Under the pieces are notes generated by a model that saw only the letters and a list, made by a program, of their open reading frames with translations, did no database searches and was not told where the DNA came from. From Anaeromyxobacter sp. (GTDB lineage: Bacteria; Myxococcota; Myxococcia; Myxococcales; Anaeromyxobacteraceae): a DNA stretch of 64,000 bases. Position numbers and translations under genes: made by a program. The stretch's first letter is position 1. Every line of letters starts with the position of its first letter. Shown here piece after piece: positions 1 to 64,000 of this stretch. The stretch spans positions 448,001-512,000 of the forward strand of contig JASGJN010000022.1 of NCBI GenBank assembly GCA_049840735.1. Reading direction: 5' to 3'.

Positions 1-346
1 CCCGGCGGATCTCACAGGGCCAGCGCGGCTGCGTCTCCACGCGGGTGAGCGCCGGCGGGCCCAGGCCCGGCAGGCTGAGCGGGTCCTCGCACCAGCTGTC
101 CTCCGGCCCGCCGCGGCCCAGCCGGTCCCAGCGCACCACCGAGGAGTAGCAGGCCGACCGCGCCGGCGGCTGCAGCCCCACCGGCCGCAGCGCGCCCTCG
201 CGCAGCGCCGCCCGCACCCGCAGCGGCAGGCCCAGCCGATCCCCCAGCCGGTCGCGCAGCGCGCGCACCCAGCGTCCCACGCCCCGGCGGGGCGCGTGGG
301 CGTTACGCTCCGGGGGCGCCGGCAGGTACGCTTCGCTGTACGCCAT
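1..346 (-). CDS. hypothetical protein, 3' end outside window
   Basis: Manual translation from ATG at 346 (MAYSEAYLPAPPERNAHAPRRGVGRWVRALRDRLG...) stays open to the window edge with GC3-rich codons; no family recognised. Confidence 0.45.
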   Translation of the reverse strand, partial: MAYSEAYLPAPPERNAHAPRRGVGRWVRALRDRLGDRLGLPLRVRAALREGALRPVGLQPPARSACYSSVVRWDRLGRGGPEDSWCEDPLSLPGLGPPALTRVETQPRWPCEIRR

Positions 347-595
347 GCACCTACTGTACATGTACCGGCCGCAAGGTTTGACCGCGGCGGGGTGTCGCGG
401 AGAAATGGGGTCGCGTCATTCCACATTACACTTTCCGCACGGGGGCCCGCCGGAGAGGGACCCGGCCCGGAGCGAGGCGCAGCAAGCGCTCCATCGGTGA
501 TCAGCTGAACACTTGTTCCCATGTCTTCCTCCGGCCATGGTTCGGGCATGAAAGCTCCCCGTCGCCGCAGCACACCCACCGCCAGGGGCGCGCGC

Positions 596-1487
596 ATGAC
601 GACTGACGACCCCGGCGGCCCGGCCACCCTCGACCGCTCCCCGTATGCGCTCGAGGTCGAGGACTCCTTCGCCGGGCCCCGCCTCGATGACCGGCTCTGG
701 CTCCCCCATTACCTCCCGCAGTGGAGCTCGCGCTCCGCAGCCGCGGCGCGCTTCGAGGTGGACGGCGGGCTGCGGCTCCGCATCGACGCAGACCAGCCGG
801 CCTGGTGCCCGGAGTGGAACGGTGAGCTGCGCGTCTCCTCGCTCCAGACCGGCGTCTTCTCAGGGCCGCTGGGGAGCGCCGCCGGCCAGCACCACTTCCG
901 GCCCGGCCTGGTGGTGCGCGAGCCGCAGGCGCCGAAGGCGCTCTACACGCCACGTTACGGGCTCTTCGAGATCCGCTGCCGGGCGCTGGCCAATCCAGCC
1001 TGCCTGGTGGCGCTCTGGATGATCGGCTACGAGGACGCGCCGGAGCGCTCGGGGGAGATTCTGCGTCTGCGAGCTGTTCGGCCGGGACGTGGGCGAGCGG
1101 CAGGTGAGGGTGGGCGTGGGTGTCCACCCATTCGGTGATCCCGCGCTGCGCGACGACTTCCAGGCCGTGCCGGTCGCCATCGACGCGCGCGAGCTGCACA
1201 CCTACTCGGCCGAGTGGACCCCGCACCAGGTCCGCTTCTTCGTCGACGACCGGCTGGTGAGGCGCGTGGCCCAGTCGCCGGACTATCCCATGCAGCTCAT
1301 GCTGAACATCTACGAGTTCCGCGACGGGACGGCGTCGCCCTCGCCGCCTGGGCGCTACCCCAGGGTCTTCGAGGTGGCCTGGATCCGCGGCTGGCGTCCG
1401 GTGAGCCAGCCCTGGTCCCGCCCCAGCGCGTTCGATCGAGGCGCGGGCGCGGACCGCCCCCGGGTGAGCGCAGGTGTGCCTCGCTGA
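596..1487 (+). CDS. glycoside hydrolase family 16-like protein (frameshift ~1059)
   Basis: YGLFEIRCRA...ALWMIG...SGEIxxxE, then HTYSAEWTP..VRFFVD..YPMQLMLNIY in the next frame; removing one base at GAGATTCTGC joins the halves. Confidence 0.7.
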
Positions 1488-1552
1488 GGCACCCTGGCGC
1501 TCGACCTGCCGCTGCGCCTGTGGTGGACTCGCCCGCCCAGGGGGAGGCCCGC

Positions 1553-2320
1553 ATGACCGGCTGGATGTACTGGTTCCTGCTGTCCGCCATCACCGGCAGC
1601 CCGGTGGGCTCGCTGGCGATCCTGGCCGCCCTCTGGTGGCTGGGCGACCGGTACACGTTCCGCGTCCTGCCCGACCCCTTCCGACTCCTCTCGCGGTGGC
1701 GCAGGGCCGGCCAGCTGCGCCGCACGCTGGCCGTGAACCCGCACGACCGGCGCGCCCGCTTCGAGCTGGCCGAGCTGCTGCTCCAGTCCCGCCAGCCGGC
1801 GGCCGCGGCGGAGATGCTGCGCCCCAACGTCGAGGCGGGTGACGAGGACGCCCGGACCGCCTTCGCCATGGGCGCGGCGCTGGGGCGGAGCGGCCGGTGG
1901 GAGCAGGCGGAGGCGGCCCTGGCGGTGGCCCACCAGGCCGACCCGCGCTTCCGCGCCGGCGAGATCGACCTGGAGCTGGGGCGGCAGCGGCTGGCGCGGG
2001 GTGACGCTGCCGCCGCGCGCGAGGCGCTGGAGCGGCTGCTGGTGGAGCGGCCGGGCACCGTCGAGGGGCGCTGGCTGCTGGGCCAGGCGCTGCAGCGGCT
2101 GGGGGACGCGGCCGGCGCGCGGCGCGTGCGCGAGCAGGCCTGGGCCGACTACGCGGCGCTGCCGCGCTTCCACCGCCGCCACGAGCGGCGCTGGGCCTGG
2201 CGCATCAAGCCCTGGCGGCCGCTGGCCGTCGCGCTGCTGGTGGCGGCGCTGGTCGCCGGCGTGGGCATGGGGGCGGCCAGCTGCCAGGGCCGGTCGCCGG
2301 CGGCGATGTACGAGGAGTGA
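1553..2320 (+). CDS. membrane-anchored TPR protein
   Basis: GGAGG SD before ATG 1553; hydrophobic N- and C-terminal segments; TPR-like helices (ARFELAELLL, GRWLLGQAL). Confidence 0.75.
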   Translation: MTGWMYWFLLSAITGSPVGSLAILAALWWLGDRYTFRVLPDPFRLLSRWRRAGQLRRTLAVNPHDRRARFELAELLLQSRQPAAAAEMLRPNVEAGDEDARTAFAMGAALGRSGRWEQAEAALAVAHQADPRFRAGEIDLELGRQRLARGDAAAAREALERLLVERPGTVEGRWLLGQALQRLGDAAGARRVREQAWADYAALPRFHRRHERRWAWRIKPWRPLAVALLVAALVAGVGMGAASCQGRSPAAMYEE

Positions 2321-2533
2321 AGTCGCGCCTGCGCCGTCCACCGCCTCGTGGACCGCCCCGCCCCCGAGCGCCCCCTGCAGCCCCGCCGGCGTGATCCGCG
2401 GGGGCTGCCCGCCGGGCCGCGGCGCCACCCTGGCATGGGTGGCCCCGGCCCAGCGGCCTCGTGCCGCTGCTCCGGGGCGGCGTGAGGGGCCGACCGCGCT
2501 TACATCCCGTGCTCCCTGCACCGGAGGTCCGCC

Positions 2534-4306
2534 GTGCCCGTCTTCCGCGAGGTCCTGCTCTACCTCGGCGCCGCCGTCGTCGCCGTGCCCGTGGCCAGCC
2601 GCCTCGGCCTGGGCTCGGTGCTGGGCTACCTGGCGGCGGGGCTGCTGATCGGCCCCCACGCGCTCCGCCTCACCGGCGGTGACGAGGGCGTGGCCACCGC
2701 GTCCGAGCTGGGCGTGGTGCTGCTCCTCTTCCTGGTCGGCCTGGAGCTCGAGCCCCAGCGGCTCCTGAAGCTGCGCCGGGTGGTCTTCGGCCTCGGCACC
2801 GCGCAGGTGATTGGCACCACGGCGGTGCTGGCCCTCGGGGCGCTGGCCCTGGGGCTGCCCTGGCGAGAGGCGGTGGTGGTGGGCATGGCGCTCACGCTCT
2901 CCTCCACCTCGCTGGTGCTCCCGCTCCTCTCGGAGCGGCGCGAGCTGGGGACGCCGCACGGCCAGGCGGCGTTCGGCATCTCGCTGCTGCAGGACCTGGC
3001 GGTCATCCCGGTGCTGGCGCTCCTCCCCGCGCTCGGCGGCACGGCCCAGGCCAGGCCGCTCTGGCTCACCGCGCTGCTGGCCGGCGCCGCCGTGGCCGGC
3101 GTGGCGCTGGGCTCGCGGCTCCTGGCGCGCCCGGCGCTCCGCTGGGTGGGGGCGCTGCGCGACCCGGAGGTCTTCACCGCAACCGCGCTGCTGCTGGTGA
3201 TCGGCACCGCCTGGGCGGTCTCGGCCACCGGGCTCTCCATGGCGCTGGGCGCCTTCCTGGCCGGCGTGCTCCTGGCCGGCTCGGAGTATCGCCACGAGCT
3301 GGAGGCGGACATCGCGCCGTTCAAGGGGCTCCTGCTCGGCCTCTTCTTCGTCTCGGTGGGCGCGCGGGCCGACCTGTCGCTCCTGTGGCACCGGCCGGTG
3401 GCGGTGCTGGGGACGGTGGCGGGGTTCGTGGCGCTCAAGGCCGCGGTGGGCGCGATTGTCGGCTGGCGCGGGCTGCGGGACGGCGACGGCGCCCTCTCGC
3501 TGGGCCTGCTGCTCTCGCAGGGCAGCGAGTTCGCCTTCGTGATGCTGGCCATGGCCGCCGGGCAGGGGCTGGTGCGCCCGGAGCTGGAGGCGCTGCTGGT
3601 GCTGGCGGTGACGCTCTCGATGGCCACCACGCCGGCGCTGTTCGCGCTGCACGCGCGGCTGGTCCGCCCGCGCCTGGCCCGGCGCGACCGGCGCCCCTAC
3701 GACGTCGCGCCGGAGGGCGACCCGCCGGTGATCGTGGCCGGCTTCGGCCGCGTGGGACAGGTGGTGGGGCGCGTGCTGCGGGCCAAGCGCATCCCCTTCA
3801 CCGCCATGGACGCCAGCCCAGAGCACATCGAGTTCATCCGGCGCTTCGGCAACAAGGTCTTCTACGGCGACGCCTCGCGCCTGGACCTGCTGCGCGCGGC
3901 GCGCGCCGACCGGGCCCGGATCTTCGTGCTGGCCATCGACGACGTGGAGGCCTCGATCCGGACCGCCGAGGTGGTGCTCCAGCACTTCCCGCACCTGACG
4001 CTCTTCGCCCGCGCGCGCAACCGGCAGCACGCCTACCGCCTGCGAGCCCTGGGCGTCACCCGCATCATGCGCGAGACCTGGCTCTCCTCGCTGGCGCTGA
4101 CCGGTGAGGTGCTGGAGGCGCTGGGCGCGGACGCCGGCGAGGCGCGGACCGCGGTGGAGCGCTTCCGCGCCCACGACGAGGCGCTCTTCGAGGAGTCCTG
4201 GCAGGACCAGGGCGACCTGGACAAGCTGGCGGAGCGCTCCAGCCGCAGCCGCGCCCAGCTGGAGCAGCTCTTCGACGAGGACGCGCGGACGCGGCGGCCG
4301 GCGTGA
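2534..4306 (+). CDS. kefC: KefB/KefC-like CPA2 potassium/proton antiporter with KTN domain
   Basis: Multiple TM segments, LLQDLAVIP, FKGLLLGLFF, C-terminal GFGRVGQ and YGDASRLDLL KTN motifs. Confidence 0.9.
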   Translation: MPVFREVLLYLGAAVVAVPVASRLGLGSVLGYLAAGLLIGPHALRLTGGDEGVATASELGVVLLLFLVGLELEPQRLLKLRRVVFGLGTAQVIGTTAVLALGALALGLPWREAVVVGMALTLSSTSLVLPLLSERRELGTPHGQAAFGISLLQDLAVIPVLALLPALGGTAQARPLWLTALLAGAAVAGVALGSRLLARPALRWVGALRDPEVFTATALLLVIGTAWAVSATGLSMALGAFLAGVLLAGSEYRHELEADIAPFKGLLLGLFFVSVGARADLSLLWHRPVAVLGTVAGFVALKAAVGAIVGWRGLRDGDGALSLGLLLSQGSEFAFVMLAMAAGQGLVRPELEALLVLAVTLSMATTPALFALHARLVRPRLARRDRRPYDVAPEGDPPVIVAGFGRVGQVVGRVLRAKRIPFTAMDASPEHIEFIRRFGNKVFYGDASRLDLLRAARADRARIFVLAIDDVEASIRTAEVVLQHFPHLTLFARARNRQHAYRLRALGVTRIMRETWLSSLALTGEVLEALGADAGEARTAVERFRAHDEALFEESWQDQGDLDKLAERSSRSRAQLEQLFDEDARTRRPA

Positions 4307-4315
4307 GCCGCGCCG

Positions 4316-5080
4316 CTACGGCTGGTGGCTGCAGGCCTTCTGCCCGCTCATCCCGAAGCAGGCCGCGTAGCTGTTGCGCAGGTTGTCCTGCGTGACCCGC
4401 ACCCGGCCGTTGATGGCCCGCAGCTCCAGGTCCTCCTCCAGCACGCGGGTGCGGAACTTCCAGCCCGGCGGCAGCCGCAGCCTGGTCCCCAGCCCCTCCA
4501 GCCCCTCGGCGGTGAGCGTGGGATCGAAGGCGCTGGTGAACGACTGCATCACCCAGGTCGTGCCGCGGGGGTCCTCGAGGAGGTAGACGCGCGTGCCCTG
4601 CTTCCACCCCTGGCGCGAGTCGCGGTCCTCGTCCAGCGGCGCGTAGTCCAGGGCGCCCGGCTTCTCGTACTCCTCGACCAGCCAGCGCACGCCGGCCCAG
4701 GCGGCGGTCAGGCCGCCGAGGTCGCGCTGGGCGCCGAGCGGCCGCTCCTGCCAGTCCAGCGTCCAGACCCGCGGCCCGTCCTTGAGCGCGTCGGGCACGT
4801 GGTAGGTGTCCTCGAGCGCGCCGGTGCGGACCTTGGCCCACGCATCGGCAGGGCAGCTCTGCCCGGCCGCGCCGTTCAGGCCGGTGGTGTCGTAGACGAT
4901 GGCGTAGGGGGCCTGCCGCAGGCTGGTCCCGGCGATGAGCAGCACCTGGCAGAAGCCCTGCCCCGAGAGCCCCTCCACCCGGACCGCCTTCGCGCCCTTG
5001 CCATCCTCCAGCGGCCCGCGCTGCACGTTGGCGCAGGCCGTGAGCAGGGTGGCGAGCAGCAGCGGGGCGAGCATTCTCAT
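4316..5080 (-). CDS. hypothetical lipoprotein
   Basis: Signal peptide with lipobox LLTA-C; typical codon bias. Confidence 0.65.
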
Positions 5081-5286
5081 GGGGGCTCCGAGCACGATGT
5101 GGGCTGGCAGGCGACCGATGGTGCCCCGGAGACCGGCCTGGAGGCGACACTTTTCGGCTCGCCGGGGGGCTGCCCACCCCCGCCGTCCTTGACGGGGCCC
5201 GGGGCGCCGCGGCACAAACGGCGCCCCGTGGAACTGTCCTCGGCCCGCGAACCGTGGGTAGGATGGCTCTCAAGGAGGCACACCCG

Positions 5287-6286
5287 ATGCGCTGCACCGT
5301 CCTGGGCGCCGGTTCCTGGGGAACCGCGCTGGCCTCGCTCCTCGCCGGCAAGGGCTACACCGTCACCAGCTGGGACAAGGACGTCCCGGTGCTGGACGAG
5401 ATGGCCAAGCACCACCGCAACGAGCGGTACCTGCCCGGCGTGGTCCTCCCCGCCACCCTGCACGCCACCCCGGATCTGCAGAAGGCGCTGGAGGGGGCCG
5501 AGCTGCTGGTGCTGGCGGTCCCGTCCCACGCCGTGCGGCAGGTGGTGATCGAGGCCAAGCGGCACGTCCACGCCGGCACCCCCATCGTCTGCGTGGCCAA
5601 GGGGATCGAGCTGGAGTCGCTCATGACCATGAGCGAGGTGATCGAGGACGTGCTCCCGGTCCCCCTCCACCCCTACGTCGCCGTCCTGTCCGGCCCCTCC
5701 TTCGCGAAGGAGGTGGCCAAGGGGCTGCCCACCGCCGTCACCGTGGCGGCGCGCTGGGAGCGGATCGCCAAGCAGGTGCAGGACGCCTTCCACACCAAGA
5801 CCTTCCGCCCGTACACCTCCGGTGACGTGGTGGGCGTCGAGAATCGGCGGGTGCGTGAAGAACGTGGTGGCGATCGCGGCCGGTATCGCCGACGGGTTCG
5901 GCTTCGGGGCCAACGCCCTGGCCGCGCTCATCACCCGCGGCCTGGCCGAGATCACCCGGCTGGCGGTGCGCAAGGGCGCGAACCCCCTCACGCTCTCCGG
6001 CCTGTCCGGGCTGGGTGACCTGGTCCTGACCTGCTCCTCCGACCTGTCGCGCAACCGGACGGTCGGGCACGGCCTGGCCGCGGGCAAGACGGCCGAGCAG
6101 ATCCAGAAGGAGCTGGGTCAGGTGGCCGAGGGCATCCGCAACACGCGGTCCGCGCACGACCTGGCCGAGCGGCTGGGGGTGGAGATGCCCATCACCGACA
6201 CCATCTACCGGGTCCTCCACGAGGGCGCCTCGCCCCGGGAGGCGGTCACCGCGCTCATGATGCGGGAGACCAAGCCGGAGATTTGA
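5287..6286 (+). CDS. gpsA: NAD(P)H-dependent glycerol-3-phosphate dehydrogenase (frameshift ~5842)
   Basis: [37 protein letters not shown] and [12 protein letters not shown] in the next frame. Confidence 0.93.
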
Positions 6287-6307
6287 CGGCGGGGTTACAC
6301 TGAGGCG

Positions 6308-7799
6308 ATGGCCGACCTCGCCGCCCACCTGGTCAAGTCCGGTGTCCTGCCGCCCGACGCGGCGGCGCGGGCCATCGCCGCGGCCAACGACGGCGACGTG
6401 GCCTCGGCCGCCCTGCGGCTGGGGCTGGCGCCCGAGGGGGCGCTGGTCCGGGCGCTGGCCGACGTCCACGACTGCCCCGGCGTCGACTTCTCCAAGACCG
6501 CCGTCCCCACCGCCAACCTGGATGCCATCGCCCCGGCCTTCTGCCGGCAGCGGCGGGTGCTGCCGGTCTCGGTGGGCAAGTCCGAGCTGGTCCTGGCCAT
6601 GGCCGAGCCGTCCGACCACGCCCTGGCCGACGAGAATCCGCTTCGTCACCGGCCGCAAGGTGCTCCGCTACGTGGCGGTGCCGGCGGCCATCGAGCGGAC
6701 GCTCGACGCCCTGCAGCGCGAGCGCGCCCGGGGGCTGCAGGCGTGGCGCGGCCCGCAGGCCCCGGCGCTCCCCGACCCGGCCGCCGCCTGGGTGGGCGTG
6801 GTCCACCCCTCCACCCGCCGCAACCCCTCCGAGCAGACCGGCTCCATCGAGCTGCCCGAGATCACCTCCACCATGGAGGTGATCGGCGTGGCCGACACGG
6901 TGGACGCGCAGACGCCCTTCTCCGCGCCGTCGCCGGCCCGGCGCTCGCGACCGGCCGAGCTGGAGCCTCCGCCCGCGCCCGCCCTGCTGCGTCCCGGCGG
7001 CGCCGCCGCCACGGTCAGGCTGGAGGGGATCGGCGCCGGCAAGCTGGCGCTGGTGGCCGACGCCGCCCCCGAGGCGCGCGAGGAGGTGGCCGCGGTCCTG
7101 TCCCGGCTCGGCTGCACCGTCCTCCAGGCCGCGAACGGCCGCGCCGCGCTCGACATCGTCCGCGAGGCCAGGCCGGACCTGATCGTCATCGACGCGATGA
7201 TGCCCATGATGCCGGGCTTCGAGGTCTGCCGGGCCGTCAAGGGCGACCCGGTGCTGCGCCCGACGCGCGTGGTGCTCAGCTCGGCCATCCACCGCGGCAC
7301 GGTGGCCGCCGACGCCAAGATCGCCTTCGGGGCCGACGCCTTCGCCGAGAAGCCCTTCCGCAGCGACGAGCTGCTCCGCACCTTGAAGCTGCTGCTGCTG
7401 GGGCCGACCGGCGATCCGGCCGACCAGGCCGCGCGCGCGGTGGCCGCCACCGCCTGGCGCGAGGGGGCCAAGCTGCTGCAGGCCGGGCGGGCCGAGGAGG
7501 CCACCGCGCTCCTGCGCGAGGCGGCCGCCAAGGACGACCTCTCCGCCGAGGCCCACTACTACCTGGGCCACGCGCTGGCGCGGCAGGGGCTCCTCTTCGA
7601 GGCGGCCGCCGCCTTCTCCCGGGCCGCCGAGCTCCGGCCGGACGTGCCCGAGGCCCACGAGGTGCTGGCGCTCACCTACGAGCAGCTGGGCTTCCAGCAG
7701 TCGGCCCGCGAGGCCTGGGCCCGCGCGGTCGAGACCTGCAAGGACGAGCAGCGCCGCCGCGGCATGCAGGAGCGGCTGATGCGCCTGCTGGGGCTGTAG
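6308..7799 (+). CDS. T2SSE_N/MshEN-like domain + receiver + TPR signalling protein (frameshift ~6635)
   Basis: N-terminal VLPV...LVLAMAEPSD...EIRFVTG; receiver PDLIVIDAMMPMMPG...KPF; C-terminal TPR (AEAHYYLG). Confidence 0.75.
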
Positions 7800-7844
7800 C
7801 TTTCGGCGCTGCGCGCCGCCCGCGCCCGCGGTAAACCTCCGGCC

Positions 7845-9803
7845 ATGTCCGACCCCAGCTCCCCGCGCCCCGGGGCCGCCGCCGCGCTGTGCGCCGGCCC
7901 GGAGGCCTTCACCCGCAGTGCCCGCGCCGACATGGACCGCGCCCGCGCCGAGGCCGCGCGCGCCCGGGGGCTGGGCGGGGCCGGCGGCCTGGCCACGGTG
8001 GACGCCTACGACGCCGCCTTCGCCGCGCTGGGCGAGGCCGCCTCCCGCGCCAGCCTGGCCCGCAACGTCCACCCCGACGCGGCGCTGCGCGACGCGGCCG
8101 AGGCGGCCGAGCAGGAGGTGGACGCGCTCTCGACGGAGCTGTCGCTGGACCGCGGCCTGTACGACGCGCTCTCGGCGGTGGACGTCTCGCGCGAGGATCC
8201 GGCCACCCGCCACCTGGTCGAGAAGGCGCTGCGCGACTTCCGCCGGTCGGGCGTGGACCGCGACGAGCCCACCCGGGCCCGCGTGCGCGCGCTCCGCGAG
8301 GAGCTGGTCCGGATCGGCCAGGAGTTCGGGCGCAACATCAAGGACGACGTGCGCCGGCTGCCGCTCACGCCGGCCGAGCTGGAGGGGCTGCCGGAGGACT
8401 GGCGCCGCGCCCACCCGCCCGGCGACGACGGCCAGGTGACGCTCACCACCGACAACACCGACTACGTGCCGTTCATGACCTACGCGCGCAGCGAGCGGGC
8501 GCGCGAGGCGCTCTGGCGGCTCTACCGGCTGCGCGGTCACCCGCGCAACCTGGACGTGCTCTCGCGCATGCTGGAGCGCCGGGCCGAGCTGGCGCGGCTG
8601 CTCGGCTACCCGAGCTGGGCGGCCTACGTCACCGAGGACAAGATGATCGGCAGCGCCGAGGCCGCGGCCGCCTTCGTGGCCCGCATCGCCGCCGCCGCCG
8701 AGGCGCGCATGCGCCGCGACCACGCGCAGCTGCTGGAGCGGAAGCGGCGCGACGCGCCCGGCGCGGAGCGGGTGGAGCCCTGGGACTCGGCCTGGCTGCA
8801 GGAGCGGGTCAAGGCGGAGCAGTACGGGTTCGAGGGGCAGTCGGTGCGGCCCTACTTCGAGTACCGCCGGGTGAAGGACGGCGTGCTGGACGTGACGGCC
8901 CGGCTCTTCGGCATCGCCTACACCCGCGTGCCGGACGCGGCGGCCTGGCACCCCGAGGTGGAGGTGCACGACGTGACCGACGCGGAGAGCGGCGCGCTGC
9001 TGGGGCGCGTCTACCTCGACATGCACCCGCGCGAGGGCAAGTACAAGCACTACGCCCAGTTCACGCTGGCGGCCGGCCAGGCCGGGCGGCGGGTGCCCGA
9101 GGGCGTGCTGGTCTGCAACTTCCCGCGGCCGGGCGTGGACGCGCCGGCGCTGATGGAGCACGGCGACGTCCGCACCTTCTTCCACGAGTTCGGCCACCTG
9201 CTCCACCACGTGCTGGGCGGCCACACCCGCTGGGCCGGCCAGTCGGGCGTGGCCACCGAGTGGGACTTCGTGGAGGCGCCCTCGCAGATGCTGGAGGAGT
9301 GGGTCTGGGATCCGGCGGTGCTGGCGCGCTTCGCCCGCCACGTGGAGACCGGCGAGCCCATCCCGGCGGCGCTGGTGGCGCGCATGCGCGCCGCCGACGA
9401 GTACGGCAAGGGGCTGATGGTCCGGCAGCAGATGTTCTACGCCGCGCTCAGCCTGGAGCTGCACCAGCGGGAGCCCGCCGGGCTCGACACCACCGCGCTG
9501 GTGGCGGAGCTGCAGGAGCGCTACACGCCGTTCCGGCACGTGCCCGGCACCTACTTCCACGAGTCCTTCGGCCACCTCGATGGCTACTCGGCCATCTACT
9601 ACACGTACATGTGGAGCCTGGTGATCGCGAAGGACCTGTTCGGCCCGTTCCGCCAGGCCGGGCTGCTCGACCCCGGCCCCGCCCGCCGCTACCGCAGGGC
9701 GGTGCTGGAGCCGGGCGGCTCGCGCCCGGCGGCGGAGCTGGTGGAGGCGTTCCTGGGCCGGCCGCACGGGTTCGACGCGTACGCGGCCTGGCTGGAGGCG
9801 TAG
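7845..9803 (+). CDS. M3 family metallopeptidase (thimet oligopeptidase-like)
   Basis: FFHEFGHLLH HExxH motif, WDFVEAPSQMLE, YLDMHPREGK, YYTYMWS. Confidence 0.92.
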   Translation: MSDPSSPRPGAAAALCAGPEAFTRSARADMDRARAEAARARGLGGAGGLATVDAYDAAFAALGEAASRASLARNVHPDAALRDAAEAAEQEVDALSTELSLDRGLYDALSAVDVSREDPATRHLVEKALRDFRRSGVDRDEPTRARVRALREELVRIGQEFGRNIKDDVRRLPLTPAELEGLPEDWRRAHPPGDDGQVTLTTDNTDYVPFMTYARSERAREALWRLYRLRGHPRNLDVLSRMLERRAELARLLGYPSWAAYVTEDKMIGSAEAAAAFVARIAAAAEARMRRDHAQLLERKRRDAPGAERVEPWDSAWLQERVKAEQYGFEGQSVRPYFEYRRVKDGVLDVTARLFGIAYTRVPDAAAWHPEVEVHDVTDAESGALLGRVYLDMHPREGKYKHYAQFTLAAGQAGRRVPEGVLVCNFPRPGVDAPALMEHGDVRTFFHEFGHLLHHVLGGHTRWAGQSGVATEWDFVEAPSQMLEEWVWDPAVLARFARHVETGEPIPAALVARMRAADEYGKGLMVRQQMFYAALSLELHQREPAGLDTTALVAELQERYTPFRHVPGTYFHESFGHLDGYSAIYYTYMWSLVIAKDLFGPFRQAGLLDPGPARRYRRAVLEPGGSRPAAELVEAFLGRPHGFDAYAAWLEA

Positions 9804-9840
9804 GCCAGCGCGCCGGGCGCCGCGCGGCTAGATCCCTGGC

Positions 9841-10526
9841 GTGCCCGCCCCCGCCGCCCTGGTCCACGCCTCCTGCCTCTCGGTGGACGGGCCGCCGCGC
9901 CTGGCGTTGCTCTACCGGCTGCTCGACTGGGCGGCAGACCTGCTCATCCGGCCCCTGCGCTGGCGCTACCGGCGGCTCCACCGGCTGCGCGGCCGCGCCG
10001 TCACGCGCGGCGCGCTGCTGGCGGCGCTGGCCGAGGCCGCGGCCGAGCCCGGCGTCACGGCGGTGGACCTGGTGGTCCACGCGCACGGGCTGGACCACCG
10101 GCTCTTCCTGGCCGACGGTCCGGTGGACACGGCGGCGCTGGCCTCGGCGCTGCCGGGCCGGGGGAAGCTGCGGCTCCTCTACTCCACCGCCTGCCACGGC
10201 GCCTCCCACGCCGAGGACCTCCGCGCCAGCGGGTTCCGGGTCGCGGTGGGCGCGCGCGCCACCAACGCCAGCGGCGCCACCGAGGTGCCGCTCTTCCTCT
10301 CGCTCTGGGCGGCCGGGTGGCCGGTGTCCCGCGCGCTGGCGGCGGCCGACGCCGGCTGGCTGCGCCGGTGCTGGGACGCGCTGGCGCGGCCGGTGCTGCG
10401 CGCCGCGGGCGCGGCCGCCGTGGTGGACAGCGAGAAGCGGCTGGTGGGGGAGGGCGGGGTGACGGTCGGGTCCACGGGTGGGCCCGTGGCCGTGCAAGGC
10501 GCGGCGCGCCGCCCGGATCGGGTTAA
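9841..10526 (+). CDS. hypothetical protein with possible clan-CD His/Cys dyad; 3' end uncertain
   Basis: Coding-like to ~10480 (VDLVVHAHG...LLYSTACHG); no in-frame stop before the downstream permease, so the true stop is probably lost to an indel. Confidence 0.5.
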
Positions 10527-10567
10527 GTTGCGCCTGCGCGGGGGCCCTGCCATCCTCGCGCCCTCCC

Positions 10568-11365
10568 GTGTCCCGCACCCTGCGCGCCCTCCCCACGCTG
10601 CTCCGCGTCGGCTTCGCCGAGTCGGTCGCCTACCGCGCCGAGTTCCTGGTCTGGCTGCTCTCCACCAACATGCCGCTGGTGATGATGGCGCTCTGGACCG
10701 CGGTGGCCCGCGAGGCGCCGGTGGGGCGGTTCGGGCAGCGCGAGTTCGTGGCCTACTTCCTGGCCACGCTGGTGGTCCGGCTGCTCACCGGGGCCTGGGT
10801 GGTCTGGGAGATGAACTTCGAGATCCGCCAGGGCACGCTGGTGTACCGGCTGCTGCGGCCGCTCCACCCGCTGGTCCACTACGCGACCGAGAACCTCTCG
10901 GCCATGCCGCTGCGGATCGTGCTCACGCTCCCCATCCTGCTGACGCTGCTCCTGGTGGTCGGCGGCGATCACGTCACCCACGACCCGCTGCTGCTGGCCC
11001 TCTTCCCGCTGGCGGTGGTGGGCGGCTGGCTCATCACCTTCCTGGCCATGGCGGTGATCGGCTGCCTGGCCTTCTGGATGGAGTCGGCCACCTCGCTCTT
11101 CCAGCTCTGGCTTGGGCTGTTCGGCATCTTCTCCGGCTACCTCGTCCCGCTGGAGCTCTTCCCGCCCGCGGTCACGCTGGTGGCCCGCTTCCTGCCGTTC
11201 CGCTACATGCTGGCCGCGCCGGCCGAGCTGCTCATCGGCCTCTCCGGCCGGCCGCACGCGCTGCTCGAGCTGGGCATCCAGTGGGCCTGGGTGGCGGTGC
11301 TGGGGCTGGCCGCGCGCACCATGTGGCGGCTGGGCATCCGCCGCTACTCGGCGTTCGGAGGCTAG
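10568..11365 (+). CDS. ABC-2 family (DUF990-type) permease
   Basis: AYRAEF, EIRQGTL..LLRP, FSGYLVPLELFP; several TM segments. Confidence 0.85.
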   Translation: MSRTLRALPTLLRVGFAESVAYRAEFLVWLLSTNMPLVMMALWTAVAREAPVGRFGQREFVAYFLATLVVRLLTGAWVVWEMNFEIRQGTLVYRLLRPLHPLVHYATENLSAMPLRIVLTLPILLTLLLVVGGDHVTHDPLLLALFPLAVVGGWLITFLAMAVIGCLAFWMESATSLFQLWLGLFGIFSGYLVPLELFPPAVTLVARFLPFRYMLAAPAELLIGLSGRPHALLELGIQWAWVAVLGLAARTMWRLGIRRYSAFGG

Positions 11366-11367
11366 CC

Positions 11368-12156
11368 ATGGGCCGCTACCTCCGCCTGCTCCTGATCCAG
11401 CTCCGCGCCTCGGCCGCCCTGGCCCTGCAGTACCGGGCCGAGTTCTTCGGCTCCGGCCTGCTGGCGCTGTTCTGGACCGCCTCGGCGCTGATCCCGCTGC
11501 TGGTGGTCTACGGCGACCGCCCGGCCATCGCCGGCTGGAGCTTCGACGAGGCGCTGGTGGTGATCGGCTGGTTCACGCTGGTGAAGGGCGTGCTGGAGGG
11601 GGCGGTGAACCCCTCGCTCACCGCGGTGGTCGAGCACATCCGCAAGGGCACGCTCGACTTCGTGCTGCTCAAGCCGGCCGACGCGCAGTTCCTGGTCTCG
11701 ACCGCGAAGTTCGAGCCGTGGCGGGTGGTGGACGTGCTCACCGGCCTGGTGATCTTCGGGGTGGCGTTCCACCGCATGGGCCGCGTGCCGTCCGCCGCCG
11801 GCGTGGCCATGGCGGCGGTGCTGCTGGTCTGCGCCACCGTGATCCTCTACTCGCTCTGGATCCTGGTGGTCTCGGCCGCCTTCTTCGTGGTGAAGGTGGA
11901 CAACCTCTCCTTCCTCTTCCTCTCCATGTACGACGCGGCGCGCTGGCCGGCCGACGTCTTCCCCGGCCTGCTCCGGCTGGTCTTCACGGTGGTGATCCCG
12001 CTGGCCATCCTCACCACCTTCCCCGCGGCCGCCCTGCTGGGGCGGCTCGGCGCGCCGCAGGTGGCCGCCATCGCCGCAGGCGCCGCCGTCTTCGCCCTGG
12101 CCGCGCGGGTGGTCTGGCTGCGCTCGATCGGGCGGTACACCTCCGCTTCGTCCTGA
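11368..12156 (+). CDS. ABC-2 family (DUF990-type) permease
   Basis: QYRAEF, GWSFDE, IRKGTLDFVLLKP, ARWPADVF; starts 2 nt after the previous stop. Confidence 0.85.
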   Translation: MGRYLRLLLIQLRASAALALQYRAEFFGSGLLALFWTASALIPLLVVYGDRPAIAGWSFDEALVVIGWFTLVKGVLEGAVNPSLTAVVEHIRKGTLDFVLLKPADAQFLVSTAKFEPWRVVDVLTGLVIFGVAFHRMGRVPSAAGVAMAAVLLVCATVILYSLWILVVSAAFFVVKVDNLSFLFLSMYDAARWPADVFPGLLRLVFTVVIPLAILTTFPAAALLGRLGAPQVAAIAAGAAVFALAARVVWLRSIGRYTSASS

Positions 12157-12191
12157 TCCGGGCGCGCGCCTCGGCTATACACTCGCCCCCG

Positions 12192-13109
12192 ATGCTCCGC
12201 CTGACCTTCCTCGGCACCGCCGCCGCCCAGCCCACGCTCCGGCGCAACCTGACCGGCCTGGCCATCCGCCGCGAGCGCGAGCTGTGCCTGGTGGACTGCG
12301 GCGAGGGCACCCAGCGCCAGCTCATCCACTTCGGCGCCGGCTTCGACGTCTCCGCCATCTTCTTCACGCACTTCCACGCCGATCACTACCTGGGCGCCAT
12401 CGGCTTCCTGCGCACCCTCTCCATGCAGGGGCGGGCCGAGCCGCTGGACGTGTACGGCCCGCGCTCGGCGCGCCGCATCCTGGAGACCATGCTCTTCACC
12501 GGCGCGGAGAAGTTCTCCTACGAGGTGCGCATCCACGAGGTGCGCCCGGGCGAGGCGGTGGCGCGCGGCGGCTGCAGCTGGGTGCCCTTCGAGACCGACC
12601 ACCGCATGCCGTCGGTGGGCTGGTCGCTGGTGGAGCCGCAGCGGCCGGGCCGCTTCCACCCGGAGAAGGCGGCGGCGCTGGGCGTGCCCAAGGGGCCGCT
12701 GTTCGGCGCGCTGCAGCGCGGCCAGGCGGTGACGCTGCCGGACGGCCGCACCGTGGCCCCGGCCGACGTGGTGGAGCCGGCGCGCCCCGGGCGCACCGTG
12801 GCGGTCACGGGCGACACGCGCCCCTGCGGCGGCACGGTCGGCGCCGCCCGCGGCGGAGACCTGCTGGTGCACGACTGCACCTTCGGCGATCCGGAGGCGG
12901 CGCGCGCCGTGGAGACCCGGCACTCCACCGCGCGCGAGGCGGCCCAGGTGGCACGCGAGGCGGGCGTGAAGCGGCTGGTGCTGACGCACCTGTCCTCGCG
13001 CTACGACCGCGAGTGGCAGCCGCTGCTGGACCAGGCCCGCGAGGTATTCCAGGGACCGGTCGACGTGGCCAGCGACGGGATGATCATCGAGGTCCCGCTG
13101 GAGGGGTGA
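12192..13109 (+). CDS. rnz: ribonuclease Z
   Basis: FLGT..QPT..RN, DCGEGTQRQ, THFHADH metallo-beta-lactamase motif, GP-rich exosite, HST, LTHLSSRY. Confidence 0.93.
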   Translation: MLRLTFLGTAAAQPTLRRNLTGLAIRRERELCLVDCGEGTQRQLIHFGAGFDVSAIFFTHFHADHYLGAIGFLRTLSMQGRAEPLDVYGPRSARRILETMLFTGAEKFSYEVRIHEVRPGEAVARGGCSWVPFETDHRMPSVGWSLVEPQRPGRFHPEKAAALGVPKGPLFGALQRGQAVTLPDGRTVAPADVVEPARPGRTVAVTGDTRPCGGTVGAARGGDLLVHDCTFGDPEAARAVETRHSTAREAAQVAREAGVKRLVLTHLSSRYDREWQPLLDQAREVFQGPVDVASDGMIIEVPLEG

Positions 13110-13202
13110 CCGCGGCGCGCCGGCCGGTCGGGCGGGAGGCCATACCTGTGGCCTCGACGGGGACCATCCGGGCCTTAGGTTCCTCCTCGCAAGGAGACGA
13201 CG

Positions 13203-13907
13203 ATGATCACCATCCGCAAGTCCGAGGACCGGGGCCACTTCGATCACGGCTGGCTCGACACCCGCCACACCTTCTCGTTCGCGAGCTACGAGGACCCGGC
13301 GCACATGGGCTTCCGCGCCCTGCGCGTCATCAACGAGGACCGGGTGGTGCCGGGCGAGGGCTTCGGCACGCACGGCCACCGCGACATGGAGATCCTCTCC
13401 TACGTCCTGGCCGGCGCGCTGGCGCACAAGGACTCCACCGGCGGCGGCGGCGTGCTGCGGCCGGGCGAGGTCCAGCGCATGAGCGCCGGCACCGGCGTGC
13501 GTCACTCGGAGTTCAACGGCTCCGCCGAGGAGCCGGTGCACTTCCTCCAGATTTGGCTGCTGCCCGACCGCGCCGGCCACCCGGCGTCGTACGAGCAGCG
13601 GGCCTACCCGGAGGCCGAGCGGCTGAACCGGCTGCGCCTGGTGGCCTCGCCGGACGGCGCCGAGGGCTCCACGACCGTCCACCAGGACGCCCGCGTGTAC
13701 GCGGCGCTCCTGGAGCCGGGGCGGACGCTGGAGCTGCCGCTGGGCCATGGCCGGCACGGCTGGGTGCAGGTGGCGCGCGGCGCCGTGGAGGTGAACGGCG
13801 CCCGGCTCGGCGCCGGCGACGGCGCGGCGCTGTCGGAGGAGGCGGCCATCCGGCTGCAGGCCTCCGGCCACGCCACCGCCGAGCTGCTGGTGTTCGACCT
13901 GGCGTGA
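13203..13907 (+). CDS. pirin family protein (YhhW-like)
   Basis: HTFSFASY, LRVINEDRV..G.GFGTHGHRDMEI, MSAGTGVRHSEFN, LQIW. Confidence 0.93.
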   Translation: MITIRKSEDRGHFDHGWLDTRHTFSFASYEDPAHMGFRALRVINEDRVVPGEGFGTHGHRDMEILSYVLAGALAHKDSTGGGGVLRPGEVQRMSAGTGVRHSEFNGSAEEPVHFLQIWLLPDRAGHPASYEQRAYPEAERLNRLRLVASPDGAEGSTTVHQDARVYAALLEPGRTLELPLGHGRHGWVQVARGAVEVNGARLGAGDGAALSEEAAIRLQASGHATAELLVFDLA

Positions 13908-13936
13908 GGCGGGGCGAGGCCACCTGGCTCGCCCTG

Positions 13937-14045
13937 CCCTTCGACTCCGCCGCGGCGGAGCCGCGGCTACGCTCAGGGCGAACGGTTCTTCCCGGGCCGT
14001 TCGTCCTGAGCCCTTCGACAGGCTCAGGGCAGGCGGAGTCGAAGG
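13937..14045. repeat. REP-like palindromic element pair
   Basis: CCCTTCGACTCC-hairpin-CTACGCTCAGGGCGAACGG followed by an inverted copy; same family at 15374, 18220, 36694 and 44968. Confidence 0.85.
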
Positions 14046-14118
14046 ACAGGGGCGAGCGAGCCAGGCGAGGCCTGCTGCCCAGGTTGGCCTCCACGCCCGT
14101 TCGCGCTAGAACCCCCCC

Positions 14119-15348
14119 GTGCCGCACGACCCCGCCGTCGATCTCGCCGTCTGGATCCCGCGCCTCCTCTCCGTCTGGCGCGAGCGGTCAGGCGCGCGGC
14201 CCGGGCCGCGCCCGGATCCGCGGCGCGGCGGCCCCCAGGGACGGAACGTCCCGCACGGCCGGGCGCCGCGGCCGCCGGAGGACGCGCTCCTCCCGGACGA
14301 GCTGCGCAGCGTGGCGGCGGCGGTGGAGCGGCTCTCGCGCGGGCTGACCCGCGATCGCGAGCTGGCCGGCGCCCGCTACATGGACGAGGACCGGCTGCTG
14401 GGCGCCTACCTGCTCTTCTACTGGCCGGTCTCCTACCTGCAGGCCCGCGGCGTGCTCTCCGAGCTGCCGCGCCGGCCGCGCAGCGTGCTCGACCTGGGCA
14501 GCGGCCCGGGCCCGCTGGCCTTCGCCGCGCTGGACGCCGGCGCCGCCGAGGCGGTGGCGGCGGACCGCTCGCAGCCGGCCCTGGCGTCGGCGCGCAAGCT
14601 GGCCGCCGCGGCGGGCGAGGCGCTGGCCACGCGCGAGTGGAACCCCACCCGCCCCGGCGCGCTGGCGGGCGTGGCGGGCGGGAAGACCTTCGACGTGGTG
14701 ACGATGGGCCACGTGCTGAACGAGCTTTGGAAGGGGCAGGACGAGGACGCGCGCCGGGCCGCCCTCCTGGAGGAGGTGCTGGGGCTGGTGGCGCCGGGCG
14801 GCTCGCTGGTGGTGCTGGAGCCGGCGCTGCGCGAGACCTCGCGCGCGCTCCTGCGGGTGCGCGACCGGCTGGTGGCGCGCGGGTACGCGGTCCGGGCGCC
14901 GTGCCTGTTCCGCGAGGCCTGCCCGGCGCTGATCAAGGAGACCGATTGGTGCCACGCCGAGCGGCCGGTCTCGCCGCCGCCGCTGGTGGCGCAGATCGCC
15001 AAGGCCGCCGGCCTCCGCCGCGAGGCGGTGAAGATGAGCTACCTGGTGCTGGCGCCGCGCGGCGAGGCCTGGGCGCCGCCGCCGCCCGGGCGCGTGTTCC
15101 GGATCGTCTCCGAGCCGCTGCCGTCCAAGGGGCGGCTGCGCTACATGGCCTGCGGCCCCGAGGGGCGGATGGGGCTGTCCTTGCAGGAGAAGCACGTCGG
15201 CCCCGCCAACCAGGCCTTCGAGCGGCTGCTGCGCGGCGACGTGATCGAGGTGGGCGGCGGGGAACCCCGCGGCGACGGCCTGGCCCTGGGCGAGGGGTCG
15301 GCGGTGAAGGTGATCGCGCCGGCGGGGAAGCCGGTGGCGGACCGCTGA
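14119..15348 (+). CDS. Rsm22-family SAM-dependent methyltransferase
   Basis: AYLLFY, VLDLGSGPG, VLNEL, VLEPA, APC...CP...DWCH, SYLVL. Confidence 0.8.
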   Translation: MPHDPAVDLAVWIPRLLSVWRERSGARPGPRPDPRRGGPQGRNVPHGRAPRPPEDALLPDELRSVAAAVERLSRGLTRDRELAGARYMDEDRLLGAYLLFYWPVSYLQARGVLSELPRRPRSVLDLGSGPGPLAFAALDAGAAEAVAADRSQPALASARKLAAAAGEALATREWNPTRPGALAGVAGGKTFDVVTMGHVLNELWKGQDEDARRAALLEEVLGLVAPGGSLVVLEPALRETSRALLRVRDRLVARGYAVRAPCLFREACPALIKETDWCHAERPVSPPPLVAQIAKAAGLRREAVKMSYLVLAPRGEAWAPPPPGRVFRIVSEPLPSKGRLRYMACGPEGRMGLSLQEKHVGPANQAFERLLRGDVIEVGGGEPRGDGLALGEGSAVKVIAPAGKPVADR

Positions 15349-15373
15349 TCGACCCGCTGCGCGGGTTCACTCT

Positions 15374-15526
15374 CCGTTCGTGGTGAGCGTAGGGCCGGGC
15401 TCGCGCCGGGTGGTCCGGCTGTCCGGCCCGGAGTCGAACCACGAGGTTGGACCGCGAGAGGGCCACGAGGAACCCTGTCCTTCGACTCCGCGCCCGCGTC
15501 GCGGGCGCTACGCTCAGGACGATCGG
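15374..15526. repeat. REP-like palindromic element pair between convergent genes
   Basis: CCGTTCGTGGTGAGCGTAG...GAGTCGAACCAC and inverted CCTTCGACTCC...CTACGCTCAGGACGATCGG. Confidence 0.8.
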
Positions 15527-15592
15527 ATCCCGTGGGCCCCGCCCGCACATTCAAGCGGGGAGCTCGAAGTCGGATGGCAGGCGCGGGACCGC

Positions 15593-16597
15593 TCAGCCCG
15601 TGTGGACCTCGCCCCCGCCGTTCCGCCGGCTGAACAGCTCGGAGAAGACCTCCTCCAGCGGCGGATCCTCCACCGTCAGGTCCGAGACCGGGAAGGCCGC
15701 CAGCAGCCGGGCCACCGCGCTCGACACCTCGGCGGCCGGCACCTGCACCACCGCCTGCCCGGGCTCGGCCGCGACCACCTGGCCGTGGCGCGCCAGGTCG
15801 GCGGCGGCGGGCGTGGCGCCGCCCTCGGCGAAGCGGACCACGATCCGCTTGTCCGGCCGGATCTCGCGCGAGAGGGCGCGCAGGTCCCCGTCGTAGACCA
15901 GCCGGCCGTGGTCGATGACGATCACGCGCGGGCAGAGCTGGAGCACGTCCTCCATGTAGTGGCTGGTGAGGAGCACCGAGGCGCCGAACCGCTCGTTGTA
16001 GGCCTTCACGAAGCTGCGCACGGTGGCCTGCATGGAGACGTCGAGGCCGATGGTGGGCTCGTCCAGGAACAGCACCTTGGGCCGGTGGAGCAGGGCCGCG
16101 GCCAGCTCGCACTTCATCCGCTCGCCCAGCGACAGCTGGCGGGTGGGCTTGTTCACCAGGTCGCCGAGGCCGAGCAGGGTGGTGAGCTCCTCCAGCGTCT
16201 CCTCGAAGCGGGCCTTGGGGACGTCGTAGATGGCGCGGTTGAGCGCGAAGGTCTCGGCGGGCGGCAGGTCCCAGAGGAGCTGCTGCTTCTGCCCCATCAC
16301 CAGCGTGATGGTCTTGAGGAAGTCCGGCGCCCGCCGGCGCGGCACGTGGCCGGCCACCTCAACCTCCCCGGCGGTGGGGTGGAGCAGGCCGGAGAGCATC
16401 TTGAGGGTGGTGGTCTTGCCGGCCCCGTTGGGCCCCAGGAAGCCGACCCGCTCCCCTTCACCGACCGAGAAGTCGATCCCGTCCACGGCGCGGACGGTGT
16501 CGTAGCTGCGCCGGAAGAGCGAGCGCACGGCGGCGCCCAGCCCGGGCGGGCGCCGGTGCACCTTGTAGTGCTTGGTGAGGCCGCGGACGGTGATCAC
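15593..16597 (-). CDS. ABC transporter ATP-binding protein (ABC-2 type)
   Basis: Walker A GPNGAGKTT, signature LSLGERMK, Walker B LFLDEPT, TSHYM. Confidence 0.92.
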   Translation of the reverse strand: MITVRGLTKHYKVHRRPPGLGAAVRSLFRRSYDTVRAVDGIDFSVGEGERVGFLGPNGAGKTTTLKMLSGLLHPTAGEVEVAGHVPRRRAPDFLKTITLVMGQKQQLLWDLPPAETFALNRAIYDVPKARFEETLEELTTLLGLGDLVNKPTRQLSLGERMKCELAAALLHRPKVLFLDEPTIGLDVSMQATVRSFVKAYNERFGASVLLTSHYMEDVLQLCPRVIVIDHGRLVYDGDLRALSREIRPDKRIVVRFAEGGATPAAADLARHGQVVAAEPGQAVVQVPAAEVSSAVARLLAAFPVSDLTVEDPPLEEVFSELFSRRNGGGEVHTG

Positions 16598-16705
16598 GGG
16601 GCCGGATATTGCGGTGAGGCCCGCCCCGGGGCAAGCGGTGATGTGCCGCCCAGGCGCCCCGCCAGAGCTTGCCCCGGCCCCTGCCCGCCCCGGCTACGCT
16701 GGGCC

Positions 16706-17683
16706 ATGCCCGCTCCGAAGAAGCGCCCCGCCACCAAGTCCGGCCGCCCGCGCGCCCGCAAGGGCGTGAAGCTCGAGCCCACCGACCTGACCCCGCCGCA
16801 GCTGGCGCTCGCCGACCGGCCGCCCGAGCTCGAGGAGCTGGCGCGCGCCGTGGAGGCGGACGGCGGCGCGGTGCTGGCCGCCTACCGCGAGCCGCTGGGC
16901 GGCCACGCCCTGCTCTTCACCGCCCTGCCGGTGGAGAAGGTGGAGCGGAGCGCCTTCCAGCGCGACGTGTCCGACCCGCACGTGCGCCGGCTCACCGTGG
17001 CCATGGACAAGACCCGGCGCTACCTCGACCCGATCATCGCGGTGCGGGAGGGGGACGCCTACCTCACGCCCAACGGCGGCCACCGCCTCACCGCGCTGAA
17101 GGAGCTGGGGGCGAAGAGCGTGCTGGCGCTGCTGGTGCCGGAGAAGGCGGTCGCCTACCAGATCCTGGCCCTCAACATCGAGAAGGCCCACAACCTGCGG
17201 GAGAAGGCGCTGGAGGTGGTCCGCATGTACCGGGACCTGGCCGGCGGCCCGGATCCGAAGGAGGTCGAGCTGGCGCTGGAGTTCGAGGAGCCGGCCCTGG
17301 TCACGCTGGGCTTCGCGTACGAGCAGCGCGGGCGGCTGTCGGGGTCCGCCTATGCGCCCATCCTGCGCAAGGTGGACGCGCTCCTGGATCGGAAGCTCTC
17401 GGCCGCGACCGCGGAGCGGGAGCGGCGAGCCGGGCTGGTGCTGGCGTTCGACGACGCGGTCAACGAGGCGGTGGGGCGGCTGAAGGAGAAGGGGTTCGAC
17501 TCGCCGTACCTGAAGAGCTTCGTGGTGGCGCGGGTGAACCCGCTGCGGTTCATGAAGGGCGGGGCGCCGCCGCTGGAGGAGCTGTTCGAGACCATGACGA
17601 AGCGGGCCCGCGGGATGGACCCGGGGAAGATCAAGGCGACAGACGTGGCGAGGAGCGGGGGGGCGCCGAGCGGGGAGGAGTAG
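16706..17683 (+). CDS. ParB/Srx N-terminal domain protein
   Basis: FQRDVS, YLDPIIAV, NGGHRLTALKELG, ALNIE; Lys/Arg-rich N-terminus. Confidence 0.75.
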   Translation: MPAPKKRPATKSGRPRARKGVKLEPTDLTPPQLALADRPPELEELARAVEADGGAVLAAYREPLGGHALLFTALPVEKVERSAFQRDVSDPHVRRLTVAMDKTRRYLDPIIAVREGDAYLTPNGGHRLTALKELGAKSVLALLVPEKAVAYQILALNIEKAHNLREKALEVVRMYRDLAGGPDPKEVELALEFEEPALVTLGFAYEQRGRLSGSAYAPILRKVDALLDRKLSAATAERERRAGLVLAFDDAVNEAVGRLKEKGFDSPYLKSFVVARVNPLRFMKGGAPPLEELFETMTKRARGMDPGKIKATDVARSGGAPSGEE

Positions 17684-17812
17684 GGCCGAGGGTCAGCGAT
17701 GTCGTGGGTGCCAGGCGGCGGGACGGGGGGGCTGCCGGGGGGACAGGGCGCTGGGGTGGCCCCTGCCCCAGCGCCGAGCGCGGTGCCGTGCTGAGGGAAA
17801 GGGGTGGGGGCT

Positions 17813-18048
17813 GGGGACGAGGTGGGGACGGGGGACGAGGTGGGGGCGGGGACGAGGTGGGGGCGGGGACGAGGTGGGGGCGGGGACGAGGTGGGGGCGG
17901 GGACGAGGTGGGGGCGGGGACGAGGTGGGGGCGGGGGACGAGGTGGGGGGCGGGGACGAGGTGGGGGCGGGGGACGAGGTGGGGGCGGGGGACGAGGTGG
18001 GGGCGGGGGACGAGGTGGGGGCGGGGACGAGGTGGGGGCGGGGACGAG
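17813..18048. repeat. G-rich tandem repeat, ~13-14 copies of GGGGACGAGGTGGGGGC
   Basis: Directly visible; units differ mainly in G-run length. Confidence 0.95.
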
Positions 18049-18049
18049 T

Positions 18050-18206
18050 AGGCGGGGTCAGGTCATGCGTGTTGGCGCTCGCCTGCTCCAGTGCGTGGGC
18101 AATCGAGAGTCCCGTATTCCAGCGCGTGCGCCCTTGGGGTCAACTGGGAGTCACTTACTCCAGCGCGTGCGCCCTTGGGGTCAGATCTGAGGCGGGGTCA
18201 GGTCAT
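18050..18206. repeat. 41-bp tandem repeat bracketed by a 17-bp direct repeat
   Basis: AGGCGGGGTCAGGTCAT at 18050 and 18190; TCCAGCGCGTGCGCCCTTGGGGTCA at 18118 and 18159; degenerate copy ~18087; further copy at 18939-18968. Confidence 0.85.
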
Positions 18207-18219
18207 TGCTGATGAGGAT

Positions 18220-18269
18220 CCGTTCGGGCTGAGCGTAGCGAGCCCGCAGGGCTCGCGGAGTCGAAGCCC
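18220..18269. repeat. REP-like palindromic element
   Basis: CCGTTCGGGCTGAGCGTAG-hairpin-GGAGTCGAAGCCC. Confidence 0.85.
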
Positions 18270-18486
18270 AGGCGCCAACAAGGTCACCCGCGCGCTGGAG
18301 CAAGCGCAGGTGGGGCGTGTCGAGGCGTTGCGGAGATTTCGCTTGACGTGAAATGGGCGCAGGGTGGTCTCCGCGGGACGGGGCTGCAGGAAACGGCTCT
18401 CCTGCAGCACTCTTCGTGATCCCCTTGGCGCGCGGGGAGGTGCGTGAGGGGGCGGAGAGGGGGTCTCGAAGATCTCGCGCCTGGCG

Positions 18487-18968
18487 ATGCGCCAGGGGCC
18501 TCCGCGGGACCTCGAGGCGGACGAGCGGGGCATCAAGGTCGAGTTCCTGCTGGTGGTGACCCTCAAGCCGCGCGAGGCGCCGAAGGACGGGGTACGTCGG
18601 CTCCCTTGTCCGTTCCCCGGCGCTCCCCAGCGCCGTCCGGTGGATTCCAACGGGTGTGACTGCACTGGTGACCGCGTCGGTTGAGGCGGTTCCATCCCAG
18701 CCTCAGGAACCGGCCGTCTCCTCGGAGCCCGCCTTCGCGCTCTCGGCGCCCAACCCCGTCCCCGGCCGCCCGGAGCTTCACCCGGTCAACGCGGAGCAGT
18801 GGTCGATGCGCGTCACCCTCGACGAGGCGGCGCACGCTGACCTCGAGGCCCTCCGTGAACTCCCACAACCAGTGGGCGGCGGTGGAGGCCTACGGGCGCG
18901 AGAAGATGGCCGCCTTCATCCCCTCCCTCTCCCATTCACCTGCTCCAGCGCGTGCGCCCTTGAGGTGA
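18487..18968 (+). pseudogene. internally deleted remnant of a myxobacterial HNH endonuclease-like gene
   Basis: Fragments in different frames: LEADERGIKVEFLLV, RPELHPVNAEQWSMRVTLDEAAHADLEALREL, HNQWAAVEAYGREKMAAF; these resemble the N-terminal, middle and C-terminal parts of such proteins from memory. Confidence 0.45.
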
Positions 18969-18990
18969 TCACCTCAGGGCCGCCGGCCGA

Positions 18991-20453
18991 TCACCCGGTC
19001 CGCGCCACCTGGTCCGACGCCAGCACCCACTCGATCCGGGCTCGCAGCGCCCCGGTTCGAACGGCTTCACCAGCCGGGGCAGGCCGGTGCGCTCCAGGAA
19101 CTCGTACGCGGCGGCCGGAGGCGAGGCGGGCGTGAGCGCCACGAAGCGGCGGTGCAGGTCGGGGCGCAGCTCCATCAGCCGGGCGTGCAGCGCGGCGCCG
19201 TCGGGCTCGGGCAGGGTCAGGCTGCACACCACCAGGTCCAGGTCGGCGCCGGAGGCCAGCACGCTCACGGCCTCGGCGCGGGTGCAGGCGGTGAGCACGG
19301 TCAGGTCGCCCAGCGCCAGCGCCACCTGCCGCGCAAGCTCCGGGTCCTCGTCCACGAACAGGACCCGGGTCCCGCGCCCGGGCAGCGGGGCGGGCGTGTA
19401 CAGGCGCCCGGGGACCGGCGTCACCGCGGGCCGGGGCGACTCGAGCTCGCGCAGGGCGGACGCGAACGCGGTCAGCTCCTGCACGATGGCGGCGATCCGG
19501 TCGGCGCCCTCGGCGATCTCCGCGGTGGCCTCGCGCGCGTCGGAGGCCTCGCGGGCGAGGTGCTCCAGCTCCTGGGCCACGAACTTCGCGTTGGCCTTCA
19601 CGGCCGCCAGCGGGCTGTTGATGCCATGGGCCACGCTGCCGGACAGCCGCCCCAGCGCGGCCAGCCGCTCGGACCGCGCCAGCGCCGCGTGCGCCGCGGC
19701 CAGCTCCCGCCCGCGCTCCTCGGCCATGTGCTCGAGGCGGCCCGAGAGCTCGGCCAGGGCCCGGGCGTCGCGCCCGACGCGCCAGGACAGCTCGCCGCCG
19801 ATGCCCAGCAGGCCCACCAGGAAGCCCAGGTCGAGCATGTAGGGCGCGTCGGTGAGCTCGGCCACCGCACCGATCTCCACCACCGCGGCGGCGATCAGGA
19901 CGCTGAAGCCGGCGGCCTGCACCACCGAGCCGGGCGCGCGCCTGCGCAGCCGGCGCACCACGTTGCGCACCGGCACGCCGCCGGCCAGCGCCAAGAGCGC
20001 CATGGCCCCGAGCCCCACCGGCGTCACCGCGCCGGTGCGGTAGGCGAGCCCCAGCGCGGGCACGCGGTGCAGGCCGATGGGCGTGCTCACGAACGAGCCG
20101 GGCCACCAGGCCAGCGCGGCCAGCGCGAACAGCCCGGCGATCACCGCGCCGTCCACCGGCGGCGGCGGATCGCCCTCCAGCCGCCGCACCGCGGCCCCGT
20201 AGCCGATCCAGGCCGCGATGTGGATCGCCAGCGCCGACCAGCTGAGCTGGTTCGCGGCCAGCACCAGGGCGTCGGAGGGACCGAGCAGCGTCTGCGGGAT
20301 GTTGGACGCGCTGTAGATCGAGGCGGTGAAGGCCACCAGCGAGAAGCGGCGCAGGTGGCCCCACCCCGGCGCGTGGGCGAGCGCCAGGCAGAGCACGCCC
20401 AGGCCCGCGGCCATCGCGCAGGCCGTCACCGACACGGTGGCGGCGATCGTCAT
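18991..20453 (-). CDS. membrane sensor with HisKA domain and degenerate receiver, no ATPase domain (frameshift ~19055)
   Basis: About 7 TM segments; ERLAALGRLSGSVAHGINSPL; receiver VLFVDED...LVVCSLTLP...KPF; C-terminus continues in a second frame to TGA at 18991. Confidence 0.75.
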
Positions 20454-20580
20454 GGAGGGCGCATGTTATCGCTGCGTCCGACGCTCGTGGAGCGTGATTC
20501 AGGTGGGTCGGGGCGACCGGCGGCGGGTCCACCGGGCCTGGGCCAGGGGCCGGCCCCACCCGGCCTCAACCCCCGGCGGC

Positions 20581-21060
20581 TCAGCGGCGGGGGCTCTGCC
20601 GCTCGGCGCGCGCCAGCACCAGCCGCTTCTCCAGCTCTCCGCCGATGTGCGCCAGGGTGGCATCGTCCACGTGCCCCTCGGCGTAGGGAAAGAGCTCACG
20701 CTCCTCCCAGCGGACGTGGCGCTCCAGCAGGTCGGCGAAGGCGGCCAGCGCGGCACGCACCTCGGGCGGCCGGGCGGTGCGGGCGGCCACCAGCAGCCGG
20801 GTCAGCTCGGCGTGCTCGCTGGTGAGCCGGCGCATGTCGGCCTCGGAGAGGTGCGTCCCCAGCAGCTCCTCCTCGGCGCGTGTGTGCGGTCGGAGCACCT
20901 GCTCGTCGTAGCGCCGGGCGAGCGACAGCAGGCCGGGGAGATTGCGCGGGGCGCCGGCGGCCTCGGCGTGGCCGGCCAGCGCCTGCTTCAGCTGGAACGC
21001 CACCAGGAGCGCCTGGTGGTGCTCGCTCGACAGCGGCTTGAGCTGCTTGGAGCGGCGCAT
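20581..21060 (-). CDS. hemerythrin HHE cation-binding domain protein
   Basis: LSSEHHQAL, HTRAEEELL, EHAEL, HVRWEERELFP. Confidence 0.85.
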   Translation of the reverse strand: MRRSKQLKPLSSEHHQALLVAFQLKQALAGHAEAAGAPRNLPGLLSLARRYDEQVLRPHTRAEEELLGTHLSEADMRRLTSEHAELTRLLVAARTARPPEVRAALAAFADLLERHVRWEERELFPYAEGHVDDATLAHIGGELEKRLVLARAERQSPRR

Positions 21061-21230
21061 GGGGGGATCGTCGCCCAAGGGGCGGGTGCCCGCAACACAT
21101 GGCGCGGTGACGATGCTCTTCGGGGGGCTCCCGCTGGGGTGCCAGGCTGCGACGAGTTGACGCTGCGCAGCAAGGTCCTTAAATCGACCGGCGCAGCGAC
21201 CGATTTCCAAATCAGCGGGGAGCTTCGTCC

Positions 21231-22538
21231 ATGGCCATGAACGGTTCCATTCCGGCCGGCCGCAGGGCCGCCGTGATCGCCGGTCTCCGTACCCCCTTCG
21301 TGAAGGCGGGCACGGACTTCAAGGATCTCTCCGCCACCGACCTCGGCGCGCTGGTGGTGAACGAGCTGGTGGCGCGCAGCGGGATTGCGCCGCGCGAGTT
21401 CGACTCGGTGGTGTTCGGGCAGGTGATCCCGTCCACCACGGTGACGCTCATCGGGCGCGAGATGGTCCTGCGCACCCAGCTGCCGCGCAACGTCCAGGCC
21501 CACACGGTGGCCCGCGCCTGCGCCACCTCCCTGCAGGCCGCCACCGCCGCGGCCGACCAGATCAACCTCGGCCACTCCGACGCCGCCATCGCGGGCGGGG
21601 CCGAGTCGATGTCCGACGCCCCCATCTTCGCCTCGCGCACGCTGGCCCAGACGCTGGTGGACGTCTCCCGCGCCAAGAGCGTGGGCGACCGGCTGAAGCT
21701 GCTCTCCCGCCTGCGCCCGCGCGACTTCGCCCCCAACCCGCCCGCGCTCAAGGAGCCCACCACCGGGCTGACCATGGGCGAGAGCGCCGAGCGCATGGCG
21801 CAGCTCAACGCCATCCCCCGCGCCGCGCAGGACACGCTCGCCTACGAGAGCCACGCGCGCGCCGCGGCCGCCTGGGAGGCCGGCCGGTTCGAGGGCGAGG
21901 TGATGCACGTGGCCGTGCCGCCCCGCTACGAGAAGATCTCGGCGCGCGACAACATCGTCCGCAAGGACACCACCGTGGCGGCGCTGGGGCAGCTCCGGCC
22001 CGTGTTCGACCGCCGGCACGGCACCATCACCGCCGGCAACGCCTCGCCGCTCACCGACGGCGCGGCGGCGGTGATCCTCATGAGCGACGAGAAGGCCAAG
22101 TCGCTGGGGCTCAAGCCGCTGGGCTACATCAAGGCCTACGCCTACGCCGCCCTCGACCCGCGCGACCAGCTGCTGCAGGGGCCGGCCTACGCCGCCCCCG
22201 TCGCGCTGGAGCGGGCCGGGCTGCGCCTGGCCGACATGGACCTGGTGGACATGCACGAGGCCTTCGCGGCGCAGGTGCTCTCCAACCTGAAGGCGTTCGC
22301 GTCGCGCAGCTTCGCCGAGAAGGAGCTGGGGCGCGGCGAGCCGCTGGGCGAGGTGGACCCCGCCCGGCTCAACGTCAACGGCGGCTCGATCGCCATCGGC
22401 CACCCCTTCGCCGCCACCGGCGCGCGGATGATCACCCAGACGCTGCGGGAGCTGGAGCGCCGCGGCGGCCAGCACGCGCTGCTGACGGTGTGCGCCGCCG
22501 GCGGCATCGGCGCCGCGGTGGTGCTGGAGCGGGCGTAG
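21231..22538 (+). CDS. fadI: acetyl-CoA C-acyltransferase (3-ketoacyl-CoA thiolase)
   Basis: RTPF, RACATS, HEAFAAQ, GGSIAIGHPFAATG, CAAGG. Confidence 0.92.
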   Translation: MAMNGSIPAGRRAAVIAGLRTPFVKAGTDFKDLSATDLGALVVNELVARSGIAPREFDSVVFGQVIPSTTVTLIGREMVLRTQLPRNVQAHTVARACATSLQAATAAADQINLGHSDAAIAGGAESMSDAPIFASRTLAQTLVDVSRAKSVGDRLKLLSRLRPRDFAPNPPALKEPTTGLTMGESAERMAQLNAIPRAAQDTLAYESHARAAAAWEAGRFEGEVMHVAVPPRYEKISARDNIVRKDTTVAALGQLRPVFDRRHGTITAGNASPLTDGAAAVILMSDEKAKSLGLKPLGYIKAYAYAALDPRDQLLQGPAYAAPVALERAGLRLADMDLVDMHEAFAAQVLSNLKAFASRSFAEKELGRGEPLGEVDPARLNVNGGSIAIGHPFAATGARMITQTLRELERRGGQHALLTVCAAGGIGAAVVLERA

Positions 22539-22600
22539 CGACTTCCAACGGACCCAGTGCTCCGCCGGCGCCGCACGCGGCCCGGCGGGTGGAGCGAGCG

Positions 22601-24772
22601 ATGATGACCGCAGAGGCGGTTGCTACGGCCCAGGCGACGCTGCGCAACTTCAAGCTGGAGGTGGCGGACGGCGTCGCCACCCTGCTGCTCGACGAGCCGG
22701 GCGAGAGCGTGAACGTGCTCGAGCCGGGCGTGGCGGGCGAGTTCTTCGGCCTGCTGGACCGGCTGGAGCAGGACCCGGCGGTGAAGGCGGTGGTGCTGGC
22801 CAGCGGCAAGAAGGACGGCTTCGTGGCCGGGGCCAAGATCGACATGATCCAGGCGGCCCGCAGCACGGCCGAGGCCGAGCAGCTGGCGCGCGACGCCCAG
22901 GCCGGCTTCGACCGGCTGGCGGCCTGGAGGAAGCCGGTGGTGGCCGCCATCCACGGCGCCTGCCTGGGCGGCGGGCTGGAGTGGGCGCTGGCCTGCCACT
23001 GGCGCATCGCCACCGACCACCGGAAGACGCAGCTCGGCCTGCCCGAGACGCAGCTGGGGCTCATCCCGGGCGCGGGCGGCACGCAGCGGCTCCCCCGGCT
23101 GATCGGGCTGCAGGCCGCGCTGGACATGATCCTGGCCGGCAAGACCGTGAAGGCCAGGAAGGCGCTCAAGCTGGGGCTGGTGGACGACCTGGTCCCGCCG
23201 CCGCTCCTGCTCCAGGTGGCGCGCGAGCGCGCGCTGGCGCTGGCGGCCGGCAAGGCCCGCCGCACGCCCCCCAAGGCCGGCGCCGCCGCGCAGCTGACCC
23301 GCGCCGCGCTGGAGGGGAACGCCCTCGGGCGCGGGGTGGTCTTCTCGCAGGCGCGCAAGGCGGTGCTGGGCAAGACGCGCGGCCACTACCCGGCGCCGCT
23401 CCGCGCGCTGGAGGCCATCGAGGCCGGCTACCGCGGCGGGTTCGCGAAGGGGCTGGCCCGCGAGGCCGAGCTGTTCGGGCAGCTCTCGCAGGGCGACGTC
23501 TCGAAGCGGCTGATCGAGATCTTCTTCGCCCAGACGGCGCTGAAGAAGGACAGCGGCGTGGACGACCCCGCCGTCAAGCCGCGCGAGGTGTCGCGCGTGG
23601 GCGTGCTGGGCGGCGGCCTGATGGGCAGCGGCATCGCCTACGTGACGGTGGGCGCCGACGTGCCGGTGCGCCTGCGCGAGCGCGACGACGCCGCCGGCGC
23701 CAGGGCGCTGGCCAGCGTGCGCGGCATCCTGGACGAGCGGGTCAAGAAGCGCTCCATCGACCGGCTCGAGCGGGACGAGAAGATGCGCCTGCTCACCACC
23801 ACCACCGACTGGTCCGGCTTCGCCAGCGTGGACGTGCTCATCGAGGCGGTGTTCGAGGACCTGGCGCTCAAGCAGGAGATGGTGAAGGCCTTCGAGGCGG
23901 TGAACCCGCGGGGCATCTTCGCCTCCAACACCTCGTCCATCCCCATCGGCGACATCGCCAAGGCCTCGGCCCACCCCGAGACCGTGCTGGGGATGCACTA
24001 CTTCTCGCCGGTCAACAAGATGCCGCTCTGCGAGATCATCGTCACCCCGCAGACCTCGCCCGAGGCCACGGCCACCGCGGTGGCGCTGGGCAAGAAGCAG
24101 GGCAAGGTGGTGATCGTGGTGGGGGACGGGCCGGGCTTCTACACCAGCCGCATCCTGGCCCCGTACATGAACGAGGCCGCCCAGCTGCTGGTGGAGGGGG
24201 CCGCCATCGAGGACCTCGACCGCGCGCTGACCGCCTTCGGCTTCCCGGTCGGCCCCATCACCCTGCTCGACGAGGTGGGCATCGACGTCGGCGACAAGGT
24301 CGGCAAGATCCTGCACGGCGCCTTCGGCGAGCGCATGTCGCCGCCGGCCGCGCTCCACGACGTGGTGGCCGCCGGCCGCCTGGGGCGGAAGAACCGCAAG
24401 GGCTTCTACACCTACGACGGCAAGAAGAAGCAGGTGGACCGGACCGTCTACGACCTGCTGCCCGGCGGCCAGGCCCGCAAGGCCATCCCGGCGGAGGAGA
24501 TCCAGCAGCGGGTGGTGCTGCAGATGGTCAACGAGGCCATCCTCTGCCTGGGCGAGAAGATCCTGCGCAGCCCGCGCGACGGCGACGTGGGCGCGGTCTT
24601 CGGCCTGGGGTTCCCGCCCTTCCGCGGCGGCCCCTTCCGCTGGGCGGACGCGGTGGGCACGAAGGCGCTGCTGGAGAAGATGCAGGCGCTGCAGCAGCGG
24701 CTCGGCGCGCGCTTCGCGCCGGCGCCGCTGCTGGTGGAGCTCGGCGCGGCCAACCGGCCGTTCCACGGCTGA
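22601..24772 (+). CDS. fadJ: fatty acid oxidation complex subunit alpha
   Basis: Crotonase domain (CLGGGLE, LGLPE..LGLIPGAGGTQRL) plus 3-hydroxyacyl-CoA dehydrogenase (GGGLMGSG, ASNTS, GMHYFSPV); GFPPFRGGPF. Confidence 0.93.
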   Translation: MMTAEAVATAQATLRNFKLEVADGVATLLLDEPGESVNVLEPGVAGEFFGLLDRLEQDPAVKAVVLASGKKDGFVAGAKIDMIQAARSTAEAEQLARDAQAGFDRLAAWRKPVVAAIHGACLGGGLEWALACHWRIATDHRKTQLGLPETQLGLIPGAGGTQRLPRLIGLQAALDMILAGKTVKARKALKLGLVDDLVPPPLLLQVARERALALAAGKARRTPPKAGAAAQLTRAALEGNALGRGVVFSQARKAVLGKTRGHYPAPLRALEAIEAGYRGGFAKGLAREAELFGQLSQGDVSKRLIEIFFAQTALKKDSGVDDPAVKPREVSRVGVLGGGLMGSGIAYVTVGADVPVRLRERDDAAGARALASVRGILDERVKKRSIDRLERDEKMRLLTTTTDWSGFASVDVLIEAVFEDLALKQEMVKAFEAVNPRGIFASNTSSIPIGDIAKASAHPETVLGMHYFSPVNKMPLCEIIVTPQTSPEATATAVALGKKQGKVVIVVGDGPGFYTSRILAPYMNEAAQLLVEGAAIEDLDRALTAFGFPVGPITLLDEVGIDVGDKVGKILHGAFGERMSPPAALHDVVAAGRLGRKNRKGFYTYDGKKKQVDRTVYDLLPGGQARKAIPAEEIQQRVVLQMVNEAILCLGEKILRSPRDGDVGAVFGLGFPPFRGGPFRWADAVGTKALLEKMQALQQRLGARFAPAPLLVELGAANRPFHG

Positions 24773-25410
24773 GTCGGCGTTCACGCAGCGTCAACACGTA
24801 CGCGGCGTCCTCCTCGCGGAGGGCGCCGCGGCGCGCTTCAGGGGCCGGGCGAGCGCCTGGTCTCGCGCGGTCCCGGGCCGATCGCGGAGGGCGGCGCCGG
24901 ATCGGCGCGGAGCGGGGTGCAGTGGAACCCGTACCTTGTTGCCGTGACGCACCCGCAACGGCCTGTGAGACACGGTATCCCGAGCCGGATCCTTCACTGA
25001 TGGCGGGGCCTTGGGGTGGCGCGGCGGCCGCCAATGGGGGCGGGGACCAGCGCCGGGGCCACGCCGAGGTGGACTGGGTGAGATAGCCCAATTCCCCGGG
25101 CGACACCGTTGCGCAATTTCGGCTGCAAGGATTGCGGGCCGGACCCGGGCTGCCCGGCGTCCCCCGGGTCGCCGCGTGTCGGATTGCGCTGCAAATGGCT
25201 GTAAATCTGCGGTTTCGCGCGTCTTTGTCGGTGGTGCGACAGGGTGGGCGTCCGGGCAAGGATTGCGCACGCCTTAACCATTCGAGAACAGGAACGATTA
25301 AGAACTTTGCAGTGGACGAGTTGACGCGCGCGGTGCCGCCGCCTTTCATACGCGCATTCGGGGCGGGTGGAGTGTCCGCCTTCCTTTCCACGTGTGCAGG
25401 GGAGTTTCGA

Positions 25411-27819
25411 ATGTCCATCGCGTTCATGAAGCGGAGCGGCGCCGTCGTGCTGGCCGGTCTGCTGGTCCTGGCCGGCTGCTCCGGCTCGGACGGATCCCAG
25501 GGGGCCACCGGCCCGACGGGTCCGACCGGCCCGACCGGTCCCACCGGCCCGACTGGTCCCACCGGCCCCACCGGCCCTGGCGGTTCGATCCCCGCGGGCG
25601 CGGGCCTCCAGATCGAGATCCTGGATGCCACCGTCCCGGCCACCGGCGCGCCCTCCGTGCGCTTCACGGTGAAGGACGCGCAGGGCGCGGCCATCGACAT
25701 CAAGGCCGAGATCGCGGCCGGCATGATCGCGCCGCGCTTCGTGGTCGGCGCGCTGGACTCCGCCGGCCAGTACACCAGCCTCTACACCGCCCAGGCGACC
25801 CCGAAGGCGTACACGGACGCCGAGGGCAACCCGCAGACGCCGACCGGCGAGGCGGTCACCCAGGCCACCTACAGCCCGCCCTTCAGCGCCACGGCCGACC
25901 AGATCCAGGCCGCGTACGTGAAGGTCGCTGACGGCGAGTACACCTACACCTTCACCGCCGCGCCGAACGTGGCCAGCCCGGGCCAGGACGCGACGCACAC
26001 CGTCGGCATGTGGGCCAACCGGACCGTGGACGGCGTGGTCTACCCGGCCAGCGCGACCAAGAGCGTCGTGCCCGCCGGCGGCACCCCTGCCACCCGCTCG
26101 GTGGTGTCCGACAACGCCTGCAACAGCTGCCACAACAAGCTCCAGGCGCACGACGAGCGGCGCACCGTGGGCCTCTGCCTGGTCTGCCACTCGGCCCAGA
26201 CCACGGATCCCGAGACCGGCAACACCATGGCGATGGCCTACCTGGTCCACCGCATCCACATCGGCGACAGCGTCGGCGCCACCGTCGGCGTCGAGGGCTA
26301 CCACGTCGTCGGCTACCGCCAGACCGACCACAGCTACGGTGAGGTCAACTTCGCCGGGCCGCGCAACAGCGTGAAGTACTGCTCCAAGTGCCACGACGGC
26401 GAGCAGGCCAGCCTGGCCCAGAAGCCCACCGAGTTCACCTGCAAGTCCTGCCACGAGGACGTGAACCTCGAGGACCACCCGCGCACCGGCGACGGCCCGA
26501 AGCACGACGACGCCCAGTGCGCCCTCTGCCACAACGCCAACAGCATGGCCAAGGTCCACTCCTTCGGCTACGACGTCGGCACCAACATCACGGTCGACGA
26601 TCCCGAGATCCACGTCACCATCGACGACGTCACCAACGTGGACGTCGGCGCCGGCCCGACCGTCACCTTCACGGTGACCAGCCACGGCCAGCCGTACAGC
26701 ATCCACGAGGCCGGCAAGGCGCTGACCCAGCTCCGCTTCACCCTGGGCGGCCCGGCCACCGACTACGGCAACGTCAACACCTCCCCCACCGCCGGCACGC
26801 CGACCCCGTACCTCGGCTACTGGCAGCTGACGCTGAACGCCGCCGCGCAGGCCGCGCTGGTCCCGGTCGCCGCGGGCCAGTACACGGCCTCCTTCCCGGC
26901 CAAGCAGACCATCAACGCGGTCCAGTACGACACCCTGCCGGCCGCCACGGCGGGCACGACGGTCGCCATCGGCGTGGAGCCGTACATCACGCTGACCAAG
27001 ACCGAGGGCGTCATCACCTCCGCGGGCAAGAGCTTCGTGGACGCCGGCATCCCGAACATCGTCTACCGCGTGGTGAACGGCGGTGAGCCGGTCGAGCGCC
27101 GCGCGGTCGTCGCCGACGCGAAGTGCAACGCCTGCCACCGCGACCTGGGCTTCCACGGCTCCAGCGCGCGCAAGGGCGTCCAGTACTGCCTGCTCTGCCA
27201 CCACCCGAACAACGCCAACGACGAGCGCTGGGCCCGCTACGAGGTCACCCCGACCGCCGAGTCCGGCGCGCCGCTCCCGAACCCGATCTCCGGCGCCGGC
27301 GCCGCCTGGAAGACCCAGGTCGAGTCCGTGTCGCTGCAGTACATGGTGCACCGCATCCACGCCGGCGCCGCGCTGTCCAACGGCGGGACGTGGTACGGCG
27401 GCAACCCCTCGGCCACGACCGCGAACCCCCAGGGCAACGCCGAGTTCTTCTCGGCGCCGTTCGTGGGCGACATCGGCAAGTGCACGACCTGCCACGAGGG
27501 CGAGACCTGGAAGCTGCCCGAGTCGGCCGGCCTCATCCCGATGAAGATGCCGGTCTGGGCCTGCAGCGAGGCGGCCGCGAACGACGCCGACGGCTACTGC
27601 ACCGGCTCGGCCTGGGCCGAGGTGGCCGCGGTGGCCGGCGACCCGACCACCACGCAGTTCTTCAAGCCGCAGATGGCGGCCTGCACCAGCTGCCACGACA
27701 GCAGCTCGGCCCGCGTGCACGCGCAGCTGAACGGCACCGCCTCCGGCGAGGCCTGCGCCACCTGCCACGGCGACGGCGCCCTCTGGGACGTCGCCCAGAT
27801 GCACGGTGAGGAGCCCTAG
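25411..27819 (+). CDS. OmcA/MtrC-type decaheme c-type cytochrome lipoprotein
   Basis: Lipobox LAG-C; 10 CxxCH motifs in two blocks of five, each after a beta-rich domain; HRIH motifs. Confidence 0.88.
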
Positions 27820-27874
27820 GCTCCGTAGCTAGAAGCGGTCAGGCGGCCCCTGGTGCGCTCCGGCGCCCCAGGGG

Positions 27875-28270
27875 CCGTCGTCTATGCGGGGACTGCGTCC
27901 CCGCCCCAGGAGCAAAGCTCCTGGGGCCCCACCCCTGCTGCGCTGGGTCCCGCCGCGCTGCGGGCCCGTGTCTTCCAGGCGGTGGAAGGGGCCCTTGCGC
28001 GGCACCCAGCGCCGAGGGGGGCTGACGCCCCCCTCCCCCGGCCACATGCCGGGGCCCCCACCCCCGCGGACCGTCGTCCATGCGGGGACTGCGTCCCCGC
28101 CCCAGGAGCAAAGCTCCTGGGGCCCCACCCCTGCTGCGCTGGGTCCCGCCGCGCTGCGGGGCCGTGTCTTCCAGCCGGTGGAAGGGGCCCTTGCGCGGCA
28201 CCCAGCGCCGAGGGGGGCTGACGCCCCCCTCCCCCGGCCACACGCCGGGGCCCCCACCCCCGCGGACCGT
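27875..28270. repeat. 196-bp tandem duplication of a multi-hairpin element
   Basis: Copies start at 27875 and 28071 with about 4 mismatches; internal hairpins GCGGGGAC/GTCCCCGC and CCCCAGGAGC-AAA-GCTCCTGGGG. Confidence 0.92.
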
Positions 28271-28343
28271 ACTCGGGGCCTCGGGCTCACGGAGAGCCCG
28301 CTGGCCAGCGGGCAGCCGGGCGTCTAGGATCCCCCCCGCCCAC

Positions 28344-29273
28344 ATGAAGCTGCGCCTGGTCCTGCCCCTCATCATCGGCTTCGTCTTCCTGCCCGCGGCG
28401 CTGCTCATCGCGGTCGGCATCCTGATCCTCGTCTACGGGTCGGTGCCCCGCGATTACCTGTTCGGCATCCTCATCCTGGCCTTCGTCGGCACCACGCTGG
28501 TGGGCACGGCCGCCACGCTGGTGGTGCTCTACCGCGAGGCCCGGGTGGCCCGGCTGCAGACCGACTTCGTCAACAAGGTGAGCCACGAGCTGCGCACCCC
28601 GCTCACCTCCATCCGCATGTTCGTCGAGACCCTGCAGCTGGGCCGGCTGCAGGACCCGGCCCGGCAGCGCGAGGCGCTGGAGATCGTGGCGGAGGAGACC
28701 GCCCGCCTCTCCGGCCTCATCAACCGGCTGCTGGACTGGGCCCGCATGGAGTCGGGGCGCCGCACCTACCAGCTCGCGCGCCAGCCGCTCGAGCCCATCG
28801 TGGAGGCGGCGCTGACGGCCTTCGAGCCGCAGCTGCTCCACCAGCCCGCCGAGGTGGTCCGGCAGTTCGAGCCCGGGCTGCCGCCGGTGATGGCCGACCG
28901 CGACGCGCTGGCGGAGGCGCTGCTCAACCTGTTCAACAACGCGTTCAAGTACACCGGGGCGCAGAAGCGCATCACCGTGGCGCTGGCAGCGCACGGCCCC
29001 TCGGTCACCGTCAGCGTGACGGACAACGGCCCGGGCATCTCCCTCCGCGACCAGAAGCGGATCTTCGAGAAGTTCTACCGGGCCCGCGATCCGCTCTCGC
29101 GCACCATCGAGGGGACGGGGCTCGGGCTCGCCATGGTGAAGCACATCGTCGGCGCCCACGCCGGGCGCATCGAGGTGAGGAGCGAGGTGGGGCAGGGCGC
29201 CAGCTTCGTGATCACCTTGCCTGCGGCGCGCCCGGCGCCCGCGGCGCAGGCAGCCCAGGCGAGAGGGAGGTGA
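28344..29273 (+). CDS. sensor histidine kinase
   Basis: 2 TM segments, VSHELRTPL H-box, NAFKY, DNGPG, GTGLGL. Confidence 0.92.
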   Translation: MKLRLVLPLIIGFVFLPAALLIAVGILILVYGSVPRDYLFGILILAFVGTTLVGTAATLVVLYREARVARLQTDFVNKVSHELRTPLTSIRMFVETLQLGRLQDPARQREALEIVAEETARLSGLINRLLDWARMESGRRTYQLARQPLEPIVEAALTAFEPQLLHQPAEVVRQFEPGLPPVMADRDALAEALLNLFNNAFKYTGAQKRITVALAAHGPSVTVSVTDNGPGISLRDQKRIFEKFYRARDPLSRTIEGTGLGLAMVKHIVGAHAGRIEVRSEVGQGASFVITLPAARPAPAAQAAQARGR

Positions 29274-29280
29274 GCGGCCC

Positions 29281-29973
29281 ATGTCCGACCGGATCCTGAT
29301 CATCGAGGACGACCCGTCCATCCTCAGGGGCCTGCAGCTCAACCTGGGCATGGAGGGCTACACCGTCCGCTCGGCCATGGACGGCGGAGACCGGCCTGCA
29401 GCTGGCGCGGACGGAGAAGCCCGACCTGGTGGTGGTGGACGTGATGCTGCCGCGCATGGGCGGGCTGGACGTGGTCCGCGAGATCCGCCGCGAGGACCCG
29501 CACCTGCCGGTGCTCATCCTCTCGGCCAAGGGGCAGGAGAGCGACAAGGTGGCGGGGCTGCAGCTGGGGGCCGACGACTACATGGTCAAGCCCTTCGGCC
29601 TCAAGGAGCTGCTGGCGCGGATCGAGGCGCTCCTGCGCCGCCACCGGGCGCGCGGCGAGGCGGGCCCCCCCGGAACGTGCGCAAGGTGGGCGCGGTGGAG
29701 GTGGACCTGGAGGCCCGCCGCGCCACCGCCGACGGCCGGACGCTGGACCTGACCAGCCGCGAGTTCGACCTGCTGGCCTTCTTCATCAGCCACCCGGACC
29801 GCGTCTACTCGCGCGAGCAGCTGATGGAGTCGGTCTGGGGCTCGCGCTACTTCGGCACCGCGCGCACCGTGGACAACTTCGTGGCCCGGCTGCGGGCCCA
29901 CATCGGCGACGACGCCGAGAGCCCGCGGCACCTGGAGACGGTGCGCGGGGTGGGCTACCGGTTCAATCCGTAG
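29281..29973 (+). CDS. OmpR-family response regulator (compensating frameshifts ~29386 and ~29670)
   Basis: ILIIEDD; VVDVMLP...GADDYMVKPF in an alternate frame; winged helix LTSREFDLL...ETVRGVGYRF. Confidence 0.88.
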   Translation: MSDRILIIEDDPSILRGLQLNLGMEGYTVRSAMDGGDRPAAGADGEARPGGGGRDAAAHGRAGRGPRDPPRGPAPAGAHPLGQGAGERQGGGAAAGGRRLHGQALRPQGAAGADRGAPAPPPGARRGGPPRNVRKVGAVEVDLEARRATADGRTLDLTSREFDLLAFFISHPDRVYSREQLMESVWGSRYFGTARTVDNFVARLRAHIGDDAESPRHLETVRGVGYRFNP

Positions 29974-31393
29974 CCAGCGCCGCCCGCACGGCCCGCAGCA
30001 CCGCCTCGTCCTCCCCCGGCAGCACCGTGCGCGGGTCGAGCACCACGCGGTCGTCCTCGATGCGCGCGATCACCGGCGGCTGCGCCTGGCGGAGGCGGGC
30101 CAGCTGCGCCTCGGCGCGGCCGGCCGGCAGGGTCACGAGCGAGGTGGGCAGGGTCACCTCCGGCAGCGAGCCGCCGCCCACCGCCGACCGCCCCGCTCGC
30201 ACCTCGCAGCCGCCGCCCAGCGCCTCGCACCAGGCCCGGGCGCGCGCGGCCAGCAGGTGCGGCTCGGTCGCCAGCGCCCGCCAGACCGGGATGCGGGTCT
30301 CGGCCTCGCCGCGCTCGTGCAGCGAGAGCGTGGCCATCAGGCCCGCCAGCGTGACCTTGTCGATGCGCAGCGCGCGCAGCAGCGGGTGGCGGCGCAGGCG
30401 CGCCAGGGCCTCGCGCCGGCCCACCAGCAGCCCGGCCTGCGGGCCGCCCAGCAGCTTGTCGCCGCTGAACGTGACCACGTCGGCGCCGGCCCGGACGCGC
30501 GCCTGCACGGTGGGCTCCTCGCCCAGGCCGAAGGGGCGGGTCTCGATGAGCGTGCCGGAGCCGACGTCGTCCACCACCCACAGCCCGCGCGCCCGCCCCA
30601 GCGCCACCAGCTCCTCCAGCGTCACGTCGTGCACGAACCCTGAGACGCGGAAGTTGGAGCGGTGGACCGAGAGCAGGGCCCGGGTGCGCGGCCCGACGGC
30701 CGCCTCGAAGTCGCGCGCGTAGGTGCGGTTGGTGGTGCCCACCTCCACCAGCGCGGCGCCGGACCGGAGCAGCACGTCGGGGATGCGGAAGCCGCCGCCG
30801 ATCTCCACCAGCTGGCCGCGCGAGACGATCACCTCCGGGCGCCCCTCGGCCGGCGCGGCCGCCGCCTCCCCCGGCCGCGCCTCGCCCAGCCCCGCCAGCG
30901 CCAGCAGCACCGCGGCGGCGCCGTTGTTCACCACCAGCGCGGCCTCGGCCCCGGTCAGCCGGCAGAGCGCGGCCTCGGCGTGGGCGTAGCGGTCGCCCCG
31001 CTCGCCGCTCTCCAGGTCGTACTCCAGGGTGAGGTAGCCCTCGGCCGCCTGCCGCATAGCGTCGATGGCCTCGGCGGCCAGCGGCGCACGCCCCAGGTTG
31101 GTATGTACGACCACGCCGGTGGCGTTCACCACCGGGCGAAGCGTGCCGCGCGCCACCTCCTCCAGGCGGCCCAGCACGGCGGCCTCGACGGCGTCCGGTG
31201 CCGGGCACGGGTGGCCCCCCAGGATGGCCTGCCGCTCGGTCTCGAGGGCCGTCCGGACGGCCTCCAGCACGGCGCCGCGGCCGAGGCGGAGCACCAGGCC
31301 GGCGCGGTCGGCGGCCTCCAGCAGGCGGTCGGTCCGGGGCAGCTTCCGGAGCTCCGACGACGCATCCGGGGCGGGTGGGCTGGGAGGGCTCAT
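29963..31393 (-). CDS. selA: L-seryl-tRNA(Sec) selenium transferase
   Basis: NATGVVVHTNLGRAPL, VEIGGGFRIPD, EVGTTNRT, FSGDKLLGGPQAG, RALRIDK. Confidence 0.95.
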   Translation of the reverse strand: MSPPSPPAPDASSELRKLPRTDRLLEAADRAGLVLRLGRGAVLEAVRTALETERQAILGGHPCPAPDAVEAAVLGRLEEVARGTLRPVVNATGVVVHTNLGRAPLAAEAIDAMRQAAEGYLTLEYDLESGERGDRYAHAEAALCRLTGAEAALVVNNGAAAVLLALAGLGEARPGEAAAAPAEGRPEVIVSRGQLVEIGGGFRIPDVLLRSGAALVEVGTTNRTYARDFEAAVGPRTRALLSVHRSNFRVSGFVHDVTLEELVALGRARGLWVVDDVGSGTLIETRPFGLGEEPTVQARVRAGADVVTFSGDKLLGGPQAGLLVGRREALARLRRHPLLRALRIDKVTLAGLMATLSLHERGEAETRIPVWRALATEPHLLAARARAWCEALGGGCEVRAGRSAVGGGSLPEVTLPTSLVTLPAGRAEAQLARLRQAQPPVIARIEDDRVVLDPRTVLPGEDEAVLRAVRAALATD

Positions 31394-31474
31394 GTCCGCA
31401 TGCTCAGGTCGCTTTTTGGCCTAGAAGATCGCTTGCTTGACCGGCGGCAGGATTGTAATCCTTCGCCCCACCCT

Positions 31475-33520
31475 ATGGCCCTGTTCCCCATGCCGAGCGC
31501 TGCCGCGGCGACTGACTACCTCTGGGCGATCATCCTCCTGCCCCTGGCGGGCGCCGTCGTGAACGGCCTGATCGGGCGCCGCATCGGCCGGTCCAACGTC
31601 ACGCTGATCGCCATCGGCGCCATGGTCGGGGCGCTGATCCTGTCGAGCATCGCGTTCTACCATGTGGCCTTCGGCCCGCGGGTGCCCTGGCTCAACTACG
31701 AGGGCGCCCAGTGGTTCAGCGGCACGGCGTGGGGGACCGGGCGGCTCCCCCTGGTGGGCTTCTCCTGGAGCCTGCTGGTCGATCGGCTCTCCGGGGTGAT
31801 GATCCTGGTCATCACCGGCGTCGGGACGCTCATCCACATCTACTCCGCGTCCTACATGTCCCATGAGGACGAGGCCGGGTACGCGCGCTACTTCGCCTAC
31901 CTGAACCTCTTCGTGGCGGCCATGCTGACGCTGGTGCTGGGCCACTCGCTGGTCCTCACGTTCGTGGGCTGGGAGGGCGTGGGGCTCTGCAGCTACCTGC
32001 TCATCGGCTTCTGGTTCACCGACCCGCAGAAGGCCTTCGCCGGCCGCAAGGCCTTCGTGGTCAACCGCATCGGCGACTTCGGCTTCCTGATCGGCGTCTT
32101 CTCGCTCCTGGCCATCTTCGGCACCGCCGACTACGTCGCGCTGGAGCAGGGCGCGCGCGCCATCACCGCCACCGCGCAGATCAGCGGCGGCGTGTTCGAC
32201 GGCTGGACCTACCAGCAGGCCATCACGCTGGCGCTGCTGGGGCTCTTCGTGGGCGCCGCCGGCAAGAGCGCCCAGCTGCCGCTCTACATCTGGCTGCCCG
32301 ACGCCATGGCCGGCCCGACGCCGGTCTCGGCCCTGATCCACGCCGCCACCATGGTCACCGCCGGCGTCTACCTGGTGGCCCGCAACGCCTACCTCTTCAC
32401 GCTGGCGCCGGCGGCCATGGCCACCGTCACCATCGTGGGCGCCGCCACCGCGCTCATCGCGGCGCTGATCGCCTTCGCCCAGAACGACATCAAGAAGGTG
32501 CTGGCCTACTCCACCGTCAGCCAGCTGGGCTTCATGTTCATCGGCGTGGGGGCCGGCGTCTGGTGGGCCGGCGTCCTGCACCTGGTCACGCACGCCTTCT
32601 TCAAGGCCTGCCTGTTCCTGGGCGCCGGCTCGGTGATGCACGGCATGGGGGACGAGACCGACATCCGCAAGATGGGCGGCCTGCTCCGGAAGATGCCGCA
32701 CACCGCGGCCACCTTCGGCGTCGCCACGCTGGCCATCACCGGGTTCGTCCCGCTCTCCGGCTTCTGGTCCAAGGACGCCATCCTGGGCGGCGCGCTGTTC
32801 AGCCATAACCCGGCCTGGCACCAGGTCGGGCTGGTCGCCTACGTGCTGGGCACCGTCGCCGCGCTGGGCACCGCCTTCTACATGACGCGCCTCTACGCGC
32901 TCGCGTTCTTCGGCAGGCCGCGCACGCACGCCGCCGAGCACGCGCACGAGTCGTCGCCGGTCATGACCGCGCCGCTCTGGATCCTGGCCATCCTCTCGGT
33001 GGTGGCGCTGGTGCTGGCGCTGCCCGGGCACGGGCCGCTCTCCGAGCTGTTCGCGAGGTACACCGAGCCGGTCTTCGGCGTGGCCACCGGGCGGCTGCGC
33101 TCGGTCGGTCACCTGCACGCGGGCGACCACCCGGCCTGGCCCTACCTCGCCGCCTGGGCCGTGGCGGCGGTGGGCACGGTCGCCGGCTACCTGATGTACG
33201 CCGGCGCCTGGACCCGCATCCCGGCCTGGTTCACCGCCACCTTCCGGCGCACCTACCGCTTCACCGCCGACAAGTTCCGGGTGGACGAGCTCTACGCCGT
33301 CCTGGTGGTGGAGCCCTTCCGCTTCATCGCCGGCGCGCTCTGGCGGGTGGTGGACGTGATCATCATCGACGGCATCGTGAACGGGATCGGGCGCGGCGCG
33401 CGCGCCATCGGCTCGATCTTCCGGGTGGTCCAGAACGGCGACCTGCAGCGCTACGCGGCCATCATGGCGCTGGCGGCGGCGGCCATCCTCTGGGCGGTCC
33501 TGGGCGCGGGGGGGCGCTGA
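31475..33520 (+). CDS. nuoL: NADH-quinone oxidoreductase subunit L
   Basis: GWEGVGLCSYLLIGFW, GKSAQLPL..WLPDAMAGPTPVSALIHAATMV, HAFFKA. Confidence 0.95.
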   Translation: MALFPMPSAAAATDYLWAIILLPLAGAVVNGLIGRRIGRSNVTLIAIGAMVGALILSSIAFYHVAFGPRVPWLNYEGAQWFSGTAWGTGRLPLVGFSWSLLVDRLSGVMILVITGVGTLIHIYSASYMSHEDEAGYARYFAYLNLFVAAMLTLVLGHSLVLTFVGWEGVGLCSYLLIGFWFTDPQKAFAGRKAFVVNRIGDFGFLIGVFSLLAIFGTADYVALEQGARAITATAQISGGVFDGWTYQQAITLALLGLFVGAAGKSAQLPLYIWLPDAMAGPTPVSALIHAATMVTAGVYLVARNAYLFTLAPAAMATVTIVGAATALIAALIAFAQNDIKKVLAYSTVSQLGFMFIGVGAGVWWAGVLHLVTHAFFKACLFLGAGSVMHGMGDETDIRKMGGLLRKMPHTAATFGVATLAITGFVPLSGFWSKDAILGGALFSHNPAWHQVGLVAYVLGTVAALGTAFYMTRLYALAFFGRPRTHAAEHAHESSPVMTAPLWILAILSVVALVLALPGHGPLSELFARYTEPVFGVATGRLRSVGHLHAGDHPAWPYLAAWAVAAVGTVAGYLMYAGAWTRIPAWFTATFRRTYRFTADKFRVDELYAVLVVEPFRFIAGALWRVVDVIIIDGIVNGIGRGARAIGSIFRVVQNGDLQRYAAIMALAAAAILWAVLGAGGR

Positions 33521-33522
33521 AC

Positions 33523-35099
33523 GTGAACCTGCTCACCATCGTCACCTTCGTCCCCCTGGCCGGCGCCCTGGCGCTGCTGATGCTCCCCCGCGACGAGGCG
33601 GGGCAGCACCGGGCCCTGGCCTTCGCGACCACGCTGGTCACCCTGGCGCTCTCGCTCGGGCTCTGGGCGGGCTTCACGCCCTCCGGCCCCGAGTTCCAGT
33701 TCGAGCAGCAGTCCGCCTGGATCCCCTCGCTGGGCATCAGCTACCACGTGGGCATCGACGGCGTGGCGCTGCTGCTCATCATGCTCACCACCGTGCTGGG
33801 GCCGGTGGTGGTGCTCTCGGCGTGGACCGCCATCCAGGACCGCGTGAAGGAGTTCCTGATCGCGCTGCTGGTCCTCGAGACGGCGATGATCGGCACCTTC
33901 GCCGCGCTCGACCTGGTGCTCTTCTACGTGTTCTGGGAGGCCATGCTGATCCCGATGTACCTGCTGATCGGGGTCTGGGGCTCGCAGAACCGGCTCTACG
34001 CGACGGTGAAGTTCTTCATCTACACCTTCGCGGCCAGCCTGCTGATGCTGGCGGCCATCCTCTACGTCTACTTCCACTCCGGCTCGCCGCAGACCTTCGA
34101 CTACCTGGCGGTGCGCGACCACCTGGACGTCACGCCGGCCGCGGCCGGCTGGCTCTTCCTGGCCTTCGGCGTGGCCTTCGCGGTCAAGGTGCCGATGTTC
34201 CCGCTGCACACCTGGCTGCCGGACGCGCACACCGAGGCGCCCACCGCCGGCTCGGTGATCCTGGCCGGCGTGCTCCTCAAGATGGGCACGTTCGGCTTCT
34301 TCCGCTACGCGATGCCGCTCTTCCCGGGCGCCGCGCTCGAGTACCGGCACGTCATCGCGGTGCTGGCGGTGATCGGCATCCTCTACGGCGCGCTCATGTC
34401 CTTCGTGCAGACCGACATGAAGCGGCTGGTGGCCTACTCCTCGGTCTCGCACCTCGGCTTCGTCATGCTGGGGCTGGCGGCGCTCTCCAGCGAGGCGTTG
34501 ACCGGGTCGGTCTACCAGATGCTCAACCACGGCGTCTCCACCGGCGCCCTGTTCCTCATCGTGGGGCTGCTCTACGAGCGGCGGCACACCCGCGAATCGC
34601 CCAGTACGGCGGCCTGGCCAAGCGCGTGCCGCTCATCGCGGCGGCCTTCATCCTGGTCACGCTCTCCTCCATCGGCCTGCCCGGCACCAACGGCTTCATC
34701 GGCGAGTTCCTGATCCTCTCCGGCACCTTCCTCTCGCGGCTGGGCAGCCCTGCCGCGCCGGTGCTGGCCACCCTGGCCGCGGTGGGCGTGATCCTGGGCG
34801 CGGTCTACATGCTCAAGCTGGTGGAGCGGGTCTTCCTCGGCCCCCTCCGCAACCCGGAGAACGCCGGGCTGCGCAATCTCTCGGTGCGCGAGGGGTTCGT
34901 CCTGGCGCCCATGATCGCGCTCATCCTGGTGATGGGGCTGGTGCCCCAGCCGTTCCTGGAGCGGGCCCGGCCGTCTGTGGACCAGCTGATGGCCCGCTTC
35001 CAGAAGGCGGGCAGGGCGGACCAGGTCGGCACGGTGCCCACCGCGCGCCCGGCGCCCTCCGCGCCCAGCGCCGCCCTCCCGCAGGTGGAGATCCGCTGA
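33523..35099 (+). CDS. nuoM: NADH-quinone oxidoreductase subunit M (frameshift ~34595)
   Basis: [45 protein letters not shown] in the next frame. Confidence 0.93.
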
Positions 35100-35100
35100 C

Positions 35101-36648
35101 ATGGACAAGTTCCCCGTCACCTCGTTCCTGGCGCTGCTGCCGGTCGCCATCCTCACGGCCGGCGCCCTGGTGCTGCTCATCAGCGAGGTGTTCCTGGTCT
35201 CCGGCAAGCGCGGGTACCAGGCGGTCCTGACCGTGGCCTTCTCGGCCGCCGCCGCCGTGGCCGCCATCGTGCTCCCGGCCAGCGGCCCCATCTTCGACGG
35301 CCAGGCCCGGGCCGACGCCTTCTCCGCCTTCGTGACCGTGATCGTCTGCGCCGGGCTGGGGCTGTCGGCGCTGGTCGGCGCCGGGTGGCTGGAGGCGCGC
35401 AACGCCGAGCGCGGCGAGTTCTACGCGCTCTCCGCCTTCGGCGCCGCCGGCATGGTGCTGCTGGGCATGGCCACCGACCTGCTGGTGGCCTTCATCTCCA
35501 TCGAGGTGATGAGCCTCTCCACCTACGCGCTGGCCGCCTACCTGCGCCGCGGCCGCCGCCCGTCGGAGGCCGCCTTCAAGTACCTGGTGCTGGGCGCGCT
35601 CTCCTCGGCCCTGCTCCTCTACGGCTCGGCGCTGCTCTACGGCGCCTGCGGCTCCACCCTCTTCTCCGACCTGCCCAAGGGGCACGGCAGCTCCATCTAC
35701 CTGGCCGGCCTGGCCCTGGTGGCGGCCGGGGTGGGGTTCAAGATCGCCGCCGTCCCGTTCCACGCCTGGACGCCCGACGTGTACGAGGGCGCCCCCACGC
35801 CGGTCACCGCCTTCATGGCCGCGGGCGTGAAGACGGCCGCCTTCGCGCTGATCCTGCGGGTGTTCCTGGCGGCGGAGACCGGCCCGATGGCCAGGCTGGC
35901 CGTCTTCGGCCCCATGGTCCTCTCGCCGCTGGCCGCGCTGACCATGATCTTCGGCAACCTGCTGGCGGTCCCGCAGCGGAGCGTGAAGCGGATGCTGGCC
36001 TACTCCTCCATCGCCCACGCCGGCTACCTGCTGGTGGGGGTGGTGGCCGCCGAGCAGCCTGGCGCCCGGGACCTGGCGGTGGGCGGCATCCTCTTCTACC
36101 TGGCGGTCTACGCCGCCTCGGCCATCGGCGCGTTCGCCGTGGTGGGGGCGCTGGAGCGGCGGGCCCGGCTCGACGCCGAGCCGCCCGAGGCGTGGGACCT
36201 GTCCCGCTTCGCCGGCCTCGCCCGCCGGCGGCCGGTCCTGGCCTTCGCCATGGCGGTCTTCCTGCTCTCCCTGGCCGGCATCCCGCCCACCGCGGGCTTC
36301 TTCGCCAAGCTGTACGTGTTCAAGGCGGCCATCGGCGCCGGGATGTACCCCCTGGCCATCCTCGGCCTCCTGACCAGCGCGCTGGGCGCGTACTACTACC
36401 TGCGCGTCGTGATCTACATGTACATGTTCCAGCCCGAGGGCAGCGCGGAGGAGTCGCTCGACGCGCCCTCGCTGACGGTGGCGCTGGCGGGCGCCGTGGC
36501 CGTGGTGGTGGTGCTGGGCTTCGTCGCCGAGCCGCTGGTCACGTGGGCGCAGGCCAGCGCGGCCAGCGCCTTCAACACGCCTGGCCCGGCGCTCTCGCAG
36601 GTGCCGGCCCCGCCGCCGCTCCTGCCGTCCGCCCAGGTGGTGCGGTAG
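35101..36648 (+). CDS. nuoN: NADH-quinone oxidoreductase subunit N
   Basis: [51 protein letters not shown]. Confidence 0.95.
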
Positions 36649-36693
36649 CCCCCGCGGCGCCCGCGGCGTCCAGGGGCCCGCGTGAGGCCCCTG

Positions 36694-36801
36694 TCCGTCG
36701 ACTTCGCGCCCGCCGTGCGGGCGCTACGCTCAGGACGAACGGATCGACAGCCCCGTTCGCCCTGAGCCCTTCGACAGCTCAGGGCAGGCGGAGTCGAAGG
36801 G
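36694..36801. repeat. REP-like palindromic element pair
   Basis: GTCGACTTCGCG-hairpin-CTACGCTCAGGACGAACGG plus inverted CCGTTCGCCCTGAGC...GAGTCGAAGGG. Confidence 0.85.
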
Positions 36802-36819
36802 CCGGCCGGCTGGGCGTCG

Positions 36820-37152
36820 TCAGTGCGTGCGCCCGGCCAGCTCGGTCGCGCCGAACGGCTTGGGCAAGAGCTCGGCCAGCGGGTGGCGCCGGCCCACGCC
36901 GGCCAGCAGCTCGGGGTACGGGCCGGTCAGGACCGTGCGCAGCCCGCTGCGCAGCGCGGCCTCCACCAGCAGCTCCGCGCCGGCCAGGTGCGCGTCGATC
37001 ACGCAGCAGCCCACGTTGCCCAGCGCCAGCTGGGCGATGGCCTCCTCCGCCGAGGAGGCGCAGGTGGTGGGGTGCCCGTCGAGGCGGAGGCCGATGGCCG
37101 TGGCCTCGCGAAAGGCCCGATCGCCATCCGCGATCAGGTAGGACGTCGGCAT
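36820..37152 (-). CDS. single-domain atypical response regulator receiver
   Basis: YLIADGD...VIDAHL...VLTG...LPKPF, 110 aa; no clear SD. Confidence 0.7.
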   Translation of the reverse strand: MPTSYLIADGDRAFREATAIGLRLDGHPTTCASSAEEAIAQLALGNVGCCVIDAHLAGAELLVEAALRSGLRTVLTGPYPELLAGVGRRHPLAELLPKPFGATELAGRTH

Positions 37153-37166
37153 TGCGCCGCCCGGGC

Positions 37167-37239
37167 AAAAAAAAAGAACTGCAAAGCGCAGCTGAAGTGG
37201 CGGGGGGGGACCTACCTCAACGGGCTGCTTTGCAGTTCT
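37167..37239 (-). terminator. intrinsic terminator formed by the sRNA hairpin
   Basis: 13-bp perfect basal stem ending in a run of 9 T on the - strand, exceptional in this GC-rich sequence. Confidence 0.8.
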
Positions 37240-37241
37240 GT
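37167..37241 (-). ncRNA. putative sigma54-dependent hairpin sRNA with C-rich loop (Pxr-like context)
   Basis: AGAACTGCAAAGC...TGAGGT-AGGT-C8-GCC-ACTTCA...GCTTTGCAGTTCT-T run; starts ~12 nt after the sigma54 -12 box. Confidence 0.72.
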
Positions 37242-37251
37242 CCGGATACAG

Positions 37252-37268
37252 AGCAAGCAGGGTGCCAG
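37252..37268 (-). promoter_or_regulatory. sigma54 (-24/-12) promoter
   Basis: CTGGCACCCTGCTTGCT matches TGGCAC-N5-TTGCW with exact GG-N10-GC spacing. Confidence 0.88.
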
Positions 37269-37386
37269 CCGGGTTCAATCGCCCTGATGCGGGCGCAGCC
37301 TCGAGTGATCACGCGGGGTTGACCGTGGGATCGGGCGGTGCCGGGCACCGCGCGGCCCGCCGCCGGGGCCGGCCCAGTTCACTCCT

Positions 37387-37428
37387 GCGTTTCAGATCTG
37401 AAAGGCGCATTTCACAACTGCAATGCGC
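37387..37428. promoter_or_regulatory. tandem palindromic upstream activator sites (putative bEBP enhancer)
   Basis: TTTCAGATCTGAAA at 37390 and TTTCACAACTGCAA at 37410, 20 bp apart and ~150-180 bp upstream of the predicted start. Confidence 0.65.
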
Positions 37429-37444
37429 CGTGTGGCAGGCGCGC

Positions 37445-38905
<1,461 letters not shown>

Positions 38906-38940
38906 GGAGGGGGAATCTTGTGCCCGTTCGGGTCCGGTTT

Positions 38941-41900
38941 TCAACTGCGCTCCGCGTCCTCGGTCGGCTCCAGCGGGAAGCGCAGGGTCATGACGGTGCC
39001 CGCGCCGGGCCGGGTCCGGACCGAGATCTCGCCGCCGTGGCCCTCCATGATGCGCTTCACCACCGCCAGGCCCAGGCCGGTGCCGCTGGCCTTGGTGGTG
39101 AAGAAGGGCTCGAAGATCCTTCTCCGGACCTCCTCCGGGATGCCGGCGCCGGTGTCCTCCAGCTCCACCGCGGCCCAGGGGCCCTCGCGCCGCAGGCGCA
39201 CGGTGAGGACGCCACCGCGCGGCATGGACTGGGCGGCGTTGACCGCCACGTTGACCACCGCCTGGCGCACCAGCCGCTCGTCCAGCGGCACCGGCGGCAG
39301 CTCCTCCTCCACCTCGCGCCGCACCTCCACGCCGCCGGCGTGCTGGACCAGCGCCGCCGCCACGGCGTCGTCCACCACCCGCTCCAGCTTCTCCGGGTGG
39401 AGGACCGGGGTGGACGGCCGGGCGAAGTCGAGCAGGTCGCCCACGATCCGGTTGAGCCGGTCGGCCTCCTCGCCCACGATGTCGAGCAGGAGCCGGGCGT
39501 CGCCCTCCGGCCGGAGCAGGCGGCGCAGCGAGCCGAGCGAGTTGAAGATCACGCCCAGCGGGTTGCGCACCTCGTGGGCCACCACCGCCGAGAGCTCGCC
39601 CAGGGCCGCCAGCCGCTCCTGCTGGATGAGCTGGCGCTGCGCCTGGGCCAGCTCGGCGTAGCTCTGGCGCAGGTCGTCGTAGAGGCGGGCGTTCTCCACC
39701 GCCACCGCCAGCTGGTTGGCCACCGCGGCGGCCCGCTCCACCTCGGCGCGCTGGAAGGCGCGCGGCCCGCGGCTCTCCACGATCATGGTGGAGCCGATGA
39801 GCCGGTCGCGGACCATCAGCGGCAGCACCAGGTAGGCGCGCCCGCCCACCTTCTCGCGCTGCTCCGGGAGGATGCGCGGGTCGCTGAGCACGTCCTCCAC
39901 CAGGATGGGCTCGCGCCGCTCCATGGCCAGCGCGCCCAGCGTGCCGGGCCGGTCCACCGGCGGCCGCGTGCCGATCAGCTCGCGCGGCCCGCCCCACACC
40001 GCGCGCACTTGCAGTCCCTTCCCGCCGTCCACCGCCAGCGCCAGCAGGGCGGTGGGGGCCTCGACGATGCGGGCCAGGTTGCGCACGCCCGCCTCCAGCA
40101 CCTGCTCGATGTCGAGCGTGGCCACCAGGGCGCGCCCCACCTCGTGCAGCAGCGACAGCTCCTCGGCGCGGCGGCGCGTCTCCTGGTAGAGGCGCGCGTT
40201 GTCCACCGCCACCGCCAGCTGGCTGGCGATGGCCACCGCCCGCGAGAGCTCGCCCGGTGAGTAGCCGCGCCCCGGGGCGGCCGAGACCAGCGCCACGCCC
40301 ACCGGGTGATCGCGCACGTGGAGGGGCACCGCCAGCGCCGGGCCGCCCGAGTCCGGGACCTGGCCGGTGACCGGGGCGCGCGCGTCCAGCGCCTCGCGCA
40401 GCACCGAGCGATCCGAGAGCGGCAGCGACGGCGGGCCCAGCGGCGGGCCGCGGTGGGCGGCGCGGCGCAGCTCCTGGCGGCGCGGGTCGTCGAGCAGGAT
40501 GGTGCAGCCGCCCGCGCCCAGGGTCTGCTTGAGGTGCTCGGCGCCGGCCAGCAGCACCTCGTCGAGGTCCAGCGAGGAGGAGACCACGCGGGCCACGTCG
40601 ATGACCGTGGCCAGCTCGGCCAGGCGCCCGCGGGCCTCGCTGTAGAGCCGGGCGTTCTCGATGCCCACCGCCAGCTCGCCGGCCAGCGCCGTGGCCAGGG
40701 CCCGCTCCTCCGGGGCGAAGGCGCGCCCGGGGGCGCCGGCCACCAGCAGCACGCCCACGGTGGCGGCGCGGGCCACCAGCGGCACGGCCAGCGCCGACAT
40801 GGGCGGCACGCCGGAGCGGCCGTAGAGGGCGCTGCGGGGATCGCGGGTCAGGTCGTCGGAGCCCACCGGCTCGCCGGTGCGGATGGCCTCCTCCACCAGG
40901 CCGTCGCGGGCCAGCGGGCGCCGGGCGCGGTCCGGCTCGAGGCGCGCGCCCACCGCCGCGGCGGTGTGCAGGGTCTGGCCGTCCTCGTCCACCAGCAGGA
41001 GCGCCGCCGAGGCGCAGCCCAGGGCGCTGGCGGCGGCGCGGCAGCCGTCGTCGAGCAGCGCGCGCACGTCGCCCGGGGCGTTGGCGAAGATGCGCTGGGT
41101 GATGCGGTGGACCGCCTCCAGGTCGGAGAGGCGGCGGCGCACGTCGGCGAAGAGCCGCGCGTTCTCCACCGCCACGCCCAGCTGGACGCCCAGCGCGGCC
41201 AGCAGCCGGACCTCGCCCTCGCCGACGGCGCGGCGATCGCGGCGGGCCACCACCAGCGCGCCCACCGCCGCCCGGCCCTTGGCCAGCAGCGGCACCGCCA
41301 CGCTGGCGCGCAGCCCCTCGCGCGCCACCACCTCGGTGGTGGTGGCGTCCAGCGCCGGGTCCCCCTCCACGGCCAGCACCGGCGCCAGCCGCTGCACCGC
41401 CTGCCCGGCCAGCCCGTCGCCCGGGGCCACCCGCTCCAGCCGGCGCAGCGTGTTCACGTCCAGGCCGGCCGCGGCCACCAGCTTGAGCGCGTCGCCCTCG
41501 CGCACGAAGGCGGCGCCGGCCTGCGCCTCCAGCGTGGCGCAGACCCGGCGCAGCGCGCTGTCGAGCAGCAGCACCGGGTCGAGCTGCGCGCTGGCCATGG
41601 AGACGTCGTTGAGCAGCGTCAGCTCGGCCACGCGCCGGCGCAGGTCGGTCAGCAGCGTGTTGGACTCGATGGCGCTGGCGAAGTGGCCGGCCGCGGCGCC
41701 CAGCAGGTCGAGCCGGGCCCGCGCCTCCTCCGCCGGCGCGGCGAAGGCCGCCGCCATCACGCCCACGGTGCGGGAGCGGGCCACCAGCGGCACCCAGGCC
41801 GTGGCCGGCCAGTCCCCCAGCGGCGCCTCCCCGGCGGCCGGCTCCCCGGCGCTGACGACGCGCGCCAGCCGCTCCTCCGCCACCAGCGCCAGCTCCGAGC

Positions 41901-42981
41901 CGGCCGGCACCTCGGGCGGCGGGACCGCGGGGTCGGCCGGGTGCGCCGGGTGGCGCCGGAGCAGCCGGCCGCTGGCCTCGTCCAGCGCGTAGACCGCCAG
42001 CGCGGCGGCGCCGGAGGCGCGGCGCAGCTCCTCCTCGGCCCGCTGGAAGAAGGCCTCCAGGTCGCTCACCTCGCCCAGCAGCTCGGCGATGCGGTTGAGG
42101 GCGGCCAGGTCGGCGTTGTGGCGGGAGAGCTCGGCGATGGTCCGGGCCGCGTCCAGCGCCGCCGCCACCTGCGCGCCGAAGAGCCGGCCGGCCGGGACGT
42201 CCTCGGCGCGCAGCCAGTCGCCGATCAGCACCAGGTAGTGGCGCACGCCGGTCCGCTCGTCGAGCCGGATGGCCACCGCGCGGGAGAGGCCGTGCGAGGC
42301 GGCCAGCGAGCGGGTGACCTCGGCGTGGATGAGCGGCACGAAGGCGGCCGCCTCGGACGCCCAGTCGTCGGAGAAGGCCACGCCCTCGTCCCAGGCGGTG
42401 CGGGCGAAGCCGGTCCAGTGGCCGGTGAACCCCTCCACGTCCTGGCCCAGCTGGCCGCGGAAGGCCTCCTCCAGCACGGTGGGCAGGCCGGTCCAGACCA
42501 CCCGCACGCCCTCCGGCATGGCCCGCAGCAGCATGGGGGTGATGCCGAGCGGCGGCAGCGCCTCGCGCAGGTGCGCGAAGAGGTCGGCCTCGCTCCGCTC
42601 GCCCTGGATGGCCGCGCCCAGCGCCGCCAGCGCCTCCAGCCGCGGACGCCGCGCCGCCTGGGCGGTGACGTCGCGCAGCCCCACCACCACGTCGCCGCCC
42701 TCCCGCTCCACGCGGAGCTCGACGGTGACGCGGGCGCCGTCCGGCCGGAGCAGCACCGCCTCGTACTCGCTCGGCACCGGCTCGCCGCGCAGCCGCCGCT
42801 CGTGGCGCTCGGCCACGCGCCCGCGGTCCTCCGGCGCGAACAGGTCGGCGAAGGGGAGCCCCAGCAGCGCCGGCAGCGGCCGGCCGGCCAGCGCGGCCGC
42901 GCCCTCGCTGGCCATGGCGATGCGCCGCTCGCGCAGCATGACCGTGCCGGTCTGGTGGCGCTCGCGGGCCGGGGCGGTCAC
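38941..42981 (-). CDS. cytoplasmic PAS + multi-GAF sensor histidine kinase
   Basis: PAS, about six GAF-like repeats ending in ENARL-type linkers, [25 protein letters not shown]. Confidence 0.9.
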
Positions 42982-44912
42982 GGGCGGCCCTCCCCGCGCA
43001 GCACCCGGCGCTCGCCCACCCGCAGCGTGACCTTCTCGCGATCGAAGTACTCGGCCAGCGGGATGACGTGCTTGCGGGTGGCGCCCACCAGCTCCTTGAA
43101 CTGCTGGGTGGTGATCTCGCGGTGCTCGCGCAGCCAGGCCACCAGGCGCGCCTGCAGCCCGGCCACGGCGGCGGCGTCGAACCAGAGCTCGCTCGAGGCC
43201 CGCACCACGCGCCCCTCGGCCAGCAGCAGCTTCAGCACCGCGGTCACGTCGCCGGCCGGGGCCCCGGCGGCGGCGGGCAGCTCGGCGAGCCAGGGGGGCG
43301 TGAGGCCGCCCTCCGCCAGCAGCGCCGCCACCCGCTCGCGGAGCGCGCCGCCGCTGCCGCCGGCGGCGGCCCTGTGCGCGGCGGCGCGGACCTGCTCGCC
43401 CTCCAGCACCAGCGCCCCGCGCTCCGCCGCGGCCTGCAGCAGCCGCTGGAAGAGGCGCGGCTCGACCACCGGCGGCAGCCGGCCCCGCAGCGCCTCGCGC
43501 CCGGCGCCCGCGGCCAGCGGCTGCGCCGCGTGGAAGGCGGCCACCGCCTCCTCCAGCCGCCGCGAGAGCTCGCGGGCCACCGCCCCGGCCACCCAGGCGC
43601 GCCGCTCCCGGTCGAAGAGCAGCGCCTCGCCGCGGGCGCCCAGCCGCTCCAGCGCGCCCTGCGCCGCGCGCGCGGAGAGGGCGGTCCGGCCAAGCAGCGC
43701 CGGCAGGTCCAGCCCCGCCGGCCCCGCCGCCTCCAGCACCGCCCTCACCCGCGCCTCCGGGTCACCTGCCCCCAGCGCGGAGAGCCCCGCCAGCGCCTCC
43801 GGCCGGCCGCGCCGCCGCCGCCGGGCCGCCACGCCCAGCACCCGGCCGCCGGCCAGCGTGGCGCCGCGCCCCTCCAGCGCCGCGAAGCCGCGCAGCACGA
43901 AGCGCTGCCCGGGGAGCGCCGCGGTCGGGGCGGCCAGCCGGAGCTGCGCCGGGGCGGTGGCGCCCGGCGCCAGCTCGCCGCGGTCGAGCAGCCCCACCGT
44001 GGCCTGCACCTGCGCGGTCCCCACGTGCAGCAGCAGCCGGGCGCGGTGGCGCAGCGGGCGGGGCGCGGCCGCCAGCAGCGCCAGCTCCACGTCCAGCACG
44101 CTCGAGGCGGGCACCACGCCGGCCCCGGCCAGCGCCTGCCCGCGGCGCACCTGGGCCGGCTCGACGCCGGGCAGGTTCACCGCCGTCCGCTGGCCGGCGC
44201 GGGCGCGCTCCACCGGCTGCCCGTGCACCTGGACCGAGCGCACCCGGAGCGGCTCGCGTCCGGGCGGGAGCAGGGCCAGCGCGTCCTCGGGCGCGATGGC
44301 CCCGGAGAGCAGCGTACCGGTGACCACCGTTCCGAAGCCCTTGAGCGAGAAGGCGCGGTCGATGGGGAGGAAGACCGGGCCGTCGGCCGGGCGCGGGGGG
44401 ACCGTAGCCGCCAGCGCGCCCAGGGCCTCGCGGAGCGCGTCCAGGCCGGCGCCGGTGCGGGCCGAGACCGGCACCACCGGGGCGTCCTCGAGGAAGGTGC
44501 CCGCCACCGCGGCGCGCAGCTCCTGCTCCAGCAGCGGCAGCCAGCCGGCGCCGAGGCCGGGCAGGAGGTCCGCCTTGGTCACCACCAGGAGCCCGCGCGG
44601 TACGCCCAGCAGCCGGCACACGTCGAGGTGCTCGCGGGTCTGGGGCATCACCCCCTCGTCCGCCGCCACCACCAGCATCACCAGGTCGATGCCGCCGGCG
44701 CCGGCCACCATGGCGCGCACGAAGCGCTCGTGGCCGGGGACGTCCACCACGCCCAGGGGCTCCAGCCCGGGCAGGGCCAGGTGCGCGAAGCCCAGCTCGA
44801 TGGTGATGCCGCGCCGCTTCTCCTCCTCGAGCCGGTCGGTGTCGATCCCGGTGAGCGCCCGGACGAGCGCCGTCTTGCCGTGATCGACGTGGCCGGCGGT
44901 GCCGAGGATCAT
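42978..44912 (-). CDS. selB: selenocysteine-specific elongation factor
   Basis: [24 protein letters not shown]-terminal winged helix [13 protein letters not shown]. Confidence 0.95.
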
Positions 44913-44967
44913 GTGTGACGGGCCTCACCCCACGCCTGCTGCGGCTGCGTCCCCGGCCTGACCACGG

Positions 44968-45014
44968 CCGTTCACCCTGAGCGTAGCGGCGCGAAGCGCC
45001 GCGAAGTCGAAGGG
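44968..45014. repeat. REP-like palindromic element
   Basis: CCGTTCACCCTGAGCGTAG-hairpin-GAAGTCGAAGGG. Confidence 0.85.
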
Positions 45015-45040
45015 CCACCCCGCCGGCCGCGTCCGGACCA

Positions 45041-45706
45041 CTACACGCCCACCTCGCCCGGATCCTCCCGCGCGGCGCGGTCGGCCAGCTGGTAGTCCCA
45101 GCCGAACAGGACCAGATCGGAGGTCTCCAGGGCCGAGAAGTCCGGCCGGGCGCCGCCAGGGCGGATCACCAGCACGGCGGTCATCACGCGGCGCGAGCCG
45201 GCCTTGCGGGCCACGGCGCGACCGCGCGCCAGGGTGGCGCCGCTGGAGGCCACGTCGTCCACCACCAGCACCCGCTTGCCGGTCAGGTCCGGCAGCTGTG
45301 GCAGCGGCGCGGACGGCTGCGGGTCGCGGCGCCGCTTGGCGATCCGCACCGGGTAGAAGTCGGCCTGCAGCGCGACCGCCAGCGCGGCGCCCACGAACAC
45401 GCCGCCCTTGGCGATGCCCACCACCACGTCCGGGCGGAAGCGGGCCGCGATCTGGCCGGCGAAGGTCTTCACCACCTCGCCGAAGGCGGCCCAGCCCAGC
45501 TCCTGGACGCCCTGCCGCGGGGCGCGCTTCATCCGCGCGGGCACCGCCAGCCGCTCCAGGGCGAAGCCGTCCGCCACGCCCATCCCCAGCGGCTGCTCGG
45601 CGCGGGGACGGGAGGGGGCGGCGCGCCTGCGGGGGGCGCCCCTGGCGGCGCGCCTGCGGGGCGCGGGGGCGCGGCGGGGAGCCTTCTTGCGCTTCGCGGT
45701 GCCGAT
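45041..45706 (-). CDS. type I phosphoribosyltransferase (start ATC 45706 or ATG 45583)
   Basis: VVVGIAKGG, PRPP loop VLVVDDVASSGATL, VLFGW. Confidence 0.85.
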   Translation of the reverse strand: MGTAKRKKAPRRAPAPRRRAARGAPRRRAAPSRPRAEQPLGMGVADGFALERLAVPARMKRAPRQGVQELGWAAFGEVVKTFAGQIAARFRPDVVVGIAKGGVFVGAALAVALQADFYPVRIAKRRRDPQPSAPLPQLPDLTGKRVLVVDDVASSGATLARGRAVARKAGSRRVMTAVLVIRPGGARPDFSALETSDLVLFGWDYQLADRAAREDPGEVGV

Positions 45707-45778
45707 GGCTGGTCCTCCGGTACGGCCGGGCGTGCGCCAGGCTCCCCGAATCTACCACGCCGCGAGGCCGCGCGCGGT

Positions 45779-46693
45779 CTAGCCCCCGGCGGCCTGCTCC
45801 CTCAGCCGGCGGGCGATCTCCCGGAGCTCGGCCTCGTCCACCACGTAGTGCTGCTGGCAGAACTCGCAGGTGACGGCCGCCTGCTTCTCGTTGGCCAGGA
45901 CCTCGTCGATCCCCTCCGGCCCCAGCGCCGACACCGCCACCCGCACCCGCTCCGGGCTGCAGCGGCACCGGTAGGCGACCTCCATGTCGGCCAGCAGCTC
46001 GAACCCCTCGCCGGCCACCTCGCGGATGATCTCCTGGGCCGAGCGCCCCTCGGCCAGCGCGCGGGGCAGGGCGCCCGCGGCGATCCGGGCGCGGGCCTCC
46101 TGCACGGCCTGGTCGTCGCCGTCCGGGAGGCGCTGGATGAGCAGCCCGGCCACCTCGGCCAGCGGCTCGCCGTCGCGCGCCACCACCGCCAGGTCGGCGG
46201 CGGTGGCCACCTGCTCGCTGGCGGTGATCCAGCGGCGCAGGTCCTCGCGCAGGTCGAAGGCCTCGAGCTTGACCGAGCTCTGGTAGAACTGCCCCTCGCC
46301 CTGGTCGCGCAGCACCGAGAGGATGCCGTCGCCGCCCAGCGCGGCGCGGGCGCCCTGGACCGGCTCGCCGGGGAAGTGGACCCGGGGGCTGCGGACGTAG
46401 CCGCGCACGTTCCCCTCGGCGTCGGCGTCGACGAACAGGCCGCGCAGCGGGCCGTCGCACTCCACCTGCAGGTTGATGCGGCCGCGCTCCTGCTTCTGGA
46501 GCGCGCCCAGCAGGGCGCCGGCCGCCAGCGCCTCGGCGAAGAGGTGGGCGCTGGTGGGGTAGAGCCCGTGGAGCACGCGGGCCATGCGGGCGAGGTCGCC
46601 GATGCGGACGAAGACGGCGCGCAGGCCGCGGTCGGCGAAGACGCCGCGGCAGAGCCGGTCGCCGCGCTCGGTGGGGTGGGCAGCAGAGGTCAT
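45779..46693 (-). CDS. hslO: Hsp33 family redox-regulated chaperone
   Basis: DGPLRGLFVDA..GNVRGY, YQSSV, SEQ, GLLIQRLP, CRCS...CEFC zinc motif. Confidence 0.92.
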   Translation of the reverse strand: MTSAAHPTERGDRLCRGVFADRGLRAVFVRIGDLARMARVLHGLYPTSAHLFAEALAAGALLGALQKQERGRINLQVECDGPLRGLFVDADAEGNVRGYVRSPRVHFPGEPVQGARAALGGDGILSVLRDQGEGQFYQSSVKLEAFDLREDLRRWITASEQVATAADLAVVARDGEPLAEVAGLLIQRLPDGDDQAVQEARARIAAGALPRALAEGRSAQEIIREVAGEGFELLADMEVAYRCRCSPERVRVAVSALGPEGIDEVLANEKQAAVTCEFCQQHYVVDEAELREIARRLREQAAGG

Positions 46694-46755
46694 GCGGGCG
46701 TGGATCTAGCCCGACTCGGCCGGCGCGCGCCACGGGGATCGCGCCGAGGGTACCC

Positions 46756-47325
46756 TCAGCCCGGCAGGACCGCCAGCAGCGCGAAGGCGAGCTGCATCAG
46801 CGGCGGCTCGGCCGCGCCGGCGTCGCCGAAGAGCTGGAGCGAGGCGCGGGCGGTCTGGGGGGTGGCCATGTTGACGCGCTGGCAGCCCACGTTGCCGTGG
46901 TACGGCTCCATGTTCTTGCGGTCGAGGTCGAGCGAGCAGGCGCCGAAGCGGCCGTGGAAGCGCTTGGGCTCGAGCTCGAGGTTCACCCGGGCGCCGAAGA
47001 AGAGCCCCTCCACGTGGATGAGGGTCTTCTTCTTGGTGACCTGCAGGCTGACGTTCGACCCGCGGATCCGGTCGCCCACCACCTCGAGGTCGACGTTCAT
47101 GCCGGCCAGGTCGCCGGCCCAGCTGCCGTTGTCGCGCCGCGACAGGTTGACGTTGGGCCCCACCACGCGGCGAACGTCGAAGGTCGCCCCGGCGCCGGTC
47201 GACCAGCCGAAGAAGCGCACCTCGCCGGTCGGCTCGTAGGGCTCCTCCTCCTGGGCGGCGGCGCCGCCGGCGTGGAGGAGGAAGGCCAGCGCGGCGAGGG
47301 CGGCGGCGAGCGGGGCAGGGCGCAT
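46756..47325 (-). CDS. hypothetical exported protein
   Basis: Signal peptide MRPAPLAAALAALAFLLHAGGAAAQ; beta-strand-rich sequence. Confidence 0.65.
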   Translation of the reverse strand: MRPAPLAAALAALAFLLHAGGAAAQEEEPYEPTGEVRFFGWSTGAGATFDVRRVVGPNVNLSRRDNGSWAGDLAGMNVDLEVVGDRIRGSNVSLQVTKKKTLIHVEGLFFGARVNLELEPKRFHGRFGACSLDLDRKNMEPYHGNVGCQRVNMATPQTARASLQLFGDAGAAEPPLMQLAFALLAVLPG

Positions 47326-47351
47326 GCCGGGATGATAGCGGCGCGCCCGGC

Positions 47352-48299
47352 TCACAACACGCTCCGGATCGTCTCGCGCAGGCCGTGGCGGGGGGACCAG
47401 CCGGCCTCCCGCGCGTAGCGGGAGCCGTCGACCACGCAGAGGTACTGGATGTGGTCCACCTCGTCCGGCGGGAACCCGATCAGGCGGGCGTCGAAGGCGC
47501 GGCGCATGAAGGCGCGCAGGAGCGGGTGGGGCACGGGCACGGGGGTGCGCCCCAGCTCGCGCAGCACCGCCGAGAGCGGCACCTCCCCGGGGCCGGTCAC
47601 GTTGAAGACGCCGCGCACGCCGGGCTGCAGCGCCAGCACCAGCGCGCGCCCCACGTCCTCCTCGTGGATGAGCTGCAGCATGGGGTCGAAGCCGAGCACG
47701 GTGATCGGCACCTCCAGCCGCAGGTAGTTGGCGGGCGCGTTGCGCACCGTGGGGCCCACGATGTTGACGGGACGGAGGATCACCGTCTCGACCTCGGGGT
47801 GCCGCCACATGAACGACTGGGCGTACATGTCCAGCTCGACCAGGTCGCGGACCTCGCCCCAGCGCCCCGCGCCCATGAGCGGCGTCTCCTCGGGCAGGAA
47901 GTTGGAGTTGTCCGGGCGCGGGCCGTAGACGTTGGCGGAGGAGAGCACCACCAGCTTCTTCACGCCGTGGCGCACGCACAGGTCGAGGATCTTGTGCGTG
48001 CCCAGCACGTTGAAGGAGTGGGCCTCGCTGAAGGGCATGCGCGGGTCGTGCATGATGCCCATGTGGATCAGGGCGTCCACGCGGCGCCGCCGGAAGGCCT
48101 CCTCCACGCGCGCCTTGCGGATGTCCACCTGGTGGTGGTCGATGTCCTTGGGCTTGCCGCGGAACGGCCGGCGGTCGAGCCCGACCACGCGCGCCTCGGT
48201 GTGGAGCTGCTTCGCCACCACGCGCCCCAGGTTGCCGGAGATCCCGGTGACCAGGACGGTGCGCGGCATGCCGGGGAAGGAGACGGGCGCGAGGGGCAT
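47352..48299 (-). CDS. NAD-dependent epimerase/dehydratase (extended SDR)
   Basis: VLVTGISGNLG, SSANVYG, LRPVNIVGP, QLIHEEDV. Confidence 0.88.
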   Translation of the reverse strand: MPLAPVSFPGMPRTVLVTGISGNLGRVVAKQLHTEARVVGLDRRPFRGKPKDIDHHQVDIRKARVEEAFRRRRVDALIHMGIMHDPRMPFSEAHSFNVLGTHKILDLCVRHGVKKLVVLSSANVYGPRPDNSNFLPEETPLMGAGRWGEVRDLVELDMYAQSFMWRHPEVETVILRPVNIVGPTVRNAPANYLRLEVPITVLGFDPMLQLIHEEDVGRALVLALQPGVRGVFNVTGPGEVPLSAVLRELGRTPVPVPHPLLRAFMRRAFDARLIGFPPDEVDHIQYLCVVDGSRYAREAGWSPRHGLRETIRSVL

Positions 48300-48308
48300 C
48301 TCGGCGGC

Positions 48309-49163
48309 TCACCAGTAGACGTGCTTGCGCTCCGCCAGGCCGCGCGCCAGCAGGGCGCGGACGGCGTCCTCGACCTGGGCCACCTTGCGCTCGAGCTCGG
48401 CGTCGTCCTCGTCCGGCGAGCCCTGGAACTGCAGCGGCTCGCCGAAGAGGATGTGGTAGCGGGCGGGGAGGGGCAGCGGGAGCAGGGTGGGGGTGATGGG
48501 GAAGGCGGGGAAGGAGAGCAGGCGGGCCAGCGGCTTGAGGTCCAGCAGGGCCGGCGCCTGCTCCTCGGCCCCCACCACGCCGATGGGGACGATGGGCGCG
48601 CCCGACTCGAGCGCCAGCCGCATGAAGCCGTGGCCGAACCGCTGCAGCTGGTAGCGCTCGCTGTAGGGCTTGTTGAGGCCGCGGACGCCCTCCGGGAAGA
48701 CCAGCAGCGCCTCGTCGGCGGCCAGCAGGCGGCGGCAGTTCTCCGGCGTGCCCACCACCTGCCCACACCGGGCCATGAAGGTGGACACGAAGGGCAGCGT
48801 GGGGACCCACTTCTCCATCAGCGCGCGGACCGCGCGCGGCGGGTCGCGGTCGATCAGGCAGGCGACCTCGATCATGGCCGCGTCGAAGGGGAGCTGGCCG
48901 GAGTGGTTCGCCACCAGGAGCACCCGCCCCTCGGGCGCCAGGTGCTCGATGCCGGACAGCTGCACGCGGAAATACTTGCGGTAGAGCCAGATCAGCGGCG
49001 CCGCGGCCGCCAGGGCGAACTCGACGTCGAAGCCGTAGGGATCGACGCCGTACTCGTTGCGCGGCGGCGTGAGCTTCTCCAGCCGGGCGCGCGTGCCGGG
49101 GCCGCCCAGCGCGTAGGTCCACGCGCGCAGCCGTTCCTTCAAGGCCTCCGACAGCTCCGCCAT
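48309..49163 (-). CDS. PlsC-family phospholipid/glycerol acyltransferase
   Basis: NHSGQLPFD (HxxxxxD), VFPEG, APIVP. Confidence 0.88.
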   Translation of the reverse strand: MAELSEALKERLRAWTYALGGPGTRARLEKLTPPRNEYGVDPYGFDVEFALAAAAPLIWLYRKYFRVQLSGIEHLAPEGRVLLVANHSGQLPFDAAMIEVACLIDRDPPRAVRALMEKWVPTLPFVSTFMARCGQVVGTPENCRRLLAADEALLVFPEGVRGLNKPYSERYQLQRFGHGFMRLALESGAPIVPIGVVGAEEQAPALLDLKPLARLLSFPAFPITPTLLPLPLPARYHILFGEPLQFQGSPDEDDAELERKVAQVEDAVRALLARGLAERKHVYW

Positions 49164-49318
49164 CCACACACCTGTAGCACGCGACCCGCCCGGTCCGCGT
49201 TCCCTGGCGGGCCGCGGCGGGGGCCGCTTGCTCCTCGGCTTGTCCCTGTCGGGAGCGCAGTGATACCCTGCCGCAACATCAGGAGAATTTCCCTCCTCAG
49301 CCAGGAGCGCGGATTCTC

Positions 49319-52300
49319 ATGAAGGTCGTCTGCCCGCACTGCAGCGCCGCCTACAACCTCGACGACGCGAAGGTGCCCGCGACCGGGGCGAAGGTGCGGT
49401 GCAAGAAGTGCCAGACCTCGTTCCCGGTCCGGCACGAGGCCGCCGCGCCGGCCGAGGCCGAGCCCGGCGCCGTGCCGCTCCCGGGCCACGCCGGCGCCAT
49501 CGCGCCGCCGCCCCCGGGTGCGTTCGCGCCCGGCCCGGGCATCCCGCTGCCGGCCGCGCCCGGCCCGGGCGTCCCCCTGCCGCCCTCGGCCGGGCCAGGC
49601 ATCCCGCTGCCGCCGCCGCCCGGCCGGGCCGGCCCCGCCGCCGCCGGCGTGCCGCTCCCTGCCCCAGGCTTCCCCGGCTCGCCCTTCGAGGCCGCCTCGC
49701 CGTTCGCGGCCGCCTCGCCGTTCGCGGCGGCGCCGGCCCCGGTGCCGGATCCGTTCGGCGCCGCGCCCGCCCCCTTCGAGCAGGCGGGCAGCCCCTTCGG
49801 CGCCCCGGCCGCGCCCGAGTCGCCCTTCGCCGCCGCGCCGGGGCCGTTCGACGGCGCCCCCGCAGCGTTCACGGGTGGTGCGTCTCCATTCGACGCGGCC
49901 CAGGCGCCCTTCGGCGGTGACGTCCCGTTCGCCGAGCCGGACGCCGGCCCGGGCGTGGTGCAGGACCCCTTCGCCGCCGGGCCGATCTCCGGCGGCGACG
50001 ATTTGCTGCCGCCGCCCGAGTCGTCGGCGCCACCCGCCCAGCCGCTCGGGTTCGGCGAGGTGGACCTGGGCGGCGACGCGCCCTTCCCGGCGCCCGCCGC
50101 CGGCCCGGTCCCCGATCCCTTCGGATCCCCGGCGGCGCCGGTCATGCACCCGCCCCAGCCCGGGGACGAGAACCTCGAGATGCTCTTCGGCGAGCCGGGG
50201 TCGGAGCCCGCCAGGAAGCCCGCGGCGTCGCGCGGCGCCGGGTACAAGGTCCGCCGCCGCTCGGGCAAGGTGTTCGGCCCGTTCACCGAGGCGCAGATCG
50301 TCGAGATGCTCACCAAGGGTGAGCTGCTCGGCAACGAGGACGTCTCCGCGGCCGACGACAGCTACCAGCCCATCGGCGCCTTCCCCGCCTTCTCCGAGGC
50401 CCTGCGCCAGGCCGTGGCCGAGGAGCCGGCCGCGGCCCGGCCCTCCGCGCCGGTGATCTTCGGCGACCGCATGGCGGCCGCGAAGGTGGTCGAGGGCGAC
50501 GAGCCGCGGCAGCGGCCCGCCTGGCTCAAGCCGGTGCTGATCGGCGTGGCCGCGCTGGCGCTCCTGGCCGTGGTGGGGGGCGGTGGCTGGCTGGCGTTCA
50601 CGAGGCTCTTTCGGCACGGCGACGCCGCCGCGGCCCAGCGGGCCATGACCGAGGCCCGCGCCGCGGCCGCCAAGGGCGAGTTCGCCTCCGACCGCGCCGC
50701 GCTTGACGCGGCCGCACGCGCCGTGAAGGCCGATCCCGGCTCGGCCGAGGCGGCCGCGCTCCACGCCATGCTGGTCGCCGCGCTGGAGCTCGGGCACGGC
50801 GCCCCGCCCGACGCGCTGGACCAGGCCCGCAAGGCCGCCGCCCGCCTCGAGGAGGACGCGAAGGGCGAGGTCCCGGCCCTGGCCGCGCGGCTGGCGGTCA
50901 CGCTCTGCGACGACCCCACCGCCACGGCGGCGCAGGAGGGGGCGCTGGAGGCGGCCACCGTCAAGGTCAAGCCCGACGCCGAGGTGCTGGCGCTGCTGGC
51001 CCGCGCCGGCCTGGCCCGGCGCGACGCGTCCAAGGCGGCGGCCCGCTTCGCCAAGCTGACCTCGCAGGAGAAGGGGCCGCGCGGCCCGCTGGGCGCGGCG
51101 CGCGCGGCGCTGCTCAAGGGCGACGCCGCGGGCGCCCGCACGGCGCTGGACGCCGCGCTGGCGCGCGCGCCGGAGCTGCCGGCCGCCGACCTCGAGCTGG
51201 CGGCCATGGCCCTGGCCGGCGGCGACGTGGCCGACGCGCAGGCGCGGCTGGAGCGGGTGACCGCGCCGGCCGCCAAGGCGCGGGTGTCCCCCGCCGACCG
51301 CGCGCGGGCGCTGGGGCTGCAGGGGCTGCTGGCGGCCCGCGACCCGGCCCGCACCGCCGACGCGGCCCGCCTGCTGGAGGAGGCGGTGGCCGCCGACGGC
51401 CGGCTGGCCCAGCCGCGCGTGCTGCTGGCGCTCTTCAAGCTGCGGCGCGGCGACGCCGTCGGCGCCGTCAAGGCCACCGAGGGCGTGACCGGCCCGGCCG
51501 CAGACGACCCGGCGCTGGTGGCGGTCCGGATCCGCGCGCTGGCCGCCGCGGGCAAGGCGCTCGAGTCCTCCAAGCTGGCCGAGAAGGCGCTGGCCAGGAC
51601 GCCGGGCGACACCGGGATCCGCCTGGCGCAGGCCGCGGCGCTGGCCGGCATCGGCAAGGCCGAGGAGGCCAAGGGGATCTACGGCGAGCTGAGCAAGAAG
51701 GACGGCGGCGGGGTCGAGGCCCGGGTGCAGCTGGCCCTGCTGGCCATGCAGTCGGGCAACCTGGGCGCCGCCGGCGAGCTGCTCCAGGCGGCGGTGGAGA
51801 AGGACCCGCGCGACGCGGGGGCCCAGGCCGCGCTGGGCGATCTGCGCCGCAAGCAGGACGACGCGGCCGGCGCCGAGGGCGCCTACCGGCGCGCGCTGGA
51901 GCTCGACCCGACCTACGCGCCGGCCGAGGCCGGCCTGGCCGCCCTGGCCATCGCGAGGGGCGACGCCGGCGCCGCCAAGGCCAGCCTGGCCCGCGCGCTC
52001 GCCATCGACCCGCGCAACGTCGAGGTGCTGGTGCAGCAGGGCACGCTGCAGTGGCGCGACGGCGAGCGGGACGGCGCGCGGAGCTCGTTCGAGGCCGCGG
52101 TGGAGCAGCAGCCGCGCCACGCCCTGGCGCTGTCGCGGCTGGGCGCGGTGCTGCTCGAGCAGGACCGGACCGAGGACGCGGTGAAGCGGCTCAGCGCCGC
52201 CGTGAACGAGGACGCCCGGCTGGCCGAGGCGCGGCTGTGGCTGGGGCGGGCGCTGCTGGCGCACGGCGAGACGCAGCCGGCCATCGCGGCGCTGGAGAAG

Positions 52301-52918
52301 GCGGTGGAGCTCGCGCCGCAGCTGCCGGAGTACCACGTGGCGCTGGGGCTGGCGCGCGAGAAGGCCAACGCCCTGCAGGACGCCCTGGAGGCCTACAAGG
52401 CCGGCGCGACCGCCGCCGCCGCGCTGCCGGCCGGGCCGGACCGCGAGGCGTCGATCACCGAGGCGCAGGAGCGGCTGGGGCTGCTCTACGCCGCCAACAG
52501 CCGCTGCGACCTGGCCGTCCCGGCCTACGAGAAGGCGCTGCAGGCCTCCCCGTCGGCGGCGCGGCTGCGGCTGGCGCTGGGCGAGTGCAAGGCCAAGCTG
52601 GGCAAGCACGACGAGGCCATCGCGCTCTACCGCGGCGCCATGAAGGCCGACCCCAGCCTGGTGAAGGTCTACTACCTCGTGGCGCGCTCCACGCATGAGT
52701 CCAGGGGCGCCCGCGCCGCGCAGGAGTGGTACGAGCGGGCGGCCAAGGAGGAGAAGGAGAACCCCATGCCGCACTACTACCTGGGGTTCTCCTGCAAGGA
52801 GCGCGGCCAGCGGGCGCTGGCGGTGCAGCACTTCAAGGCCTTCCTCCAGCTCAAGCCCGACGCGCCCGAGCGCAAGGACATCGAGGCGGAGATCGAGGAT
52901 CTGGGCGGGACGCCGTAG
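49319..52918 (+). CDS. zinc-ribbon + Pro-rich linker + GYF-like + TM + TPR protein
   Basis: CPHC...CKKC zinc ribbon, Pro/Phe repeats, GKVFGPF motif, single TM segment, many TPRs. Confidence 0.85.
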   Translation: MKVVCPHCSAAYNLDDAKVPATGAKVRCKKCQTSFPVRHEAAAPAEAEPGAVPLPGHAGAIAPPPPGAFAPGPGIPLPAAPGPGVPLPPSAGPGIPLPPPPGRAGPAAAGVPLPAPGFPGSPFEAASPFAAASPFAAAPAPVPDPFGAAPAPFEQAGSPFGAPAAPESPFAAAPGPFDGAPAAFTGGASPFDAAQAPFGGDVPFAEPDAGPGVVQDPFAAGPISGGDDLLPPPESSAPPAQPLGFGEVDLGGDAPFPAPAAGPVPDPFGSPAAPVMHPPQPGDENLEMLFGEPGSEPARKPAASRGAGYKVRRRSGKVFGPFTEAQIVEMLTKGELLGNEDVSAADDSYQPIGAFPAFSEALRQAVAEEPAAARPSAPVIFGDRMAAAKVVEGDEPRQRPAWLKPVLIGVAALALLAVVGGGGWLAFTRLFRHGDAAAAQRAMTEARAAAAKGEFASDRAALDAAARAVKADPGSAEAAALHAMLVAALELGHGAPPDALDQARKAAARLEEDAKGEVPALAARLAVTLCDDPTATAAQEGALEAATVKVKPDAEVLALLARAGLARRDASKAAARFAKLTSQEKGPRGPLGAARAALLKGDAAGARTALDAALARAPELPAADLELAAMALAGGDVADAQARLERVTAPAAKARVSPADRARALGLQGLLAARDPARTADAARLLEEAVAADGRLAQPRVLLALFKLRRGDAVGAVKATEGVTGPAADDPALVAVRIRALAAAGKALESSKLAEKALARTPGDTGIRLAQAAALAGIGKAEEAKGIYGELSKKDGGGVEARVQLALLAMQSGNLGAAGELLQAAVEKDPRDAGAQAALGDLRRKQDDAAGAEGAYRRALELDPTYAPAEAGLAALAIARGDAGAAKASLARALAIDPRNVEVLVQQGTLQWRDGERDGARSSFEAAVEQQPRHALALSRLGAVLLEQDRTEDAVKRLSAAVNEDARLAEARLWLGRALLAHGETQPAIAALEKAVELAPQLPEYHVALGLAREKANALQDALEAYKAGATAAAALPAGPDREASITEAQERLGLLYAANSRCDLAVPAYEKALQASPSAARLRLALGECKAKLGKHDEAIALYRGAMKADPSLVKVYYLVARSTHESRGARAAQEWYERAAKEEKENPMPHYYLGFSCKERGQRALAVQHFKAFLQLKPDAPERKDIEAEIEDLGGTP

Positions 52919-53070
52919 ATCCGGCTGGTTGCAGCGTAAATCAGCGTGCCCGGCACCGCGCCCCGCGAGGGTCAGCGGGCCGGGCCATCCCGCCGCAGCC
53001 CCTCGCGAGCGCTGTCACGTGAAGCCCGGACGCTACTCCCTCCGGTGAGGGGCCGCGGCCGCATTTCACG

Positions 53071-53124
53071 TTGACACCGCGAGGTCCTCGCCGTAGTGGA
53101 TAGTCCGCGATGCGGAATATCCAC
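53071..53124 (+). promoter_or_regulatory. sigma70-type promoter and palindromic operator over the marR start
   Basis: TTGACA at 53071; inverted repeat GTGGATAGTCCGC-gat-GCGGAATATCCAC (12/13 match) at 53096-53124. Confidence 0.7.
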
Positions 53125-53607
53125 AAAGGTGAGAGCCCGGTCGAGGCCCAGGCGCGCCGCGTCCATGCGCTCATGGTCCAGCTCTCCCGGCACCGCTCGC
53201 TGCGGAATCCCATCGCCGCCAGCTGCGAGGATCTCGGCCTGACCCCCGCCCAAATCCACCTCCTGCTCTGGCTCGGCACCGACGGCCCGCAGGCCATGGG
53301 CGAGCTGGCCCGCCGGGTGGCGGTGACGGAGAAGACCATCACCGGGATCGTCGACCGCCTGGAGCGCGACGGCCTGGTGCAGCGGGTGCGGGATCCGGAC
53401 GACCGGCGCGTGGTGCGGGTCGAGCTGGCCGCGCGGGGGAAGGAGCTCTTCCGCCGAGTGGACGCCGAGATCGGCGCCAAGCTGGTCGCGTTCCTGCAAC
53501 TCATCGACGCGCCCGACCGCCGGGACCTGATCCGAATTCTTGAGAAGCTGGATGCGCGCCTCACCGCGCGTGCCCTGGAGCGCCGCGAGGCGACGGAGAA
53601 CACATGA
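53110..53607 (+). CDS. MarR family transcriptional regulator
   Basis: GLTPAQ, MGELARR, ITGIVDRLERDGLV.R..DPDDRR. Confidence 0.92.
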   Translation: MRNIHKGESPVEAQARRVHALMVQLSRHRSLRNPIAASCEDLGLTPAQIHLLLWLGTDGPQAMGELARRVAVTEKTITGIVDRLERDGLVQRVRDPDDRRVVRVELAARGKELFRRVDAEIGAKLVAFLQLIDAPDRRDLIRILEKLDARLTARALERREATENT

Positions 53608-54972
53608 GCCCGATCACCCTGGTGCTTGCGCTGTCCCTGGCGCAGGCGCAGCAGAATGCCCCCCAGCCCGCCGCCCCGGCGGCCGCCCCCGCGACCCAGG
53701 CCGCGCCCGTCGCCCAGGGCGCGCCCACGCCGCTCAAGGCGGCCGGCCCGGTCATCACCATCCAGGAGGCCATCGCGCAGGCGCGCCAGCAGAACCTCGA
53801 CCTCAAGTCGAATCGCCGCGCAGGTGAAGCAGGCCGACGAGATCTCCTGGAAGGCCTGGTCCCTCTACCTGCCGCAGATCACCGCGGGCGGCTCGTACAC
53901 GCACCAGGAGGAGGTCTCGCTGGTGTTCGTGCCCGGCACCTCCGCCATCGAGCTGCAGAAGGGCGACCTGCTGGGTGCGCAGGTCAACGTGACGCAGATG
54001 CTGCTCTCTCCCCAGCTCTTCTTCGCAGGCCGCAGCGCCAGCGCCACCGAGGACGCCACGCAGCTCCTGCTGGAGGACGGCCGGCGGGCGGTGCTGTTCG
54101 GCGTCGCCCGCGCCTACTACGGCGCGGCCGCGCTCCGCGAGGCCATGGGCGTCTCGGAGCGGCTGCTGGAGATCGCGCAGCGGCAGGAGAAGGACGCGCG
54201 GGTCCGGTACAACGCCGGCGCCATCGCCAAGGTGGCGCTGCTGCGGGCCGAGATCGACCGGGCCCGGGCGGAGCAGGACCTGAAGCGCGCCCAGAACTCC
54301 TACCTGTCCGCCAAGGTGGCGCTCGCCACGCTGCTGAACCGTGACGCCGCCTTCGAGGTCGCGCCGCCGCCGGAGCCGCCGCTCGCCACCACCGACCGGG
54401 AGCCGCTGGTGAAGCAGGCGCTGGAGTCCCGCCCGGACCTCAAGGCCAGCCGCGTGCAGATCACGGCCGAGGAGCAGAACCGGAACGCCGCCTGGGGCCG
54501 CTACCTGCCGGACATCGCGGCCTTCGGGAAGTACCAGTGGGCCAACACCGAGGGGCTCACCGGCAAGGAGGACCAGTGGCTGGGCGGCATCCAGGCCCAG
54601 TGGACCATCCTCGACGGCTTCCGCCGCGAGTCCGACATCCGCGAGCGCAACGCGCGCATCGTGGACGCGCGCGCCAAGTCCGAGGCGGCCGACCTGCGCG
54701 TCCGGCAGGACGTGGAGCAGGCGCTCCTCGACCTGGACAGCGCCCGCGCCAACGCCGCCAAGGCCAAGGAGCAGCGCGACCTGGCGGCCGAGAACCAGCG
54801 GCTGGTGGACGTGGCCTACCGCGCCGGGACCGCCACCGCGGTGGAGCAGGCCGACGCGACCGCCCAGCTCCGCAACGCCGAGATCGCCGTGGTCACCGAG
54901 ACGCTCAACGCCCAGCTGGCGGCCGTCCAGGTGCTGAACGTGGTCGGCGTCTTCGAGCCCGGCGCGAAGTAG
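53604..54972 (+). CDS. TolC-family outer membrane efflux protein (frameshift ~53811)
   Basis: Signal peptide, YLPQIT, VARAYY, RPDL, YLPDI, YRAG; ATG overlaps the marR stop. Confidence 0.85.
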
Positions 54973-55062
54973 CCGGCGGTTCGCCGCCCTGCGCGGGGCG
55001 CTGCCCGCATCCCGCGATGGCCGGGAGTGGCTCGAGCCGCTCCCGGCCATTAGCGTTCGCGC

Positions 55063-55948
55063 GTGATCAGGTACGGACCGGCTGGCTGGGACTACCCTGA
55101 CTGGGCGGGCACGGTCTACCCGGCCGCCCCGCCGCGCGGCTTCGACCGGCTGGCCTACCTGGCGCGCTGGTTCGCGACCGTCGAGATCAACGCCACCTTC
55201 TACCGCCCGTACCCGGCGGACGTGGCGGCCCGCTGGGCCGAGCGGGTGGCGGCGCAGCCCGGGTTCCGGTTCGGCGTGAAGCTCTGGCGCCGGTTCACCC
55301 ACCAGCGCGAGCCGTTCGACGCCGACGAGGTGGCCCAGGCGCGCGCCGTGCCCGACGCGCTGCAGGCGCAGGGGCGGCTCGGGGCGGTGCTGCTCCAGTT
55401 CCCCTGGTCGTTCAAGCGCGACGAGGCCTCGCTGGAGTGGCTGCGCGGCCTCTTCCCGGCGCTGGAGGGGCTGCCGCTGGTGCTGGAGGTCCGCCACGCG
55501 TCATGGGACGAGCCCGAGCTGCTGGCCGAGCTCGAGGAGGCCGGGGTCGGGATCGTCAACCTGGACCAGCCGATGTTCCGGCGCAGCCTCGGGCCGGCGG
55601 CGCGCGTGACGGCGCCGGTCGCCTACGTGCGCGTGCACGGCCGCAACTGGAAGGACTGGTTCAGGAAGGGGGCCGGGCGAGACGCTCGCTACGACTACCT
55701 CTACTCGGCCCGGGAGCTGGCGCCCTGGGCGGAGCGGGATCCGCGCCATGGACCGCTCGCCCCGGGCGCCCGACGTGTATGTCGTGACCAACAACCACTT
55801 CCGCGGCCAGGCCGTCGCCAACGCCAAGATGCTCGAGGCGCAGGTGGAGGGCCACCCCGTGGACGCCCCGACCGAGCTGGCCGCGCGCTACGCGGCCGCG
55901 CTGGGTCCCTGGATCGTGCCGGGCACGATCGGGGACGCGGCCAGGTAG
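55063..55948 (+). CDS. DUF72 domain protein (frameshift ~55738)
   Basis: GPAGWDYPDW, VEINATFYR, LLQFP, EVRH.SW, YVRVHGR, RYDYLY, NNHFRGQA. Confidence 0.88.
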
Positions 55949-56053
55949 GTCCGCGCCGCGGACCACCGGCCGTTCCGCGGACCATCACCTCGCGTGAGAG
56001 CGCACGCGGGCGTGCATTCCGGTGCTGGCTCGGCCATTGCTCATCCCCCGTGC

Positions 56054-56729
56054 ATGGGCCGCACCGCGCGCTTCATGCTCGTCGAGGAGGGGAGCTCCAA
56101 CCACTGCACGTGGAAGGCGCGCGACGACGAGAGAAATCCTGGACATGGTCGCCGGCGCCCGCGACGAGCTCCTGCGTCTGCTCGGACACTACAAGGAGCG
56201 GTACGGCATCCTCATCCGCTCCTACTGCCTGATGGGCAACCACCAGCACGTCGGGCTCACGACCACGCGCGGCCTGCAGGCGTTCAGCCGCTTCTGGCAG
56301 TGCGTGAACAAGCAGTTCGCGGACTCGATCAACCAGCAGACCGGACGCAAGGGCCAGGTCATCATGGAGCGCATGCGCTCGCCGCGCATGGACAACGACG
56401 AAGGCCACGTCGTACGGGTGATGCGCTACATCGACCAGAACCCGGTGGAGGCCGAGCTCGTCCGCTCGGCCAAGGACTGGAGGTACTCGAGCCACCGGCA
56501 CTACGCGCTGGGCGAGCCCGACCCGCTGCTCGACGACCCGCCGGAATACCTGGCGCTGGGGCGCACGCCCATCGAGCGCCGCAAGGCGTACCGCGCGCTG
56601 TTCGCGCAGCCGCTCGAGGAGGAGGCGCACCCGCCGGCTGGCGACGCCGCCGAGCCTGCCTCGGGCGACGTCGCTCCCAGGACCCCGAAGAAGGGCGAGG
56701 GGGGCGACCCGCCGCCGGACAGCTCGTGA
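56054..56729 (+). mobile_element. REP-associated tyrosine transposase (RAYT, Y1 HUH) (frameshift ~56135)
   Basis: SYCLMGNHQH (HUH), RYIDQNPVEAELV, WRYSS. Confidence 0.85.
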
Positions 56730-56752
56730 CCGCCGCGGCGGGCCCGGCCCCG

Positions 56753-57772
56753 TTACCTCCGCGCCGCCAGCAGCGCGTTCACCTTCTCCATCACCGCGAA
56801 GGCGTCCGCCACGTAGACGACGTCCGCCTTGCCGCGCGCCCAGCCGCAGCTCGCGTCCAGGTTCACGGCGCGCCGCTCGCGGATGAAGCGCCAGCCCACC
56901 ACGTGCGGCTCCTCGCCGTGGCAGCAGGTGGCGAGCCCCTTGGGGTGGCGCGGCGTGGAGCCGGTCTGGCCGACCTGGTTCAGGTGGGTCATGAAGTCGA
57001 GCACCGCGGCCCCCTCGCCGGCCTGGTCGGTGAGGGACTTGGAGGTGCCCAGCGACGCGCCGGCGGCGTGCAGGAAGCCCAGGATGAGCTGCCCGGCGCG
57101 ATCCGGGTGCGGCAGGCCGTCGGCCTGCTTCTTGGTCCAGCCCGCGCCCGCGACGAAGAGGAGCTTCGGCGTCGGGGCGGATGGTCTGCTCGCCGGAGGC
57201 CGGGGCGTGGAAGCCCTGGACGGTGGTCCGGGAGGCCGGGAGGTCCACCGCGACCGGCTGGGCCGCGGCGCTGCCGCCGCTGGCGCGCGGCTGCCGGGAA
57301 CGCGCCGGGATCGACCAGCAGCAGCCATGGGCGCTCGGTGCGAGCACAGCTTCGCCTCGATGCGCTGCTGGTAGTACCAGCGCGTCGCCGCCAGCGCGCC
57401 ACCTTCGGCGGCCAGCGCGGTGACGTGCGTGTCCACCCGGCCGCCCAGGCGCTGGGCCAGGCCGGCGGCGATCCGGCTCATGCGCGACAGCGCCGGGGCG
57501 ACGATCACGCTCGCCTGCGCGGCCCTGGCCAGCGCCGCGGCCGCGGCGGCGTCGGTGGCGTAGCGCGCGTCGGCCAGCGCGGGCGACTCAACGGTGAGGA
57601 CGTGCCCGGCACCTGCCGCTCCCAGCGCGGCGACGGCCGGGCCGGTGGCGGCGCCGAAGACGGCGGCCGTGACAGGCTGGCCCAGGGCGCGGGCGGCGGT
57701 GAGGGCCTCGAGCGAGGCGCGGGGGAGCGAGCCATCGGGCTCGATGGGGGTGAGGAGGAGGACGTTGTCCAT
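56753..57772 (-). CDS. etfA: electron transfer flavoprotein alpha subunit (compensating frameshifts ~57345 and ~57165)
   Basis: NQVGQTG, ADVVYVADA; follows etfB. Confidence 0.82.
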   Translation of the reverse strand: MDNVLLLTPIEPDGSLPRASLEALTAARALGQPVTAAVFGAATGPAVAALGAAGAGHVLTVESPALADARYATDAAAAAALARAAQASVIVAPALSRMSRIAAGLAQRLGGRVDTHVTALAAEGGALAATRWYYQQRIEAKLCSHRAPMAAAGRSRRVPGSRAPAAAAPRPSRSRWTSRPPGPPSRASTPRPPASRPSAPTPKLLFVAGAGWTKKQADGLPHPDRAGQLILGFLHAAGASLGTSKSLTDQAGEGAAVLDFMTHLNQVGQTGSTPRHPKGLATCCHGEEPHVVGWRFIRERRAVNLDASCGWARGKADVVYVADAFAVMEKVNALLAARR

Positions 57773-57787
57773 GGCGATCTCTCCGGG

Positions 57788-58591
57788 TCAGTCCTGCCCG
57801 ATCCACTCGACGAGCTCGCGGGCCATGTCGTCGGGGCTCATGTCTTTCACCACCCGCGTCTCGCGGGTCACCCTGGGCACCGTCACCGACTGGAAGGTGG
57901 CCCCCGGGCCGACCGGCGAGGCCGGCGCCTTCTGCAGCGCGGGCATCACCCCGCGCATGTTGGCCATGCCGATCTGCGGGTTGTTCTTGGGCTCGGGCAG
58001 GTTCCCGGTGGCCCAGCCGAGCACCGCCGGAGGGCCCTCGACCACCGAGACCTGGTGCCTGCCGCCCTCGACGCGCTCGAGGACGCGCAGCCCGCCCTCC
58101 ACCACCGTAAGCTCGTCCACGCCCTGGAACTGGTCGCCGATCTCCAGGAGCTCGCCGACCATCCCCAGCGTCACGCCCGCGCCGCGCGACCCCGACTCCC
58201 AGCCGCCGAAGAGCAGCAGCCGCGAGCGGTCCAGGCCCGGCAGCCCCCGGACGGCCGCCGCCAGCCGGCTGGCCACCTCGTGCGCGTCGGTGAAGCCGCT
58301 GGCCGGCCCGTCCAGCGCCACCAGCTCGAAGGGGACCTTCTGCCCCACCGCCATCATCACCTGCTGCAGCTTGGCCTTGGGCCCGAGCGCGAGCAGCGTG
58401 ACCTTGGTGCCGGGCACCTTGCCCGCCAGGGCCGCCGCCTCGTACAGCGCCTGGGCCGCCCAGGGGTCCAGGACGTGCGGCAGCATGGCCTCGTTCTTGA
58501 GGCCGGGGCCCTGCGGCGTGGCCACCGGCTCGAGGGTCTGCAGCGGATCGGGGACGATGCTCCCCAGGACGACGATTTGATAGCCGGACAT
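57788..58591 (-). CDS. etfB: electron transfer flavoprotein beta subunit
   Basis: IVPDP, LDPW..QAL, FGGWESGSRGAG, ERVEGG, LPEP. Confidence 0.82.
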   Translation of the reverse strand: MSGYQIVVLGSIVPDPLQTLEPVATPQGPGLKNEAMLPHVLDPWAAQALYEAAALAGKVPGTKVTLLALGPKAKLQQVMMAVGQKVPFELVALDGPASGFTDAHEVASRLAAAVRGLPGLDRSRLLLFGGWESGSRGAGVTLGMVGELLEIGDQFQGVDELTVVEGGLRVLERVEGGRHQVSVVEGPPAVLGWATGNLPEPKNNPQIGMANMRGVMPALQKAPASPVGPGATFQSVTVPRVTRETRVVKDMSPDDMARELVEWIGQD

Positions 58592-58603
58592 CCGGTTTCC
58601 CTT

Positions 58604-60482
58604 TCAGTTCTCCGCCGAGTGCAGGCCGCCCGTGCCGGCGCGGAAGGACAGGTTCACGCGGTCGGTGCCGGGCACGCGCGCCGTACAGCTCCACAGGCAG
58701 GCCCCGCAGTGCACGCACTTCTCGCGCTCGAACGAGGGCACCCCGCCCTCGCCCGGCCGGATGGCCTCGGCCCGAGCAGATCTCCACGCAGACCCGCTTG
58801 CCGCATGCCCGGCACAGCTCCGGATCCACGAACACCACGTGGTCGGCGTAGCCGGGCGCGGCCTGGACCTTGCCGCCCAGGAGCAGCGCGTCCTGCTGCG
58901 ACACCAGCAGCTTGCCGTCCAGCGGGACGGCCGGCCACCCGGCCCGGTCCATGAGCGCGTCGTGCAGCGGCACGCCCCGCGCCTCGCAGTCCGCCCGCAG
59001 CCGGGCAATCTCCTCGGCCGGGATCCGCCCCGCGTAGAACCCCTCCAGCGTGCCGACCTTCTCGGCCGGGTGCGGCGGCTCGTGGCCCAGCGACACCTTC
59101 CCGCCGGTCAGGCCGGAGAGCGCCATCCCCACGAGCCCGGTCACCACGCCGCGCTGGAAGCCGTCGCGCGCCTTCTCCGCCACGCGCCCCTCCGCCTCGA
59201 CCCAGCTGTCGCGCCGGCGGGTCACGTAGGCCGCCTCGAGCTGCTCGCGGGAGAAGGGCTGCCCGGCCTCGAGCAGCGCGATGACCGCCTCGCCCAGCTG
59301 GGCGCCGGTGGCGAAGGCCTCGTCCACGCCGGAGGAGGTGAGCACGTTGGTCGAGCCGGAGCCCTCGCCGATGCGGGCGAAGCCGTCGCCGGCCAGGAGC
59401 GGCTCGCCGCGCCGGCCGGACTCGAGGATCGACTTGGCGCCCCAGGAGCGCAGCGTGGAGTCCTTGAGCCAGCGCCAGAGGTAGGGGTGCTGCACGTAGT
59501 GCTGCAGGTAGCGGTAGCTGGTCCGCACCGGGGACTCGAACCAGCTCGGCACGAAGATGCCCACCGAGGCCACCCGGTCGGGGTGGACGTAGAGGAAGCC
59601 GAAGATCTCCGGCTCGGGGAAGCCGAAGGTGTGGAGCACGGTGCCGGGCACGAGCGGCGTGTCCTGGGGCAGGTCCACCACGAACTTCATGCCCACCGCC
59701 CAGTCGCGCCGGCCGTGGCTGCCGGGCATCCCCAGCGCCTCGTCCAGCTGCCGCCCCACCGCGCCCACCGGGCCGTCCGCCACCACGGTCAGCCCGGCGC
59801 GCACGTCCATGCCGGGCAGGTAGGCGGCGCCGTCAGGCCGCCCGGCCCGGTCCACGCCCTGGTCCAGCAGCCGCACGCCCTTCACGGCCTGCCCCTCCAC
59901 CAGCGCCCCGGCCACCGGCGTGCCCGGCCAGACCTGCACCGTGCCCGAGGCCATCACCTGGCCGGCCATCCACTGCATGAGCTGGCCCATGGAGAAGACG
60001 AAGCCGTCGCGCTTGTGCAGGAAGCCCGGCGTCCAGGGCAGCCGCAGCGCCTCGGCCTCCACCGGCAGCGCCTTGCGCAGCGCGCGGATGGTCCGGTCGG
60101 CGCCGCGCAGCGCGGCGGAGCGCCGGCTGGCGCCGATGGGATCGAGCAGGTAGAGCACCTCCTCGCGCGCCACCCTGGCCGCCATGGGGATCTGCGCCGG
60201 ATCCAGGTCCGGGAAGGCCTCCCGCAGCGAGCGGCCGCGGGTCACCACGCCGGAGACGCCGAAGCCGGTGTCGTCGGCCCGCTCGTAGCAGAGCACCTGG
60301 AGCGGCAGGCCCGGCGAGGCGCGGCTCTCCAGCGCCGGCTTCGACGGGTCGGCGAGCCGCCGCGACAGCGTGGTGAGGAAGCCGGCCGCGGCCGGTCCGA
60401 AGCCGACGCAGGCGATGTCCACCGCCATGCTGGCGCGCGCCGGCGCCTCGCCCTGCGTCCCCGTTCCCTCGACCGGATCCAT
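58604..60482 (-). CDS. ETF:quinone oxidoreductase / FixC-FixX fusion with C-terminal 4Fe-4S domain (frameshift ~58772)
   Basis: VGFGPAA FAD motif, WGAKSILESG, C-terminal CRAC..CVEIC and CVHCGAC. Confidence 0.82.
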
Positions 60483-60551
60483 GCCTGCCTCCCACCGCGA
60501 GCAGCGGCCCCGGCGGCTCGTGCCGGAGCCGCCGGATGGCCTGCCGTGCTG

Positions 60552-62786
60552 CTACGCCGGGTAGTCGAGCGCCTCGGGGATCATCACGTGCGCCAGCGCG
60601 TCGGCGGCGCGGTCCTTGGCCAGCATGGCCCCGGTCAGGCAGCCGTCCACCTTGGCGCGCAGGTGGCGGAAGTCGGTCATGCCCTTGCAGGAGGCGCAGG
60701 GCCCCTCCTTGTCCGGGTGATGGCCCTCGCCGTCCACCTCGTCCATGGCGCAGCCCGCCAGGCCGGGGAAGATGCCCTCCAGCGCCTCGGCGTAGGTCGC
60801 GTCCCAGCAGGCCTTGCGCCCGTCGGCGTCCCAGCTCGGGTGGCGGTTGTAGCCGTGGACCAGCTCGGCGCAGATGCGCCCCACCTCGCCGGCGGCGCGC
60901 GCCGTCTGCACGTGGCAGAGGTCGGCGAAGAACTGCGCCGTGCCCGGCAGCGCCTCGCCCAGCACCGCGCCGCCCTGGTCCGCCAGCGCCACCGCGTCCA
61001 TGACCTGCATGCGCGCCGCCACCAGCCAGCCCAGCGCGTCGGCCAGCTTGAAGGTCACGCCCTGCCGCGGCGACTGGTAGAGCCGCTGCCCGTCGGCGTC
61101 GGTGGCGCCCTCCAGGTGGCGGAAGGTCCAGAGCCACAGCTCGATGGCCGAGGCCAGCGCGCAGGCGCCGGTGCCGTGGTGCGTGGCGGCCACGTGCCGC
61201 AGCTCGCGCGCCCAGCCCTTGAGCTGCGCCAGCCAGAGCGGGTGGGCCATGGTCACCGAGAGCTGGCGGCGCTGCACCGCCTCCGGCCCCTCGTAGGTGG
61301 CCTCGAGCTGCGCGTCCATCCACTTCTGGCCCAGGAAGCCGGGGCAGTCCTCGGTGATGCCGTAGCCGCCCATGAGCGACACCGCCTCGCGCATCACGGT
61401 GGCGCCCACGCCGGTGTTCCAGAGCTTGGCGGCCGGGCAGAGCACGTTGGCCTGGGCGTCGAGCAGCGCGAAGCGGATCATCTCGTCCGCCTCCAGGGCC
61501 GCCAGCCGCGCCTCGTCCTGCTGGCCGCGCGGCCGGGCCCGCAGCTCGAGCAGCTCCAGCGCGGCCTGCTCCAGCCCCTTCATCCACTTCATGGTGGCCT
61601 TCATGCCGGAGATGCCCTGCTCCGCCAGCACCGCGTCCTTGCGCCGCTCCAGCGGGTCGAGCTCGTCGAAGAGCCGGGCGCCGCCGAAGCCCAGCGAGGC
61701 GGCGGCCTCGCCGGTGGCCCAGACCTCCACCAGGCGGTGGAGCGCGTCCTGGCGCTGCTGGATGCCCAGCTCGTAGCGGATGGAGCCGGGCGCGGCCTGC
61801 TCGGCGCCGCGGAAGCGGCCGCGCTGGTAGCGGATCACCGGCTCCACCGCGCTCAGGAGCTTCGCGGCGGTCATCACCGCCACGGTCACGCGCGTGCGCC
61901 GGAACACCGCCTCGATCACCGTCGAGTGATCGAAGTTCGGGATGATCACGCCGTCCTTCACGGTGTAGCCGCCCACGATGCGCGAGGCGGGGATGGTGAG
62001 GTTGAAGATGGGATCGTTGGTGGAGGAGAGCTGGTGGACCAGCTTCTTGGTGGGCGTGCCGCGGTCGAAGGTGCCCGGGTCGCCCTCCTCCAGGATCACC
62101 ATGCAGCTCCCCTTGATGCGGGGATCGGCCGAGTCCACCGCCGCGGTGACGAAGTTGGCGAAGCCCATGTTGGTGATGAAGCGGCCGCGCTTGTCCACGT
62201 GCAGCAGCGGCTCCTGCCCGTCCTTCCACTCCTTCACCGAGACCTTGCCGGAGAGCATGCCGGTGTCGACGCCGACGTAGGGGATGGGCTCGGTGAGCGC
62301 GAAGGCGGCGCGCCACGGCTTGCGGTCCTCGCCGGGCCTCGCCGGCGCGGCCAGGCTCATGTAGTGGCGGGTCTGCTCGGGCGTGCCGCGCTCGTGGATG
62401 GGCGAGAGCCCCAGGAAGCCGGCCAGCGCGCCGGTGGCCGCGCCGGCGTCCACCCAGGCCAGCTCGTAGGCGGCCAGCGCCAGGGCCAGGTTCTTGGGGC
62501 CGGCGATGAAGCCGCCCTCCTCCGGCTCCATGAAGGCGGCGGTGATGCCGGAGGCGTCGTAGGCCGCGAGCAGCTCCGCCTTGCGCTCGGTCCAGTCGTG
62601 GTCGTTCCGCCCGCCCTCGGCCACCAGCCGCGCCACCGGCCCGCGGGCCACGCCGCGCGCCGACTGCACCAGCATCTGGAGATCGAAGCGCTCGGCGAAG
62701 CGCCACATGACCTGGCGGACGTCGTCGCCGGGGAGCGTCCGGAGGGACTCGTGCTGCGCCTGCTGTGAGAGGGCTGCCGTGGGCAT
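60552..62786 (-). CDS. extended acyl-CoA dehydrogenase
   Basis: FALTEP, GRFITN, AAKLW, LMGGYG, TYEGPE; AGGAG SD before ATG 62786. Confidence 0.88.
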   Translation of the reverse strand: MPTAALSQQAQHESLRTLPGDDVRQVMWRFAERFDLQMLVQSARGVARGPVARLVAEGGRNDHDWTERKAELLAAYDASGITAAFMEPEEGGFIAGPKNLALALAAYELAWVDAGAATGALAGFLGLSPIHERGTPEQTRHYMSLAAPARPGEDRKPWRAAFALTEPIPYVGVDTGMLSGKVSVKEWKDGQEPLLHVDKRGRFITNMGFANFVTAAVDSADPRIKGSCMVILEEGDPGTFDRGTPTKKLVHQLSSTNDPIFNLTIPASRIVGGYTVKDGVIIPNFDHSTVIEAVFRRTRVTVAVMTAAKLLSAVEPVIRYQRGRFRGAEQAAPGSIRYELGIQQRQDALHRLVEVWATGEAAASLGFGGARLFDELDPLERRKDAVLAEQGISGMKATMKWMKGLEQAALELLELRARPRGQQDEARLAALEADEMIRFALLDAQANVLCPAAKLWNTGVGATVMREAVSLMGGYGITEDCPGFLGQKWMDAQLEATYEGPEAVQRRQLSVTMAHPLWLAQLKGWARELRHVAATHHGTGACALASAIELWLWTFRHLEGATDADGQRLYQSPRQGVTFKLADALGWLVAARMQVMDAVALADQGGAVLGEALPGTAQFFADLCHVQTARAAGEVGRICAELVHGYNRHPSWDADGRKACWDATYAEALEGIFPGLAGCAMDEVDGEGHHPDKEGPCASCKGMTDFRHLRAKVDGCLTGAMLAKDRAADALAHVMIPEALDYPA

Positions 62787-62982
62787 CGGGCGTTCTCCTG
62801 CGTGGAGCGCCGCTCGCATCGCGCGCTCCGGTGGTGCGGCGAACTTCGGGTGTGGACCCTGTGACGAAGCCTCGGGAGTGCACGGAGGCTAGCACCGGGT
62901 GACGGAGCGTGGAACGGCCGAGCAGCCGACGCGCCGCGTTGGCGCGGTCAGCAGGGGCGTAAACCACGCGAACTGATCGCCG

Positions 62983-63738
62983 TCATGGCGCGGCGGCGAA
63001 CTCCGCCACCACCGGCGCGTGATCGCTGGTGCCGAAGTCGGCGAGCACCGCGCAGCGGGTGACCCGCCGGGCGAGCGGCTCGCTGGCCAGCACGTAGTCG
63101 ATGCGCCAGCCGATGTTGCGCTGGCGCAGGTTCCGCCACGGCGCCCACCAGGTGAAGAGCCCTTCGTTCTGCGGATTGACGGCGCGCCCCACGTCCACCA
63201 GCCCGCAGGCCAGCAGCTGCTCCAGGAGCGCGCGCTCCTCCGGGAGCTGGCCGATGGCGCCGGCCTTGCGCTCCTTGGGGTGCACATCCTGCTCGGTGCG
63301 CGCCACGTTGAGGTCGCCGCAGAGGATCAGCTGGCGGCCGGCCGCCCTGGCCTCGGCGGCCCAGGCCACCAGCGCCTCGAGGAAGCGCAGCTTCGCGGCC
63401 AGGTCCTTGCCGCCGTTGGGCACGTAGATGGACGCGACCGTCACGCCGCCCGCCTCGGCGGTGGCGATGCGGGTCTCGTGATCGAAGGGCGGGTGGGCGA
63501 AGCGCGGGCCCTCCAGGGCCAGCTCGCGCCGGACGTGGAGCCCGACGCCCGAGTAGGCGGTCTCGCCGTGCCAGAGGCAGTGATACCCGGGCAGCTCGCA
63601 GAGGGCGGCGGGGACCTTGGACGGGGGCGCCTTGATCTCCTGGAGGCAGAGGACGTCGGGCGCCTCGCGCTCCAGGAAGGCCTGGACCTGCGCCTCGCGC
63701 GCCCGGATCCCGTTCACGTTCCAGGTGCTGATCTTCAC
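62983..63738 (-). CDS. xth: exodeoxyribonuclease III
   Basis: TWNVNGIRAR, LCLQEIK, YVPNG, GDLNVA, GWRIDY, SDHAP. Confidence 0.94.
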   Translation of the reverse strand: MKISTWNVNGIRAREAQVQAFLEREAPDVLCLQEIKAPPSKVPAALCELPGYHCLWHGETAYSGVGLHVRRELALEGPRFAHPPFDHETRIATAEAGGVTVASIYVPNGGKDLAAKLRFLEALVAWAAEARAAGRQLILCGDLNVARTEQDVHPKERKAGAIGQLPEERALLEQLLACGLVDVGRAVNPQNEGLFTWWAPWRNLRQRNIGWRIDYVLASEPLARRVTRCAVLADFGTSDHAPVVAEFAAAP

Positions 63739-63792
63739 GCCGCGACCTCCGGCCGGAGGTCTTAGCGCAGCCGTAATGGTTTTTCCGCCCTG

Positions 63793-64000
63793 AAAAGGCC
63801 TGCGCGCCGGTCCCTGCGGGGACAGGGGCGGCGCGCGGCGGGGTCGTTCAGGGAAGGAGCCCGGAGGCGGCCGTCGGGGAACGGCCGCCTCCAGGTGCTG
63901 CGTGGCTGCTCGGGGAAGCAGCTTGCTGCGTCCGCTGCGGGGACAGCGGGGTCCTGCGGTGCTGCATCGGGGAGTGCGTCTGCTGCGGCTGCGGTGCTGC
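63793..64000. ncRNA. candidate multi-hairpin structured RNA with invariant CGGGGA (+) / TCCCCG (-) loops, probably truncated by window end
   Basis: Five hairpins with different stems but identical hexaloops at 63817, 63875, 63911, 63938 and 63968. Confidence 0.6.

Follow-up and report, generated by a model that had tools for sequence, protein, structure and literature searches.

Pxr, the small RNA that gates fruiting-body development in Myxococcus, serves as the textbook example of a gatekeeper of bacterial multicellularity that evolved recently. Small RNAs with a C-rich loop directed against Shine-Dalgarno sequences are known from Staphylococcus (RNAIII, RsaE) and Campylobacter (CjNC1, CjNC4), where they act independently of Hfq, and the CjNC pair is linked to sigma-factor cascades. 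Activator-driven small RNAs under sigma-54 control include CrcZ (CbrAB), GlmY (GlrK/GlrR) and Qrr (LuxO), and RNAs of the CrcZ type act by protein binding or sponging. Pxr is processed into long and short forms. Mutations in the loop of its first stem-loop (SL1) abolish function, but not accumulation (PMC5684412), and a preprint maps Pxr contacts near Shine-Dalgarno sequences (bioRxiv 10.1101/2025.09.11.675593).

The window analysed here is a stretch of 64,000 nucleotides from the soil bacterium Anaeromyxobacter sp. (GCA_049840735.1, contig JASGJN010000022.1; genome 6.67 Mb), in which the locus under study occupies positions 37167..42981 of the minus strand. The locus carries a compact one-hairpin variant of the known Pxr sRNA, found with its sensor and activator genes. 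It probably represents the pxrK-pxrR-pxr circuit in an orthologous, compact Anaeromyxobacter form that works by the mechanism proposed below. A first-pass annotation had described a kinase, a GAFTGA-bearing activator, two palindromes, a sigma-54 promoter and a hairpin on the minus strand, and all were located at the positions it had given. With their neighbours, the parts are:

42978..44912, minus strand: selB, upstream synteny marker
38941..42981, minus strand: PxrK/SpdS-type sensor kinase (Pfam: PAS, five GAF, HisKA, HATPase)
37445..38905, minus strand: PxrR/Nla19-type sigma-54 activator (Pfam: REC, AAA+ with GAFTGA, HTH)
37410..37423, no strand: distal enhancer palindrome, predicted PxrR site, consensus TT(T/G)CA-N4-TG(A/C)AA
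37390..37403, no strand: proximal enhancer palindrome, predicted PxrR site, 20 bp from the distal one
37252..37268, minus strand: sigma-54 -24/-12 promoter, predicted +1 at 37241
37167..37241, minus strand: predicted 75-nt single-hairpin Pxr-family sRNA (fold, covariation, models)
37191..37221, minus strand: top of the hairpin, corresponding to SL1 of Pxr (8 bp and 3 bp on either side of a bulge; RF01812 alignment)
36820..37152, minus strand: single-domain receiver protein, 110 aa, 15 nt behind the U-tract (alignment)
35101..36648, plus strand: nuoN, convergent, synteny marker common to the Myxococcus pxr locus

The kinase gene starts within the end of selB, overlapping its stop, and encodes a weak PAS match besides the five GAF, HisKA and HATPase domains. 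The activator consists of REC, sigma-54 AAA+ (GAFTGA at nt 38167) and HTH_8 domains; its start is likely the in-frame ATG at 38905, which would give 486 aa. The kinase is the reciprocal best hit of the kinase upstream of an Rfam-positive Pxr in genome G062 (323 bits vs 144 for the next match), and the activator that of the activator upstream of an Rfam-positive Pxr (528 vs 362 bits); it is 59% identical to the gene that precedes true Pxr. The gene order hsp33-PRT-selB-kinase-activator-RNA-nuoN is common to the Rfam-positive loci L061-L063 and L079, and the RNA has the placement of Pxr, 3' of the pxrK-pxrR (nla19) orthologues and ahead of an NADH dehydrogenase gene. The Pxr link drawn in the first-pass annotation therefore passed the orthology check by reciprocal best hits, and synteny agrees. 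The genome contains rpoN and RNase III, and a genome search for Hfq found none.

As at the pxr locus, a sigma-54 promoter with an upstream enhancer is present at sequence level. The promoter is conserved in the homologues, and the +1 at 37241 is predicted from promoter geometry only; no sigma-70 promoter was found in 36600-37500. Genome-wide there are 8 strict sigma-54 boxes and 64 C8 or longer runs, and the single place with both is this locus. The palindrome pair is likewise unique in the 6.67-Mb genome, which holds 5 perfect sites and 34 with at most one mismatch. The enhancer lies no more than 330 nt from the stop codon of the activator at 30/33 f1, 20/20 f6 and 10/10 other loci with the RNA and at 0/30 loci without it, in counts that include non-independent kin and loci not deduplicated by genome. 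Loci without the RNA have lost enhancer, promoter and hairpin jointly and cleanly. The RNA models contain neither enhancer nor promoter; the enhancer was found 5' of 32/32 and 10/11 model hits examined, mostly away from pxrR. An enhancer-only search of five model-negative genomes returned nine sites, three of them paired, and each of the three is followed by a sigma-54 box and a C-loop hairpin. The palindrome accompanies the RNA and alone finds copies that the models missed.

The predicted transcript folds as one hairpin of -35.6 kcal/mol (z = -6.2; 0/200 shuffles equally stable), with no alternative structure in the ensemble. Its lower stem of 15 bp (37239-37224 with 37189-37175) doubles as intrinsic terminator and is followed by U9, and the C8 loop at 37209-37202 is fully unpaired. 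Given the apparent frameshifts in nearby genes of this assembly, exact homopolymer lengths could be off; C8 is also found in close relatives. Among 36 single-hairpin sequences, which include kin and are not independent, 95.9% of cells are paired and both-side changes occur in 13/25 pairs, with 55 both-side-changed cells vs 12 in shuffled and at most 10 in slid alignments. One G-C pair has been swapped for C-G in the window copy itself. Relatives thus keep the promoter, the hairpin and the C loop, with compensatory changes, as the first-pass interpretation, largely supported as a whole, required. RNAalifold recovered just 8 lower-stem pairs from the divergent MAFFT alignment A3, so that model R2 is mostly a sequence model; under strict filters R2 fails to recover G161, although it was trained on that sequence. 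Pair counts from alignment A4 were left unused, since it was fitted to the model and includes reverse-strand rows. It is highly improbable, and largely refuted, that the hairpin does no more than terminate the selB-kinase-activator operon, or that it resembles Pxr SL1 by convergence. The strong terminator downstream of the operon and an RF01812 score at chance (E 5.5) would fit this, but the hairpin has its own promoter and enhancer, an invariant loop and an orthologous position, relocates and duplicates as a cassette, and is lost cleanly with enhancer and promoter at the locus.

As for membership in the Pxr family proper, the RNA missed the RF01812 gathering cut-off of 80 bits, with a best local match of 15.3 bits (E 5.5) in which model positions 8-38 align to 37221-37191 and all pairs are standard. 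The bulged stem and 8-nt C-rich loop of SL1 are present. The short second stem-loop (SL2) is absent from the fold, as is SL3, whose conserved 8-bp stem is required for accumulation of Pxr; here the U9 follows directly after the first hairpin. Below the cut-off and devoid of SL2 and SL3, the RNA is therefore a Pxr variant, not a member, and its earlier description as single-hairpin and Pxr-like was right. True Pxr folded from the predicted sigma-54 start gave the same long hairpin in 18/18 cases; SL2 formed in 17/18 when folded from +14, the annotated start, and in 0/18 from the predicted +1. In the true Pxr alignment, pairing reaches 64.9% at the 3 SL2 pairs and 80.5% at the 11 rival long-stem pairs. 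A long-stem count of 88/88 was discarded, as its set had been preselected for stems, and the recount used otherwise chosen sets. The annotated start of Myxococcus Pxr lies some 13 nt past the start predicted from its sigma-54 promoter. Myxococcus Pxr is probably the same long hairpin with a separate terminator (SL3), the long hairpin being the putative family core. This suggests that the published structure of the known Pxr needs revising.

A further-reaching reading is possible, although we rather doubt it. In it, the one-hairpin RNA would be the ancestral Pxr, predating fruiting-body development in the order, and a 'born mature' Pxr-S. The active short form of Myxococcus would be the same hairpin of about 68 nt (predicted +1 to stem base) cut from SL3, and SL2 would be absent from the primary transcript. 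Alleles that failed published complementation would have failed because they pair poorly with the M. xanthus leader that the constructs retained. The first-pass annotation had also put the RNA down as possibly ancestral and its lineage as probably non-fruiting; the former is only weakly favoured, the activator tree having no reliable root (support 0 at the base), and the latter is taken from the genus.

RF01812 scores over its cut-off in 31/151 genomes, all of one family and none among 44 family-f1 genomes, against 107/151 genomes in 8/9 families of the order by a broader model, so that RF01812 would need rebuilding. Model R1, built without Myxococcaceae (family f6) sequences, matches 7/21 f6 genomes; in five, the match falls on a true Pxr that exceeds the Rfam cut-off. 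The RNA has been relocated and duplicated as a cassette; tandem and dispersed copies occur (three in L093, up to six matches in G053), the tandem ones each with its own promoter. Searches of G088 and G091 turned up no cassette, although both keep the activator. Among pattern matches in non-myxobacterial records, 0 of ten named records rescored beat E 0.001, and the best of these records (L128) was not a cassette on inspection. The whole circuit spans the order, with non-fruiting Anaeromyxobacter and Vulgatibacter-like genomes among its hosts, and extends to one family outside it, which points to an older, non-developmental job that was later co-opted. It suggests that the Pxr-type RNA switch has a wider distribution than fruiting bodies have.

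The receiver ORF behind the terminator was absent from the first-pass annotation. Its product keeps the acidic pocket, phospho-acceptor Asp, Thr and Lys; PF00072 is over cut-off in 3/5 homologues scanned and weak in the window copy (E 0.008). It is quite unlikely that this gene is the promoter's real output and that the hairpin acts in cis, as a leader or attenuator, to set its expression. A receiver ORF within 600 nt was found at 21/25 f1 loci (two more by another search), 3/6 f3 and 5/12 f4 loci, and several f1 members combine a weak U-tract with a receiver ORF that follows the stem by 10-20 nt, which fits a leader. Against it, the ORF is found in 0/12 relocated or paralogous f1 copies and in 0/4 f5, 0/14 f6, 0/14 f8 and 0/1 f21 loci (7 loci unparsed in this survey), each tandem copy has its own promoter, and the ensemble is without an alternative fold.

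A small RNA acting in trans is the reading we prefer. Its targets were sought with crude gene calls (4891 genes, 2590 with ATG) by G-run counts and duplex ranking. Of the 2590 genes, 15 have a run of at least six G at -20..-4, against 14 and 19 in windows upstream, and hence show no enrichment; duplex ranking of the genome's genes gave no usable target signal, and G-rich ribosome-binding sites were not conserved at nuoM, dnaK (2/27) and nuoF (4/30). The pairing of C loop and G-rich Shine-Dalgarno sequences put forward earlier finds support in the preprint on Myxococcus Pxr, but nothing conserved in the target search here. It is unlikely that the RNA works as CrcZ-type RNAs do, by sponging another RNA or by binding a protein (some factor with affinity for poly(C) or for duplexes), instead of pairing with mRNA. 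The failure to find a conserved mRNA target, a pure C loop as a poor partner for GGAGG, and tandem and dispersed copies (L093, G053) that suit a dosage mechanism speak for it, and chaperone binding was left open by PMC5684412. Most forms have a single loop, however, whereas titrating RNAs usually repeat the motif, and the preprint places Pxr-mRNA contacts near Shine-Dalgarno sequences.

None of the RNA runs searched contained half of the query words. Contigs of four soil RNA runs from one study, at 85% likeness, gave hairpin-bin depths of 127, 7, 14 and 34 and depths of 0-0.7 and 0.6-9 in adjacent bins. We did not accept them as evidence of expression, as they stem from relatives and not the strain, conserved sequence draws contigs, DNA is possible and the strand is unknown.

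In the mechanism that we propose, the GAF kinase would phosphorylate the activator, as its domains and Myxococcus genetics suggest, and the activator would bind the two palindromes, the sole such pair in the genome, and open the sigma-54 promoter. Fold and covariation point to a predicted 75-nt product, one long hairpin whose base would be its own terminator. By analogy with Pxr, the invariant single-stranded C loop would act in trans; the likeliest mode is that it pairs with G-rich ribosome-binding regions and dampens translation, with no need of Hfq. Read-through would make the small receiver, which may, speculatively, drain kinase phosphate as feedback.

The locus resembles M. xanthus pxr (RF01812) in its orthologous PxrK/SpdS and PxrR/Nla19/SpdR proteins and in gene order up to nuoN. 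It also shares a sigma-54 promoter 39 nt from the loop, an identical enhancer palindrome, a bulged SL1 with 8-nt C-rich loop, and an Hfq that was not found. It differs in that the RNA measures 75 nt against about 121 nt for Pxr from the predicted +1, falls below the RF01812 cut-off and has no SL2 or SL3, the lower stem being the terminator. The loop is C8 closed by U-G here and UC7 closed by U-A in Pxr, the downstream gene encodes a receiver instead of the GNAT protein PxrA of Myxococcus, the kinase has more GAF domains than its Myxococcus counterpart and the host, judged by its genus, does not fruit. With RNAIII, RsaE and the CjNC RNAs it shares the unpaired C-rich loop and the proposed pairing with G-rich ribosome-binding regions; regulators and architecture are different, and the likeness is functional, with no homology claimed. 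With CrcZ, GlmY and Qrr it shares the route from two-component system through enhancer and sigma-54 promoter to a small RNA, but the RNAs are unrelated, and those RNAs depend on or titrate Hfq or RapZ. For M. xanthus itself, the comparison predicts a consensus for the PxrR site, a transcript start shifted 13 nt upstream, a long stem replacing SL2 and a candidate identity of Pxr-S.

The kinase, activator, palindromes, sigma-54 box and hairpin proposed in the first-pass annotation were all found on the - strand of the window:

Parts of the window locus
38941-42981, - strand, sensor kinase with PAS and 5xGAF domains, 1346 aa
37445-38905, - strand, activator (REC-AAA-HTH) with GAFTGA
37423-37410 and 37403-37390, - strand, palindromes
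37268-37252, - strand, sigma-54 box
37239 to 37175, - strand, hairpin with C8 loop and T9

The hairpin, core of a predicted 75-nt RNA with +1 at 37241, far exceeded shuffled sequences in stability (z -6.2; as stable in 0/200), and every loop position was computed to be unpaired. The palindrome pair and the combination of sigma-54 promoter and C-run each occur once in the genome (6.67 Mb). A 110-aa receiver-domain ORF, absent from the first-pass annotation, lies 15 nt 3' of the U-tract. The 94%-complete genome contains rpoN and RNase III genes; a search for Hfq gave no match in it. The genes selA and selB flank nuoLMN and the pxr locus (window 29963-44912), and since selB overlaps the kinase start, the selenocysteine machinery and the sensor kinase may be co-transcribed. 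The stretch that separates the receiver ORF from the convergent nuoN holds GC-rich inverted repeats (window 36740-36810), likely a REP-like or terminator element. Relative to homologues, nuoM, a response-regulator gene and a dehydrogenase-like gene (window 33523-35099, 29281-29973 and 5254-6286) show apparent single-base frameshifts, which are probably assembly errors.

The window RNA is a real, homologous and structurally distinct variant of the Myxococcus sRNA Pxr, outside Rfam family RF01812 as defined. The suspected link to Pxr held, since reciprocal best hits, a common gene order and the transfer of an RNA model to Rfam-positive Pxr together settle the homology. In G062, a genome with Pxr over the Rfam cut-off, the best match of the window activator was the gene immediately 5' of Pxr; return searches led from its activator to the window activator (528 versus 362 bits) and from its kinase to the window kinase (323 versus 144 bits). 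The window and the Pxr loci share the order hsp33, phosphoribosyltransferase, selB, kinase, activator, C-loop RNA and convergent nuoN. Model R1 was trained on 36 sequences in which a U-run immediately follows the hairpin; none came from f6, the family holding Rfam-positive Pxr. It nevertheless matched 7 of 21 f6 genomes, and in five of these the match fell on Rfam-positive Pxr (E 6e-5 to 6e-4). RF01812 itself did not match the window at its cut-off, but its SL1 part aligned (15.3 bits, E 5.5): positions 8-38 correspond to 37221-37191 with identical stem, bulge and loop size, at a score that alone is of chance level. The same short hairpin follows the activator in the named Anaeromyxobacter records L110, L136 and L153 (76-79% identical to the window's where covered) and is carried by other entries of the genus. 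Anaeromyxobacter and Vulgatibacter are listed as non-fruiting and placed at the root of the order (PMC13689315).

Conservation of the hairpin among relatives was accompanied by covariation, a sign of selection on its structure. In the 36 single-hairpin sequences of R1 95.9% of cells pair and 13 of 25 pairs changed on both sides; such changes filled 55 cells versus 12 in shuffled controls and no more than 10 in slid ones, with kinship among the sequences inflating the shuffle test and affecting the slid control less. The window copy has its own lower-stem G-C to C-G swap. Across 48 divergent sequences, the invariant part is the loop Cs.

With the limit set at E 0.001, the broader model R2 had matches in 107 of the order's 151 genomes, a partly circular figure, as its 48 sequences were drawn from the same genome sample. 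By family, matches were obtained in 31/43 genomes of f1, the window's family, plus the window's own genome, and in f2 1/1, f3 6/9, f4 10/13, f5 4/4, f6 37/44, f7 0/1, f8 16/34 and f9 1/1. Scored with RF01812, 31 of these 151 genomes passed the Rfam cut-off, all f6. The activator was found in 107/125 f6 genomes, a tally including the unpublished genome G273, on which no other result depends. Among 116 genomes sampled outside the order, R1 matched one, G161 of family f21, with an activator 66% identical, the enhancer pair, the promoter and a single hairpin; in another f21 genome the contig breaks off after enhancer, promoter and the beginning of the hairpin. R2 also matched one of the 116, G176, whose hairpin (L325) has the same outline, a C8 loop and T7 without sigma-54 box or enhancer, and is either a distant homologue or chance. 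Within the limited sensitivity of the search, 17 genomes from another class and 5 further entries gave no copy of the RNA.

The enhancer, with consensus TT(T/G)CA-N4-TG(A/C)AA at up to one mismatch, stood 3' of the activator stop where the RNA was present (f1 30/33, f6 20/20, others 10/10) and not where it was absent (f1 0/14, others 0/16; loci counted without deduplication). A palindrome lay within 300 nt upstream in 32/32 matches examined and a strict sigma-54 box in 29/32; weaker matches had both in 10/11. The background in the window's genome is 34 enhancer sites per 6.67 Mb. An enhancer-only search of five model-negative f1 genomes gave 9 sites, 3 of them paired; G100, G112 and G130 each contribute one of these, followed in every case by a promoter and a divergent C-loop hairpin, and no cassette was recovered this way in G088 and G091. 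Judged from these sequences, the enhancer belongs to the cassette, and an RNA absent from the locus has usually relocated together with enhancer and promoter. The Pxr papers covered name an 'enhancer binding region' and give no sequence for it.

Several loci depart from this arrangement. At L071 and L073-L076 (f6, genera g34 and g37) a two-hairpin RNA lies behind selB, the activator was not found in those genomes, and sigma-70-like hexamers 17 nt apart replace the sigma-54 box, as if the promoter had been switched once the regulator was lost. A paralogous f1 subfamily with another apical loop lies away from pxrR and keeps the enhancer (L094, L243, L246, L247, L295, L299, L308, L326); G014, G036 and G135 carry both RNA types. 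The RNA is kept without a kinase beside the activator at L066, L068, L070, L072 and L088, and at L068 its orientation relative to the activator is inverted.

The annotated 108-nt Pxr gene, whose boundary agrees with a published primer table (PMC5568312), starts 13 nt downstream of the sigma-54-predicted start. Folded from the predicted start, this 13-nt leader pairs with the SL2 region in 18/18 distinct Rfam-positive sequences and 87/90 pattern matches with an SL3-like terminator, and none of them forms SL2; with the annotated start, 17/18 and 24/90, respectively, do form it. Fifty long forms, taken from a set selected for stems and aligned with MAFFT, showed both-side changes in 10/11 leader pairs, which were 80.5% paired versus 64.9% for three SL2 pairs. 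Native leader-arm duplexes averaged -12.5 kcal/mol versus -9.2 for swapped divergent pairs, of which 1509/6332 did as well as native ones. In the stem-selected set the median distance from +1 to the end of the first hairpin is 68 nt, which matches the window hairpin in size. In published constructs foreign alleles were placed behind the M. xanthus leader (PMC5568312). Pairing with a Myxococcus-type leader was computed at -6.4 and -6.6 for the two failed alleles, -9.8 for the working allele and -12.7 for the native one, a comparison of three alleles only that the authors' SL2 explanation fits too. At L166:150-304, L270, L273, L078 and L335 the terminator (second) hairpin has its own C6-C10 loop, resulting in two C loops; these loci belong to Vulgatibacter-like genomes and some others.

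Forms with one hairpin were seen in f1, f2, f4, f5, f21 and some of f3, and those with two hairpins in f6, f8, f9, most of f3 and some of f4. The activator tree supports most families well and leaves its root unsupported; f6 is nested among one-hairpin families (support 79-89). Counted by eye, four gains compare with five steps for the alternative. Of the proposed 'single-hairpin Pxr-like or ancestral' RNA, the single-hairpin Pxr-like part stands, and the count leans weakly towards the short form being ancestral.

By analogy with the circuit shown genetically for pxrK and pxrR (PMC5684412; PMC10217877), the kinase would act through the activator and sigma-54 on the RNA. The RNA may act through its loop, because SL1 loop mutations abolish function and leave accumulation intact (PMC5684412), and possibly on ribosome-binding regions, because Pxr contacts map near SD sequences in a proximity-ligation preprint (bioRxiv 10.1101/2025.09.11.675593). 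A target search with crude gene calls in the window's genome and comparison with relatives gave none enriched or conserved, which counts against the latter. In f1, f3 and f4 the RNA comes with the receiver ORF, but the ORF was not found beside it in f5, f6, f8 or relocated f1 copies, which suggests an old optional passenger; its product may, speculatively, serve as feedback phosphate sink.

The old suborder Cystobacterineae formally includes the Anaeromyxobacteraceae. No description of a one-hairpin Anaeromyxobacter Pxr was found in the literature searched, outside which Chen 2014, Yu 2016, Yu 2010 and Whitworth and Swain 2020 may mention it; the genus name had 0 occurrences in the word-searched Pxr papers on structure or processing. 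Published accounts present Pxr as a triple stem-loop that arose recently within the Cystobacterineae (PMC5568312; PMC8538405; PMC11928866). Tandem arrays were seen in an f5 genome, with three copies of the one-hairpin RNA (L093:2149-2707), and in records named Cystobacter and Archangium (L142 and L169), where the long form is present seven and five times, more than the three copies described for strain Cbm 6.

Follow-up and report, generated by a model that had tools for sequence, protein, structure and literature searches.

A single-copy array of five hairpins with one common hexaloop in Anaeromyxobacter sp. as a candidate multi-C-loop small RNA

Among the described bacterial RNAs that come closest to the locus reported here, all cited from the available parts of the respective papers, sX13 comprises three stems with 4C or 5C loops, works independently of Hfq and requires 4G motifs close to start sites (PMC3771888). 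The cuckoo RNAs consist of two to four adjacent hairpins that present one loop motif on highly variable stems (PMC4615179). CcsR1-4 are processed out of the 3' UTR of the DUF1127 gene ccaF1, which encodes a small protein, and CcaF1 in turn binds the array of hairpins in the ccaF1 transcript (PMC8034643). In Pxr, the loop of stem-loop 1 (SL1) is needed for function (PMC5684412).

We analysed a 64,000-nt stretch of DNA (hereafter the window; G000:C22:448001-512000) from an Anaeromyxobacter genome of 6.67 Mb, which has a GC content of about 74% and is 94% complete. At the end of the window, a 294-nt spacer between xth and a gene for a 117-aa protein, both on the minus strand, contains five hairpins with one common hexaloop, which reads CGGGGA on the plus strand and UCCCCG on the minus strand (Table 1); all five CGGGGA loops of the original prediction are present. 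Counted outward from the loop on the plus strand with G·U pairs allowed, the stems of hairpins 1-5 have 7, 12, 7, 7 and 5 pairs. The corresponding numbers of Watson-Crick pairs only are 5, 12, 6, 6 and 0, the last because the closing pair of hairpin 5 is U·G. Read along the minus strand, the small-protein gene is followed by a CGCAG-rich leader, the five hairpins with U-CCCC-G loops and a run of four U residues, and the array lies about 20 nt behind the stop codon of the 117-aa gene, in the same direction. The linker word CGCAG occurs 10 times in 225 nt, compared with 0.6 expected, and similar CGCAG-rich windows are found elsewhere in the genome. The linker repeats extend about 10-12 nt beyond the window end (to about 64010), and the sequence past position 64000, in which the original prediction proposed to look for further hairpins, contains no sixth one. 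The UUUU placed by the original prediction after the last minus-strand hairpin is there, as part of CCUUUUC behind hairpin 1, and this element is possibly a weak terminator. Runs of at least four U residues after a gene-end stem are rare in this genome (6 of 578 sense, 3 of 578 antisense), so the run is not diagnostic. A G-quadruplex or i-motif formed by the five G4/C4 runs is unlikely, as the 21-52 nt spacers between them form hairpins.

Table 1. Coordinates of the array, its neighbours and the Pxr-like gene (window positions unless a locus is named; a dot marks features with no strand assigned)
Feature	Position	Strand	Remarks
Pxr-like sRNA gene	37170-37266	-	sigma54 promoter TGGCAC-N5-TTGC; one long hairpin; U-C8-G loop; U-tail; behind a sigma54 activator
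xth, exodeoxyribonuclease III family gene	62983-63738	-	Pfam PF03372, E=7.9e-31; downstream neighbour on the minus strand
Hairpin 1	63788-63853	.	loop 63817-63822; long interrupted stem; last hairpin on the minus strand, then CCUUUUC
Hairpin 2	63860-63895	.	12 perfect Watson-Crick pairs (63863-63892); loop 63875-63880; extra U·G pair on the minus strand only
Hairpin 3	63904-63923	.	6 Watson-Crick pairs and one G·U on the plus strand; loop 63911-63916
Hairpin 4	63931-63950	.	6 Watson-Crick pairs and one U·G on the plus strand; loop 63938-63943; hairpin 1 copy with one inserted G-C pair
Hairpin 5	63963-63978	.	weak; plus-strand pairs U·G, A-U, C-G, G-C, U·G; two C·A mismatches on the minus strand; loop 63968-63973
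CGCAG(CA) repeats, hairpin-free, four copies	63979-64000	-	5' part of the RNA on the minus strand; same word makes the linkers
117-aa gene	L001:4033-4386 (4392 also given as end)	-	just beyond the window end; stop about 20 nt from the CGCAG repeats
LysR gene	L001:4516-5418	+	divergent; after the 117-aa gene

As originally argued, the array exceeds what chance would produce. In 20,000 dinucleotide shuffles of the spacer, the maximum was two hairpins per shared hexaloop, which was reached in 139 shuffles, compared with five such hairpins observed on the plus strand and four on the minus strand. Of the 35 genomic clusters of at least three same-hexaloop hairpins, 25 were listed, and only the array places five of them on five different stems; the others among the matches listed are tandem repeats or three-copy chance cases. 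Genome-wide, CGGGGA forms the loop of 34 hairpins against 19.5 expected, which is no clear enrichment, and many other loops score higher. By blastn, model and pattern, the array is present in a single copy in the genome.

Judged by sequence comparison, the array is an orphan, with no homolog anywhere searched and thus no cross-species covariation. The best blastn match in 40 relatives (E 1.7e-4 over 50 nt) is no real homolog. A triple-CGGGGA pattern gave 370 matches in 37 genus genomes, and the 150 listed were, by eye, tandem repeats, CRISPR repeats or chance. With a stricter pattern, 58 of 363 genomes of the order had a match, with no homolog in 362 Myxococcales genomes and no second array among the 150 listed of 219 matches; in a check of 30 loci, the only one besides the array with two stems of at least four pairs proved to be a tandem repeat of one stem. 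Such patterns cannot require base pairing. A single-sequence covariance model, for which 32 candidates were scored per genome, matched 12 of the 91 other family genomes at E≤0.05 (best score 28.5 versus 188.9 bits), and none of the 10 alignments examined keeps the loops. A linker-loop pattern, in which one gap is set to 8 nt so that relatives may escape it, found 44 loci in the GTDB collection, none of them with paired loops. Viral scans yielded clustered stems in 0 of 80 and 6 of 120 loci among the matches listed, all six being tandem repeats, plasmid and phage searches for the array returned nothing below E 0.06, and a metagenome scan with the small protein gave one weak locus that has no array. 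One IMG/VR contig (L316) carries three 38-nt tandem copies with CGGGGA-loop hairpins on an identical stem, and its sequence is unrelated to the array. The array was seen neither upstream of xth orthologs (0 of 29 loci, one of which gave 137 nt only) nor behind other genes of the small-protein family (0 of 24 loci), and looser YCCCCR loop arrays were not found in five close genomes and 422 kb of DNA from the closest genomes. In the window, no Rfam family reaches its gathering score; around the array, a relaxed limit of E 10 gives eight weak rows, all well under their cut-offs, with no sX13, Csr/Rsm or RF01812 row. The Rfam and covariance-model searches proposed in the original prediction brought up no family and, among the alignments examined, no relative that keeps the loops. 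That prediction had also named lack of loop conservation in relatives as an outcome that would speak against it; formally this is what was found, because no relative searched carries the array at all.

In this genome, an inositol monophosphatase/ADP-ribosylglycohydrolase gene lies beyond the LysR gene. The same gene directly follows xth in 4 of the 29 xth-ortholog loci (G002, G003, G006 and G014), and the array, the small gene and LysR therefore look like an insertion here. The DNA upstream of xth shows several further features. A perfect palindrome at 63744-63761 contains the GGAGGU ribosome-binding site of xth in one arm on the minus strand (-13.1 kcal/mol) and could, in this predicted fold, mask that site; no such palindrome was seen by eye in the 29 ortholog loci. 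An element of about 178 bp with terminal inverted repeats lies upstream of xth in G006 (L055:2354-2526) and G014, with G002 also named, and G014 carries 14 or more copies of it that are nearly full length. In G017, G007, G023 and G042 (L070, L071, L075 and L080), a conserved non-coding stretch upstream of xth combines a G7/C7 run with an adjacent strong terminator-like hairpin and a long A/U tail, and is possibly another small RNA.

Comparison of the five units with each other indicates how they arose. Hairpins 1 and 4 share a 25-nt direct repeat with 80% identity and are distinguished by one inserted G-C pair and by one of their first five pairs. Between hairpins 3 and 5, an A-U pair has been inserted and further changes are present, and in the nine pairwise comparisons other than that of hairpins 1 and 4, 3-5 of the first five stem pairs differ. 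Since the stems of hairpins 1 and 4 and of hairpins 3 and 5 are related, and not unrelated as first described, the array grew by local duplication, with arms that changed in pairs and loops that stayed constant. All 30 loop positions are identical across the five hairpins while 1-5 of the first five stem pairs differ in all ten comparisons, from which we infer purifying selection on the loop. Local duplication together with template switching can mimic stem covariation.

The reading we lean towards, tentatively and without granting it an even chance, is that the array is a multi-loop small RNA from the 3' region of the small gene, whose UCCCCG loops on the minus strand pair with G-rich start regions and repress translation. 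The array would be transcribed as the 3' part of the message of the LysR-linked small gene, and the RNA would be released or processed from the 3' UTR, with transcription ending at hairpin 1 and the U4 run behind it. Its loops would then pair, independently of Hfq, with GGGG(A) ribosome-binding sites near start codons and thereby repress translation of the target mRNAs. Among 4,363 predicted genes, CGGGGA occurs 68 times at ribosome-binding distance and 27 times in a control window, and GGGGA 181 and 71 times, respectively. The computed pairing of UCCCCG is stronger with GGGGAG (-10.2 kcal/mol) than with GGAGGA (-5.6 kcal/mol), and no match to Hfq was found in this genome. A small RNA gene with a C-rich loop is already present in this lineage, in the form of the Pxr-like element at 37170-37266. 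With a six-base seed, 4,365 start regions offer 80 perfect CGGGGA and 548 GGGG candidates, so that no single target can be named. Counting against this reading are a G·U bias towards the plus strand, hairpin 5, which barely forms on the minus strand, the lack of a homolog in everything searched and the lack of a promoter consensus. Neither strand of the array carries a sigma70 or sigma54 consensus or a terminator call. In the eight sequencing runs analysed out of 18, pieces that are 97-99% alike, and thus from near-identical strains, cover the small gene, one of them from an RNA library; none covers the array, which at a depth of 2-4 speaks neither for nor against its transcription.

A somewhat less likely alternative is that the array is a functionless, strain-level palindromic minisatellite, in which a CGCAG-rich hairpin unit was duplicated, template switching copied the changes from arm to arm and the loops have simply not changed yet. 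Its presence in a single genome and the relatedness of its units by duplication with paired insertions agree with such an origin. Template switching is described, in the available part of PMC5941160, as correcting imperfect inverted repeats in bacteria, which perfects and homogenises their arms without selection. The genome also abounds in palindromes whose stems vary around a constant cGCAg loop, with 143 hairpins of this kind and 374 copies of one family, and the same spacer received the 178-bp multi-copy element in G006 and G014. However, template switching does not protect loops, and not one of the 30 loop positions varies, although most stem pairs do; a rough estimate, subject to ascertainment bias, would predict about a dozen loop changes. 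Furthermore, no loop is inverted, the genome holds no second copy and neither REP family matches (nhmmer scores below zero). The array has no special likeness to the G006 element, whose score is equalled by 519 of 1,500 intergenic pieces, and a borderline similarity to the G006/G014 insert vanished against intergenic controls. Should the neutral explanation be correct, the array warns that covarying stems around a constant loop, when seen in one genome, do not prove RNA selection. The original step from a constant loop on unrelated stems to selection on RNA structure was in any case overstated: the stems are duplicated, template switching homogenises arms (PMC5941160, available part), and covarying stems on a constant cGCAg loop exist at the DNA level in the GTAG-tagged REP family of this genome. 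That REP-like family (374 pattern copies) is exemplified at G000:C22:466246 (window 18246). A second multi-hairpin family has 68 pattern matches, for example at about 27900 and 28090 in the window. The genome has six Y1 transposase matches, and an ORF at 56022-56729 with an HxH-like motif has the look of a RAYT/Y1 transposase by eye, with no Pfam match.

The original prediction left the strand undecided, and the evidence is still split, although the minus strand appears somewhat the likelier of the two to be functional. Its folding z-score is -4.86 (0 of 200 shuffles as good), compared with -1.68 for the plus strand (10 of 200), a gap that is probably in part generic for C-rich versus G-rich strands. 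In the predicted whole-fold ensemble, all five loops are open on the minus strand (0.80-0.99), where four of the hairpins fold as U·G-closed CCCC loops; on the plus strand, the values for hairpins 1-5 are 0.93, 0.97, 0.85, 0.53 and 0.23, with loops 4 and 5 partly buried. The minus strand is also the direction of both neighbouring genes, and on it hairpin 1 is followed by the four U residues. Stability divides between the strands, hairpins 1 and 5 being better on the plus and hairpins 2 and 4 on the minus strand. Hairpin 5 has folding energies of -5.6 (plus) and -1.6 (minus) kcal/mol, and its minimum free energy fold on the plus strand differs from the fold that presents the loop. As the original prediction stated, the stems gain G·U pairs on the plus strand, where the first non-Watson-Crick pair is G·U in four of the five hairpins (P 0.006 by composition, 0.19 if changes are transitions).

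This G·U bias and the greater stability of hairpins 1 and 5 would fit a functional plus-strand RNA, whose five CGGGGA loops might form kissing contacts with the C8 loop of a Pxr-like small RNA 27 kb away or dock a protein other than CsrA; the partly buried loops 4 and 5 and the lack of any promoter or terminator argue against it, and we consider it unlikely. The C-loop at 37201-37210, to which the original prediction had likened the array loops, indeed turns out to be the Pxr SL1-like loop of a conserved small RNA gene with a sigma54 promoter (Table 1). Pxr SL1 is the sole Rfam row for this element and stays below the cut-off (15.3 bits, E 3.4). Of 37 genus genomes, 5 have conserved the element; its promoter does not vary among them, whereas its stem shows a C-G/G-C swap. 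Anaeromyxobacter is not named in the available parts of the Pxr literature searched. A plus-strand sponge for this RNA in particular is still less probable than a functional plus strand as such. The loop CGGGGA can form 5 bp with the UCCCCCCCCG loop (-9.7 kcal/mol), and the conserved Pxr-like gene has a sigma54 promoter and a U-tail; however, pairing of 5 bp with a run of C carries little specificity, and no such array was seen in the four further genomes that have the Pxr-like gene. We give similarly little credence to a broader version, according to which a newly born, lineage-restricted riboregulator was built by hairpin duplication and its plus-strand GGGG loops titrate the C8 loop in an organism without Hfq or CsrA. 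A true plus-strand function would offer a handle on the switching off of Pxr-type RNAs, whose targets are described as still uncharacterised in the available part of PMC11928866, and a true sponge would be the first for a Pxr-type RNA.

The position of the array in the 3' region of the small gene also suits a cis-acting 3' UTR module on the minus strand, in which the hairpins dock a protein or block a nuclease, set the stability of the small-gene message or insulate xth, with no RNA pairing involved. A precedent is the binding of CcaF1 to the hairpins on the mRNA that encodes it (PMC8034643, available part). Against such a module, which we regard as quite improbable, Pfam, NCBIfam, PDB and Foldseek searches link the 117-aa protein to no known RNA-binding family or fold, and the array is absent at 24 other loci of the small-gene family. 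The protein itself (coding score +0.34) belongs to a real but unnamed family of 172 proteins, with no Pfam, NCBIfam, PDB, fold or Foldseek match. The family has a core of about 55 aa, for which a beta-alpha-beta-beta model is predicted (pLDDT 65), and occurs in 12 of 92 family genomes, often in two copies, the second one here at G000:C22:306306-306497. The DNA upstream of its genes retains a GTCCAATCGA...GATAAC box, often also a divergent LysR gene. The leader of the small gene (L001:4404-4446) folds as a hairpin (CCGTCGG ... CCGACGG), and similar leader hairpins are found in several relatives.

It is very improbable that the array is part of a protein-coding sequence with its loops read as Ser-Pro or Arg-Gly: loops 2-5 are spaced 36, 27 and 30 nt apart in one phase (1 in 27 by chance) and there are open frames on both strands, but codon bias is absent from every frame, GC is flat at all three codon positions (0.71-0.78) and the six-frame coding scores of -0.44 to -0.56 lie below the 5th percentile of genes (+0.07). 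The stretch is non-coding, and hence not the 3' part of a conserved CDS, a possibility that the original prediction had raised against itself. Elsewhere in the window, two ORFs at 55063-56232 and 58632-60482, which we take to be DUF72-like and ETF-quinone oxidoreductase-like, respectively, seem to leave their frame near the ends, possibly through assembly frameshifts. CsrA sites have the consensus ANGGA in a CANGGA context. A plus-strand CsrA/RsmA sponge of the CsrB/RsmY/RsmZ type, as first suggested by the GGA at the end of all five loops, is hardly credible and is rejected because CsrA is missing from the genome studied here and from 91 of 92 family genomes: PF02599 has no match in the 94% complete assembly and one match in the family, a 28-residue piece at a contig start, and there is no Rfam Csr/Rsm match. 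The GGA in the five plus-strand loops stands in the context CGGGGA, with G where the sites have A.

Several known elements resemble the array in part. GTAG/CGTC-tagged REPs and REPINs share with it intergenic palindromes, covarying stems and a constant loop, and they are abundant in this genome (PMC3733652, available part). The array is no REP or REPIN, being single copy and scoring -2.8 and -3.3 with nhmmer against the two REP families of the genome; it holds no GTAG or CTAC tag and three CGTC tags whose place is not constant. The best Rfam row is Atu_C4 (RF02499), which matches a CCGU-UCCCxx-ACGG hairpin on the minus strand. Identity with it is rejected, since the score of 24.7 bits (E 0.028) does not reach the cut-off of 80. 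The 14-mer concerned is present in 75 of 92 family genomes, where it mostly falls within coding DNA, and in 48 loci checked its stem never exceeds six pairs. With Pxr stem-loop 1 (RF01812), as described in the available parts of PMC5684412 and PMC5568312, the array shares an Hfq-free lineage and a C-rich loop closed by U and G, which is U-C8-G in the Pxr-like element of the window and U-C4-G in the array. Pxr, however, has one C-loop, a sigma54 promoter and a place behind a sigma54 activator, none of which the array has, nor does it match RF01812.

On the preferred minus-strand reading, the closest likenesses are to cuckoo RNAs and sX13, compared here with the available parts of their descriptions. 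With cuckoo, CcsR and alpha-r14 RNAs, the array shares adjacent same-loop hairpins, five in this case, on variable stems 3' of a small-protein gene. It differs in its loop, which is UCCCCG here and CCUCCUCCC there, in the lack of an Rfam match and, from the CcsR subtype, in the upstream 117-aa protein, which is not DUF1127 and falls into no Pfam family; cuckoo RNAs are moreover reported from alphaproteobacteria, whereas the array is found in Myxococcota. With sX13 of Xanthomonas, the array shares several stable stems that each show a CCCC loop (here by prediction, with minus-strand loops 0.80-0.99 unpaired); Hfq is not needed there and has no match here, and G-rich start regions are plausible targets (PMC3771888). 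The differences are the number of hairpins, five against three, the repeated CGCAG linkers, the lack of conservation across relatives and another phylum, and none of the eight Rfam matches at E up to 10 points to sX13 homology by sequence or model. By analogy, the array would thus work like sX13 or a cuckoo RNA, but it falls outside both groups by loop motif, upstream protein and Rfam. As a putative RNA known from one genome, it is a lead rather than a discovery. If the minus-strand reading is correct, the multi-C-loop, Hfq-independent design known from sX13 and cuckoo RNAs extends to Myxococcota, where Pxr is the main studied small RNA, and such an RNA is seen being built by the duplication of one hairpin behind a LysR-linked small gene. 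The array belongs to no Rfam family and has no published account in the open literature searched; on the likeliest reading it would be another form of the multi-C-loop small-RNA design.
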